Of a DNA stretch of 64,000 nucleotides, positions 1 to 64,000 are shown in pieces. The notes under the pieces are model-generated. The model made no database searches, had not been told where the DNA came from, and saw only the letters and a program-made list of their open reading frames with translations. The first letter of the stretch is position 1. Each line of letters begins with the position of its first letter. Source of the stretch: Octopus sinensis (lineage: Eukaryota). Location: assembly GCF_006345805.1 (NCBI RefSeq), contig NC_043014.1, positions 40,548,001 to 40,612,000 of the forward strand, read 5' to 3'. Position numbers and translations under genes: made by a program.

Positions 1-635
1 AATTTTAAACTTCGTATACTCGTATAATGTGTTTATAAAACATCTTTTTCTCTTGGCTTTCTTGAGAAAATTCTATAGTTTGTAACATATTTGTTGTTTA
101 ATAGGATCTTTTCACTTTGACTGGCAGATATTTAAAATAATTTCTATGTACCTAAAAAATGTTAAACTTCGTATACTGGTAGAATGTGTTTATAAAACAG
201 CTTTTCTCTTGGCTTTCTTGAGAAAATTCTATAGTTTGTAACATATTTGTTGTTTAATAGGATCTTTTCACTTTGACTGGCAGATTTTAAAAATAATTTC
301 TATGTACCTAAAAAGTTTTTAAGTTCGTATACTGGTAGAATGTGTTTATAAAACATCTTTTTCTCTTGGCTTTCTTGAGAAAATTCTATAGTTTGTAACA
401 TATTTGATGTTTAATAGGATCTTTTCACTTTGACTGGCAGATTTTTAAAATAATTTCTGTGTACCTAAAAAATTTTAAAGTCCGTATACTGGTAGAATGT
501 GTTTATAAAAATCTTTTTCTCTTGGCTTTCTTGAGAAAATGTTTTATAAACACATTCTACCAGTATACGAAGTTTAAAATGTTTTAGTTACATGGAAATT
601 ATTTTAAAAATCTGCCCTTCAAACCGAAAAGTTCC
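1..635. repeat. ~156-bp tandem array derived from one end of the Merlin-like MITE, closed by an inverted end
   Basis: GGATCTTTTCACTTTGACTGGCAG recurs at 104, 260 and 417. The inverted end at 541-635 finishes CTGCCCTTCAAACCGAAAAGTTCC. Confidence 0.8.
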
Positions 636-1844
636 AAACTTCCTTCCCGTTCCAGTTGCCCATTACTCCCTAATAATTCAGATTGAATATTAGTGCCATT
701 AATCATATTTGTCTATATCCTAGCGTCAATGTTGCTGAAAATAGTCATGGACACGACCTACCCCGATAAAAAAGTTGTCTGCATAAATCGCAAATTAATA
801 ACCGAAAGTTAGATAAGAGTTATTTCCCGTTGGAATTATTTTGGAGTTACCTTCCTTTAACAAATTTGCTATCAGATTATGCAGGGATAAATTAAGGTAA
901 CACTGCTAGAAATGATAGCAAAAATCTCCATCAATTTAATCTCTACCACCTTGGGGGAAAAAAATAAAAGGAGACATATTAGCATAACCTTATATAATCC
1001 GCTTGAATGGTCACGAGTGGACTGCTTTTGATCACCGGTCTTTTCAGATATGTACAACCAAATGAATTCTTTCCATAAGTCACTTACCATATCATCAATA
1101 ACTTACATCTCTGAACATTTCACATACTAAAGTTTTGACATAAGGTAGCTAATTTGGTAGAATCCCATAAAATTATCCACCACCTTTTCAACAACAAATT
1201 TGGCTACTCTTTTGAATTCAGTACCTCTACCACCTATGGACATCCTTATAATATCAAAAGATAGTACAGCACCCATGACTTTCAGAAATACTTTTCTATG
1301 CTCAGAATCATGAAAGCATGGAATAAACTACCTGTGTCAGTTGTTAACTGTCAGGATATTAAACCCTCCAAAAATTTCATGCTTCCTGAAATTTGCCAAC
1401 ACTATTTCTGATGTGCCTAAGCATCCTCTCATCTTTTTGGCACTTTTGCTGTTTCTCTTCTGGTCTTTTCACGTTTTATTCTATATATATTTCTTTACTG
1501 CCCAGAAGGGGCTAAACATAGAGGGGACAAACAAGGACAGACGAAGGGATTGAGTCGATTATATCGCCCCCCCCCCCGTGCGAATCTGGTACTTTATCGA
1601 CCTCGAAAGGATGAAAGGCAAAGTTGACCTCGGTGCAATTTGAACTCAGAACGTAACGACAGATGAAATACCGCTTAGCATTTCGCCCGGTGCACTAACG
1701 TGTCTGCCAGCTCGCCGCCTTGTTTTATTCTATATAATATGCATGCACTTTTGACTACAGTTGCTAGCTTTCTTTACTTATTACTGCTTTCTGTTCCCTC
1801 ATTCTTTGCTTTCCAATGATTTAATGCACCTGATTGTATATAGT

Positions 1845-2158
1845 AGGAGCACTCCGTCAGTTACGACGATGAGGGTCCCAGCTGATCCAATCAATGGAAC
1901 AGCTTGCTCATGAAATTTACCTGCAAGTGGGTGAGCACTCCACAGGCATTTGTACTCTTAACATAGTTCGTAAGGAGATTCGGCGTGACACACAGTGTAA
2001 CAATACTGGCCCGTTTTTGAAATACAGGTACTACTTATTTTTGCCAGCTGAGTGGACTGGAGCAACGTGTAATAATCTGTCTTGCTCAAGGACACAATGC
2101 ATCGCCAGGAATTGAACTCACAACCTTACGATTATGAGCCGAATGCCCTAACCACTAA
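1845..2158 (-). mobile_element. tRNA/CORE-headed SINE family E (relatives at 12668-12915 and 39795-40035)
   Basis: Minus strand reads TAGTGGTTAGGG...GAGTTCAATTCC...GTGTCCTTGAGCAAGAC. Confidence 0.7.
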
Positions 2159-2891
2159 TAATCTAATTATTAGTTATAATCATTGAAATGGCAAACTAGC
2201 AAAATCATTAGCAAGCCAAACAAAATGCTTAGTGGCTTTTTGTCCAAGGTTGACTATTGTCTTTCATCCTTTCAGGATCAATTGAATAAGCACAAGTAAT
2301 TGAATTACTGCGGTAATGATTCTGCCAGCTCCCCACCTTTGATGGTAATAATAATAATGGACTCTCCCATCAAAGACAATGTATGAGTGTCTGAACAACC
2401 TGCACAAATGATTTTGTTTGTAGTGATCAAATGTGTGTGCTGTACATTAGCTCACTCTCTCCACCAAATCGATGTTGTCTGAACAGGTGTGCAGTGTATC
2501 ACACATCAGGTGACAAAGTGGTTGCAGAGCAAAGTGAGATGAAGTGTTTTGATCAAGAACACAATGCACCACCCAGTCTAGGATTAGAAATCACAATTGC
2601 ATGAGTGCAACACCCCAACTACTAGGCCAAGCACCTGATAATAATAACAATAATAATAATAATTATTATTATTATTATTTCTACCCTAAGCACAAGGCCT
2701 TGAAAATTTTGAGGGGAAGGGGGCTAGTCAATTATATTAACCCCAGTGCGTAACTGGTACTTATTTCATCAACCCCAAAAGGATGAAAGGCAAAATGAAC
2801 CTCAACGGAATTTGAACTCAGAATATAGCAGCAGACGAAATTCAGCTAAGCATTTCGCCCCACATGCTAATGATTCTGCTAGCTCACTGCC

Positions 2892-2934
<43 letters not shown>

Positions 2935-3217
2935 TAAATTTTGACACAAGACCAGCAACTTTGGGACAGTGCTCAACTAGTACTTAATTTAATGACCCTG
3001 AAAGGATGAAAGGCAAAGTCAACCTTGATGAACTAATAATAATAATAATAATAATAATAATCTTTTCTACTCTAGGTACAGGACCTGAAATTTTGGGGGT
3101 AGGACCAGTCAATTAGATTGACTCCAATATGCAACTGGTACTTAATTTATCGACCCCAAAAGGATGAAAGGCAAAGTCAACCTTGGCATTATAATAATAA
3201 TAATAATAATAATAAAA

Positions 3218-3665
3218 ATATTCTGCCCAATACCACAGATTTGCTCGTCAGTTGTTTGACCGTAACCAGTTGAGCATGTCCCTTAATGGTTGACGATATG
3301 TGCATCTCTGATCATGAGCAGAAGTAGTGGAGGAGCATCATTGCCATGTGTTGAGAGGGATTTTTTGGGGTTTGAATAATTCACCTCTGGAAACATAGGT
3401 GTTTCGTTCAACATCCTTAAACAACCCTTATTCAGGGACCTTTTGAGGGGGATGGGTTACTCGACCAGAAGAAAATTCTAACTGGGCCCCACCTGCAAGG
3501 TCATGCGCTGTTTATCTTGATATGAGATCACCATGTCGTGCACATATGGTTGTGATGCATGTGCCTAGTGTACCCTTATCAGATGGGTAGTCATGATGGG
3601 TATACTGGGCTTCGTATATTCTACTCCAGTGTCACTTTGATGGCATGCACTGCTCTCTCACTCAA
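3218..3665 (-). mobile_element. Interspersed repeat with (TTA)n tail (second copy at 59197-59606)
   Basis: Near-identical ~300-bp sequence at both loci, each next to an (AAT)n tract. Confidence 0.75.
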
Positions 3666-3890
3666 TGATAATAATAATGATAATAATAATGATAATAATG
3701 ATGATGATCACAATAATAATAATTACTTAAATCTTCTGATAAATACTTTTGGTAATTTCCCATGTCAGAAATGCTGAAATGAGAAAATAAAGTTTCACAA
3801 CAATTAAAAACAATCAGTAACATTTTAATAAAATGTATAATTTACAAAAAAATTTAAATTGATATAAAAAAATCTTCCTAGTGTTACCTT

Positions 3891-4132
3891 CTACGAGATA
3901 TTTATTTTCAATGAATTATCTCTGAAAGTTTTATTTGGTGTGAAATTTTTGTAAAGTGTGTTTGTAGCTAATTTCAAAGGTTGAACAACTAGTTGATTGT
4001 TCACACAATGAAGAATATCAAAAGATTTTAGTAAAGCAATTGCTCCTCTGGCATCAAACTCTATTTTGGTTCCAGTTACAGAGAAAAGCCATTTTTCAAT
4101 TTCTTGCTCCAGCGTTTTATTGGATTTCCCAT
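3891..4132 (-). CDS. TMEM143: TMEM143 last coding exon: DGKSNKTLEQEIEKWL...IEFDARGAIALL...INIS*
   Basis: Acceptor ttctttcag|AT (phase 1) and TAG at 3893-3891. The 'ExWL...xxFD..xAxxxL' motif fits the TMEM143 C-terminus. Joined CDS 123+179+160+195+601+242 = 1500 nt (499 aa plus stop). Confidence 0.88.
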
Positions 4133-4213
4133 CTGAAAGAATCACAAGGTGAAAAATAGTTTTTTTTTTAATAATATATATATATATATATATATATTAA
4201 GACAGAATTCATA

Positions 4214-4404
4214 CACTACTACTACTACTGCTGCTGCTGCTACTACTACAATTACTGCTGCGGCTGAAGCTACTACCACCACCACCACTGCTACTACTAA
4301 TGCTGCTGAAGCTACCACCACCATCACTACTACTACTACTACTACTGCTGCTGCAGCTACTATTACTACTACAACTACCACCACCACTACTACTGCTGCT
4401 GCTG

Positions 4405-4444
<40 letters not shown>

Positions 4445-4462
4445 AACAACATCATCATCATC
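4214..4462. repeat. (ACT/GCT/ACC)n trinucleotide microsatellite
   Basis: Directly visible; explains the poly-T/A/V/L ORFs. Confidence 0.95.
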
Positions 4463-5188
4463 TACTTTTCCATGTTCACAGGGGTTGAACAGAATTTATT
4501 TGAGATAGATTTTCTACAGCTAGATGCCCTTCATGTCACCAATCCTTATCTGTTTCCAAGGAAAGTAATTATTTCCCCCATGACCAAATATGTATTTTTC
4601 AGAATATTAGAAATGAACGAAACTGCTAATATGACAGTGGCACTCAATTACAGCTATCATGTGATGTCAAGACAAGGAAATACACACAGACACACACACA
4701 TGACAGGTTTCTTTCAGTTTCCATCTACCAGATCCACTCACAAGGTGCCATGTAGTAAGACTGAACCTGAAACCACGTGGTTGAGAAGCAACCACGTGGT
4801 TTCAAGTCACTGTTCAAATATAAGAACAAATTGTTCTCTTCAGATAGAGGAAGGCTGATTAAGTATTTGTAGCTGATGACATTACACATCATTAGCACAT
4901 TTTTTATGATCTAATGATGTTATTCACAGCTCAATATGTTCTTGCACATGTCAGCTAGGAGAATAATTTTCTCTTGAGACTACTTCTGCAGTGAAAGGTC
5001 TCCCCATGTCCAAGTATATTCAAACATGTTAAATATAACTTTACACAAATAAATGTTATCCAACACTGCTTCATACAACTTTAGCCACTTAATTCAAACT
5101 TGACTTTTAAAATAATCAGTATGTGTTTATGCTGCTTCACTTTATTCCCCATAATTTGATAGTTCAACAAACAGAGATTGATGAAATA

Positions 5189-5710
5189 CCATAAATCCTC
5201 GAGTATAATCCGCATTTTTTTCCCAAAATTTAATGGTCAAAATCCCTAGTGCATACTATATACGAGGTTAAAACTGAAAATTATTTTCTAAGCAATGTCT
5301 GAGTCTCTATTTGCTGTCTGGCAATGTTTATTCAGATGCATTTTGTGATGTCAGGCGCGAAAATACCTTAAGCTAAGCCTAAAAGCAATGAAGTCATAAA
5401 AGAATCATCCATAACTTGCAGTAAGCAACATTTATTAAAATAAAAGTATTCAGAACACAGAATAACATGTAACAAAAACAATTTGCAAATATATTTACAT
5501 TCCCATATAACAGTTAAGAACATCACAATTATTGTATTACACATGTGCGGAAGTGTTTGTTCGACTAGGTGCTGCTGGCTTAATTACGCACGACTCAAGT
5601 TACAGAAGGGGTGCGTATTATACACAAGGTTTAGGTTTTTCAGAAGTACAGCTCCCTAAAAATCCCCTGCGTATTATACTGAAGGGCGGACTATACTCGA
5701 AGATTTACGG
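5189..5710. mobile_element. Tc1/mariner-superfamily (Tc2/pogo-like) MITE
   Basis: TIR CCATAAATCCTCGAGTATAATCCGC / GCGGACTATACTCGAAGATTTACGG with TA on both sides. Confidence 0.75.
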
Positions 5711-5845
5711 TAGATATGAGACTCAAAAAGAAAACTAAGCTCGACATGTTCAATAAAAAAGCCTTGAAGGCAAGTGCTCCAGCATGACCACAGCTTAACA
5801 ACTCAATCCAGTAAAAAGAGCAAAGAGAAAAACAAATATTCTTAC

Positions 5846-6446
5846 CCAATTCCAAATTTGATGTTTCTTTTCTCTGTTTAGCATGGAGAAATGTGTAGAT
5901 CAGCATTGCTTCCTTGAAACTCTCGTCTTCAGCTCTGTCAACCAGAAGCGTCAGCAGACTGCGATTATTGGCCAAGTTCTTATAATAGAGCATTTGCGAC
6001 AATTTGACCAGATAAGAATTTTTCCTGTTCTTGTACACCGTCCATATTCTTATGGCTATCAAACACAATATCAAAGCAGTCACAAACGACCACTGAAAGT
6101 TCAACTCCACTAACGTGGTGAGGGTTTTGGCAACCACACCAGTGATAGCAATACTGATCGAAGCAGTGATAATGCCTTTATCTAAATGATTCAACTTGAT
6201 TCTGCAGTCAGGAAGCAGCATTTCAAGAGCATCTGTTGGCATATCTTTAAAGCCTTTTAATACAAGTTTGGTTTCTCCTTTCCGACGTAACGCCACAATC
6301 AATCTCCTGTAGTAGTCGGGATGCGGAATGGAAGACTTAGGAAATATTTCCCACATTCTGTTGTACCAATTCTTTTTCGGTACCACGGTGTTTAGGCCAA
6401 GCGCCCAAAAATGTAATATTTCATACTTACGAGGATCGACTTGAAT
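5846..6446 (-). CDS. TMEM143: TMEM143 coding exon 5 (DUF3754-like region with two TM segments): IQVDPRKYEILHFWALG...LVLKGFKDMP...YYKNLANNRSLLTLLVDRAEDESFKEAMLIY
   Basis: Acceptor ttcttctgttatag|ATT and donor TTGG|gtaag; 601 nt, phase 0 to 1. HFWALG, LKxFKDxP and ANNxxxL...RAEDExxKEAxLxY motifs are characteristic of TMEM143. Confidence 0.95.
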
Positions 6447-8122
6447 CTATAACAGAAGAAAAAGAAATGAAAAAAAACTGTATGTGACTTTAAAATAAAA
6501 TGTCAATATTGCTATGAAGCTACAAATGTCACGTTTATAGAAATTCAGGAATAAAACAAGCCAATGAAGGAGATTTTATGTGGCTGCTTGACATGGTAGA
6601 AAATGCAGTCAAGGCGGCGAGCTGGCAGAAACATTAGCACGCCAGGCGAAATGCTAAGTAGTATTTCGTCAGCTGTTATGTTCTGAGTTCAAATTCCGCC
6701 GAGGTCGACTTTGGCTTTCATCCTTTCGGGGTCGATAAATTAAGCACCAGTTACGCACTGGAGTTGATGTAATCGACTTAATCCCTTTGTCTGTCTTTGT
6801 TTGACCCCTCTATGTTTAGCCCCTTGTGGGCAATAAAAAAATAAAATGCTTAGCGGTATTTCGTCTGCTGCTATGTTCTGAGTTTAAATTCCGCCGAGGT
6901 CAACTTTGCCTTTCATCCTTTCGGGGGTCGATAAATTAAGTACCAGTTACGCACTGGAGTTGAGTAATCGACTTAATCCCTTTGTCTGTCCTTGTTTGTC
7001 CCCTTGTGAGCAATAAAGAAATAAGAAAATGCAGTCAAATTTCCTCAAATTACAGCCTACCTTCTTAGAAAAAGAAGGACACATCGGACTCTGCAGTTCA
7101 CTGCCTGAAAAAATTAGGTGGACATGGCTGGAATGCTTTTAATCATAGGTCTATTCAGAGATGACCTGGGCTAAATAATAACAACAACAATCAACAAACA
7201 TAAAATCAAGAATTATTTCTGTGCAGCAATTTAATATCAGAGCAAAAAAATGTAATTATACAATAACTAGAAATATGAAGTAAAATCTTAATTGGATAAA
7301 CAATGTTTTATCTTTTTGTACTTCCATATATGGAAAACACTTAAGTATGGACAGCAATGAAATGAAACATTTACTCCTCCTCCTCCTTCACCCTCCTCTT
7401 CTTCCTCCTCTTCCTACCCCATACCCCTCCTCTTCTGCCTCATTTTCTTCTTCCTCCTCTTTTTCTTCCTCCTCCCCCTCTTCTTCCTTCTCCTCCACAT
7501 CATTGTTTTAACATCAATTTTTTCCCCATGCTTCCATGGTTTGGGTAGAGTTTGTTGAGGCAAATTTTCTTGGGCCTGATGCCCTTCTTGTTGCCAACCC
7601 TCACATGTTTTGAAATGAGGTAATATTTCACCATGGACAGATATGTTTTCATGGCAGATTGGAAACAGTGCTTCTTCAATGATGCTAGTTGAGAAGTTGG
7701 CGCTGTGGTTTTTTTTAGGATTAACTGAAACAAGCTCTTTACAAAGGTAATTTCATTACTTGGCAGCTGCAAGTATTTTCTATATCATAAACCATTGGAT
7801 TTCACTAATATTGTTGATATATATTCAATTACAATTACTCAGTAAATAAAAATAGATTTTAAAATTCTGCTGCAGCTACACTGCCCTTGCTGCAATTATG
7901 AAATTGTGAAAAGTAGGCTTACTCTTTTTTTTTTTTACTCTTTTACTTGTTTCAGTCATTTGACTGTGGCCATGCTGGAGCACCACCTTTAGTTGAGCAA
8001 ATCAACTCCAGGACTTATTCTATAGGTCTCTTTTGCCGAACCACTAAGTTACGGGGACGTAAACACACCAGCATTGGTTGTCAAGCAATATTGGGGGGAC
8101 AAACACAGACACACAAACATAT

Positions 8123-8176
<54 letters not shown>

Positions 8177-8659
8177 GATGGGCTTCTTTCAGTTTCTGTC
8201 TACCAAATCCACTCACAAGGCTTTGGTCGACCCAAGGCTATAGTAGAAGACACTTGCTCAAGGAGCCACGCAGTGGGACTGAATCTGGAACCATGTGGTT
8301 GGTAAGCAAGCTACTTACCACACAGCCACTCCTATACTTCTCAACTCAATGAACAAGAATTTTTTTTTGTCACACGTGAATGTCTAGAACCTTCACTGGT
8401 GTCAAGCCAATTTTAGTCCTAGAAATTATCTCCCCGTATCTATGGCAGGAGCATCAAGAAGACAAATATAATATTGTATTTAAATTTGGAGAAGTGCAAT
8501 AAGCCGAAGAACAAGGAACAGGGCAGCAGAAAAAAACCTCAGACTACCAACTACTGAAAAGTTGATTAAACCAGTGGAGGAAACAGGAGGAAGAATTCTT
8601 TAAAAAATGAATAAACAGAAGTATAGTTGCTGTACAGTACCAGCAAAAACGGCCATTCT

Positions 8660-9080
8660 ACTCTTTACTCTTTTACTCTTTTACTTGTTTCAGTCATTTG
8701 ACTGCGGCCATGCTGGAGCACCACCTTTAGTCGAGCAAATCGACCCCGGGACTTATTCTTTGTAAGCCCAGTACTTATTCTATCGGTCTCTTTTGCCAAA
8801 TCGCTAAGTTACGGGGACATAAACACACCAGCATCGGTTGTCAAGCAATGCTAGGGGGACAAACACCGACACACAAACACATACACACACACATATATAT
8901 ATATATATACATATATACGACAGGCTTCTTTCAGTTTCCGTCTACCAAATCCACTCACAAGGCATTGGTCGGCCCGGGGCTATAGCAGAAGACACTTGCC
9001 CAAGATGCCACGCAGTGGGACTGAATCCGGAACCATGTGGTTGGTTAGCAAGCTACTTACCACACAGCCACTCCTGCGCC
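8660..9080 (-). mobile_element. SINE family B, tRNA-derived and CORE-like with an internal (TA/TG)n tract (other copies: 7935-8333, 9340-9543, 18070-18238, 30307-30705, 38335-39195, 41245-41640, 41816-42185, 44600-44922, 55933-56319, 56570-56935)
   Basis: A-box TGGCTGTGTGG, B-box-like GGTTCAGTCCC, CORE-like GCACCTTGGGCAAGTGTCTT and (AGTAAAAG)n tail. Confidence 0.85.
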
Positions 9081-11385
9081 TAAGAAGAAAACTTTAAACA
9101 ATGGATATTAGGTCAAAGAAACGAAATATGTGAAGATTATGAAGGGATCTTTTTGGAAGCCAAAAGGTTAGCAAACACAGTAGTCAATGATTTCAAAGTG
9201 ACTGCTTGTTGGTGTTTTCATTTCATGAAATGAAATGGCTTAAGTTTTTGAACAAGAACAAAGTTACTCAGAAAATGCCTGCAGATAAGGAAGAGAAAAG
9301 AGCAAATATTAGTTTTCTATGGATTTATTTTTAAGGACAGACACACAAACACATACACACACACACACATATATATATACAACAGGCTTCTTTCAGTTTC
9401 CGTCTACCAAATCCACTCACAAGGCATTGGTCAACCCAAGGCTATAGCAGAAGACACTTGCCCAACATGCCACACAGTGGGACTGAACCTGGAACCATGT
9501 GGTTGGTTAGCAAGCTACTTACCACACAGCCACTCCTACGCCTATGTATTTAATATATTTACTTCCCAACTGCATGGCCTATTTACAAATGTAAATGAAC
9601 ATCAACAAAACTGTATTTCAATTGATATTAATGTCACTTACGCAGTAAACTTTATCACTAATTAAGTTGCCATCAGGAAGGATGTAATTATATATGTCAG
9701 AACAGTAATGAAAAAGAAACATTAAATCATTGATAGAAATATAACCATCTATATATTTCTATACTACCCACAAGGGGCTAAACACGGAGGGGACAAACAA
9801 GGACAGACAAAGGGATTAAGTCGATTACAATGACCCAAGTGCATAACTGGTACTTAATTTATTGACCCCGAAAGGATGAAAGGCAAAGTCGACCTCGGCA
9901 GAATTTGAACTCAGAATGTAAAAACAAATGAAATACCTATTTCTTTACTACCCACAAGGGGCTAAACACAGAGAGGATAAACAAGGACAGACACACGGAT
10001 TAAGTTGATTATATCAACCCCAGTGCGCAACTGGTACTTAATTTTTCGACCCCGAAAGGATGAAAGGCAAAGTCGACCTTGGCAGAATTTGAACTCAGAA
10101 CATAACAGCAGACGAAATATCTATTTCTTTACTACCCACAAGGGGCTAAACACAGAGAGGATAAACAAGGACAGACACACGGATTAAGTCGATTACATCG
10201 ACCCCAGTGCATAACTGGTGCTTAATTTATCGACCCTGAAAGGATGAAAGGCAAAGTCGACCTCGGCAGAATTTGAACTCAGAACATAGCGGCAGACGAA
10301 ATACGGCTAAGCATTTCACTCGGCGTGCTAACGTTTATGCCAACTCACCGCCCCTTCTTGTTTCTGTCACTTCTAACAGCACAAACACATGCTTCCTAGT
10401 AAAATGATACTACTCTTCATTTTTCTATTAACCTTCTGCAAACTGGCATCATCTGTATGTGACATGCCAGGCTTATACAGCTTGCACAAACAGAGATCTT
10501 GACAGTATTTATGATTTGGGACATAACAACCTCCCCTCCTTTAACATCAACAACATAATTGCTACTTGTAGTAACGAGACATCATTAGCATCGTTTTAGA
10601 TGGGTAAGGTGGAAGTTACTGAGGTGGATTTTCTACAGCTGGATGCTCTTTCTGTTGCCAACCCTTATCAGTTTCCGAGCAAGTTTTGTAGAATATTGGA
10701 AATTTTGGAATATTTGGAATATTTCGGAAATTTTGAAATATTTGGAAATTTTGGAAATATTGGAATATTTTGTAGAATATTGGAAATGATGTTCATTTAC
10801 AACAGTTACATAATGTCAAGACAAAAAGCCACAAATATACTTATACACACACACACACATACACACACACATTAATGACCTGCAGTATTTTGTTAAGCAA
10901 CCATAATATACTATAAAGTATATTAAACCTTTTATAAGTCATACCATGTTCTACTGTGTTAACAGTGGGCTTTACATCACATATTAAGGTTATTTCTACA
11001 GATATCAGAGCTGGCTATAATTTCTATAGAATATCTGTAGAGATAACCTTAACAAGCGATATATATATATATATATATATCACGTGATCATTTGACCGAC
11101 CAGACCATCAGATGTTGCAACACATCGCTGGTCACAATCGTTTCACATTGTTTTAGCCTTCAAAGATGCCACCCCGCTGGCTAAGCGAGCAGGCCAACAG
11201 AAGAAAGAGTGAAAGTTGTGGTGAAAGAGTACAGCAGGGATCACTCCCCCCTCCCCTGCTGGAGCCTCGTGGAGCTTTTAGGTGTTTTTGCTCAATAAAC
11301 ACTCACAACGCCCGGTCTGGGAATCGAAACAGCAATCCTATGATCTCGATTCCACTGCCCTAACCACTGGGCCATTGCACCTCCA

Positions 11386-11614
11386 TATATATGAACATAT
11401 GTATATATACATATATATATATAAATATAAATGTGTATATATATATATATATATGTATACATATACATACATACATATACATATAAATGGGTATATATAT
11501 ATGTATACATATACATACATATACATACATACATATACATACATACATATACATACATACATATACATACATACATATACATACATATACATACATACAT
11601 ATACATACATACAT

Positions 11615-11645
<31 letters not shown>

Positions 11646-11673
11646 AACACACACACACACACACACACACACA
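11386..11673. repeat. (TA/TACA/CA)n compound microsatellite
   Basis: Directly visible. Confidence 0.95.
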
Positions 11674-13090
11674 TGTGATGAACTTTGTTAAGTGTCTGTC
11701 AACCAATTCTACTCATAAAGCATTAGTTGCATTGGGACTGTAGCAGAAATGTAGAAAGCAGTTACCCATAATAACCACACAGCCATGCCTGCATCCATGC
11801 AGTTTTATAAATTTCACCTACACATAAACGACACACAAATAAAACCTTCAAGTTGGCAACAAATACTCACATAATACAAGATTGGAGAAAGCTACATCTC
11901 AAAGATGAAGTTTTCTTTCCCAGATTTAGAAACGTTTCAACTCTGATCGATTTGTGATCCCCCATAAATATTTCTTTACTACCCACAAGGGGCTAAACAC
12001 AGAGAGGACAAACAAGGACAGACAAACGGATTAAATCGATTACATCGACCCCAGTGCGTAACTGGTACTTAATTTATCGACCCCGAAAGGATGAAAGGCA
12101 AAGTCGACCCCGGCGGAATTTGAACCCAGAACGTAACGGCAGACGAAATACGGCTACGCATTTCACCTGGCGTGCTAACGTTTCTGCCAGCTCGCCCATA
12201 AAGTGCAAACCAACATTAAGTACTGCTCATATATCTGGCACAATGCTTTGGCTTACGCCGCCTCTTCCACACACACATTGACACAAAGATCCAAGATCAC
12301 GTCTTTAAATCCACACAGCTAATTGACAAAGACTTGCTCACCAACATGCGACAGCCCCTGGCTTACTGACGCGCAGCTGCTTCTCTTTAGCTCTTCTATT
12401 GCTATGAGAACATCCTCTGTCCTGCTGAATAAACTGTCTCATCTTCTAGATTTATAATTCTTTCATTGCAAGTGTTTTTCCTGCAGGCATCAACCAAGAA
12501 AAATTCAAAATGAGCATCACAGACATCAATCTCACCAATCAGGGAAGTCTTACGAAGGTCATGAACAGAAACACAAATCACTGTATTTATTCGTGTATAA
12601 TGTGCAGATTTTTAAATCTAAATATTAGGGATGTGTATTATACATAAGAAATAAAATAAAAATAAATGCGCCCTTTTAAAACCTAGCCAGGCTCATGGGC
12701 CCGGTTTCCTGGTTTCTGTGGCGAACGTGTTCCCCAGCTGGACAGGACGCCAGTCCATCGCAGCATTACTCATTTTTGTCAGCTGAGTGAACTGGAGCAA
12801 CGTGAAATGAAGTGTTTTGCTCAAGAACACAATGCGTCGCCTGGTCCACAAATCGAAACCACAATCTTATGATCAGGATGCTGACACCCTAACCACTAAG
12901 CCACGAGCCTCCACATTATACATGAGAACTAAATTTTTATTCATTCTTCTCCAGCACACATTTTTATAGATGGAGGAAGAAGCACGGAGAGTGTGATGGC
13001 TAGAATAAAAATAGGATGGAGGAAATTCTGAGAGCTGTTATGTTATAATTATTACACCCATTATTATAGGTGAACTATCACTATCTATGT

Positions 13091-13309
13091 CAGTGGTTTT
13101 CAACCAGGGTTCCGCGGAACCTTAGGGTTCCGCCAGTACAGTCCAGGGGTTCCGCAAGAAGTTACAAAACTGCTAAAATCGGCAGTAATTTTTAATTCTC
13201 CTGTGCAGATATGTGTGCATAAGACTATTAAATTATTGCACAGGGGTTCCTCAAGCCAGTGGAATGTTTCCTTGGGGTTCCGCTCCAGCAAAAAGTTTGA
13301 AAAGCACTG
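13091..13309. mobile_element. hAT (Charlie-like) MITE
   Basis: TIR CAGTGGTTTTCAA / TTGAAAAGCACTG. 8-bp TSD ATCTATGT at 13083-13090 and 13310-13317. Confidence 0.88.
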
Positions 13310-13438
13310 ATCTATGTTATAATGGAAAGTGCTTGATAATCTAGGTATTTAAACAAAGGTATCATATTGTTTACATTCTGCATTATGACTTATTTCTTTC
13401 CATACTAGTTGACTATTCACAACTGATTTTACACTACA

Positions 13439-13797
13439 CTAGCACTATGACCTGGCAACGCCGGGTCATAGTGCTAGTGCACACATATACAGCTGCGTGC
13501 GTGCGCACATACACGCGAGAACTGACCAAATCTCCGACCAATCACATACAGCTAGCTGGCATTCAATTGGCGTATCAAGTTTCGGGCATTTTGATTGGGT
13601 TTTGGATAGAAAATTCACAAAAAAGTCACTTCTATTGATTTTTTAATGGCTTTGCGGGGCGACTGCGGAAATGTAAAGATGTGCACGACCACCTTTGGGC
13701 AGTTTTGAATGACCATAGAAAGTGTGAGCTCTCTAAAAATTGTGGATTTGTATAAAGGACACACACACAGACATTTTGCCATTTATATATATAGAGA
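13439..13797 (-). mobile_element. Helitron-like non-autonomous element
   Basis: On the minus strand it starts TCTCTATATATATAAA and ends CTAG, with the terminal hairpin CTAGCACTATGACC..GGTCATAGTGCTAG. Confidence 0.6.
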
Positions 13798-14069
13798 TAT
13801 TTTTTACAGCCTACACCTAAAAATATCGAAATTCCTTATTGTTTTTAGGATAAAGTTTTATAATATAATTTTAATAAACCGAACTAAAACTTTCCTTTTT
13901 CTATACATTATAACACTAAAGAATTAACGTGTATAATACATGAGATTTTAATTCTGAGATTTTATGGGACATAATTAATGGTGCACATTATATACGAATA
14001 AATATAGATTACATACGAATAAATATGGTAATTGTAAAAACAAGTAAGCTCATATGAAATGAGCATAGG

Positions 14070-14825
14070 GAATATAAACCAGGTAAGCACACACAAGTTA
14101 ACCAGAGGGAATAAAGGCAGGTAAGCACACACAAAATAACTACAATGACCAGAGGGGATAAAATAGGATAATCACACACAAGATGACCAGAATGACCAAA
14201 GGACTGAAAATAGGGAAGAAGAATAAAATTGGTAAGCACACACAAGATGACTAGGATGACCAGGGGACACACACAAGGTCACCAGAATGACCAGAAGGAA
14301 TAAAAGCCAGTAAGCACACACAAGGTAGCCAGCTGGGTTAAGAACAGGTAAGCACACATAAAAGGACCAAATTGACCATAGGGAATAAAGCATGTAAGCA
14401 CACACAAGATGGCCAGAATGATCAGAGGGGGACAAAATAGGTAAGGAACCACAGGTTGAACAGAATGACTACAGGGAATAAAATAGGTAAGGACACCCAA
14501 GATGACCAGAATGATCAGAGGGAATAAAATAGGTGAGGATCTACAAGGTGAACAGAATGACAAGGGGGAATAAAATAAGCAAGGACATCCAAGATGACCA
14601 GAATGATCAAAAGGAATACAATAGGTAAGGATCCACAAAGTGACCAGAATGATCTGAGGAGAATAAAAAAAAAAGGTAAGGACCCACAAAATGATGAGAA
14701 TGACTAAAAAGGATAAAAGCAGGTAGCACACACAAAAGGACCAGATTGACCAGAGGGATCAAGGGGGATAAAAGCAGGTAAGCATATACAAGATGACCAA
14801 GAGGAATAAAATCATGTAAAAGCAC
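14070..14825. repeat. Degenerate ~45-60-bp tandem repeat
   Basis: Recurrent GGGAATAAAATAGGTAAGCACACACAAGATGACCAGAATGA. Confidence 0.85.
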
Positions 14826-15019
14826 AAAATATAAGCAGAAGAAATATTAGCTGAAAAGCTTTTTAAAAGATTATGATGACAGAAATATTTTAATTAGCAT
14901 TTTCGATAAATATTACAAATTATCATATTATTATATTAATCATAATCTAGACATTTTAGAAGTTTTATATTAAGGATCTCAATAGCAGAAAGCATAGAAA
15001 TACAATTAGCCTTATTTAC

Positions 15020-15214
15020 CCTTAATCCTCCTTTAATTGGACTTTCCATTAGGGATTTTTCCACCAATTTATCTGAAAGTTTGTGGAAGTTGGCTTTCTT
15101 CAGGAGGGTGTCCAAATGTTGAATAACTAGTTCTTCTTTGTCAATTCTTTCTTCCTCACTTAAATTCCTTGTTTGAATTGTGTCTTTGTCGGGATTAATA
15201 GGATCAAAAAGTCT
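15020..15214 (-). CDS. TMEM143: TMEM143 coding exon 4: RLFDPINPDKDT...LLKKANFHKLS...GGLR
   Basis: Acceptor ttgcag|AGA and donor AGG|gtaaat; 195 nt, phase 0 to 0. 'DPINPD' and 'ANF' motifs are typical of TMEM143. Confidence 0.92.
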
Positions 15215-15376
15215 CTGCAACAAATAAAATAAAACAAAGATATTAAAAGCAAAGTATATTTTAATAAAGTTAATTGCTAAAAGTTGAAGAGACTAAAAGT
15301 AGACAACATAAGAAGGAATAAGTTCAGTAAAGGTTTAACCTAATAACACCAAAAACCATCAATATTTATAAATCTT

Positions 15377-15905
15377 GTTGTGTTTAGGAATGGTCATTTT
15401 GCCAGTTTAGCCAATAAAAACACACGCACTATATATTTGGTGTTACTTTGCTTCAGTGTTATTTATTTTTTACATTAATCTTAATCTTATTTCGGCCAGA
15501 GTTCTTTTGTCACACTCCTGTGACCTCGTCAGTGGTCCTTTGCTTTCTTCTTTCTTATTTGTGTCTCTCCTTACTAACAGCTGACTGTTAGTGACCTCGT
15601 CAGTGGTCCTTTGCTTTCTTCTTTCTTATTTGTGTGTCTCTCCTTACTAACAGCTGACTGAGAGACACAAATAAGAAAGAAGAAAGCAAAGGACCACTGA
15701 CGAGGTCACAGGAGTGTGACGAAAGAACTCTGGCCAAAATAAGATTAAGATTAATGTAAAAAATGAATAACGCTGAAACAAAGTAACACCAAATATATAG
15801 TGCGTGTGTTTTTATTGCCTAAACTGGCAAAATGACCATTCCAAAATACCATATCTGTTTCAACACACGATTTCACATCAAAAATCTTGCAAAACAAATA
15901 CATAA
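15377..15905. mobile_element. Fold-back Penelope-like element with hammerhead and 13-bp TSD
   Basis: Inverted arms ~15386-15570 and 15661-15842 with an internal ~70-bp direct duplication. ATTTATAAATCTT is duplicated at 15364-15376 and 15906-15918. Confidence 0.75.
15691..15735 (+). ncRNA. Minimal type I hammerhead ribozyme motif
   Basis: GGACCA-CTGACGA-G-GTCACA(GGAG)TGTGAC-GAAA-GAAC-TC-TGGCC. Helix II is 6 bp, helix III is 2 bp, there is one extra nucleotide after A9, and predicted cleavage is after C15730. Confidence 0.65.
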
Positions 15906-16489
15906 ATTTATAAATCTTTTTTTGGCATATTTAAGGGTAAGGTGTTAGTCTGATGCACACAAAATTAAACATTTTTTTACATATGTGGTTTTGTGATTAA
16001 GAAATTCACTGTGCAACCATTGCAAGTTCAATTCCATTGTGTGGCACCTTCAGCAAATATCTTCTACTTTAGTCACAGATTAAACAATGCCTTTTGAGAG
16101 GAATTTGGTTAACAAAAGCTGAGCAAAAAACTTGTTTTGCATACACACATACATATATAAACATGTATATATGTTTGTGAATTTGTGTTGCAAGATTCCT
16201 GATGTGAAACCGTGTGTTGAAACAGATATATAACAACATGTCGGTGGCTAGTAAAACCACCCACTACACTCTCGGAGTGGTTGGCATTAGGAAGGGCATC
16301 TAGCTGTAGAAACTCTGCCAGATCAGATTGGAGTCTGGTGCAGCCATTTGGTTCGCCAGACCTCAGTCAAATCGTCCAACCCATGCCAGCATGGAAAGCG
16401 AACGTTAAACGATGATGATGATGATACCTATGTATATATATATAGATATATATACATATACATGTACACACATGTATGTATGTATGTGA

Positions 16490-16860
16490 ATGACAATGAC
16501 CTTTTTATGTGCACAGTCTGTGACAGACCATGCCTGTCTTTTGCTGGCCTAAAATCTCATCTGCGAACACATGGAAAATGAACCTCCACCAACTATTCAG
16601 ACTATATGTCTGTGCACACCTTTGAATGCAGTGTATGCCATAAGGTTTGCAAATCCAACAGAGGCCCCAAAAAACATTTTAAGATCCACAAAGAGCAGAA
16701 CTTATCTGCAGCTTTTGGTGATCCAAATCAGAGGTGCAATCTATGTGGGTGTCTTTTCAGAACATTGTCTGGTTTAAAAAGCTACATCAGATGCCATGAT
16801 GGTGCTAAGGTGTAGGTACAGGAGGTGGTCAAATTCTGCATAAGGAGAACCACTATCATA
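16490..16860 (+). mobile_element. LINE (RTE-like) 3' fragment with three C2H2 zinc-finger repeats, frameshifted
   Basis: FMCTVCDRPCLSFAGLKSHLRTH, FECSVCHKVCKSNRGPKKHFKIH and CNLCGCLFRTLSGLKSYIRCH. No TGEKP linkers. Confidence 0.55.
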
Positions 16861-18521
16861 ATAATAAACAAAGGAATTCACTTTCTCTGCACCACCGTCT
16901 TCACCTCCAACTTAGTATTACCAACATCACTACAACTATCACAACAATCTCTAACACCAACATTGCTAATGTAGTCTATTATAATCACTACAGAAATCAC
17001 AGCAACAGGTGCACTAGCTATGAAGATGGGTTAGGTATATAGCAACGGTGATTGTGGTATATGACAAATGCATTACTTGTGAGAGTGTGGTACTGGGTTA
17101 AAGAAAAGTGGATCATTGTAGCTAATGGTGTTGGTGTATGTACTTGTACATGCAGGCATGGCTATGTGGTTCAGAAGGTACTTTATTTCATGATATTCCA
17201 GTCCATACAACAGAAAATCCACAACAACTGAAGGTGGATGAAGAGGAAGGATAACTTTGTGATGGACATGCATTCCATTTGGAGGAGATGGATCTTGTAC
17301 TCTCAGTAGCTTAAATACAACAGAAACAGAAATAAGCTCCAGCCAAATGAGCCTTTGATTCAAGCCAGACTTTGACTTTTAATATGTATGTGTATGTGTG
17401 TGTGTGTGTGTGGCACGTATATATATGGTGGGGGCTCAATGGCCCAGTGTAAAAGCACCAAAGGGAGGGGCTGGTGATTCAGACGATGATGAAGACCGGC
17501 TGTAGGAACCCAATCAATGCATCGTGATGGACTGGCGTCCCATCCAGGGACAAATATACACACTAGAGAAACTGGGAAATCATCCCTAAGTTCCCTATGG
17601 AGTAATGTGGACTAACCTGTCGATAATTATAATTTAATAAACTTTTGTGTTGTTAGAATATAAGAGAAATTATTGTTTTGTTGTTAGAGAATAAAACTAG
17701 TTGAATTAAATGAAATGAACAGAACTTCCAGTTTGTCATTCGACTTCTATTTCTAGCACAGAAATACTACAATGTCAGTTTTATGTTTTACCTCACAACA
17801 AATGAATATTAATTCACTACAGTACCTAAAAAAAAAACAAACAATGTACTTACAAAAGCAGTTATGAAGAAGATTGGAGCTATATGAGAAAGAAACAAAG
17901 AGATGAAACATATAAAAATATGCCAATGTTTCGTTAATATTAATCATGAAGGATGGAAGGGAGAGAAGTGGGGGATCAGATATCAAGGACTGTTGTGGTT
18001 TTGGGAGAGAAAACAGAAAAATTTCTTTAATTTTGAAGATGAAGTTAGAAAGAGGTTTTTTTTTATATATATATACGACAGGTTTCTTTCAGTTTCCGTC
18101 TACCATATCCACTCACAAGGTTTTGGTCGGCCTGAGACTATAGTAGGAGACACTTGCCCAAGGTGCCACGCAGGGGGAATGAGCCCAGAACTATGTGGTT
18201 GGTAAGCAAGCTACTTACAACACAGCCGCTCCTGTGCCTATATATATATATATATATATATAAACTCTTTAACTAGTTTCAACTTGAAAGCTGCAGTCAT
18301 GCTAAGACATCCCTTATGTATATATATATATATATATATATACTAAGCAATAAGGGTTTAGCAACGAGTTGCCTTACCACATACCGAATTTGAAATAGCA
18401 GTCAAAGGGTTATAGCTATTTCTTCTACTAAAAAGGGAGATCTCAGTAAAAACAGCATTTGGAAGGCAGACACAAACAGGTAAGAGAGAATGAATTGACT
18501 GCAATCTATCATACTTTTTTT

Positions 18522-18640
18522 TAGTTATCCACGGACGTACGTTTCGAAATCAAGTTTTAAGGAAAGCATAAGAATTAAATATTAAATATTAAATAATTCT
18601 ATCTTACCGAAACTTCTTTTCTCTTCAGCGTAGAATACTA
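18522..18640 (-). ncRNA. Type I hammerhead ribozyme motif (sense to TMEM143 pre-mRNA)
   Basis: Reverse complement of the same motif: TCTTCAG at 18622-18628 and GACGTACGTTTC at 18534-18545. Confidence 0.8.
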
Positions 18641-19121
18641 TAATCATAAATGATTATATATTGAATTTTGAGATACCAGAAGGCACCAACTCAACTCAGT
18701 ATCAGAGCGAGCTAGAATCCGCAACTGGTATCACCGAATTCAATTTGTGAATGAAACGACTGTGTCAACAGCCCCTTCCCACCCGCGTGTAGCCAAAACA
18801 AGATGCTGTGGTCATCTACTGAGATAAAATATGGTTATCCGTAATAATGAAGGGTGAAATTAATTAATTTGGAAAAATTATCAATTACACCAAGTAGTCT
18901 TCGGCATGTAAAAGCCTCATTCGAGGAAAATTTAAGTAATACTAAGCAATAAGGGTTTAGCAACGAGTTGCCTTACCACATACCGAATTTAGAAATAGCA
19001 GTCAAAGGGTTATAGCTATTTCTTCTACTAAAAAGGGAGATCTCAGTAAAAACAGCATTTGGAAGGCAGACACAAACAGGTAAGAGAGAATGAATTGACT
19101 GCAATCTATCATACATTTTTT

Positions 19122-19240
19122 TAGTTATCCACGGACGTACGTTTCGAAATCAAGTTTTAAGGAAAGCATAAGAATTAAATATTAAATATTAAATAATTCT
19201 ATCTTACCGAAACTTCTTTTCTCTTCAGCGTAGAATACTA
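19122..19240 (-). ncRNA. Type I hammerhead ribozyme motif (second minus copy)
   Basis: Same motif, exactly 600 nt from the other minus copy. Confidence 0.8.
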
Positions 19241-19415
19241 TAATCATAAATGATTATATATTGAATTTTGAGATACCAGAAGGCACCAACTCAACTCAGT
19301 ATCAGAGCGAGCTAGAATCCGCAACTGGTATCACCGAATTCAATTTGTGAATGAAACGACTGTGTCAACAGCCCCTTCCCACCCTCAAAATTCAATATAT
19401 AATCATTTATGATTA

Positions 19416-19534
19416 TAGTATTCTACGCTGAAGAGAAAAGAAGTTTCGGTAAGATAGAATTATTTAATATTTAATATTTAATTCTTATGCTTTCCTTAAA
19501 ACTTGATTTCGAAACGTACGTCCGTGGATAACTA
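19416..19534 (+). ncRNA. Type I hammerhead ribozyme motif
   Basis: CTGAAGA at 19428-19434. Helix II closes GAAA(19435-38)/TTTC(19507-10). GAAA at 19511-14; helix III AC-GTAC-GT; GTC with predicted cleavage after C19522. Helix I TCTACG/CGTGGA extends further with bulges. Confidence 0.8.
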
Positions 19535-20012
19535 AAAAAATGTATGATAGATTGCAGTCAATTCATTCTCTCTTACCTGTTTGTGTCTGCCTTCCAAATG
19601 CTTTTTACTGAGATCTCCCTTTTTAGTAGAAGAAATAGCTATAACCCTTTGACTGCTATTTCTAAATTCGGTATGTGGTAAGGCAACTCGTTGCTAAACC
19701 CTTATTGCTTAGTATTACTTAAATTTTCCTCGAATGAGGCTTTTACATGCCGAAGACTACTTGGTGTAATTGATATTTTTCCAAATTAATTAATTTCACC
19801 CTTCATTATTACGGATAACCATATTTTATCTCAGTAGATGACCACAGCATCTTGTTTTGGCTACACGCGGGTGGGAAGGGGCTGTTGACACAGTCGTTTC
19901 ATTCACAAATTGAATTCGGTGATACCAGTTGCGGATTCTAGCTCGCTCTGATACTGAGTTGAGTTGGTGCCTTCTGGTATCTCAAAATTCAATATATAAT
20001 CATTTATGATTA

Positions 20013-20131
20013 TAGTATTCTACGCTGAAGAGAAAAGAAGTTTCGGTAAGATAGAATTATTTAATATTTAATATTTAATTCTTATGCTTTCCTAAAAACT
20101 TGATTTCGAAACGTACGTCCGTGGATAACTA
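20013..20131 (+). ncRNA. Type I hammerhead ribozyme motif (second plus copy)
   Basis: CTGAAGA at 20025-20031 and GAAACGTACGTC at 20108-20119. The predicted cleavage site is 597 nt from the first plus copy. Confidence 0.8.
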
Positions 20132-20749
20132 AAAAAATGTATGATAGATTGCAGTCAATTCATTCTCTCTACCTGTTTGTGTCTGCCTTCCAAATGCTGT
20201 TTTTACTGAGATCTCCCTTTTAGTAGAAGAAATAGCTATAACCCTTTGACTGCTATTTCTAAATTCGGTATGTGGTAAGGCAACTCGTTGCTAAACCCTT
20301 ATTGCTTAGTATTACTTAAATTTTCTCGAATGAGGCTTTTACATGCCGAAGACTACTTGGTGTAATTGATTATTTTTCCAAATTAATTAATTTCACCCTT
20401 CATTATTACGGATATATTATATTAATATAATATATATATATATATATATATATGCATGTCTCTGTACATTTGCATGTTTTTGAGTTTGTAAACTGAGATT
20501 GTTTTCTGTTCTGGTTGTGTATTAAAAAAATGTGGTCACCTTACATATGAATGATGCAAGAATAGGCCAAGGTATACCAAAGAAAACTTGAGATGATATG
20601 ATATCAGACTTGAAGAGATTGCATCAAAAATGAGAAGACATAGAATGTTTCATTACTGATATCACCAACCAATTTGGGAATAAAAAAAAAAGAAAAACAA
20701 GAATAGAAATTTGAATAATGTTGATAATCTAAAACGATGTTTTATTTAC

Positions 20750-20909
20750 CTTAATATCTTGCAAAACACCTTGATATTTAGTAACGATGACATTATCAAG
20801 GGCTAGAGAAAATTCTACAAATTCTTCATGAACATCAGCTTGCAGGAGGTTTCCATTGTGCATAAGATGTTGAATGACAGAGTAACGTGTAATTGGGATA
20901 TAGTGTTCT
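20750..20909 (-). CDS. TMEM143: TMEM143 coding exon 3: EHYIPITRYSVIQHLMH...EFSLALDNVIVTKYQGVLQDIK
   Basis: Acceptor tttttag|A and donor AAG|gtaaat; 160 nt open frame, phase 2 to 0. Too short to appear in the ORF track; found by reading the minus strand. Confidence 0.85.
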
Positions 20910-21144
20910 CTAAAAAAGTAAAACAGAATTCATAACAAATTTAAACCAATATTTTTTTAATTTAGAGCAAATTAAAATTAAAATGGTAATATTTTAAGAA
21001 ACAAAAAGAAACTACATTTAAATAGCTTCAAATAGATGGAGAGCTGAAAAAGTTTTCCCTTTAAAACTAAATGTTCTAAATAGCTTTGGCTGAGGAGATA
21101 CAATGAGGTTGAAACACTATCCCAAAGTCACCTTACTCATATGA

Positions 21145-21445
21145 ATCAAGTCTTCTTCTTGTCTTGAGACAGCATTCACCCGGGGTGGGTAGAGCTGGCT
21201 TCATTCATCCTCAATGCTGCATCTCTCACAAACGCTGACCAGGCCTGGCGATTTGAGGCTAACGACCACGTGATCTCCAACCACTCCCTATTCCAGTGGC
21301 GAATGCCGTAGATATGGGGGCCTAGGTTGGGTTCCAGATCAGCCTTGACTGTCATCAGCCAGGTTTTTCGTTGTCCACTACATTGTTTTCGCCAACCCTG
21401 AAGGGGAGCTAGGGCAATTGCTTCGTCGATGAATTCTCCTGGTTG
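21145..21445 (-). mobile_element. RTE-clade LINE 3' end
   Basis: GWRKQCSGQRKTW...WNREW...LASNRQAWSAFVRDA is typical of RTE ORF C-termini. Short (AAG)n tail. Confidence 0.7.
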
Positions 21446-22587
21446 ACGACATGACCCAGCCAACACAGATGTCTTGTTAGGATGACTTGTCGGAGGGAGG
21501 TGATTTTTCCTCATGTTATGCATCAAGTGTATTATGAACACACATTTACCTCAAAGGAGAAGTTGTTCTCCTGTGATGAAGTGAAATACAATAGTGATTA
21601 CCATATACACATTTGATAGCATATACACATCTGATTCTCTGATTATCACTTGGCAGATATAAGGATGTATTGGAAAATAAACTATTTGCTGAATGCATAA
21701 ATAAGAGTCACAAATTCTTGTTAGATTCATTAATCAAGGGTAGCTTTGGCTGAGGTGACACAATGAAGTCGAAACCCAGGGCGTCCCAAAGTCTCCTTAT
21801 GCTTATGAATCAAGTGTGTTATGAAAACACATTCATTTGAAAAGAGAAGTTGTTCTACAATGACAAACTACAACAGCAATTAATATATGTGATCATATAT
21901 ATTCTTGTTTACATATGGCACGTAAAAAGCACCATCCGATCGTGGCCGTTGCCAGCCTCGTCTGGCATGTAAAAAGCACCCACTAAACTCATGGAGTGGT
22001 TGGCGTTAGGAAGGGCATCTAGCTGTAGAAACACTGCCAGATCAGACTGGGACTGATGTAGCCTTCTGGCTTCCCAGACCCCAGTTAAATCGTCCAACCC
22101 ATGCTAGCATATAAAGTGGACGTTAAACGATGATGATGATGAATGCCTGTATCATTGTAAACAAATCCAACAGTTTATCACTTAGTTTCTTTGATTGAAT
22201 GGGTTGCAGTAGCTCTGTAAATCCTCATTATTTATTTGTTACTCTTTTACTCGTTTCAGTCATTTGACTGTGGCCATGCTGGAGCACCACCTTTAGTCGA
22301 GCAAATCGATCTCAGGACTTATTCTTTGTAAGCCTAGTGCTTATTCTATCAGTCTCTTTTGCTGAACCACTAAGTTACAGGGATGTAAACACACCAGCAT
22401 TGGTTGTCAATAGGACCCTAGAAATATTACTGAAAACTCATTATTAGTTTGTCATCATCAATCCTTTAGTCACATCACTGTACAGAACTTGCAGTGGCCA
22501 CTTTTAAGAAAACCCTAATTTTATTTCTGTACAAAAAGTATGCTGTTTGGACAATATTTCCCTGGCATTTATGAATCATATAGTTAA

Positions 22588-22890
22588 TCTTTATATATAA
22601 AACTGAAGTTGTGTGTGTGTCTGTCAACTCCGATTTAGATTCCTAACTACTCCCACATTTTGCGGTGCAGTTTAACCAAAGGCGGGTATCTTATAGCCGT
22701 GATTCATATCGAGCCCTTCTGGGTATTAGCGCGTGTCTACGATGAGTCTACGATTAAAAAAAATTTACCATCATTTTTCCGCATTTTTAATGCATTTTTT
22801 GCTCGGTTTATATAAGGGAAGTAACTCTCTAAAAATGCTTATATAGTTATTTCCCTTACAAACCCGAGCAACGCCGGGCGATACTGCTAG
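22588..22890 (+). mobile_element. Non-autonomous Helitron
   Basis: A|TCTTTATATATAAAA start, subterminal hairpin CCCGAGCAACGCCGGG, and CTAG|T end. Confidence 0.78.
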
Positions 22891-24760
22891 TTAATAATAT
22901 AAAAAAATTATAAAAATGAAATAATAATGAAATTATTGTATACAGAGCTCAGGTGCACCACAACTGCTCAGGTGCACAAAATATACGATACATATTGCCA
23001 CTTTTGTTTCAACCATCAAAGCAACATGGGACTTATGAAAGGAAAGCCTTATATTATCCAGAAGAGGTAACTAAAAATCTGAAAAGGAGGACAATGTTGA
23101 GTACAAACTTATGAAAATGCTTTGGTCAGACAAAGTGTTGATATACAATTTTTTTCATGGAGCTGATACCTCAGATTCATAGAAGCAAAACAGCATGCCT
23201 TTCTCACCAGCATTATATGACTAAATAAAGCTACAGAAACTAGTGATAGCAGCAAAGAAAATGCAAGACTGTGAAAGGAATTCAGAAATGCAATGGAGCT
23301 TATGTGAATTTAAATTCTGCAAACATAAAAGTATGAATGTTGATGAAGACAAGTAACAGACATCAATAGATTGTATGTTATCCCATCGTGTTGTATCTCT
23401 GCCAGTCAAAGTATGAGAGAGAGAACATGATATAGGTGCAGTCATGACTGTGTAGTTAAGAAGCTTATTTTGGAACTACATGGTTTCGGGTGCAGTCCTA
23501 CTGCATAGCACTTTAGGCAAATGTTTTCCACTATAGCCCTGGATTGACCAATGCTTTGTGAATGAATGTGTGGAAGCTAAGGTGGTGATCTGGCAGAAAA
23601 ATTGGCACACCAGGCGAAATGCTTAGCAGTATTTCATCTGCTGTTATGTTCTGAGTTCAAATCCCACTGAGGCCGACTTTGCCTTTCATCCTTTCGGGGT
23701 CGATAAATTAAGTACCAGTTATGCACTGGGGTTGATGTAATCGACTTAATCCGTTTGTCTGTCGTTGTTTGTCCCCTCTATGTTTAGCCCCTTGAGGGTA
23801 GTAAAGAAATAGGTATTTCGTCTGCCGTTACATTCTGAGTTCAAATTCCGCTGAGGTCAACTTTACCTTTCATCCTTTCGGGGTCGATAAATTAAGTACC
23901 AGTTATGCACTGGGGTCGATGTAATCCACTTAATCCGTTTGTCTGTCCTTGCTTGTCCCCTCTATGTTTAGCCCCTTGTGGGCAGTAAGGAAATAGGCAT
24001 TTTGTCTGCCGCTACATTCTGAGTTCGAATTCCGCCGAGGTCGACTTTGCCTTTCATCCTTTCAGGGGTCGATAAATTAAGTACCAGTTACGCACTGGGG
24101 TCGATGTAATCGACTTAATTCGTTTGTCTGTCCTTGTTTGTTCCCTCTATGTTTAGTTCATTGTGGGCAATAAAGAAATAAAAAAGAATTAAGAAATTGT
24201 GTGGAAGCTTGTGTATATATCATCATCATCATCATCATCATTTAATGTCTGTTGTCCATGCTGGCATGGGTTGGATGGTGTGACCAGAGCTGGCAAGTGG
24301 TGGTGGTGGTGGTGGTGGAGGCTGCATCAAACCTCAATCTGATTTGGCATGGTTTCTACAGCTGGATGCCCTTCCTAACACCAACCACTTTACAGAGTGT
24401 GCTGCATGTTTTTACATGTCAATGCACAGGTGCTTTTATGTGACACTGCATAGGGACTTTATGTGGCACTGTACAGGTGATTTTTACATTTTGTCACATG
24501 GGCACTTTTACATGTCCCCACATGGATGCTTTTACATGGCACCACATGGATGCTTTTGCATGTCGTCACACGAATGCTTTTATGTGTCACCACACAGGCG
24601 CTTTTACATGGCGCTACACAGGCACTTTTATGTGGCACTACCATGAATGCTTTACACCACCAGAAGGATTGGTTTTAACACTACTGCTGCTGGGTACAGG
24701 ACTTCTTGCTAACACAGCCAGGTACCAGGTATTTTAGACCTTATATATATATATATATAT

Positions 24761-25580
24761 AAATTAGAAAAAAACCCCACCTTTTATCAATTCAAAATGA
24801 AAAATTAAATTACACCATCTAGAACAATATTATAATATTATATATATATATATATATATTATATTAAACATTATATATATTATAATATTATATATTATAA
24901 ATGTATATACGTATATATTAAATAAACGTAAATATATGTTTTATTTATTATTTTACATTATTTAATCATCGGTATATTTTTTTATATTTAATATTTCTAT
25001 TATATGTAATTTTCTAGATGGTGTACTTTAATTTTTCTTTTTGAATTGATAAAAGGTTGTTTTTTTCTAACTTATATATATATTTACTTTGTGAAATTTG
25101 ATTTAGTATTTCTAAATTGAATTTTTCCCTGTAAGTTTGAAATAATATTCCTTCAGATTATTATTATATATATATATATATATATAAATTAGAAAAAAAC
25201 CCCACCTTTTATCAATTCAAAATGAAAAATTAATTACACCATCTAGAACAATATTATAATATTATATATATTATATTAAACATTATATATATTATAAATA
25301 TTATATATTATAAATGTATATACGTATATATTAAATAAACGTAAATATATACGTTTTATTTATTATTTTACATTATTTAATCATCGGTATATTTTTTTAT
25401 ATTTAATATTTCTATTATATGTAATTTTCTAGATGGTGTACTTTAATTTTTCTTTTTGAATTGATAAAAGGTTGTTTTTTTCTAATTTATATATATATTT
25501 ACTTTGTGAAATTTGATTTAGTATTTCTAAATTGAATTTTTCCCTGTAAGTTTGAAATAATATTCCTTCAGATTATTATT
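24761..25580. repeat. Two tandem ~420-bp fold-back units separated and flanked by (TA)n
   Basis: Each unit has inverted arms (TTAGAAAAAAA..CCTTTTATCAATTCAAAA..ACACCATCTAGAA and its reverse complement). Confidence 0.8.
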
Positions 25581-25616
25581 ATATATTTATATATATATAT
25601 ATATATATGTATACAT

Positions 25617-25871
25617 AAATTTCTATAATTATAAGTATAATTATAATTAGGGTTCAGCAAAATTGCTTCACCACATACTGAAATTTAGAAATAGCAGTTA
25701 AATACTATTCTACTATCATAAGGTATCTCCTGAAGCAATTTTGCTGAACTCTAATTATAATTATGCTTATAATTATAGAATTTTTGTATAAGGTTACCGG
25801 TAATGGTTCTTTTAACATACCAAACTACTTGGTAAAATTATTAATTATTAATTGATTAATTAATTTTACCC

Positions 25872-25876
<5 letters not shown>
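25617..25876. mobile_element. (TA)n-flanked fold-back related to the 600-bp hammerhead unit
   Basis: Shares CCACATAC(C/T)GAA(A)TTTAGAAATAGCAGT and CTACTTGGT..AATTAATT..ACCCTT with 18341-20413. Inverted arms GGTTCAGCAAAATTGCTTCA / TGAAGCAATTTTGCTGAAC. Confidence 0.65.
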
Positions 25877-25921
<45 letters not shown>

Positions 25922-26601
25922 AGTATGTTTTGTTCCAACATCACTTAACAACTGGTTTTGGTTAGTTTATGGGCCACATAACTAACTTAGCAGTTTGGCA
26001 AAAGGGGCAGTTAGAATAAGTAAAAAGACTTTGGATTGTGGTCATACGATGGCACCATCTTAAAGAGATCAACCGAAGTACTTTCTTTTTTTTTTTTTTT
26101 GCTGGTACCACATAAAAAGCACCCAGACCACTCTGTTAAGTGGCATTAGAAAGGCATCAAGCAGTAAGAACCATGCCAAAACAGAGAGGAAGCCTGGTGC
26201 ATCCTTGTGGCTTGCCAGCTCCTTACAAACTGTCCAACCCATGCCAGCATGGAAAACAGACATTTTTTGATGCCCGCGAAGCATCATTTGGCCTAGTGCC
26301 ATAGTAGAAGATATTTTTTCTCAAGGTAACCCCAAACCCCATGGTTGCAAAAGCAAGCCTCGTAGCCACATAGCTATGCCTGTAAACTTTCTAGAATCAC
26401 CTTGCAGCCTACGTGTTTTTCTGTTGATGTTGACTTGCAGATGTTCAAAGTCAGCATCAACTGCATCAAACTTACCGATCTTGTGAAGCAGGGAGGAATG
26501 TGTGCGAAGGTCAGGGGCACCTTCTCCTAAATGAATTATGCAAAAACAAAAACCAAAGAATAGAAACAAAGAATGATCAAGTAAGATAAAAAAAAAAATA
26601 C

Positions 26602-26780
26602 CTGTAGCATTCAGATGAAGAACTGGTATCTGTGCAAAAAGATCGTGCAGTGATGATGCTAGGCAGTGAGAAATTTGTTGAATGAATGTTTCTGGTTGCA
26701 TTAGTAAATGTGCAACAACTCGAAATAAAAATTGGTTTACTGCAAGCATGGGTGCCAGTCATGATACTGATATTATCTGC
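26602..26780 (-). CDS. TMEM143: TMEM143 coding exon 2: ADNISIMTG...DTSSSSECYR
   Basis: Acceptor ttttattttgaag|GCA and donor TACAG|gtattt; 179 nt, phase 0 to 2. Joins exon 3 to give Y-R-E-H-Y-I-P, matching the TMEM143 'YRERFIP' motif. Confidence 0.75.
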
Positions 26781-26870
26781 CTTCAAAATAAAATAAAAAA
26801 ATATATATACATATCTAAAATGATGTCTTAAGGGTGAATTTCATTAGGATTCAGATTACGCTCTTATATA

Positions 26871-27435
26871 TTGGGTTGTCCGGAAAGTTCGTGCCGATTT
26901 TTAAAGGAAAGAAAAAGGTCAATAAATATTTGCCATTACATTTTTAATCAACCAAATATGAACCATTTTGTTGTACAATGCGTCTCCATCTTTCCTTTAA
27001 CTTGAAAATACCCTCTTCCCAGAATTGAGGTGGTTTCATGGCAAAGAATTCATCAAGGTATCTTTTTACGTGATCCAAGGAATTGAAATTTTTACCATTA
27101 AGACTATTCTGCAGAGACCTGAATAAGTGGAAATTTGAAGAAGCAACATCTGGTGAATATCGAGGGTGGGGTAACACATCCCAGCCGAGCTGCAGCAATT
27201 TTTGTCTGGTTCCCAAAGCATCAAGTGCCGAAAATGAACTTTCTTATCTTCCATTTCAAAGGGTTACAGAATTAACACAGGTTATAGGAACATAAACCTT
27301 CTTCCACGAAAAGATAGCTTAAACTGTACTCTAAATGAAGGTGTAGTCAAATCCTATTTTATGGACTCAACCATGTTCTAAAATAAGTCAAAAGGTAAGC
27401 TGCATAAATCGGCACGAACTTTCCGGACAACCCAA
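26871..27435 (-). mobile_element. Internally deleted mariner transposon
   Basis: Perfect TIRs TTGGGTTGTCCGGAAAGTTCGTGCCGATTT with a TA TSD. The transposase N-terminus (MEDKKVHFRHLMLWE) is fused to the C-terminus (WDVLPHPRYSPDVASSNFHLFRSLQN...GIFKLKERW). It is nested in a piggyBac-like MITE remnant. Confidence 0.92.
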
Positions 27436-27893
27436 TATAATGCTTATTTATTTACATTGTTTTGAATTAATCATGCATTATCTTGTGACTTCATATTTTG
27501 ATGCTGTAACTGTGTGTTTTGAGAATGACATTGTAGGGTAAGTGTGAGAGGCTGGTTCTGGCCAGTTCAAACATAAAACAAGTAGAATATCTGAGTCAGT
27601 TTAACCCTTTAGAATTCAGATTATTCTATTAAATGTAACACTTATTTATTCACAATGTTTGAATTTATCCTGCATTTTTTTTGTAGCCTCAAGATTTTCA
27701 TGATGTGACTGTATCTTTTTTGGACGAATATTGTAGTTGTGAAAGGCTGAATTTGGCCAGTTTGAACATAAAATCGAGAAGAATAATTTGGCTGGATATG
27801 GCCAGTTTAAATGCTAAAGTATTAAATAACATTTTTATATTTGAGTAGTATAGTTTGCATGAAGCATTGTCTGATATAATAAATGTCTTTAAT

Positions 27894-28181
27894 TGTCATT
27901 TTCTTTTTATATAAAACCAAAAGAATGCAAGTTATAAGAAACGATACAAGTTGATAGTTTGCACTTTTACTTTGTATGTCAGCATTTCACGATCAGGACC
28001 CCTTCTTCAAGAAATCTTTGATGAAATGGTGATGTGAACTGATTGGCCATTTCTTTAAGATTTCCAGAAGAATGGGTCCTAACACAGAAATATTAAAATA
28101 CAAGGTGAAGGTACAAACTATCAACTTGTATTATTTCTTAGAACTTGCATTCTTTTGGCTTAGTAATAAAAAAAAATGACA
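27894..28181. repeat. Diverged fold-back (~130-bp arms) with a hammerhead-like remnant
   Basis: Arms CCAAAAGAATGCAAGTT..ATACAAGTTGATAGTTTG and CAAACTATCAACTTGTAT..AACTTGCATTCTTTTGG. The minus strand reads CTTGAAGAAGGGGTCCTGATCGTGAAATGCTGAC. Confidence 0.65.
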
Positions 28182-28349
28182 TGGTAAGAAGCTTGCTTCC
28201 CAACCACATGGTTCCGGGTTCAGTCCCACTGTGCGGTACCTTGGGCAAGTGTCTTTTGCTATTGCCTTAGGTTGACTAAAGCCTTGTGAATGGATTTGGT
28301 AGAGGGAAACTTAAAAAGACTGTCAGCATTGGTGATGGTGCTAGTGCCA

Positions 28350-29165
28350 AGTAAAAAGCACTGGAGCTGGTGTCACGTAAATAGCACTGGTGCCATATAA
28401 AAAGCAGTGGAGCTGGTGTCACATAAATGGCATTGGTGCCATGTAAAAAGCACTGGAGCTGGTGTCACATAAATGGCATTGGTGCCATGTAAAAAGCACT
28501 GGAGCTGGTGTCACATAAATGGCATTGGTGCCATGTAAAAAGCACTGGAGCTGGTGTCACATAAATGGCATTGGTGCCATGTAAAAAGCACTGGAGCTGG
28601 TGTCACATAAATGGCATTGGTGCCATGTAAAAAGCAGTGGAGCTGGTGTCACATAAATGGCATTGGTGCCATGTAAAAAGCACTGGAGCTGGTGTCACAT
28701 AAATGGCATTGGTGCCATGTAAAAAGCAGTGGAGCTGGTGTCACATAAATGGCATTGGTGCCATGTAAAAAGCACTGGAGCTGGTGTCACATAAATGGCA
28801 TTGGTGCCATGTAAAAAGCAGTGGAGCTGGTGTCACATAAATGGCATTGGTGCCATGTAAAAAGCACTGGAGCTGGTGTCACATAAATGGCATTGGTGCC
28901 ATGTAAAAAGCACTGGAGCTGGTGTCACATAAATGGCATTGGTGCCATGTAAAAAGCACTGGAGCTGGTGTCACATAAATGGCATTGGTGCCATGTAAAA
29001 AGCACTGGAGCTGGTGTCACATAAATGGCATTGGTGCCATGTAAAAAGCACTGGAGCTGGTGTCACATAAATGGCATTGGTGCCATGTAAAAAGCACTGG
29101 AGCTGGTGTCACATAAATAGCACTAGTGCCATGTATTAAGCAGTGGAGCTGGTTCCACATAAAAA
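28350..29165. repeat. 46-bp minisatellite, about 17 copies
   Basis: Unit AAAAAGCACTGGAGCTGGTGTCACATAAATGGCATTGGTGCCATGT. Confidence 0.95.
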
Positions 29166-29571
29166 GCACCCAGTACACTTTATAAAGTGCTTGACATTAG
29201 AAAAAGAATCTGATAGTAGAAACTAAATCAAAATAGATTATGCGAGATGGTGCAGCTCTTAGCCTTGCCAGTTCCTGTCAAGCCATTCAACCCATGCCAG
29301 CATGAAAAACGGATGTTAAATGATGATGATGATGTGTGTCTTTGTGTCTGTGTTTGACCCCACCACCATTTGACAACCGGTGATGGTGTGTTTACGTCCC
29401 TGTAACCTAGTGGTTTGCCAAAAAGAGACTGATAGAATAAGCACCAGGCTTTAAAAAAAACAAAGCAAAAATAATTTGTACTAGGATTGATTCATTTGAC
29501 TAAAAGTTCTTCAAGGCAGTGCCCCAGCATGGCCACAGTCTAATGACTAAAAAAAGTGAAAAATAAAAAAT

Positions 29572-29935
29572 AATTCATGTTTATGAATTTGTTTTGCAAG
29601 ATTCCTGGTGTGAAGTCGTGTGTTGAAACAGATATTGTTATAGTCGGGGATGGTCACATTTTTTAATTTTTATTTTTTGTCAAACAACTTCACATAGTGT
29701 ATACTCGTTCATCACTTCAGATTTATTATTTTTATTTTAGAGTCCTTTGTCTGAAATCTTTTGTCACATGTCCTGTGACCTCTTCAACAACTCTCCATCC
29801 CACGTGTCTCCTCCAGTTTTGTTTAGTCCATTCTAAATTTCAGACAAAGGACACTAAAATAAGAATAAACGAATATAAAGTGCTTGTGGTTATTTGGCAA
29901 AAATAAAACCCCAGAAAATATATCCCAAAATATAA
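29572..29935. mobile_element. Diverged relative of the 15.4-kb fold-back family with a decayed hammerhead
   Basis: Shares TTGCAAGATT..TGTGAA..CGTGTGTTGAAACAGATAT with 15850-15895 (reverse) and 16188-16229. The minus strand reads TTGAAGAGGTCACAGGACATGTGACAAAAAGATTTC. There is an internal inverted repeat. Confidence 0.6.
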
Positions 29936-31040
29936 CAAAAAAGTCATTTGTTTTCATATTATACTGTTGTTGAGTATATACGTATTTTGACTAGAAATCC
30001 TTCTTTGCTTTAATCACTGTTTCATGATTTATATGGTTAAATGAATTCAGAGATGTAGATTTGATTAACAATGTAACAGAATACAGTGGGCAATAACAAT
30101 AATAATTGTAAAAGTATATAATACATCATGCAGTTTGATTCAAGAAGGAGTAAAACACATGAGAAGAAGAATGAGTTAAATTTCATAATACTATCATGAA
30201 TAACAGGAGATAAAGATTATTAGTATTTTTCTTAGGGGGCTCAAGATTAACAAGAAGTTATCTTCGCATCCTTCAGTGAAAGGATTAAATATTGAATTTA
30301 TTTCAAGGCACAGGAGTAGCTGTGTGGTAAGTAGCTTGCTTACCAACCACATGGTTCTGGGTTCAGTCCCACAGCGTGGCGCCCTGGGCAAGTGTCTTCT
30401 ACTATAGCCTTGGGCTGACCAAAGCCTTGTGAGAGGACTTGGTAGACGGAAATTGAAAGAAGCCCGTCGTATATATGTATGTATATATATGTGTGTGTGT
30501 GTGTGTGTGTATGTTTGTCCCCCAACATCGCTTGACAACTGATGCTGGTGTGTTTACGCCCCCATAGCTTAGCGATTTGGCAAAAGAGACTGATAGAATA
30601 ATTACTAGGCTTACAAAGATTAAGTCCTGGGGTCGATTTCTTTGACTAAAGGCGGTGCTCCAGCATGGCCATAGTCAAATGACTGAAACAAGTAAAAGAG
30701 TAAAAATAAATAAAATTAAAAATATATAATTAAATGAAAAAATAGAACAGAGAAAATGGTAAAAAAAATAGAGTGAAAAGTAAAAATGTGGGGGAAATTA
30801 AAATGTTTAAAAATGCTCATTTTCTTCCCACCCACTCGAAATCACAATTTCTGTTGTTGAAAAATAAAAAGGATAAAAAAAAAAGATAAATAGGGTAGGA
30901 AGCATATATGATATATCGATCAATATTTCGTTAACGGAGAAAAATTATCAAGAAAACTGCTAACTGCCAACACCACTGAACTAACTTTTCACGCTTATTT
31001 TTGAACTGTATTGATTTCCAGTCAATTACTAATAAACCTT

Positions 31041-31664
31041 GGATCTTTTCAGTTTGACCGGCAGTTTTTAAAATAATTTCCACATAACTAAACACTTTTA
31101 AACTTCGTGTACTGGTAGAATGTGTTTATAAAACATCCTTTTCTCTTGGATTTATTGAGAAAATTCTATAGTTCGTAAGATATTTGTTGTTGTTTTTCTT
31201 CAATTTCTGCAATTTCAACCAATCAATGACGTCTATTGAGGTAAAAAAACCATTCTGTACCGTATGAATATGTCCCTCGTTTAAGAAACAGATTGGGTTA
31301 CTAAAAAATTTTAAACTTCGTATACTGGTAGAATGTGTATATAAAACATCTTTTTCTCTTGGCTTTATTGAGAAAATTCTATAGTTTGTAAGATATTTGT
31401 TGTTTTTTTCTTCAATTTCTGCAATTTCCACCAATCAATGACGTCTATTGAGGTAAAAGAAACATTATGTGCCGTATGAATATGTCTCTCGTTTAAGAAA
31501 CAGATTGGGTTTATTTACATTTGTGAAGAAAAAAAGATACCCTTCCCCCACCCCTAACCCTAAAACAAATTGAAATACAATAGATCGATACTAGGGTCAT
31601 AATTATGGGTGATAATTTCATATGACACCGCTAGAAAAAACTGCCGTTCAAACCAAAAAGATCC
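31041..31664. mobile_element. MITE with GGATC.. TIRs and 8-bp TSD (Merlin-like)
   Basis: TIR GGATCTTTTCAGTTTGACCGGCAG / CTGCCGTTCAAACCAAAAAGATCC. TSD TAAACCTT at 31033-31040 and 31665-31672. Internal ~210-bp duplication. Confidence 0.85.
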
Positions 31665-34320
31665 TAAACCTTTCTAATGTTTGGTCAGTAGTTTCCAAAG
31701 GAGAGGGCAGTCGATTACATCGACCTCAGCGCTCAGCTTGTACGTATTTCATTGATCTCGAAAGGACGAAAGATAAAAGTGAACCTCGGTGGCTTTTGAT
31801 CTCAGAATGTAAAAAGCCAGAAGAACTGCTGTGTAGCTTTCTCTCCGATGCGCTAACAATCCTGCCAGCTTGCCACCTTATAATAATCCTCTCAATTATA
31901 GGTGAAATGCCTAGTCAATTACGTCGACCCCAGTGAAAACGGGAACTTATTTTATTGACCTTGAAGGGATGAAAGGTAAAGTCAACCTCTGTGGAATTTC
32001 ATCTCAGAAGTAAAACCAGGAGAAATGCTGCAAGGCATTCCACCTTTTTCACACCAAATAATTGTTTCATTTTGGGATACCAGGCCAACGATTTTGGAGG
32101 AAAGGAGTCGATTACATCGACCCCATTGCTCAACTATTACATACTTTTTCGACCCAGTAGACTGGTGGTAATGGTGTTGCTCTCACGATCACAAGATTGT
32201 GGCTTTGATTTCCACAACTGGTAGTGCACTGTACTCTTGAGTAAATCACACTCACAAGAGATTTTATCTCGGACAAAAACCGCAGCAACTTGTCTACCAA
32301 GGATGTATATACATTAAATGTGATACATAGATGGCTGTTTTAATTTTGCATGTTTGCAAACTAAGAAGCTAATGACCATGTTTAAGAACAAAACTATGTG
32401 CTCTCCATGCACTGAATATATATTGTATCAATTTCCAGTCTACATTTTCCTGATTTAAGAAATGGAATGTTATTGATATGGCTTTGGGAAGAAGCCAAAA
32501 TTTGTTTAAGCTTGTTTGTACCAACACTTGATAATTAGGTAATCAATATATTAAAACTTTTTATTACCAAGTAAAATTTAACTTATGTATTTCATGTTGC
32601 TTCTGAATTGAATTTCCATTAAAGCCTGAAGAAACAGAAACCTAACTTCCCAAAATGAAAGGTCAACGATAAGAAATTTAATTGATATAATTTCTTGTTG
32701 GACAAGCTTCTGTCTTTGAACCAAAGAATTTTGTCTCTTTATGACCATTCCAACTGAACTAACTCAAAGCTCTCTCCAGTAAAGATATTACAAATCTTTT
32801 CTACTCGAGGCACAAGGCCCGAAATTTGGGGGGAGAGGGCCAGTCGATTAGATCGACCCCAGTACGCAACTCGTACTTAATTTATTGACCTCGAAAGGAT
32901 GAAAGGCAAAGTCGACCTCAACGGAATTTGAACTCAGATCGTAAAGACAGACGAAATACCTATTTCTTTACTACCCACAAGGGGCTACACACAGAGAGGA
33001 CAAACAAGGACAGACAAGCGGATTAAGTCGATTATATCGACCCCAGTGTGTAACTGGTACTTATTTAATCGACCCCAAAAGGATGAAAGGTAAAGTCGAC
33101 CTCGGCAGAATTTGAACTCAGAACGTAGCGGCAGACGAAATACTGCTAAGCATTTCGTCCGGCGTGCTAACGTTTCTGCCATCTCGCCGTCTTAAAGATA
33201 TTACAAATCTTGGATCACCGGATTAACAATGATTTAAAGTGCAGAAGCAAACTTGTTCAACACTATCAGAGATTTCTGCATGAGGAAGTGCAATATGGTT
33301 GGACAAATGGATTCTAGAACCAATGGGCTCCATGCCTTATTCTTTGTTTGTATTTCAGAATGAGGAAGTACTTATGCATGGGAAGAGGAAATACAATTGA
33401 GGAAAGATGCTTCTAGGAGATTGAAGACTAGCAAAAGACTTACAACTGATCAGCCAAAACTAGTCGACCAACTGCATAACTACTCACTGCTAATTGTTGT
33501 TATTATATGTGACCTTTAAGAAAATAGTCAACAAAGCGTGCTTTTCTTAACTTGATGCCAATAACTTGGCAGATTATTGTACCTTGTAAATGATATGGTG
33601 AGAACAGTTGGACTGTGTACGGCAATATTAATGAAAGTGATAAGCCGGCGAGCTGGCAGGATCGTTAAGCACGCTGGAAGAATGGTTAGGGTTAGAGTTC
33701 GTCTGTCACGTTCTGAGCTCGAATTCCGCCGAGGTCGACTTTGACTTTCAACTTTTCGGGGTTGATAAAATAAGTACCAGTTGAAAACTGGGATCGATAT
33801 AATTAGTTTATGCCCTCCCCTAAACTTGCTGACCTTGTTCCAAAATTTGAAACTAATATCAATGAAAGTGATGGGCTAAAACATTAATTAGTATTTTGTT
33901 GCTCCTGACATTGAAACTCACATTCAAAACATTGGGGGACGGTCGAAGATAAATGAGGTCAAGGTTGATCAGGACAGCGAAAGGTACAAAGGAACAATTG
34001 ATTGAGAGTCACCTCGTAGAATACTGATAGAAATCGAAATTTCCGAAATGGAAAACTTCTAATTTCCTTTCGAACTCGCTGTTTAGGTTCACTTCGTCCC
34101 CTTGTGAGAAAGATTTAGCCTCGAGAATCAATTTGTTAAAACCACCTGCCTTTGAAAAGAATTGAATGCAGTTGAAAAATGTCTCATATTTTATTTCCGT
34201 TTCGACCATTAAATAAACTGTCATTGGGTGGAATTAAACACTTCCTCTTATTTAATCTCCGGCCGTTTTACCTCATTTTTTGTTATTTGATCTCAGGCTA
34301 TTGAAAAATATTTATATACA

Positions 34321-34464
<144 letters not shown>

Positions 34465-34620
34465 AGAAGGTTTGGAGATGATGTACAGGTATTTTATATA
34501 AGAAGAAATGAGGTACTCAGAAATTCGGATGGTTTTATATTTACAGATATTTATTTGTATATTACATGTTTTTATACATCATATTCATATATTAACGCTT
34601 TCGTCTATTCTGGTGGAATT

Positions 34621-34660
<40 letters not shown>

Positions 34661-35063
34661 AAAAACAAACTGAATTTCAGCCTAAACAAACTAATTAATA
34701 CTCGGCCGCTCCCACAGAAGTTCCGATAAGCGAAACAAGCCGGTCGCAGGTGCCGCAGAAATATAGCGGAAATCCAACGAATATTTATCCATTTATTTTC
34801 CATTCATAAAAAGCACTTGTTTTGGTTTGCTCACATTAAATTTTGACCACAGTTCAGTGGCTGTAATGTGTAAGATATTTTTAGAAGCCAATGGTCAAAA
34901 CGAACAGCGATATTTAAAAAAAAAAAAAATATTTAACATATGACTGATGTTAATGAAACCAGGAACCTGAACAAGATCGGCCGATTCGGTTCGCCGAAAC
35001 TTACTGCCAAATAAACAAGATAACTAGGTTAGTAAAGCAAAAGAAATTACCGCTGATACATAC

Positions 35064-35186
35064 CAACAAAAGACATCGCTTTGGACTTAATCTCGGATGT
35101 TGATTACTGCTATAGTGAGGAATCCGAGCGGCAGAAAATATCCAATGTCTCGTGCATTTGGACGAATGGACAAAATAGTTCGCCAT
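35064..35186 (-). CDS. TMEM143: TMEM143 coding exon 1 (putative): MANYFVHSSKCTRHWIFSAARIPHYSSNQHPRLSPKRCLLL
   Basis: ATG at 35186. The phase-0 donor TTG|GTATGT at 35064/35063 matches the phase-0 start of the next exon. The peptide is Arg/Ser-rich with no acidic residues, like a mitochondrial presequence. It lies in a less repetitive, CpG-containing region next to the GINS2 promoter. This exon has no homology support by eye. Confidence 0.6.
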
Positions 35187-35347
35187 TACAGGCTGAGATT
35201 TAGTAGATTGTTTTTTAAAGGGAAGCCACTCTCGAATACTAAAACTTAATATAAGTCAATTATAATTACTAACAGGTTCTTGTTTGTTTGTATGGAGACT
35301 TAGGAATGTTTTTCATTGTTGCATATAATTGTTAGCAATTGTTCATA

Positions 35348-35387
<40 letters not shown>

Positions 35388-35503
35388 GTTCAGCCGAAAT
35401 TGCAAGGATGATCCGATTCTTGACTGAAGATTAGAGGCTTCGAATGACCCGTCCGTTTTTTGTGTCGTCTATTTGAGTGTTTTGCGTTCTTGTCCCATTT
35501 TGC

Positions 35504-35565
<62 letters not shown>

Positions 35566-35651
35566 CAATAGGTAATAAGAAATTATTATTACCAGTAGCC
35601 TAGCACAAAAACGAATTAGTCATTAGACTATATATTATTCATATTTCTATG

Positions 35652-35701
<50 letters not shown>

Positions 35702-36381
35702 ATAGATGTGTGTGTGTTTGGGGAGTCTCTCTGATTTTAAACACTGGTTATAGAATAGCTTATTTTATTTCCTATGAAAACATGTCATTATTTGGCAGTT
35801 CACCAATGATCGGTGATGTTTGCCAAATAATTGTATATCGGACACGATGTTTATTCTTAGCAGTGGCATACTCATGTCAAGGATTTACAAATTTTGATCG
35901 TTTTGAATGTTCTAGCATATTTTTACTGATAACCCAAGTCGGCTTCATTCAAAGGTATTCCAGCCGTAATTGTCAGTTTTTTTTTCAGATAGTGCGTTTA
36001 TGACTATGATTTAGAGTGCCACTTAATTTCTTCCTTTCTTTTATTTTGTTGTTGAAGACATTCGGCCGTGGTTCGATGAAAATACGGTTGCTATTTCTAG
36101 CAAATAAAGCGACCCTGTTGATGTTTTCATTGACTCGATGTAATTAGTAGAACGGTAAAAACTACTTATAATAGTACGTGTCTGCGTAATCCAATGGTCT
36201 CCGTATGCATTTTATATTTTTTACTTTGTTTTTAGATTAAATAAAATTCAAAGATTTTATTTTTCTTTGAAAATTATGGGAGCAAATTTGCTACGAAAAA
36301 ATTTATAAGTTCGTTGACCTCCTTAAACCGGAAGATAAAAATGTGTCAAAATTTGCCGCGAAAATTTAACTTCTACAAACA
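35187..36381. promoter_or_regulatory. Putative shared/bidirectional promoter region of TMEM143 and GINS2
   Basis: Divergent ATGs are ~1.2 kb apart. The call depends on the TMEM143 exon 1 assignment. Confidence 0.55.
36352..36363. promoter_or_regulatory. Overlapping double E2F site TTTGCCGCGAAA
   Basis: Reads TTTGCCGC on plus and TTTCGCGG on minus, a near match to the DHFR-type TTTCGCGCCAAA. It ends 18 nt before the ATG of a replication gene. An ETS-like ACCGGAAG (36327-36334) and a CCAAT (36191-36195) are nearby. Confidence 0.65.
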
Positions 36382-36492
36382 ATGGCAGGTGCTGCTATCC
36401 GTATGTCGCCCGCAGAAATAGAATTTCTTGCGGAGAAGGAACTAATTTCATTTGAGCCTAATTTTACATATTCTAATATTTATTTAATCCAA
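36382..36492 (+). CDS. GINS2: GINS complex subunit 2 (Psf2) exon 1: MAGAAIRMSPAEIEFLAEKELISFEPNFTYSNIYLIQ
   Basis: MxPAEIEFLAEKE is the Psf2 N-terminal signature. Donor CAA|gtaagt, phase 0. Confidence 0.95.
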
Positions 36493-37429
36493 GTAAGTCG
36501 ATCGTTGTCGTTTTGTTTTTCTAGATTATTTTCCGGATTTTTTGTTGACAGAATGAGCGTTTTTCACTTTTCAAATTCTGCCATGGTCGACTTTGCTTTT
36601 CACCCTTTCGGGGACGATAAATTAAGTACCAGTTACGCACTGGGGTCGATGTAATGTACTTAATACCTATGTCTGTCCTTTCCCCTCTATGTTTAGCCCC
36701 TTGTGGGTAATAAAGAAATAGGATGAGCGATTTTCTCTTTTCCTCTGTTGAAGAAATACTCGTTTCCAGCAACTTAGCAATCAATAAATGAATGAATATT
36801 TAATTATTTTTTAAAAGGAAATTAAATGAGGGAAATTAAGTAATCTTTTTTGATAAATTTGCTAATTTTTTTCCCCCGAAAACCATTAAAATGTTATAAT
36901 TTCGTAAATTTACTGACTAAGGTAAAGAATACGCACACCATCTTTTTCGGCTGTTAGGGATAGGGTTACGTCGAAGATGGGAGTGGCGTGCGTATTCTTT
37001 ACCTCCACCAACTTATTTATGTGGGCCCTTTATTGTTATTTCTAACGATTGATTTTAAATTCAATTATGAGATATTTTATGAATCGGGTCTTAATGAAAC
37101 GGTTTTGCTGTTTCTGTAAATTCTAAGTGCATTTAAGTTATAAATTCGACGGGAGATCACTCTAATGTACTCCAGCATGTTTGAGAAAACTTCAAAAATA
37201 GTCTTGGGCGGGGGTCGGTGAACCGGGTTAAATTACCCCTAGTGGGGTAATAAAGATTCATTAAACATAAATAAAATCTTATATATAAAAAGACGTGTTC
37301 CTTGTTACGATAGCTATTTTAATTCTGGCATCCAATGTAATTGGACGTTAAAAAAAGCAGACATTAAATGATGATGATGATGTGTATATATGCATGTGTA
37401 TCTGAGTGTGTGTCTCTTTGTGTCTATGT

Positions 37430-37675
37430 GCCGGTGGCACGTAAAAAGCACCATCCGATCGTGGCCGTTTGCCAGCCTCGTCTGGCACCTGTGCAGGTGG
37501 CACGTAAAAGCACCCACTACACTCACGGAGTGGTTGGCGTTAGGAAGGGCATCCAGCCGTAGAAACGTTGCCAGATCAGACTGGGCCTGGCGCAGCCTTC
37601 TGGCTTCTCAGACCCCAGTTGAACCGTCCAACCCATGTTAGCATGGAAAACGGACGTTAAACAATGATGATGATG
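37430..37675 (+). mobile_element. Retroposon family C with (GAT)n tail (other copies: 16250-16425, 21915-22140, 24220-24660, 50490-50810, 52660-53180)
   Basis: GGTGGCACGTAAAAAGCAC subrepeats, GGTTGGCGTTAGGAAGGGCATCCAGC and GGACGTTAAAC(GAT)n. Confidence 0.8.
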
Positions 37676-38539
37676 TCCTTCCATCACTGCTTGACAACCG
37701 GTGTTGGTCTGTTTATGTCACCTTAACATAGCAGTTCAGCAAAAGAGACTGATAGAATAAATACTAGGCTTAAAAAATAAGTTTTGGGGTCAATCTGTTG
37801 ACCCCAAAACATTAGCAGAAGGCAGCGATCTGGCAGAAACATTAACATGCCGGGCGAAATGCTAATGCCTTCTGCTAACAACCTTCAAGGTGGTGCTCCA
37901 GCATGGCTGTAGTCAAAGCACTGAAACAAATAAAAGTATGTTATGGGAGTTGTGTCTTTCAACTTTATTTTCTTTCGGATCAACTGTATACTTTTATTTT
38001 TCACTGTTTACTCATTTCAGACTGTGGCCATGCTGGGGCTCCACCTTGAAAGTTTAGCTGAATGTATCAACCCCAGTTGTTATTTTTTTATAAGCCTGCT
38101 ACTTATTCTATCAGTCCCTTTTGCTGAACCACCAAGTTACAGTGATGTAAACACCCCAGTACCACTTGTCAAGCAGTAGTGGTGGTGGTGGTAGTAGCAT
38201 GGGAGTGGTGGTGCAAGCACAGACATAAAGACACACACACACATAGATATATATACATATATACGACGGGCTTCTTTCAGTTTCCACCTACCAAATCCAC
38301 TTACAAGGCATAACAGACTGAATACAGCATACTCTTTTATTTGTTTCAGTCATTTGACTGTGGCCATGCTGGAGCACCGCCTTTAGTTGAGCAAATCGAG
38401 CCCAGGACTTATTCTTTGTAAGTCTAGTACTCTCATTCTATCGGTTTATTTTGCCGAACCGCTAAGTTACAGGGACGTAAACACATCAGCATCGGTTGTC
38501 AAGTGATGTTGGGGGGGACAAACACAGGCACAAACGTAT

Positions 38540-38570
<31 letters not shown>

Positions 38571-38574
38571 GATA

Positions 38575-38610
<36 letters not shown>

Positions 38611-38611
38611 A

Positions 38612-38682
<71 letters not shown>

Positions 38683-38731
38683 TATATATATATATATATA
38701 TACATACATATATATACATATATATACATAT

Positions 38732-38805
<74 letters not shown>

Positions 38806-38807
38806 TA

Positions 38808-38866
<59 letters not shown>

Positions 38867-38878
38867 CATATATATATA

Positions 38879-38915
<37 letters not shown>

Positions 38916-39025
38916 CATATATATACATATATTATACATATATATAATATATATATAATACATATATATATACATATATATATATATACATATATACACA
39001 TATATATACATATATATATATATAT

Positions 39026-39081
<56 letters not shown>

Positions 39082-39091
39082 TACATATATA
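38540..39091. repeat. ~550-bp (TA)n expansion inside a family B SINE
   Basis: Directly visible; SINE halves lie on both sides. Confidence 0.95.
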
Positions 39092-41056
39092 CTGTGGGCT
39101 TCTTTCAGTTTCCACCTACCAAATCCATTCGCAAGGCTTTGGTTGGCCTGTGGCTATAGTAGAAGGCACTTGCCCAAGGTGTCACACAGTGGGACTGAAC
39201 CTGGAACCTTGTGGTTGGGAAGCAAGCTTCTTACCGCCCAGTCGCACCTGTGCCTAGTTGTTTATATTTTGATCAGGAGAATTGCCACATAAGATGTAAA
39301 GCTTGTATTTCTGGTTGTGCTGTATGTAACTGATCAGCCACCAGGGTGGCACTCCACTGCTATGCTTTTGTTGTCATCCACTCGTCATCCACTCATTGCA
39401 AATACCTGACAGGTGGGATGAAAGCTAAACATGTTTCTTAAATATATTTAGGCTCGGGCATGGCTGTGTGGTTAGGGAGCTTGCTTCCTAACTACATGGT
39501 TTCGGGTTCAGTCCCACTGCATGGCACTTTGGGCAAGTGTCTTCCACTATAGCCCCGAGCCGACCGAAGCTTTCTTTGATTGAATTCGGTAGGTGGAAGT
39601 TACTGCCGTGTGTGTATGTGTGCGTATAGCTGCTCAGTGCCTCTCCGAAAGAGAGAGAGAGAGAGGAAGACACATATCACGTATGGGTTATGTATGCTAA
39701 AGCAGCTGATATAACGAGATGTGACTTCCCCCACATAGCTGCCAATGTATTGTAAGCAGTTTTTCATAAGTTTGTGTTAACCATCTGCGATAGGACCCCC
39801 TTCGGTCATGAATGACCATGGGATTGCATCTAGGAAGTTGCCACAAATGTTATCCAAGGGAAAGGCAAGGGCTGATACAGCTTGGCACCAGTGATGTTGC
39901 AATTCATTTCTACAGCTGAGTGAACTGGAGCAACGCGAAATAAAGTGTCTTGCTCAAGGACACAACATGCAGCCCAGTCTGGGAATTGAACTCACTATCT
40001 CATGATTGTGAGCCCGATGCTCTAAAAACTGAGCCTTATGCTGATAACTTGGTTTGTCTTGATATTTTAATACCTATTTCTTTACTACCCACAGGGGGCT
40101 AAACACAGAGGGGACAAACAAGGACAGACAGACGGATTAAGTCGATTATATTGACCCCAGTGCGTAACTGGTCCTTAATTTATCGACCCCGAAAGGATGA
40201 AAGGCAAAGTTCGACCTCGGCGGAATTTGAACTCAGAACGTAACGGCAGACGAAATACGGCTACGCATTTCACCCGGCGTGCTAACGTTTCTGCCAGATC
40301 GCCGCCTTCATATTTTAATACCAGTATCAGTTATTGTGTTGAAGAACTTGTGAGTATTTCTGCCAAATTTGGTGAAAATCTGTGTAGCCATTTTCCAGTA
40401 ATTTTGCAAATACCCAGACAAACAAGGACAAGTGAATACAATACCCTACTTTTGCTTAGGTGCAGAGGGTAACAGATAGTTTTTAACATAACAAATTAAC
40501 GAAACACAGAAAAATCCCTATCCTTTAATTTTTTTATACATTTCAGCCATAAAGCTGTGGCCATGATTTTATTCAACACATTTCCCCTCTCAGATTCACA
40601 CACTTACTGCAGCAGACCATCAGTTTTTCTAAGCCCTGTAAAAGAATTCAGAAGGTTGGGCTTCAACCAGGCCTTTTCAGCGAGTCCACTGCCCTAACCA
40701 CTGGGCCATTGCACCTCCACAATTTATTGTATATAGAGTCGGTAATTGCTATGCTAATTTCTACGGTGGGGCTTTGGGTAAAAGAAAACACAAGAGTATC
40801 AGTTAATTATGATTTTATTCAACATATTCCACTCTCAGAATCACACACTTATTGCAGCAGTCCTTCAGTTTTTCTAAGTCCTGTAAAAGAATTCAGAAGG
40901 TTGGGCTTCAACCAGGCCTTTTCAACAACCATTTTTATATATTTATAACAATTGTATTCAGGCTGATACAATTTTGCTACTATTTCTGCTTGTTGAGTAA
41001 CTTCATGTAATAAAAAGCATTGTGTACTATTTTTTTTCTTCTTTTTATCTACATAG

Positions 41057-41171
41057 GGTGATTTTGGTCCTTTTGAAGCTGGAATACCAACTTCAGTTCC
41101 TTTGTGGTTAGCGGTGAATCTAAAACAGAGATGTCGTGGTCGAATTATTCCTCCAGCATGGATGAATATAG
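41057..41171 (+). CDS. GINS2: GINS2 exon 2: [38 protein letters not shown]
   Basis: Acceptor tacatag|GGT and donor G|gtaaag; 115 nt. Contains the VPLWLAxNLKQR and PPxWM Psf2 motifs. Confidence 0.97.
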
Positions 41172-43292
41172 GTAAAGGATTTCTCTGTTGATATCAAGAT
41201 GCTTATACAATACCTTTTTGTGTTTTTATATACTTTTACTTTTTTTACTTTTTAATTGTTTCAGTCATGTGATTGTCGCCATGCTGGAGCACCGCCTTTA
41301 GTCGAGCAAATTGACCCCCGGACTTATTCTTTGTAAGCCTAGTACTTATTCTATCGGTCGCTTTTGCCGAACTGCTAAGTTATGGGGACGTAAACACACC
41401 AGCATCGGTTGTCAAGCGATGTTGCGGGGACAAACACAGACACACAAACACACACATATATATGTACATATACATATATACGACAAGCTTCTTTCAGTTT
41501 CCGTCTACCAAATCCACTCACAAGGCTTTGGTCAGCCTGAGGCTATAGTAGAAGACACATGCCCAAGGTGCCACGCAGTGGGACTGAACCCGGAACCATG
41601 TGGTTTGGTAAACAAGCTACTTACCACACAGCCACTCCTATATTTTAGGGTTTTTTTCTTTTCTGATATAGGTTGGGCATATCTGCTGCAAATCTAAATA
41701 ATTAGGGCAAAGCCTTTGATTTGAAATCATTGCTTTCAGAATATAAACCATGAATCTTTTCTCTTTCTCTGTATTAATTTTATTAAAAGATTATCAAGAA
41801 TCTTTTTATTTTTACGGTGGCACCTTGGGCAAGTGTCTTCTACTATAGCCTCAGGCCGACCAAAGCCTTGTGAGTGGATTTGGTAGACGGAAACTGAAAG
41901 AAGCCCATCGTATATATATGTGTGTGTGTATATATATATACATACATATATGTATGTGTGTGTATATGTTTGTGTGTCTGTGTCCCCCCCCCCCCAACAT
42001 CGCTTGACAACCGATGGTGGTGTGTTTACATCTCCATAACTTAGCGATTCGGCAAAAGAGACCGATAGAATAAGTACTAGGCTTACAAAGAATAAGTCCT
42101 GGGGTCGATTTGCTCGACTAAAGGCAGTGCTCCAGCATGGCCACAGTCAAATGACTAAAACAAGTAAAAGAGTAAAGAGAGTACAGAGTATTAGATTATT
42201 ATAACCTCAAATACAAAACACTGACTAGTAAGTAATATATGGTGGAAAATTGTGTTTTTTCTTTTAAAGAAAGAACTAAAATTAAGAATTTTATTATGAA
42301 AAGCCTTTTGGCTTTATCCAGTAAAATACTTTTTCTTTAACCTTTTAGCATTCAGATTAATCTAACAAATGTAATGCTTATTGATTTACATTATTTTGAA
42401 TTCATCATGCACTATCATATAGTTTCGAGATTTCGATGATATGACTGTTTATTTTTAAAATGACATTGTAGGATAGGTGTGAGAGGTCAAATCTGGCCAG
42501 TTTGAACATAAAACAGGTAGAATATTTTGGCCAGTTTGAATGCTAAAGGGTTAAACAGCATTAACCCAGATAACACATTGTTCTTTCAAATTTCAATGAG
42601 ATAAATCTGCTTGATGCAAAGATATCATTGTTTGTTCCTTCTTGAGCCATGCTTGGCTCATAAGGGCCGGTTTCTTGGCATATAGGTTCCCCACCTGGAC
42701 GGGACGCCAGTCCATCGCAGGTGAGCTGCAAGATGCAGGAGGAAAGAGTGAGGAAAAGTTGTGGCGAAAGAGTCAGCAGAAGTTTCGCCAATACCTTCTG
42801 CCGGAGCCGCGTGGAGCTTAGGTGTTTTGCTCATAAACACACACATCGTCCTGTCTGAGATTCGAACCCGCGATCCCTCGACTGTAAGTCCACTGCTGTA
42901 ACCACTAGGCTACGTGCCTCCACAAAGATATCATTGCTTCTGCATGAAGCTAAAAGGCTCTCTGAAGGAATTGATAAATTTCCATGTCCAGTCTGTTTCA
43001 TTATTTCACTGTTGGTTACTGAAAGTAAATCTGATAATTGGAACCTATGAAGAAAATCTTTAATGTTAGTGAATTATTTCTGCACCAAATGGTTTTATTT
43101 GATATTTTTTAAAACTTCAACTTCATCTCAACATCCTTTTATAATGAGACTGTTACCTCTCTGCCTTTCCAATATCCTGAAGTATCTTAGATTTATTACC
43201 TAGAATTTACATCAAAAGCACTTGAAGTTTTAGAATTTTATAAAGCCAAAACAAGCAGAGATCATGATTTGGAAAACACATATTTTACTTAT

Positions 43293-43722
43293 TATAATAA
43301 TAATGAAATTATTGTATGCAGTGCTCAGGTGCACCACAACTTGTCAAAAGTGAGTATAAAGCATATACAGTAATGTACAAATGTTTGGAAAGTGAACAGT
43401 GTATGAGTGTATGAGGGGAGAAAATCAGGTGTAGTGTTGGCAAATCTCAGGAAGCATGGAAGTTTTGAAGGATGCAGTGCTCCGACAACTAACAACTGAT
43501 GCCGGCAGTTTGTTCCATACTTCAGCAACTCATAGCGTGTAAAAATGTTTCCGAAAGTCAGGTGAGCTGTGCTATTTTCTGACTTTGTAAACATATCCAC
43601 GGGTGTTAGACAGGTGGAGTTTGAAAAGGTGCTCAGAGTTATTGTTTGCAAGATGGTTAATAATTTTATGGGTGTCTGCCAAGTCAGCTGCCAGATGTCA
43701 GAGTTTCAATGTATCCGTGCCT
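43293..43722 (-). mobile_element. CR1/L2-like LINE 3' end with (TTA)n tail (shorter copies at 22921-22975, 53385-53447 and 53572-53750)
   Basis: Shared 3' end TAATAATGAAATTATTGTATACAGTGCTCAGGTGCACC. The CR1-type C-terminus is frame-broken. Confidence 0.65.
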
Positions 43723-43849
43723 AAAATAAATATTTAATCCCAAAATAAAGATAATTATTGCAAATATTGGGACTGGAGTGAAAAATGGTGCCAGTTTGTT
43801 GAATGGGTTTATCTAGAAGAAAGTTGGCCAGATAATGAAGTGAGAAAAA

Positions 43850-44452
43850 CTAGATTGCATTTATAAGAGAACCTGGTTAGGATGACCAACATATTCTGCC
43901 TGATTGATGTTGTCCAAACCTTTTTCTCTCTAAGAACTGTGTCACTCTCCCAGAATTTCTCCAGGGTTCCATGTTATTTTCCATTAGGACATCTTGACAA
44001 ATTTGTTTTTGCTCTTGAGCAGAATTCATCAACAACATTTTCGATGGCACCAGCTGCCATTAATTTGAATTTCTTGAAAGGCTTGGCAACCTTGGCTTTT
44101 GCTCAACACTCAACTTGACATTGTTGGGCCATCTTCCTCCCAGCTTTACACTTATCCATAAGGTTCTCCTTAACACATCTGAGCCTTTTGTGGACTGTGA
44201 CTTCAGGATGGCAGTGGCTTTTTCAGCTCACAATGACATCGGTGTCCTCCGGGATGCAGTCAATCTGTACTACCGAACAATATCAAATGTGGTTTTACCA
44301 ATACAAGATTCAATGATTCCTTAATGACCAACCCTCATCTGGCTGCCTCTGGACTGCCTCAGAATCAGACAGCACACCTAGCATAACTTGTAGCCCCCTT
44401 TTTTGACCAGCTCAAAGATAAAGAAAAAATTCAAAGGGGCAACCTTATTGTA
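43850..44452 (-). mobile_element. Decayed mariner transposase 5' fragment
   Basis: TIR-like end TACAATAAGGTTGCCCCTTTGAA on the minus strand. The frame-broken, transposase-like sequence was judged by eye. Confidence 0.45.
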
Positions 44453-45390
44453 CATTATGTCACACCAATTCTACTTTTGAAGTGTGTCTGTAGAATACGT
44501 AAGTTTTTCAGTTGTTTGAACAAGTGGAATATGTATTCATCATCAAGTATGGCAAAGGGTCTATTTTCCCAATTGTTTTTATCTCCTGTGTATATTTTCT
44601 TTTACTTGTTTCAGTCATTTGACTGTGGCCATGCTGGAGCACTGCCTTTAGTCGAGCAAATGACCCCGGGACTTATTCTTTGTAAGCCCAGTACTTATTC
44701 TATCAGTTGTCAAGCAATGCTAGGGGGACAAACACAGACACACAAACATACACACATACATATATATATATATATACATATATACGACAGGCTTCTTTCA
44801 GTTTCCGTCTACCAAATCCACTCACAAGGCATTGGTCGGCCCGAGGCTATAGTAGAAGTGGGACTGAACCCGGAACCATGTGGTTGGTTAGCAAGCTACT
44901 TACCACACAGCCGCTCCTGCACCTATATATATTTTTATATATATATATATATATATTTATTTATTTATTTGTATGTAGGTATAGATGTACGTAGATGCGT
45001 GTGTGTGTAGATCGTTAGCCACTACACACATTTTTTTTCTCTTCTTGTTTTTTCTGTGTCCCTTTCTGTAGAAGAGCATAGGCTCGAAACGTAAAAGACT
45101 TTTTTCTATTCCTGAGCGTTATACTAATACATCTGTTTGTTTTGTACACCACCCGTCTTCGTCTTTTGTTTTTTTCGTAAACTCTCCCTATATATCACCC
45201 TCTCACGTGGTCACGCATGTTGATCCTGTCATTTCTTACCACGCACGAACTTCTCCACTGGACTCTCTATCTACCCTTTTACAGATTCTCGTTTGGATAT
45301 TTACCCTCTGGCTGCACTTCTCCTACATATGGATCACTGTGGACTCTATATATATATATATATATATATTATGCGTGTATATGCACATAC

Positions 45391-45776
45391 GGAGGCGCAA
45401 TGACCCAGTGGTTAGGGCAGCGGACTCGCGGTCATAGGATCGCGGTTTCGATTCCCAGACCGGGTGTTATGAGTGTTTATTGAGCGAAAACACCTAAAAA
45501 AGCTCCACAAGGCTCCGGCAGGGGATGGTGGTGATCCCTGCTGTACTCTTTCACCACAACTTTCTCTCACTCTTACTTCCTGTTTCTGTTGTACCTGTAT
45601 TTCAAGGGGCCGGCCTTGTCACTCTCTGTGTCACGCTGAATATCCCCGGGAACTACGTTAAGGGTGCACGTGTCTGTGGAGTGCTCAGCCACTTACACGT
45701 TAATTTCACGAGCAGGCTGTTCCGTTGATTCGGATCAACCGGAACCCTCGTCGTCGTAACCGTCGGAGCGCTTCCA
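45391..45776 (+). mobile_element. tRNA-headed SINE family D (relatives at 11060-11385, 42630-42923, 54476-54765 and 55116-55405)
   Basis: A-box TGACCCAGTGG (45401-45411) and B-box GGTTTCGATTCC (45444-45455), followed by a non-tRNA body. Confidence 0.8.
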
Positions 45777-45873
45777 TCCATCGTATTGCACATACATGCC
45801 TTTGTATGTTATTTAATAACTTCATACTTTAAATCAAAATTTCACTTGGAAATTTTTTTTTGACGTGTTTCAG

Positions 45874-45973
45874 ACGACCTTAATTTGAAAAAGCAAGAAG
45901 AACTTGAGAACAAACTCTTCACAGAAATGCCATCTCGATATTATATTGAAATAACACAACTTTTGCTCAAAAA
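45874..45973 (+). CDS. GINS2: GINS2 exon 3: DDLNLKKQEELENKLFTEMPSRYYIEITQLLLK
   Basis: Acceptor gtttcag|AC and donor AA|gtaagt; 100 nt, phase 1 to 2. Contains the FTxMPSxxYxE motif. Confidence 0.95.
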
Positions 45974-46738
45974 GTAAGTCACTTTGGGTTCATTAACAGT
46001 TCTTTAGATTCTGCCTTGAATCATGTTGAACATTTTAGTGTGCAATTTTATGTGCATTTAGAATTATAGGAAAATTTGACAAGGAAACCTAGGCGAAGTC
46101 AGTTTTGGCAAGGTTTTTACAGCTGGATGCCCTTCAGAACGCCAACCTCTTTACATTGTGGACTGGGTGTTTTTAAGTGGCACCTGTGCTTACAGGGTCA
46201 CCAAGTACTTGCAAAACAAAAGCATAAATGCTAAACCGTTGTACTACACTTTAACAATTTTGATATCTTGGCATCTGAAGCAGCTGGAGATACAATAGTT
46301 TGACTAAAAGAACTGACTATTGCAAACAAAATTAAATATTGAAAAAAACGCATTTGGCCAATTTTGGACATACAACAGTTTAACATAAAAGCAACAAGAG
46401 TCATAGTCTTGAATTAGTGTATCTTGCACTTCAATCTCTCTGTTATTCTGCCTCTTATCTCTTGATAAAACAGCTCCAGGTTTCATTTCATTTCATTTGA
46501 GTTTGAGTCCATGCTCAGGCCAAGTCGAAGAGTCTGGTGTGGTTGCCAGGTTGTATTCTCTGTTTAATTTTGACATGTGTAGGAGCGAGTTTGAGTCAGT
46601 TTGTGCTCGTTGTGTATCTCCTGGGAGATGGGGTTCATCTCTAATGGTGCTTAAATATCTATCCAGCAGGTTTAATGATACAATCTACCTGTTTTTAAAA
46701 TGATCTAAAAACATCCCATCAAAAGTCAATTTTATTTA

Positions 46739-46953
46739 TGAGAGGTTACTGAAAAGTTCCTGGCTTTGAGTAAAAGAAAATACAAAAGGATCAGTTAACT
46801 ATGATTTTATTCAACATATTCCTCTCTCATATTCTCACTTATTGCAGTGGTCCTTCAGTTTTTCTAAGCCCTGTAAAAGAACATAGAAGGTTGGACCTCC
46901 AACCAGGCCTTTCACGATACCCTTAAAGCCAGAAATTTTTCAGTACCCTCTCT
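46739..46953. mobile_element. mariner-like MITE
   Basis: TIR GAGAGGTTACTGAAAAGTTCCTGGCTTT / AAAGCCAGAAATTTTTCAGTACCCTCTC with TA flanks. Partial copies at 40565-40680, 40770-40925 and 47950-48100. Confidence 0.7.
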
Positions 46954-47427
46954 TATATTCTAAACATCAGCTTAATAACGGTTTCGAATTTTAGCACAAG
47001 GCCAGCAATTTCATGGTAGTAGGTAAGTCTATTACATTGAACCTGGTACTTACAAACATTAAGACAGATGAAATACTGCTAAGTGCTTTGTTTGAAATGC
47101 TAAAGATTTTGCCAGCTTTTTTAAACCATCAGCTTAATAATAACAATAGTAAATCTTAAGCGAGTTATAAGCAGTAGCTGCAACACATAGGGCACAGAAA
47201 GTGTGTCTATAGCCAGCTGGAGGAGGTGTCCTCCTGGGGCTACAAACTACAGTAGCATCCACCCTTAGGGGTTAGCCATATTTAAATGGCAAATATACGT
47301 TAATAAAGACAGTTATTTTACTAAATTCTTTGTTATTTTTAAGATTAATAGTAACAAAATATTGTAACAAAAGGGTTAAATAGCAAACATAACTATGGCT
47401 AATAAGTGATTTTTACTCATGTTTCAG

Positions 47428-47554
47428 TGCTCCTGAAGATATCCCCAAAGCTGATGAACTACGAACTCTTATTAAAGACATCTGGGACTTGCGCAAAGCA
47501 AAATTACGAAGCAGTATTGATACTTTCATCAAAAGTGATGCCACACATGCTAAG
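47428..47554 (+). CDS. GINS2: GINS2 exon 4: APEDIPKADELRTLIKDIWDLRKAKLRSSIDTFIKSDATHAK
   Basis: Acceptor gtttcag|T and donor AAG|gtaac; 127 nt. Contains the DIPxADExRTLxKDxWDxRxAKLR motif. Confidence 0.97.
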
Positions 47555-47574
47555 GTAACTCTTTGCATAATTTA

Positions 47575-47910
47575 TCTATAATATAAATTGGACATGGGTG
47601 ATCATTGTATTCTTTCTTGTCTTGAGGTTCACAGCTAAACGGCTGGGTGGATTTGCATGAAAAATGGCACACATATGGAGACGGGTGCATAGATTGGAAT
47701 GCAGTTTGTATTTTTTTCCTAGCCCCCATACTTACCGAGAAAATCGATTAAAACTTTTTCTAATGGAATTCCCCTCTTTCTTCCACCATTAAAACAACCA
47801 GTTGCTTAGAAGCTGTTTTCTGAGAAATGCTGTTATAGATTATGCCTAACTGAAAACGATGATAGCCACATCATCCAAACAGACCGGGTGAAACCGGGCT
47901 TAGCTGCTAG
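47575..47910 (+). mobile_element. Non-autonomous Helitron, 20 nt downstream of the GINS2 exon 4 donor
   Basis: A|TCTATAATATAAA start, hairpin CCGGGTGAAACCGG, and CTAG|T end. Confidence 0.7.
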
Positions 47911-48209
47911 TAGTATATAGAGTCGGTAATTGCTATGCTGATTTCTACGGTAAAAGAAAACACAGGGCTATCAGTTAGTTATGATTTTATCCAACACATT
48001 TCTTCTCTTAGATTCACACACTTATTGCAGCGGTCCTTCAGTTTTTCTCTAAGCCCTGTAAAAGAACTCAGAAGGTTGGGCCTTCAACTTGGCCTTTTCA
48101 GCAACTATTTTTATATATTTATAACAATTGTATTCAGACTGATACAATTTTGCTACTATTTCTTGCTTGTTGAGTAACTTCATGTAATAAAAAGCATTTG
48201 TGCTGGCCT

Positions 48210-49975
48210 TTTGTAAAAATCACTTGTGCTGGTGCCACGTAAAAAGCTCTTGTGTCAGTGCCACGTAAAAGGCACTCATGTTGGTGCTATGTGATAAGCA
48301 CTTGTGCCAGCATAATGTAGAAAGCACTCATGCCAGTGCCATGTAGAATACACTTGTACTGGAGCCATGTGAAAAGCATTCATGCTGGTGCCATGTATAA
48401 AGCACATGTGCCGGCACCATGTGAAAGGCACACGGGCTGGTTCCACATAGAAAGGACGCATGCCAGCACCACATAAAAGGCACTTGTGCTGGTGCCATGT
48501 GAAAAGCATTCATGCTGGTGCCATGTATAAAGCACCATGTGAAAGGCACATGTGCTGGTGCCACATAGAAAGGACGCATGCCAGCACCACATAAAAGGCA
48601 CTTGTGCTGGAGCCATGTAAAAAGCATTCATGCTGGTGCCATGTATAAAGCACCATGTGAAAGGCACATGTGCTGGTGCCACATAGAAAGGACGCATGCC
48701 AGCACCACATAAAAGGCACTTGTGCTGGAGCCATGTAAAAAGCATTCATGCTGGTGCCATGTATAAAGCACCATGTGAAAGGCACATGTGCTGGTGTCAC
48801 ATAGAAAGGACGCATGCCAGCACCACATAAAAGGCACTTGTGCTGGAGCCATGTAAAAAGCATTCATGCTGGTGCCATGTATAAAGCACCATGTGAAAGG
48901 CACATGTGCTGGTGCCACATAGAAAGGACGCATGCCAGCACCACATAAAAGGCACTTGTGCTGGAGCCATGTAAAAAGCATTCATGCTGGTGCCATGTAT
49001 AAAGCACCATGTGAAAGGCACATGTGCTGGTGTCACATAGAAAGGACGCATGCCAGCACCACATAAAAGGCACTTGTGCTGGAGCCATGTAAAAAGCATT
49101 CATGCTGGTGCCATGTATAAAGCACCATGTGAAAGGCACATGTGCTGGTTCCACATAGAAAGGCACTTGTGCTGGAGCCATGTAAAAAGCATTCATGCTG
49201 GTGCCATGTATAAAGCACCATGTGAGAGGCACATGTGCTGGTGCCACATAGAAAGGATGCATGCCAGCACCACATAAAAGGCACTTGTGCTGGAGCCATG
49301 TAAAAAGCATTCATGCTGGTGCCATGTATAAAGCACCATGTGAAAGGCACATGTGCTGGTGTCACATAGAAAGGACGCATGCCAGCACCACATAAAAGGC
49401 ACTTGTGCTGGAGCCATGTAAAAAGCATTCATGCTGGTGCCATGTATAAAGCACCATGTGAAAGGCACATGTGCTGGTGTCACATAGAAAGGACGCATGC
49501 CAGCACCACATAAAAGCACTTGTGCTGGAGCCATGTAAAAAGCATTCATGCTGGTGCCATGTATAAAGCACCATGTGAAAGGCACATGTGCTGTGCCACA
49601 TAGAAAGGACGCATGCCAGCACCACATAAAAGGCACTTGTGCTGGAGCCATGTAAAAAGCATTCATGCTGGTGCCATGTATAAAGCACCATGTGAAAGGC
49701 ACATGTGCTGGTGTCACAAGAAAGGATGCATGCCAGCACCACATAAAAGGCACTTGTGCTGGAGCCATGTAAAAAGCATTCATGCTGGTGCCATGTATAA
49801 AGCACCATGTGAAAGGCACATGTGCTGGTGTCACAAAGAAAGGACGCATGCCAGCACCACATAAAAGGCACTTGTGCTGGAGCCATGTATAAAGCACCAT
49901 GTGAAAGGCACATGTGCTGGTGCCACATAGAAAGGACTCACGCCTGCACCACATAAAAAGCACTTATGCTGGTGC
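48210..49975. repeat. 118-bp higher-order minisatellite built from ~25-bp monomers
   Basis: Period of 118 nt, seen in ORF starts at 48627/48745/48863/48981/49099. Monomer GTGCTGGTGCCAYRTAAAARGCAC. Confidence 0.95.
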
Positions 49976-50900
49976 TGTGTACCAAGCACCCAACACGCTC
50001 TGTAAAGTATTTGGTGTCAGGAAAGGCATCCATCTATAGAACTCACACCAAAACAGACAAATGGAACCCAGACAGCTGGCCAGCTCCTGTCAAACTATCC
50101 GATCCATGCAGGCATGGAAAACAAACATTAAACGATGATGATGATGATGATGACTGATTGTCCCTTAAAGTTATATAATCTCTACTGAAGATCTCGTCAA
50201 TGATATAAAAAGCTTTTTACTACATGAGAAAGTCAAGCTCACTTATTATTGTTTAGTCCCAAATTAACCTTGATCAAACCATGCCAGTCTTGATCATCCC
50301 ATCTCTGTGTATATGTGAAACTACATTAATGAATGTGTCCATTTGTTTGTTAAGATGGTGAGGTGTAATGTGAGATTTGGCTGCTATTTCTTGCTTGTCG
50401 AGTTAACTTCACAGTGGCTTGCTTCCTTTGTTAGCTCCTCAAACTCTTTTACATAGGAAGAGAAGTCAATACAAAGGTTAAACATAGGATCATCATCATC
50501 ATCATTTAATGTCTGCTTTCCATGCTAGCATGGGTTGGATGATTTGACTGAGGTCTGGCGAGCCAGATGGCTGCTCCAGACTCCAATCTGATCTGGCAGA
50601 GTTTCTACAACTGGATGCCCTTCCTAACGCCAACTACTCCAAGAGTGTAGTATGTGCTTTTACATGCCACTGGCACGAATGCCAGTCAGGCGATACTGGC
50701 AATGGCCACACTCAAATGGTGCTTTTTATGTGCCACCTGCACAGGAGCCAGTCCAGCGGCACTAGCAACGACCTCGCTCGAATGTTTTTTCACGTGCCAC
50801 CAGCACAAGGTGTTAATGAAAATTACCAAAGTAGATTTTTAAAAAGTGTTGTGAGTTAAATAAAGGAATAAGACTGTTTTGTAAAAGAAGAATAAAATAT

Positions 50901-51128
50901 TTAACCCTTTAGCATTCAGATTATTCTGTCAAATGTAAAGCTTATGTATTCACACCATGTAAAATTAATCTTGCATCATTTCATGGCTTTGAGATTTCAA
51001 TGATGTGATTGTTTATTTTTAAAATGACACAATAAGGTAGCTATGAATGACCATATCTGACTTGTTTGAACATAAAACAGGTAGAATATTTTGGCCGGAT
51101 ATGGTCGGTTTAAACACTAAAGGGTTAA
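50901..51128. mobile_element. piggyBac-like MITE (family copies also at 27601-27825, 42337-42554 and 57152-57377)
   Basis: TTAA-CCCTTTAG...CTAAAGGG-TTAA ends with a shared internal sequence. Confidence 0.8.
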
Positions 51129-52048
51129 AGATGCGTGAAGCAGAGTGTTTTAATGGGGCCTGTGGTAGATCATGGACAATTTGTTTCTATAGATTCTGTC
51201 CTGACCCAATCACAAATTGAAAAGCGGACATTAAATGATGATGATGATGAGTGAACTCCCTTGACCTTTGTCTTCCTAGTCTCATCCACAATGTATCTGG
51301 GTAGTGCAGATAGGTCGCTATCATCACAGCCAAGGAACTCTGACTGCGACCCTGCTAGACAGATGTTCTGAATCAAACTAGTAATCCATCTCTCCGAAAG
51401 ATTTACAGTGTGGTTGCCTGGTCACCAGACGGCGAGTTGGCAGAAACGTTAGCGCGTCGGGCAAAATGCTTAGCGGTATTTCGTCTGGCAGAAACGCTAG
51501 CACGCTGGACGAAATGCGTAGCCGTATTTCGTCTGTCGTTACGTTCTGAGTTCAAATTCCGCCGAGGTCGACTTTGCCTTTCATCCTTTCGAGGTCGAAA
51601 AATTAAGTACCAGTTACGCACTGGGGTCGATGTAATCGATTTAATACCTATGTCTGTCCTTGTTTGTCCCATCTGTGTTTAGCCCCTTGTGGGTAATAAA
51701 GAAATAGGTATTTCGTCTGTCTTTACGTTCTGAGTTCAAATTCCGCCGAGGTCGACATTGCCTTTCATCCTTTCGGGCTCGATTAAATAAAGTACCAGTT
51801 ATGCACTGAGGTCAATGTAATCGACTTAATCCGTTTGTCTGTCCTTGTTTGTCCCCTCTATGTTTAGCCCCTTGTGGGCAGTGAAGAAATAAATTTGTGC
51901 ATTTCTATGGTTCCATGTTCCATAATTGTGACCATTGCTGAGTTGATCCATCCTTATTTTTCTATTTTGTACCAGAGATGCCACTGGTAACATGTAATCT
52001 AGTACAACCTGTTGCTTTGTTTGGTCACTAGTGACTAAACTGACACCC

Positions 52049-52278
52049 TTAACCCTTTCATTACTGTATTTATTTTGAGATTCTCTGTTTTTCTTTCAAT
52101 TACTTTAAATATAAACAAGAATTTAGTAAAATAACTTAGTGATCATTCAGCTAGTGTTAGGAATATATAAATTGTGTCTAAGGTTTGGTGGAAGATTTTT
52201 GTTCAAAACTTATGAAAATTAGACATTTGTACTTAGGGCCAGAGCCGGTTTCAGCCGGGTTGGTAACGAAAGGGTTAA
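52049..52278. mobile_element. Second piggyBac-like MITE family
   Basis: TTAA-CCCTTTCATTAC...GTAACGAAAGGG-TTAA. Confidence 0.75.
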
Positions 52279-52459
52279 CAAGTTAGATGGGTGAGGATGG
52301 TTGTTAGAAAGTTAGTAAGATAAAAACAAAACCTGTCAAAAAAAGAATGGATTACACAAAAGCTTCAGAACCACAAAACTCTTACAGTAATGCTTCCTTT
52401 TGATACATGATTGAGGTGTTTCTTATTTAAGATGCCTTTTCTTTTTTCTCTCTTTTCAG

Positions 52460-52585
52460 CTGAATCATTTGACCCCTATGGAAATAAACACTATCCGTGC
52501 TGTACTCACTGAGACCATGAACCATATAAACGTACTAAGAAGTAACGTACATACAAAATATACAGGAAATTCACAAGATATATAA
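52460..52585 (+). CDS. GINS2: GINS2 exon 5: LNHLTPMEINTIRAVLTETMNHINVLRSNVHTKYTGNSQDI*
   Basis: Acceptor ctcttttcag|CTG, LxxLTxMEIN motif, and TAA at 52583-52585. Joined CDS is 579 nt (192 aa plus stop). Confidence 0.95.
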   Translation: MNHLTPMEINTIRAVLTETMNHINVLRSNVHTKYTGNSQDI

Positions 52586-52591
52586 ACATTT

Positions 52592-52610
52592 AATAAAGTT
52601 GATTAATAAA
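52592..52610 (+). terminator. Candidate GINS2 polyadenylation signals (AATAAA x2)
   Basis: AATAAA at 52592-52597 and 52605-52610, right after the stop codon and followed by T-rich sequence. Confidence 0.5.
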
Positions 52611-53992
52611 ATTACAAATCATCTCTCTTACTGTTTTCATTTTTGTTATGGTTTGATATTGTTTCTTGAGCATGATTGTTACCAGCATCACCTTACTGGC
52701 ACTTGTGCCGGTGGCACGTGAACAAAACATCCGAGCTAGGTCGTTGCCAGTGCCACTGGACTGACTCCTGTGCAAGGTGGTAAGTAAAGAAACACCGTTT
52801 CAACCCTGTGCTTGAGGATACCCTTTGAGCCAAGTACATCAACATCAAAAATTAAATGGAAATTGTAGTTTTGATACTCATGCCGGTGGCACGTAAAAAG
52901 CACCATCCGAATGTGGCCGATGGCAGCGCTGCCTTGATTGGCTTCTGTGCCGGTGGCATGTAAAAAGCATCAACCGATCATGGCCATTGCCAGCTTCACA
53001 TTGCACCTGTGCCGGTGGCACGTAAAAAGCACCCACTACATTCATGGAGTGGTTGGCGTTAGGAAGGGCATCCAGCTGTAGAAACACTGCCAGATCAGAC
53101 TGGAGCCTGGCTTCCCAGACCCCAGTCAAACCGTCCAACCCATGCTAGCATGGAAAACGGACGTTAAACAATGATGATGAAGTTAATCATGCTGTATTCA
53201 GTCTGTTAAGCTAGATTAAGTGAGAACTCAGTCCCTCTTTCAATGGATGGCATTACAATTAACATTTATTTTTCACCTTGAGCCTGGTGGTTCATCCATT
53301 TACCCATTTTTGCCACCTAGGAAAGTTGTTGGAGTAGAGCCCTAAGGCTCCTTCACCATAGTATCATCAGAAGCAAATATAATAATAATAATAATAATAA
53401 TGAAATTATTGTATACAGTGTTCAGGTGCACCACAACTTGTCAAAAGCTTGTTAGAAAAAAATTACAGGCTCAAGTACAACTGCCATAATCCATGCTGGA
53501 TTTAATATGTGAGCTGCATCCTACAATTATATTTTCTAACTGTTGATCAAATTGCTATCTATGAGTGTTTTATAATAATGAAATTATTGTATACAGTGCT
53601 CAGGTGCACCAACACTTGTCAAAAGTGTGTATAAAGCATATGCAGTAATGTACAAATGTCTGGGAAGTGAATAGTGTATGAATCAGATACATGCTTGCGT
53701 GCGTATGGAGGGGAGAAAATCAGGTGTGGTGTTGGCGAATCTCAGGAAGCATTAGACTTTCTCAAGCATGACCAACTGAGAGTATAGATATTACTCAACC
53801 ATGTCATCTGTGACCCACCCTGAGGTCTCCTGCCAGTTGGCTTGGCTTCAAGAATATTTCTGTGGTTCTTTCCTGTGGCATTCTAATCCCATGTCTGTAA
53901 TACTGGAGCTGTGATTTCTCAATGCTAATGAGTAGCAGCTTGACCTGGAGAGACTCCCTGACCTCTGAACTGTGCACCCTGTCAAGTAACAT

Positions 53993-54391
53993 GGATCTTT
54001 TCGGTTTGAATGGCAGTTTTTTCTAGCGGTGTCATATGAAATTGTCACCCATAATTATGACCCTAGTATCGATCTATTGCATTTCAATCGGTTTTAAGGT
54101 TAGGGGTGGGAGGAAGGGCATCTTTTTTTCTTCACAAATGTAAATAAACCCAATCTGTTTCTTAAACGAGGGACATATTCATATGGCACAATGTTTTTTA
54201 CCTCAATAGACGTCAGTGATTGGTTGAAATTGAAGAAAAAAACAACAAATATCTTACAAACTATAGAATTTTCTCAATAAAGCCAAGAGAAAAAGATGTT
54301 TTATAAACACATTCTACCAGTGTACAAAGTTTAAAATTTTTTATATACCTTGAAATTATGTTAAAAACTGCCGTTCAAACCAAAATGATGC
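53993..54391. mobile_element. Second copy of the Merlin-like MITE, inserted in a LINE fragment
   Basis: Same TIRs. TSD AGTAACAT at 53985-53992 and 54392-54399. Confidence 0.85.
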
Positions 54392-57300
54392 AGTAACATT
54401 ATTCCAAAGATGCTTTAAAGAAACCTCATTTCAGCTACTTGTGTTGACAATTGTATTGTACTAATATTTATGACTGGAGGTGCAATGGTCCAGTGGTTAG
54501 GGCAGCAGACTTGTGGTTGGAGGATTGCGGTTTTGATTCCCAGATCGGGTGTTGTGTGTGGTTATTGAGCGAAAACACCTAAAGCTCCACAAGGCTCCGG
54601 CAGGAGGTGGTGGCGACACTTGTACTCTTTCGCCCCAACGTTCTCTCTCTCTTTCTTCCTGTTTCTTGAGTAATGCTGTAATGGACTGGCATCCCATCCG
54701 GCTATAGGGAACACATAGGCCATAGAAACTGGGCCCATGAGCCTGGCTAGGCTTGAAATGGGCGAAAAATAAAAAATAAAAAAATATTTATGACTATAGT
54801 TTAGGGTAAGCACAAAAACTAAATTAAATGGTGAGTTAAGGTTTTTCACCAACCTGTCCTCTTCTGAAGATTGAATACTAGAGTTGGCATATTACTGTGC
54901 TGGCACCAGTAATTCTAGCATTCAATTTAAACTCCTACTTCCCGTCACAAACTTCTCCACTAACATGCAGAATGCACTGGGAAGACTTTCCTGAGAGGGT
55001 CAATGTCTCAGTCTTCGCAACCCTAACTCTCACCCTTGTAGCAGCACTTGGTATTGAACCCATTCATTGCTTGCTGGAGATCACCTAATGAACCAAGCAG
55101 CACCATGTCATCTGTGGAGGCACATGGCATAGTGGTTAGAGCAGCGGACTCGCGGTCGAGGGATCACGGGTTCGAATCAGACCAGGCGATGTGTGTGTTT
55201 ATGAGCGAAACACCTAAGCTCCATGCAGCTCCGGCAGAAGGTAATGGCGAAACTTCTGCTGACTCTTTTGTCACAACTTTCCTCTCACTCTTTCCTCCTG
55301 CATCTTGCAGCTCACCTGCGATGGACTGGCGTCCTGTCCAGGTGGGGAACCTATATGCCAAGAAACTGGCCCTTATGAGCCAGGCATGGCTTGAGAAGGA
55401 ACAACCATGTCATCTGCAAATATCAGCTGACCAATCCTACACCTACCAATTGTGATACCACTTCCACAATGACTACATATGTCAATCCAGTTCATAAAAA
55501 TTATGAAAAGGAGAGGTGAAATACACCCTCCTGTCCAACACCCACATAATGTGGCTGTTGGGAAGAGATGAAAATAACAACAATGAGGTATCTCAGTGGA
55601 CTATCAAAGTCTGAGGTGAACAGAAGGGTGGCGAGGATCCAAGGACCTGAAAGTGTGGGTGGGATAGAGATTGGTGTATAAATGACTGAAATGACAACAC
55701 TCTCCACTGAATGGGTACCACTTCATCATACTTTTTATAGCAGGAGAGTACAAAAATTAATCAAGCATTTTCTTGGAATTTGGAACAAAAATATTAGAAC
55801 CACTGCCTTAGAATTTTAAAAAGCTAACCCCTAAAACCTCACTAGCTTACAGTCATGGCCAAAAGTTGAAACATTGGTCTGAAAATTAATTTTTATATTA
55901 AATGCCCAAAGTTATATTTAATTTGCAATGTGGTTACTCTTTTACTTGTTTCAGTCATTTGACTGCGGCCAAGCTGGAGCACCGCCTTTAGTCGAGCAAA
56001 TCGGCCCCGGGACTTATTCTTTTTTGTAAGCCCAGTACTTATTCTATTGGTCTCTTTTGCCGAACGGCTAAGTGACGGGGACGTAAACACACCAGCATCG
56101 GTTGTCAAGCAATGCTAGGGGGACAAACACACAAACACACACATATATATATATACATATATACGACAGGCTTCTTTCAGTTTCCGTCTACCAAATCCAC
56201 TCACAAGGCATTGGTCGGCCCGGGGCTATAGCAGAAGAAAGTTGCCCAAGATGCCACGCAGTGGGACTGAACCCGGAACCATGTGGTTGGTTAGCAAGCT
56301 ACTTACCACACAGCCACTCATGACTGAAATGACAACACTCCACTGAATGGGTACCACTTCATCATACTCTTTATAGCAGGAGAGTACAAAAATTAATCAA
56401 ACATTTCCTTGGAATTTGGAACAAAAATATTAGAACCACTGCCTTAGAATTTTAAAAAGCTAACCCCTAAAACCTCACTAGCTTATAGTCATGGTCAAAA
56501 GTTGAAACATTGGTCTGAAAATTAATTTTTATATTAAATGCCCAAAGTTATATTTAATTTGCAATGTGGTTACTCTTTTACTTGTTTCAGTCATTTGACT
56601 GCGGCCATGCTGGAGCACCGCCTTTAGTCGAGCAAATCGACCCCAGGACTTATTCTTTGTAAACCTAGTATTTATTCTATTGCGGTCTTTTGCTGAACCG
56701 CTAAGTTACGGGGACCTAAACACACCAGCATCGGTTGTCAAGTGATGTTGGTGGGGGGGACAAACACACACACACACACACACACATATGTATATACATA
56801 TACACGACGGTCTACCAAATCCACTCACAGGGTTTTGGTCGGCCCGAGGCTATAGTAGAAGACACTTGCCCAAAGTGCCATGCAGTGGGACTGAACCTGG
56901 AACCATGTGGTTGGTAAGCAAGCTACTTACCACACTTGGCCAAAAATTTAGAACATTGGTCTGAAAATTAGAATTTTTATATCAAATGCTCATATATATA
57001 TATATATATATATATATACGTTGTACATATTTGAATAGATTTGTACTTGGGCATAACAATTTTAATTTAAAAAAAAAATATGTTCCAATCTTTTGGCCAC
57101 GACTGTTGAGTGTTAATTTAATAAACAATAATTCTCTCTTAATCAAATTGTTTAACCCTTTATTATTTAATCCGGTCATATCTGGCAAAATATTCTGCCA
57201 GTTTTATGTTAAAATGACCACATCCAACCTCTCACACCTAGCCCACAATGTCATGCTAAAAATACTCAAACGCACCATTGAAATCTTGAAACTGCAAGAT

Positions 57301-57537
57301 AGTTTATGATTAATCCAAAACAATGTGAATAAATAAACAATACACTTGACAAGGAAATCCGAATGCTAAGTAGTTAAAATGTCTCTTTTGTTTTCTTTCC
57401 TAAGTATCTTAACTTTTTTTCAAATATATTTTGTATCTCATCATTTCTGTTTATTTATTTTAACTACCACAGCAATTGATCGTCAGTCACAACTTAAACT
57501 TCATTCCAGAAAAACATGCACTTCTTTTCAAACTTCT

Positions 57538-58137
57538 TATTTCTTTACAGCCCACAAGGGGCTACACACAGAGGGGACAAACAAGGACAGACAAAGGAAT
57601 TAAGTCGATTATATCGACCTCAGTGCGTAACTGGTACTTATTTAATCGACCCCAAAAGGATGAAAGGCAAAGTCGACCTCGGTGTAATTTGAACTCAGAA
57701 CGTAAAGACAGACGAAATACCTATTTCTTTACTACCCACAAGGGGCTAAACACAGAGGAGACAAACAAGGACAGACAAAGGAATTAAGTCGATTATATCG
57801 ACTCCAGTGCGTAACTGGTACTTATTTAATCGAGCCCAAAAGGATGAAAGGCAAAGTCGACCTCGGCGGAATTTGAACTCAGAACATGGCAGCAGACGAA
57901 ATACCTATTTCTTTACCACCCACAAGGGGCTAAACACAGAGGAGACAAGCAAGGACAAATAGACGGATTAAGTCGATTATATCGACTCCAGTGCGTAACT
58001 GGTACTTATTTAATCGACCCCGAAAAGATGAAAGGCAAAGTCGACCTCGGCGGAATTTGAACTCAGAACATAACGGCAGACGAAATACGGCTACGCATTT
58101 CGCCCAGCGTGCTAACGTTTCTGCCAGCTCGCCGCCT
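57538..58137 (-). mobile_element. SINE family A, one head plus three tandem bodies (other copies: 1490-1720, 6612-7022, 9755-10333, 11970-12197, 23580-24180, 32797-33192, 36570-36720, 40075-40308, 51431-51890)
   Basis: Head GGCGGCGAGCTGGCAGAA and B-box-like GAGTTCAAATTCC. The central GCCTTTCATCCTTTCGGGGTCGATAAATTAAGTACCAG resembles the Meta-SINE domain (from memory). Confidence 0.85.
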
Positions 58138-59168
58138 CTTTTCAAACTTCTATTCTATGTAAATTTATTTTATTGACTTAGATCAATTTACTATATTTTT
58201 ATGATATAGAAAAGAAAAAAAAGTCTTATGGAGACCAATGCATGAAACTCTTGAGTTACTTTGTGACTTAACGTCAATTAAATTAAAAACGTAATATATA
58301 ATTCAAAAATTGAGTTAAGGGAAATAACTCATGCTACTTTTTTTTTACGTAATTGTAAATAACTGGTGCACCAAATTATTCATTATATCTTTTCCTACAC
58401 ATAAACACCTACGTTTATTGATGAAGTAGATATTGTGTTGTCTACTCTTTGTCAACAACGTCAAATTATACCGAAATATGTTCATTCTTGTTATAAATAA
58501 ATGTTAGATTTTCCGTTTGTCAACACAAATTTTCTAAATATAGCTTTATTGAAATTATCTCCCCTTCCGTGTCACTGACTGCAACTAGATATTTCTTGTT
58601 GAAAAATGAAAATTTTAATTCATTGAGAACATTTGCATATATCATTCATTGTATCTGTACCATAGACTTATTTAATATTTATTTTTATATCCTACTACCT
58701 TAGTATTTTATTCTCTCCTTATTCCTCCATTTTATTTCTGTAAGAAATTAATTGTTATCGCCATATTAATATGGCATTCTTATATCATCATCATCATCAT
58801 CATATATATAAGAATAATCGCTGCCATGGTCAGCTCCATGAGGCCACCGCCATCAAGATAGCTATTAATACACGATCTGTATCCATTATAACCTTCGAAC
58901 AAGAATGCCATATTAATATGGCGATAACAATTAATTTCCAGTAAACACTGCCATAATCTCTTTTATAGAGACTTAGTAATTTTAATATTTCTATTATTTC
59001 TGTAAGAGATAATCATCTATCAGAGAACCATCTTAAGACAAGTAATGGTTTCTACAGCTGCCGAAGGATGAGATTGCAAAGTTGACTTTGGTAAGATTTA
59101 AGAGCCAGGACAAATATCACAAAACATCTTTTTTTCCTTATACCCTAATTATTCTGGCATCTTACTTC

Positions 59169-59199
<31 letters not shown>

Positions 59200-59900
59200 T
59201 GCCCTGATGCAGTACCAGACAGTGGCTCTCGTAGCTTTTGATCTTAACTGATTGGAAGTGTTATCATGTACATTGTTTTGTCTCGGTATAAAAGATGGGC
59301 TACAGCAAATACTCTGCCCAATACCACAGATATGCTAGTCAGTTGTTTGACCTTAACCAGTTGAGCATGTCCCTTAGTGGCTGACGATATGTGCATCTCT
59401 GATCACGAGCAGAAGTAGTGGGGGAGCATCATAGCCATGTGTTGAGAGGAATTCTTTGGGGTTTGGATAATTCACCTCTGGAAACATGGATGTTTTGTTC
59501 AACATCCTTAAACAGCCCTTATTCAGGAACCTTTTGAGCAGGATGGGTTACTCGACCAGAAGAAAATTCTAACTGGGCCTCACCTGCAAGGTCATGTGCT
59601 GTTTATCTATGATGAATTGAAGTGGGATATATGCTGGTTGTGGGCAATGAAGGGAGTGGACAGGATACCAATAGTGATTGTTGTGTTTGAAGTATTAGCA
59701 CTCAACCAACATGGCTCTGAAAGATTGATACAAATGTGAAAGTAGAACACGTGCAAAAAAATCAGCATTGCATTAAACTGTAAGAGTTCTCTGCAAAGTT
59801 TTTGAAGCATGATTATAAACAAGTGTCACCTTCGTCTCTTGGCTATTGACAGCTGACACTTTCCATCATACCCAGCAAAATAAGCTGAGAAATTTCATCA

Positions 59901-59932
<32 letters not shown>

Positions 59933-60510
59933 AGTCTGGAAACAAAAGAACAACAATAATGATGATAGTACTTGTAATTATTATTATTTTTGCTATAACA
60001 TACTTCATCAAAAAAAAAAAAAAAAAGACAAATACATGTATTTGTTTTAAATCATATACATTTTTGACTGATATATTTAAAAATGCCCCTACAAATGCAC
60101 TTTAGAAGATCAGAAAATCCATTACAGTGAGGAGGGAGAAGTGTATTGATAAAAGAACTTTAAAAGTCAAAATAGATGAGTATGAGTGATAGTTGTACTC
60201 AGGTTTCCTTGAAGGGGATAGTAGTTAATTTCATTAAACACATACACCCGAAAGGTACCACACTCACTCTTAGTATTTGAATATTTTGATATCACCCTAT
60301 TGTTTTGCCTAAAATAAAGTTTCATCTTTAATTTCAAATTTATATATATTTATATATTTCTACTATAAATTTATAAAACATTGCAAAATAAAAAATGATT
60401 GCAAATATCATTTAAAAACATTTTTGCTGGCATATATATGACACACACACATGTATGTATGTATATATGTATGTGTATGTATATATATATATATATAATA
60501 TATATATATA

Positions 60511-60788
60511 TATTAGAAAAGATAAGGTTCTAAAAAATCTGGATGGTTGTACATTTACAGATTTTTATCAATATGTCACATGTTTTTATAAATCATATAT
60601 TAGCGCTTGCATCTACTTTAGTAGATTCTTCTGAAGAATCTACTAGAGTAGATGCAAGCGCTAATATATGATTTATAAAACATGTGACATATTAATAAAA
60701 ATCTGTAAATGTACAAACATCCAGATTTCTGAGTACCTTATTTTTTCTAATATATAATACCTATACCTCACCTCCAAACCTTCTAATA
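60511..60788. mobile_element. (TA)n-flanked near-perfect palindrome; same family as 34451-34623
   Basis: Centre of symmetry ~60632 with ~120-bp arms. The right arm reads CTGAAGA-ATCTAC(TAGA)GTAGAT-GCAA-GCGC-TA, a degenerate hammerhead. Confidence 0.7.
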
Positions 60789-63374
60789 TATATATATATA
60801 TATATATTAACATGTTCATAATAGTTAAATATACATTAAAAGCGCAAGCAATTTCATAGAAATATCAGCACAGGGAACAAATATTATTGTGCAGCAGTAG
60901 TTCAAAACATCTCCCATGTACTTTCTTATAAACTTTGACATTAATACATATTATTTCTTTATAAAACCATATCATAATACAATTTTCAGAATCTTTATTC
61001 TTGATTTCTTTTTTTTTTTTTTTTGCCATTTTACAATAAAGAACTTTTCTTCTTCATTTACTTACAAAGAAAATATTTAAAATTCATGAAGTAAAAACCA
61101 ATTTCATTCAAAGCCCAACTGGTTTTTGTTTTATAAAAACATCTTGGTTTATTAGACTAGAATAGTACTAATATATAAGCTATATATATATATATATAAT
61201 ATGAACAATGATACAAAAAACCTGTAATGTAATAAATTTATTTTCTCATAAGACTAATTTTTGTTTACACATATATTTCCATAAGACAGCAAAAATACCT
61301 GGCCTTGATTATTAAAAGAAATCATTTCAAAACAGGTATTGAGTAAAATTAGCAAGAATTTACAAAATCATTAAATCTGTGTCCCCATTCTTTAAAACAT
61401 GGACTTTTTTCTCTTTCATAATAAAAATGTTATCCACCAGCACTGGGTCAGAAGAAACAGTCTTCCATTTCCGGATATATGTGAATTAGTCCAGTGATAT
61501 TTAATATATTGATTTAGTTTACCAAGAGAAAGGGTTAAATGGAAACAGTTTATTAAACCCAATCATATTTTTTTAATATGAATTTTTAATATTTTTTTTT
61601 ATTTTAATCTGTTTTTTACTACAGCACTTTTTAATTTTTAGAATTTTTTTCAATCATCAATATCTTTAGAAATGTCACACAGATAAAGTATTTTTTAAAA
61701 TATTTTATTTTTTTAATTTTTGATTTTTAATTTTTTTTTTTTCATTTGTGCCGTAGTTGCATACATTCACTTTCTGATATTTTCATCAATGTAATTGTAT
61801 AATTGTATTTCCAGTTTTGTAAGATTTGAATTTAAGAGCCACAAGGTACCATAGCATCTGGCTGAAGTGTCTACCAATATTGCAACATGTCACTTTCATT
61901 AATAGTGTTTTATAAGGTCAAGTAGTGATGACATTATGTTAGAGTCAATAATTCTCGCAGAACAACAAAAAATTTTTTATGAAAGCCTGTTAAAATAGAC
62001 TTCGCAATAACAAAAACAAAAAATACAAAAAAAAAAAGAAAGAAATGTCCTTTTTAAATCTGTGGATAATTATATAGAGAAATTGATGCTGTCAAACTTC
62101 ATGTATTTAGTCATCATTATAGATAACATTGATTGTTCCACTTTTTAATCAAATTTTCAGCAATATTATATATCTTCAGCTTTAGTGTTCTTTATTAAAA
62201 AAAAAAAACGTTGAGCTTTTCAGAAATCATTTTTGTAAATCAAGAACTTCCTTCTTGTTAAATTTCCTTTTCCTTCAAACATAATTTTTTTTTTTTTCCA
62301 AAACATATTCTTCTTTCTTCCATTTAACAATTTCTTTCTGTTTTGCATTGAATTTATATCACAAATTTCTTCCATTTGGTTTTTTTTAAAGATTAAAAAT
62401 TGTAAAACATATTTCGTTATTACTATAAAACAATTTTTTTTCATATAATTTATCATTCTAATTTATAATCAATGTTCTTTGAAATGTCTAACTTTTCACC
62501 TAATTTTAATTAGGGTTTTCAGCTCATTCTCATTAACCTGATGTTGTTGTTGTTGTTGTTGTCCTTCACTGTATCAAAGACAAGAATATTTACTCTTCTT
62601 TGCATTTTTTTTTTAATTATTAAATTTAGTAAATGTTTATGTTGAGAATAAGGACACAAAACAGAATTTATTTTATGGAAACAGCAACTTTGTTAATGAT
62701 TTCTCCGGTTTGAGAAATCTGGGGACACAGCCAGTTTTAATTAGTCATTTATGATAATAAACAATAACAGTAACAATAACAGCTACAAATATGCTGCCAT
62801 AACCAACTAATTAGTTGCTTAAAGATCAAATAACTAATGGGTTGAAATTGAACTTATTACAACATTCACTCGCTGACATATATCAACAGCTAACAGTCAC
62901 TAATAAAACCACAGAGTCAATACTGTTATCTAATTTTTTTTTATTATTATTATTATTATTTTATTATTTTTATTATTGTTATTATTATTATTATTATTAT
63001 TATTTTGCCCCTGTGAAGTGGGATAATAAAATTATAAGGCAGTTTTAAAATTCCTGCTTAGATTCTATTTCCTAAGAAGAAAAGTTTTACTATGCATGTG
63101 TGTACTCGTATGCGTGTGTACGTGCATGCATATGTGCGTGCGTGTGTGTGTGCATGAATGCGTGTGTATGCATATGTGTGTGTGTGTGTGCATGTGTGTG
63201 TGTGTGTGTGTGTGCACTTGTTATGTGCTATAAAGAGCTGCATATGATGATTCTAAATAATTGGAAAAAAAAAAACCCCCAAAACTGAAGTGGTGTATAT
63301 TTGTAATTAAAATTGCATAATGCACACTGAACACAAGACATCTGCATGTGACTTGCAATTTGCCGATTGCTTAA

Positions 63375-63426
<52 letters not shown>

Positions 63427-64000
63427 ACATCATCATTTAACGTCCATGTTCCATGTTTCAGTTTTATGAAACTGAATGTCGGTCTAATGTAACTGTTCTA
63501 CACTTATGTTTAATTACAATGCCTTAGTTTTACTTTTTCCTGAAATAATTTCAACATCATTGAAAAGTGTGCAAATAATATGTATATATTTCATACATTA
63601 TTTTTATAAAGTTTAAGATATTTCTGTTGAAAAATCTATTTGCTGGTTAATCAGTCTAAGTTGTGTTACAATCTATTAGCTGCTGCTATTGATTTTCATT
63701 TAGCCTCATAGATTACTTTGTATTCAGAATCTCATCAAAATATCAACAAAACAGAACTACAATATCAGTATCTTTATAGATTAGGCTGATACTCAAACCA
63801 TTAGAGAAATGATCAGTTAAGTAAGTCAGGAGGAAATTGAAAGTGAAACAAGGTTAAATCAAAACAAACAAACAAACAAACAAAAAAATAGAATTTAATA
63901 GAGTTTTGAAATTCTGAATATATAAATATAATATAATATATCTCACCAAGATATTTACATATGTTAGATATTATTTCTATAAATATTCTCCATTCCAGTT

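Follow-up and report, generated by a model that had tools for sequence, protein, structure and literature searches.

A young non-coding family of tandem hammerhead repeats in Octopus sinensis, likely a non-LTR retrozyme mobilised by a Penelope-like enzyme

The window, i.e. the whole 64,000-nt stretch of Octopus sinensis DNA analysed here (NC_043014.1, positions 40,548,001 to 40,612,000), holds at 18340-20414 a whole element flanked on both sides by (TA)n tracts. Its features are as follows, unit positions being counted from the nucleotide after the predicted cut (window position 19523 is unit position 1).

18315..18339: left (TA)n target tract; across the family, outer ends abut on TA repeats.
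18340..19384, minus strand: left arm, comprising a partial unit (347-597), a full unit (19133-18534) and a partial unit (1-193); its outer end is the short site, S.
18526..18636, minus strand: candidate type I hammerhead, predicted cut after GUC at 18534.
19126..19236, minus strand: candidate type I hammerhead, predicted cut after GUC at 19134.
19384: head-to-head inversion junction, with the 5'-truncated ends at unit positions 347 and 459 and a 1-nt overlap.
19384..20414, plus strand: right arm, comprising a partial unit (459-597), a full unit (19523-20119) and a partial unit (1-295); its outer end is the long site, L.
19420..19530, plus strand: candidate type I hammerhead, predicted cut after GUC at 19522, with a 76-nt helix II and a palindromic helix III.
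19523..20119, plus strand: 597-nt cut-to-cut monomer (predicted circle), with a predicted fold far stabler than its shuffles.
19622..19824, plus strand: structured module (unit ~100-302), common to sister families, holding S (19715) and L (19817/19824).
20017..20127, plus strand: candidate type I hammerhead, predicted cut after GUC at 20119.
20415..20453: right (TA)n target tract.

The sequence-only reading of this DNA had presented four type I hammerhead cores in copies of an ORF-less ~600-bp unit that occurs in tandem on each strand between (TA)n tracts. All this was recovered: the predicted cuts are spaced by 597 nt on the plus strand and 600 nt on the minus strand; the longest ATG ORF encodes 47 aa; and the cores CUGAAGA...GAAAC-GUAC-GUC lie at 19428-19522 and 20025-20119 (plus) and at 19228-19134 and 18628-18534 (minus). 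The tandem and inverted layout also stands, but not the two complete units ascribed to each arm, which consists of one full and two partial units. The unit has a GC content of 35%, and no tRNA or tRNA-derived promoter was found in the element. Four hammerhead core matches occur in the real window versus 0.16 per shuffled window, and the observation is real and non-artefactual. Elsewhere, the window carries a 251-aa open frame with a DUF3754 domain (5694-6446, minus strand), probably an exon of a host gene, and two young minisatellite arrays with 46-nt and 118-nt repeats (28344-29163 and 48212-49990, respectively) that are 97-98% alike.

Judged by its core (CUGANGA, GAAA and NUH), its helices I-III and its open helix I, the window repeat has the build of a type I hammerhead, and a strict core-plus-helix pattern was matched by 119 of 157 full units, with 0-2 substitutions per core position. 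The Rfam hammerhead models, named beforehand as a check, gave no match at the gathering score and none at E<=10, probably because helix II is ~76 nt long. Folding of the plus-strand ribozyme returned helix I and the long helix II, with a z-score of only −1.4 for the ribozyme alone, and the 597-nt monomer is highly self-paired (z-score −5.17; none of 100 shuffles was equally stable). In the unconstrained minimum-free-energy fold of the natural stretch holding both plus-strand ribozymes, these are predicted to form the double hammerhead that had been anticipated, with an 8-bp helix III between the copies and an energy of −191.5 kcal/mol, as compared to −184.9 kcal/mol for two single folds (6.6 kcal/mol lower).

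The self-complementarity of helix III is kept in copies with different letters (ACGUACGU, ACGCGCGU, ACUCGAGU and ACGUUGACGU, the last with a G-U pair), and is broken in one two-copy variant. In eight hand-picked copies of the window's family (family A) and its sister families, 9 of the 14 pairs were changed on both sides and 94.5% of the cells were paired, as compared to only 22-43% for slid structures; the covariation score was reached by none of 500 shuffles, a shuffling that does not control relatedness. Furthermore, a helix I U-G pair is replaced by C-G in every unit of one subfamily. The covariation of the helices, together with the conserved self-complementarity of helix III, supports a selection on a ribozyme that, by its sequence, would be capable of acting as a dimer. 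Dimers formed via a palindromic helix III are known (PMC4209133, PMC6765202), and the short palindromic helix III and predicted double hammerhead resemble those of newt and axolotl satellite 2 and of the minimal hammerheads of Penelope-like elements (PLEs), as described in PMC7229834, PMC4209133 and PMC6765202. In the window, helix III is a two-pair stem with a tetraloop, as in the axolotl Amex2/invertebrate type described there, for which cleavage as a monomer is also possible. Further hammerhead repeats, with ACUCGAGU or ACCAUGGU as helix III, were seen at L086/L126 5660, L113 8514, L275 354 and L288 433-481; they apparently belong to separate families.

A DNA search yielded 236 matches in the 33 scored of 578 candidate regions, and an exact 20-mer spanning the cut site occurs 1,261 times genome-wide (control, 0), the family arrays being scattered over many contigs. 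Full units are 95-100% alike, in agreement with the young age proposed from the window alone. Sister families (B, C and others), with units of 558 to 599 nt, have in common with it a ~200-nt module whose pattern occurs 4,440 times in the genome, and a short-helix hammerhead pattern occurs 3,522 times (both controls, 0). In 28 dereplicated copies, chosen through a motif in one strand, the module retains its stems and shows compensatory changes in them. Parts of the unit are present in 19 public runs (8 studies and 5 organism labels). The window itself harbours, at 25609-25873, a short inverted sister-family copy that is bordered by TA tracts, has a short end and a long end, and has lost the ribozyme part. 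Long perfect hairpin repeats at or around TA tracts, which are targets of these insertions, were observed in the L031 flanks, L033 46-270 and L182 1680-1880.

The outer ends of the arrays are located at unit ~193 (S) or ~295/302 (L), away from the cleavage site, and each coincides with 3-4 nt of TA microhomology, in contrast to the non-homologous starts reported for an anole element; the (TA)n flanks mask any target-site duplication. The Penelope-type tandem and inverted ends noted earlier are present, along with two fixed internal end sites ~100 nt apart that had been missed. In a first set made of the 33 best-scoring loci, all 22 inverted loci have one S and one L end. Two of them, L058 and L059, share flanks, so that 21 are independent, a result of probability at most 0.5^21 if the ends were independent. 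These two small contigs have identical flanks and variants with different inversion junctions, and may represent alleles, duplicates or an assembly difference. An S end occurs in 10 of the 11 single-arm loci of this set.

The rule was replicated with 29 C1 loci, sampled in the order of the map. S and L were combined in 13 of 15 inverted loci (one of them a diverged copy ending at 280), the other two having one off-site end (246 and 152), and neither S plus S nor L plus L was found among the 15. All 12 plain single-arm loci have an S end. The set also contains one locus with a 13-nt L stub and one chimera, and inverted loci are adjoined by three further pieces, two short ones with an L end and one with an S end. 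Among 38 inverted clusters of relatives, 12 of which were chosen with a query favouring one L end, 29 combined S and L, 7 were unclear and 2 were called S plus S; re-examined by eye, the latter two proved to be an interrupted arm and two adjacent elements. TA loose ends occur at the same end sites in contigs of runs X1, X2 and X15. We infer that S and L are Penelope-type priming sites, and their strict pairing suggests that two priming events are coupled.

That the tandem and inverted layout is an assembly artefact is hardly credible: among the contigs listed for other runs none bridges the window junction or the whole stretch, and there is homopolymer noise among units, yet the junction differs at every locus, the S plus L rule is obeyed by both samples and by other families, and contigs of other runs have TA junctions at these two sites.

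Coding PLEs of the same genome (reverse transcriptase plus GIY-YIG) too have two sites at which they end in (TA)n, the tails measuring 35 and 59 nt (F1 and N2), and the four inverted copies seen all have one short and one tailed end. In published work, the PLE tail is often at one end only (Craig et al., PMC8557442), the PLE protein, a predicted dimer, nicks and extends both target strands (Frangieh et al., PMC11167929), and reverse transcription begins at two internal sites bounding the tail (PMC11167929). The window's family resembles the endonuclease-bearing (EN+) PLEs described in PMC8557442, PMC3846280 and PMC11167929 in its partial tandems, its adjacent inverted 5'-truncated copy, its tail at one end, its microsatellite targets and its two internal starts of reverse transcription, which are inferred here; with these arms, tail and target it takes the form of a non-autonomous PLE. 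It differs from them in having no ORF, a tail of ~100 nt rather than 30-40 nt and up to 12 full units per arm, and no sequence link to a coding PLE was found in the families sampled. Like the non-autonomous Chlamys/MRC1 elements, it consists of non-coding sequences that would parasitise PLEs and form multicopy head-to-tail insertions. However, as far as PMC8557442 describes them, Chlamys/MRC1 are devoid of canonical hammerheads and resemble the 3' end of their partner, a kind of partner that was not found here.

The partner search covered 30 GIY-YIG loci plus 20 wider stretches. With 150 of 5,029 GIY-YIG candidates scored, no family copy was found adjoining a Penelope ORF, where the sequence-only reading had proposed to look, and neither the module nor a ~100-nt tail was found in any coding PLE of the families sampled. 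Module matches beside PLE ORFs in L105 and L231 were rejected as separate insertions in the TA tract beyond the PLE end. A family C copy in L163 that directly adjoins an N-terminal PLE fragment was discarded as a single case, and relatives of that fragment continue into reverse transcriptase sequence. Several coding families were encountered along the way. A high-copy PLE family (L120 2532-4874, L119, L090 and relatives) has a 781-aa reverse transcriptase plus GIY-YIG ORF and a 35-nt tail; its pLTR bears a minimal hammerhead-like motif with a core variant, which we take to be U3-A8. A young PLE-like family (L219 4452-7577 and L233-L262; 292 candidates) has a 1,042-aa open frame with no Pfam match, a 59-nt tail and ORF ends that are 97-99% alike, and a sister of it has long asparagine-rich inserts.

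The family also matches the animal non-LTR retrozymes (Cervera and de la Pena 2020, PMC7229834; Li et al. 2026, preprint 10.64898/2026.07.22.740005) in being a non-coding, low-GC (<50%) tandem without ORF, every unit of which bears a type I hammerhead, in its highly self-paired predicted monomer and in the co-occurrence of PLEs; a plant LTR retrozyme, with type III hammerheads in LTRs, is ruled out by the type I topology in tandem units. Such animal retrozymes and their circles have been published, with a proposed mobilisation by PLEs (PMC7229834, PMC7761336). The unit is ~600 nt long, as compared to 170-400 nt in PMC7229834 and 51-972 bp in 10.64898/2026.07.22.740005; helix II reaches 76 nt, and the circle here is predicted. 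Dispersed inverted insertions with two fixed ends are without description in the accessible parts of PMC7229834 and 10.64898/2026.07.22.740005. The latter links non-LTR retrozymes to pLTRs in vertebrates, reports that one of nine predicted retrozyme dimers cleaved and eight did not, and leaves octopus, cephalopod and mollusc unmentioned in its accessible text. A squid genome paper (PMC6962438) gives 235 Rfam hammerhead matches, without analysis in the part available. Our literature search found no description of the window's family, which supplements and repeat databases may list. This is a new family of a published class, with unusually clear insertion evidence.

From these data we propose that this young non-coding family is likely a non-LTR retrozyme for which a predicted 597-nt RNA circle serves as template and a Penelope-like element supplies the reverse transcriptase/endonuclease; the young, non-autonomous and Penelope-linked retrozyme of the sequence-only reading thereby gains support from copy identity, covariation, the double-hammerhead fold and the end structure. 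In PMC7229834, PMC7761336 and 10.64898/2026.07.22.740005, the copying of circles by Penelope-like enzymes is put forward as a hypothesis for the movement of animal retrozymes. We regard Penelope-type mobilisation as highly probable, rolling-circle copying of a ribozyme-made circle as rather probable and the synthesis of both arms from one circle as a tentative idea. The proposed pathway would operate as follows. First, a tandem array would be transcribed by read-through. Second, adjacent ribozymes would associate through their palindromic helix III to form a double hammerhead and cut out the monomer. Third, by analogy with other retrozymes, a host ligase would close the monomer into a circle. 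Fourth, a Penelope-type protein dimer would bind the structured module and nick both strands of a (TA)n tract, and cDNA would be primed internally, on one strand at S (~193) and on the other at L (~295/302). Fifth, each reverse transcriptase would travel round the template for a variable distance, after which the truncated ends would be joined head-to-head, or the S-primed arm alone would survive. Against this scheme speak the in vitro insertion of ribozyme-dead RNA and the start sites alike for both strands in PMC11167929, the eight retrozyme dimers of 10.64898/2026.07.22.740005 that did not cleave, the negative Rfam result, the TA microhomology at the ends and the failure to find a coding partner in the PLE families sampled.

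The bearing of the arrays on the template is as follows. The inner ends are spread round the unit (7 of 92 at the cut site versus 6.2 expected), and 188 of 204 cut-site junctions are identical, the remainder showing mostly single-letter changes. These two observations exclude a linear cut monomer, which predicts a pile-up of inner ends at the cut site, and fit a circle. L1-type twin priming is ruled out too, as each arm has its own 3' end. Locus-specific variants are common to the units of both arms (371G in the window, and others in L039, L043, L061 and further loci). At recurrent-variant columns the mean differences are 0.82 within an arm, 0.37 between arms and 3.61 between loci (2.27 without a divergent subfamily), pieces below 85% identity, two noisy units and the duplicate locus L059 being left out. 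This pattern of junctions and variants fits a circle and also an uncut multimer from a homogeneous donor: homogeneous arrays alone do not single out a circle, as the RNAs of one homogeneous donor array share variants. In 7 of the 13 largest loci a variant occurs in only some units, which goes against a pure single-circle origin; some of these partial-unit variants are homopolymer noise, and the one in L040 looks like the local duplication of a three-unit block.

Copying of an uncut linear multimer of the donor array by a Penelope-type enzyme, the ribozyme being a pLTR inheritance not needed for copying, is the chief alternative, though we consider it unlikely. A homogeneous donor would yield homogeneous daughters, some mosaic variants (one alternating, in L046) fit the copying of a mixed array, and ribozyme-dead RNA is still inserted in vitro (PMC11167929). 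However, truncated copying would shorten the arrays at each generation, yet the largest, near-identical ones reach 11-12 full units, with up to 12 per arm. In addition, inversion junctions were not repeated at unrelated loci among the 21 compared, and the covariation of the ribozyme helices across families implies a selection on cleavage.

Still less probable is the insertion of a monomer by Penelope-type priming followed by satellite-like array growth through unequal crossover or gene conversion, a kind of local growth discussed in 10.64898/2026.07.22.740005. It accounts for the homogeneity within loci, the period-3 variant pattern of L040 and the block pattern of L036, but agrees poorly with arms that are often both multimeric (~99% identity) and have outer ends that are fixed and inner ends that are random, and with arrays scattered over many contigs; such growth probably acts as a secondary process. 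As for fold-back self-priming on one strand (PMC3846280), which would replace two priming events as the origin of the inverted arm, we hold it to be very improbable. Variants common to both arms, including one in the innermost unit of each arm of L043, are compatible with it, but it predicts palindromic junctions and matching phases, whereas the two arms differ widely in inner phase and in length, and ~100 nt of the L arm are absent from the outer end of the S arm.

Returning to the predicted circle, two observations are weak hints of a shared template. First, the inner ends of L arms are concentrated in the interval 150-180, shortly beyond S, which holds 8 of 34 as compared to 2 of 58 (scan p 0.03; this interval was picked after the fact). 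Second, a chimera (L296 1623-7678; C1 near 18.22 Mb) comprises a family B minus arm, a family B plus piece and, attached through a 3-nt microhomology, a family A array of nine units, and its B pieces (201-415 and 400-558/1-200) sum to one B circle before the switch. This single case points to a switch of template from one family to another; it could also result from a deletion upon insertion.

The anatomy of the element, the pairing of S and L, the random inner ends and the variants common to both arms are features of the arrays as they stand in the genome. Their reading as direct records of rolling-circle retrotransposition, in which a reverse transcriptase dimer on one circle would use two fixed starts ~100 nt apart and opposite strands of the TA target, is possible but still speculative. 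If true, it would explain both the Penelope tail on one end and the inverted structure, the origin of PLE tandem and inverted insertions being called open in PMC8557442 and PMC11167929. It would also imply a superfamily of circular-RNA parasites (thousands of hammerheads in the genome) that have one structured docking module in common and are able to swap templates mid-synthesis, as in L296. With its many young insertions, strict two-site end rule, 600-nt template and 200-nt conserved module, the family offers a compact test substrate, and it is a possible natural source of circular RNA in the host animal.
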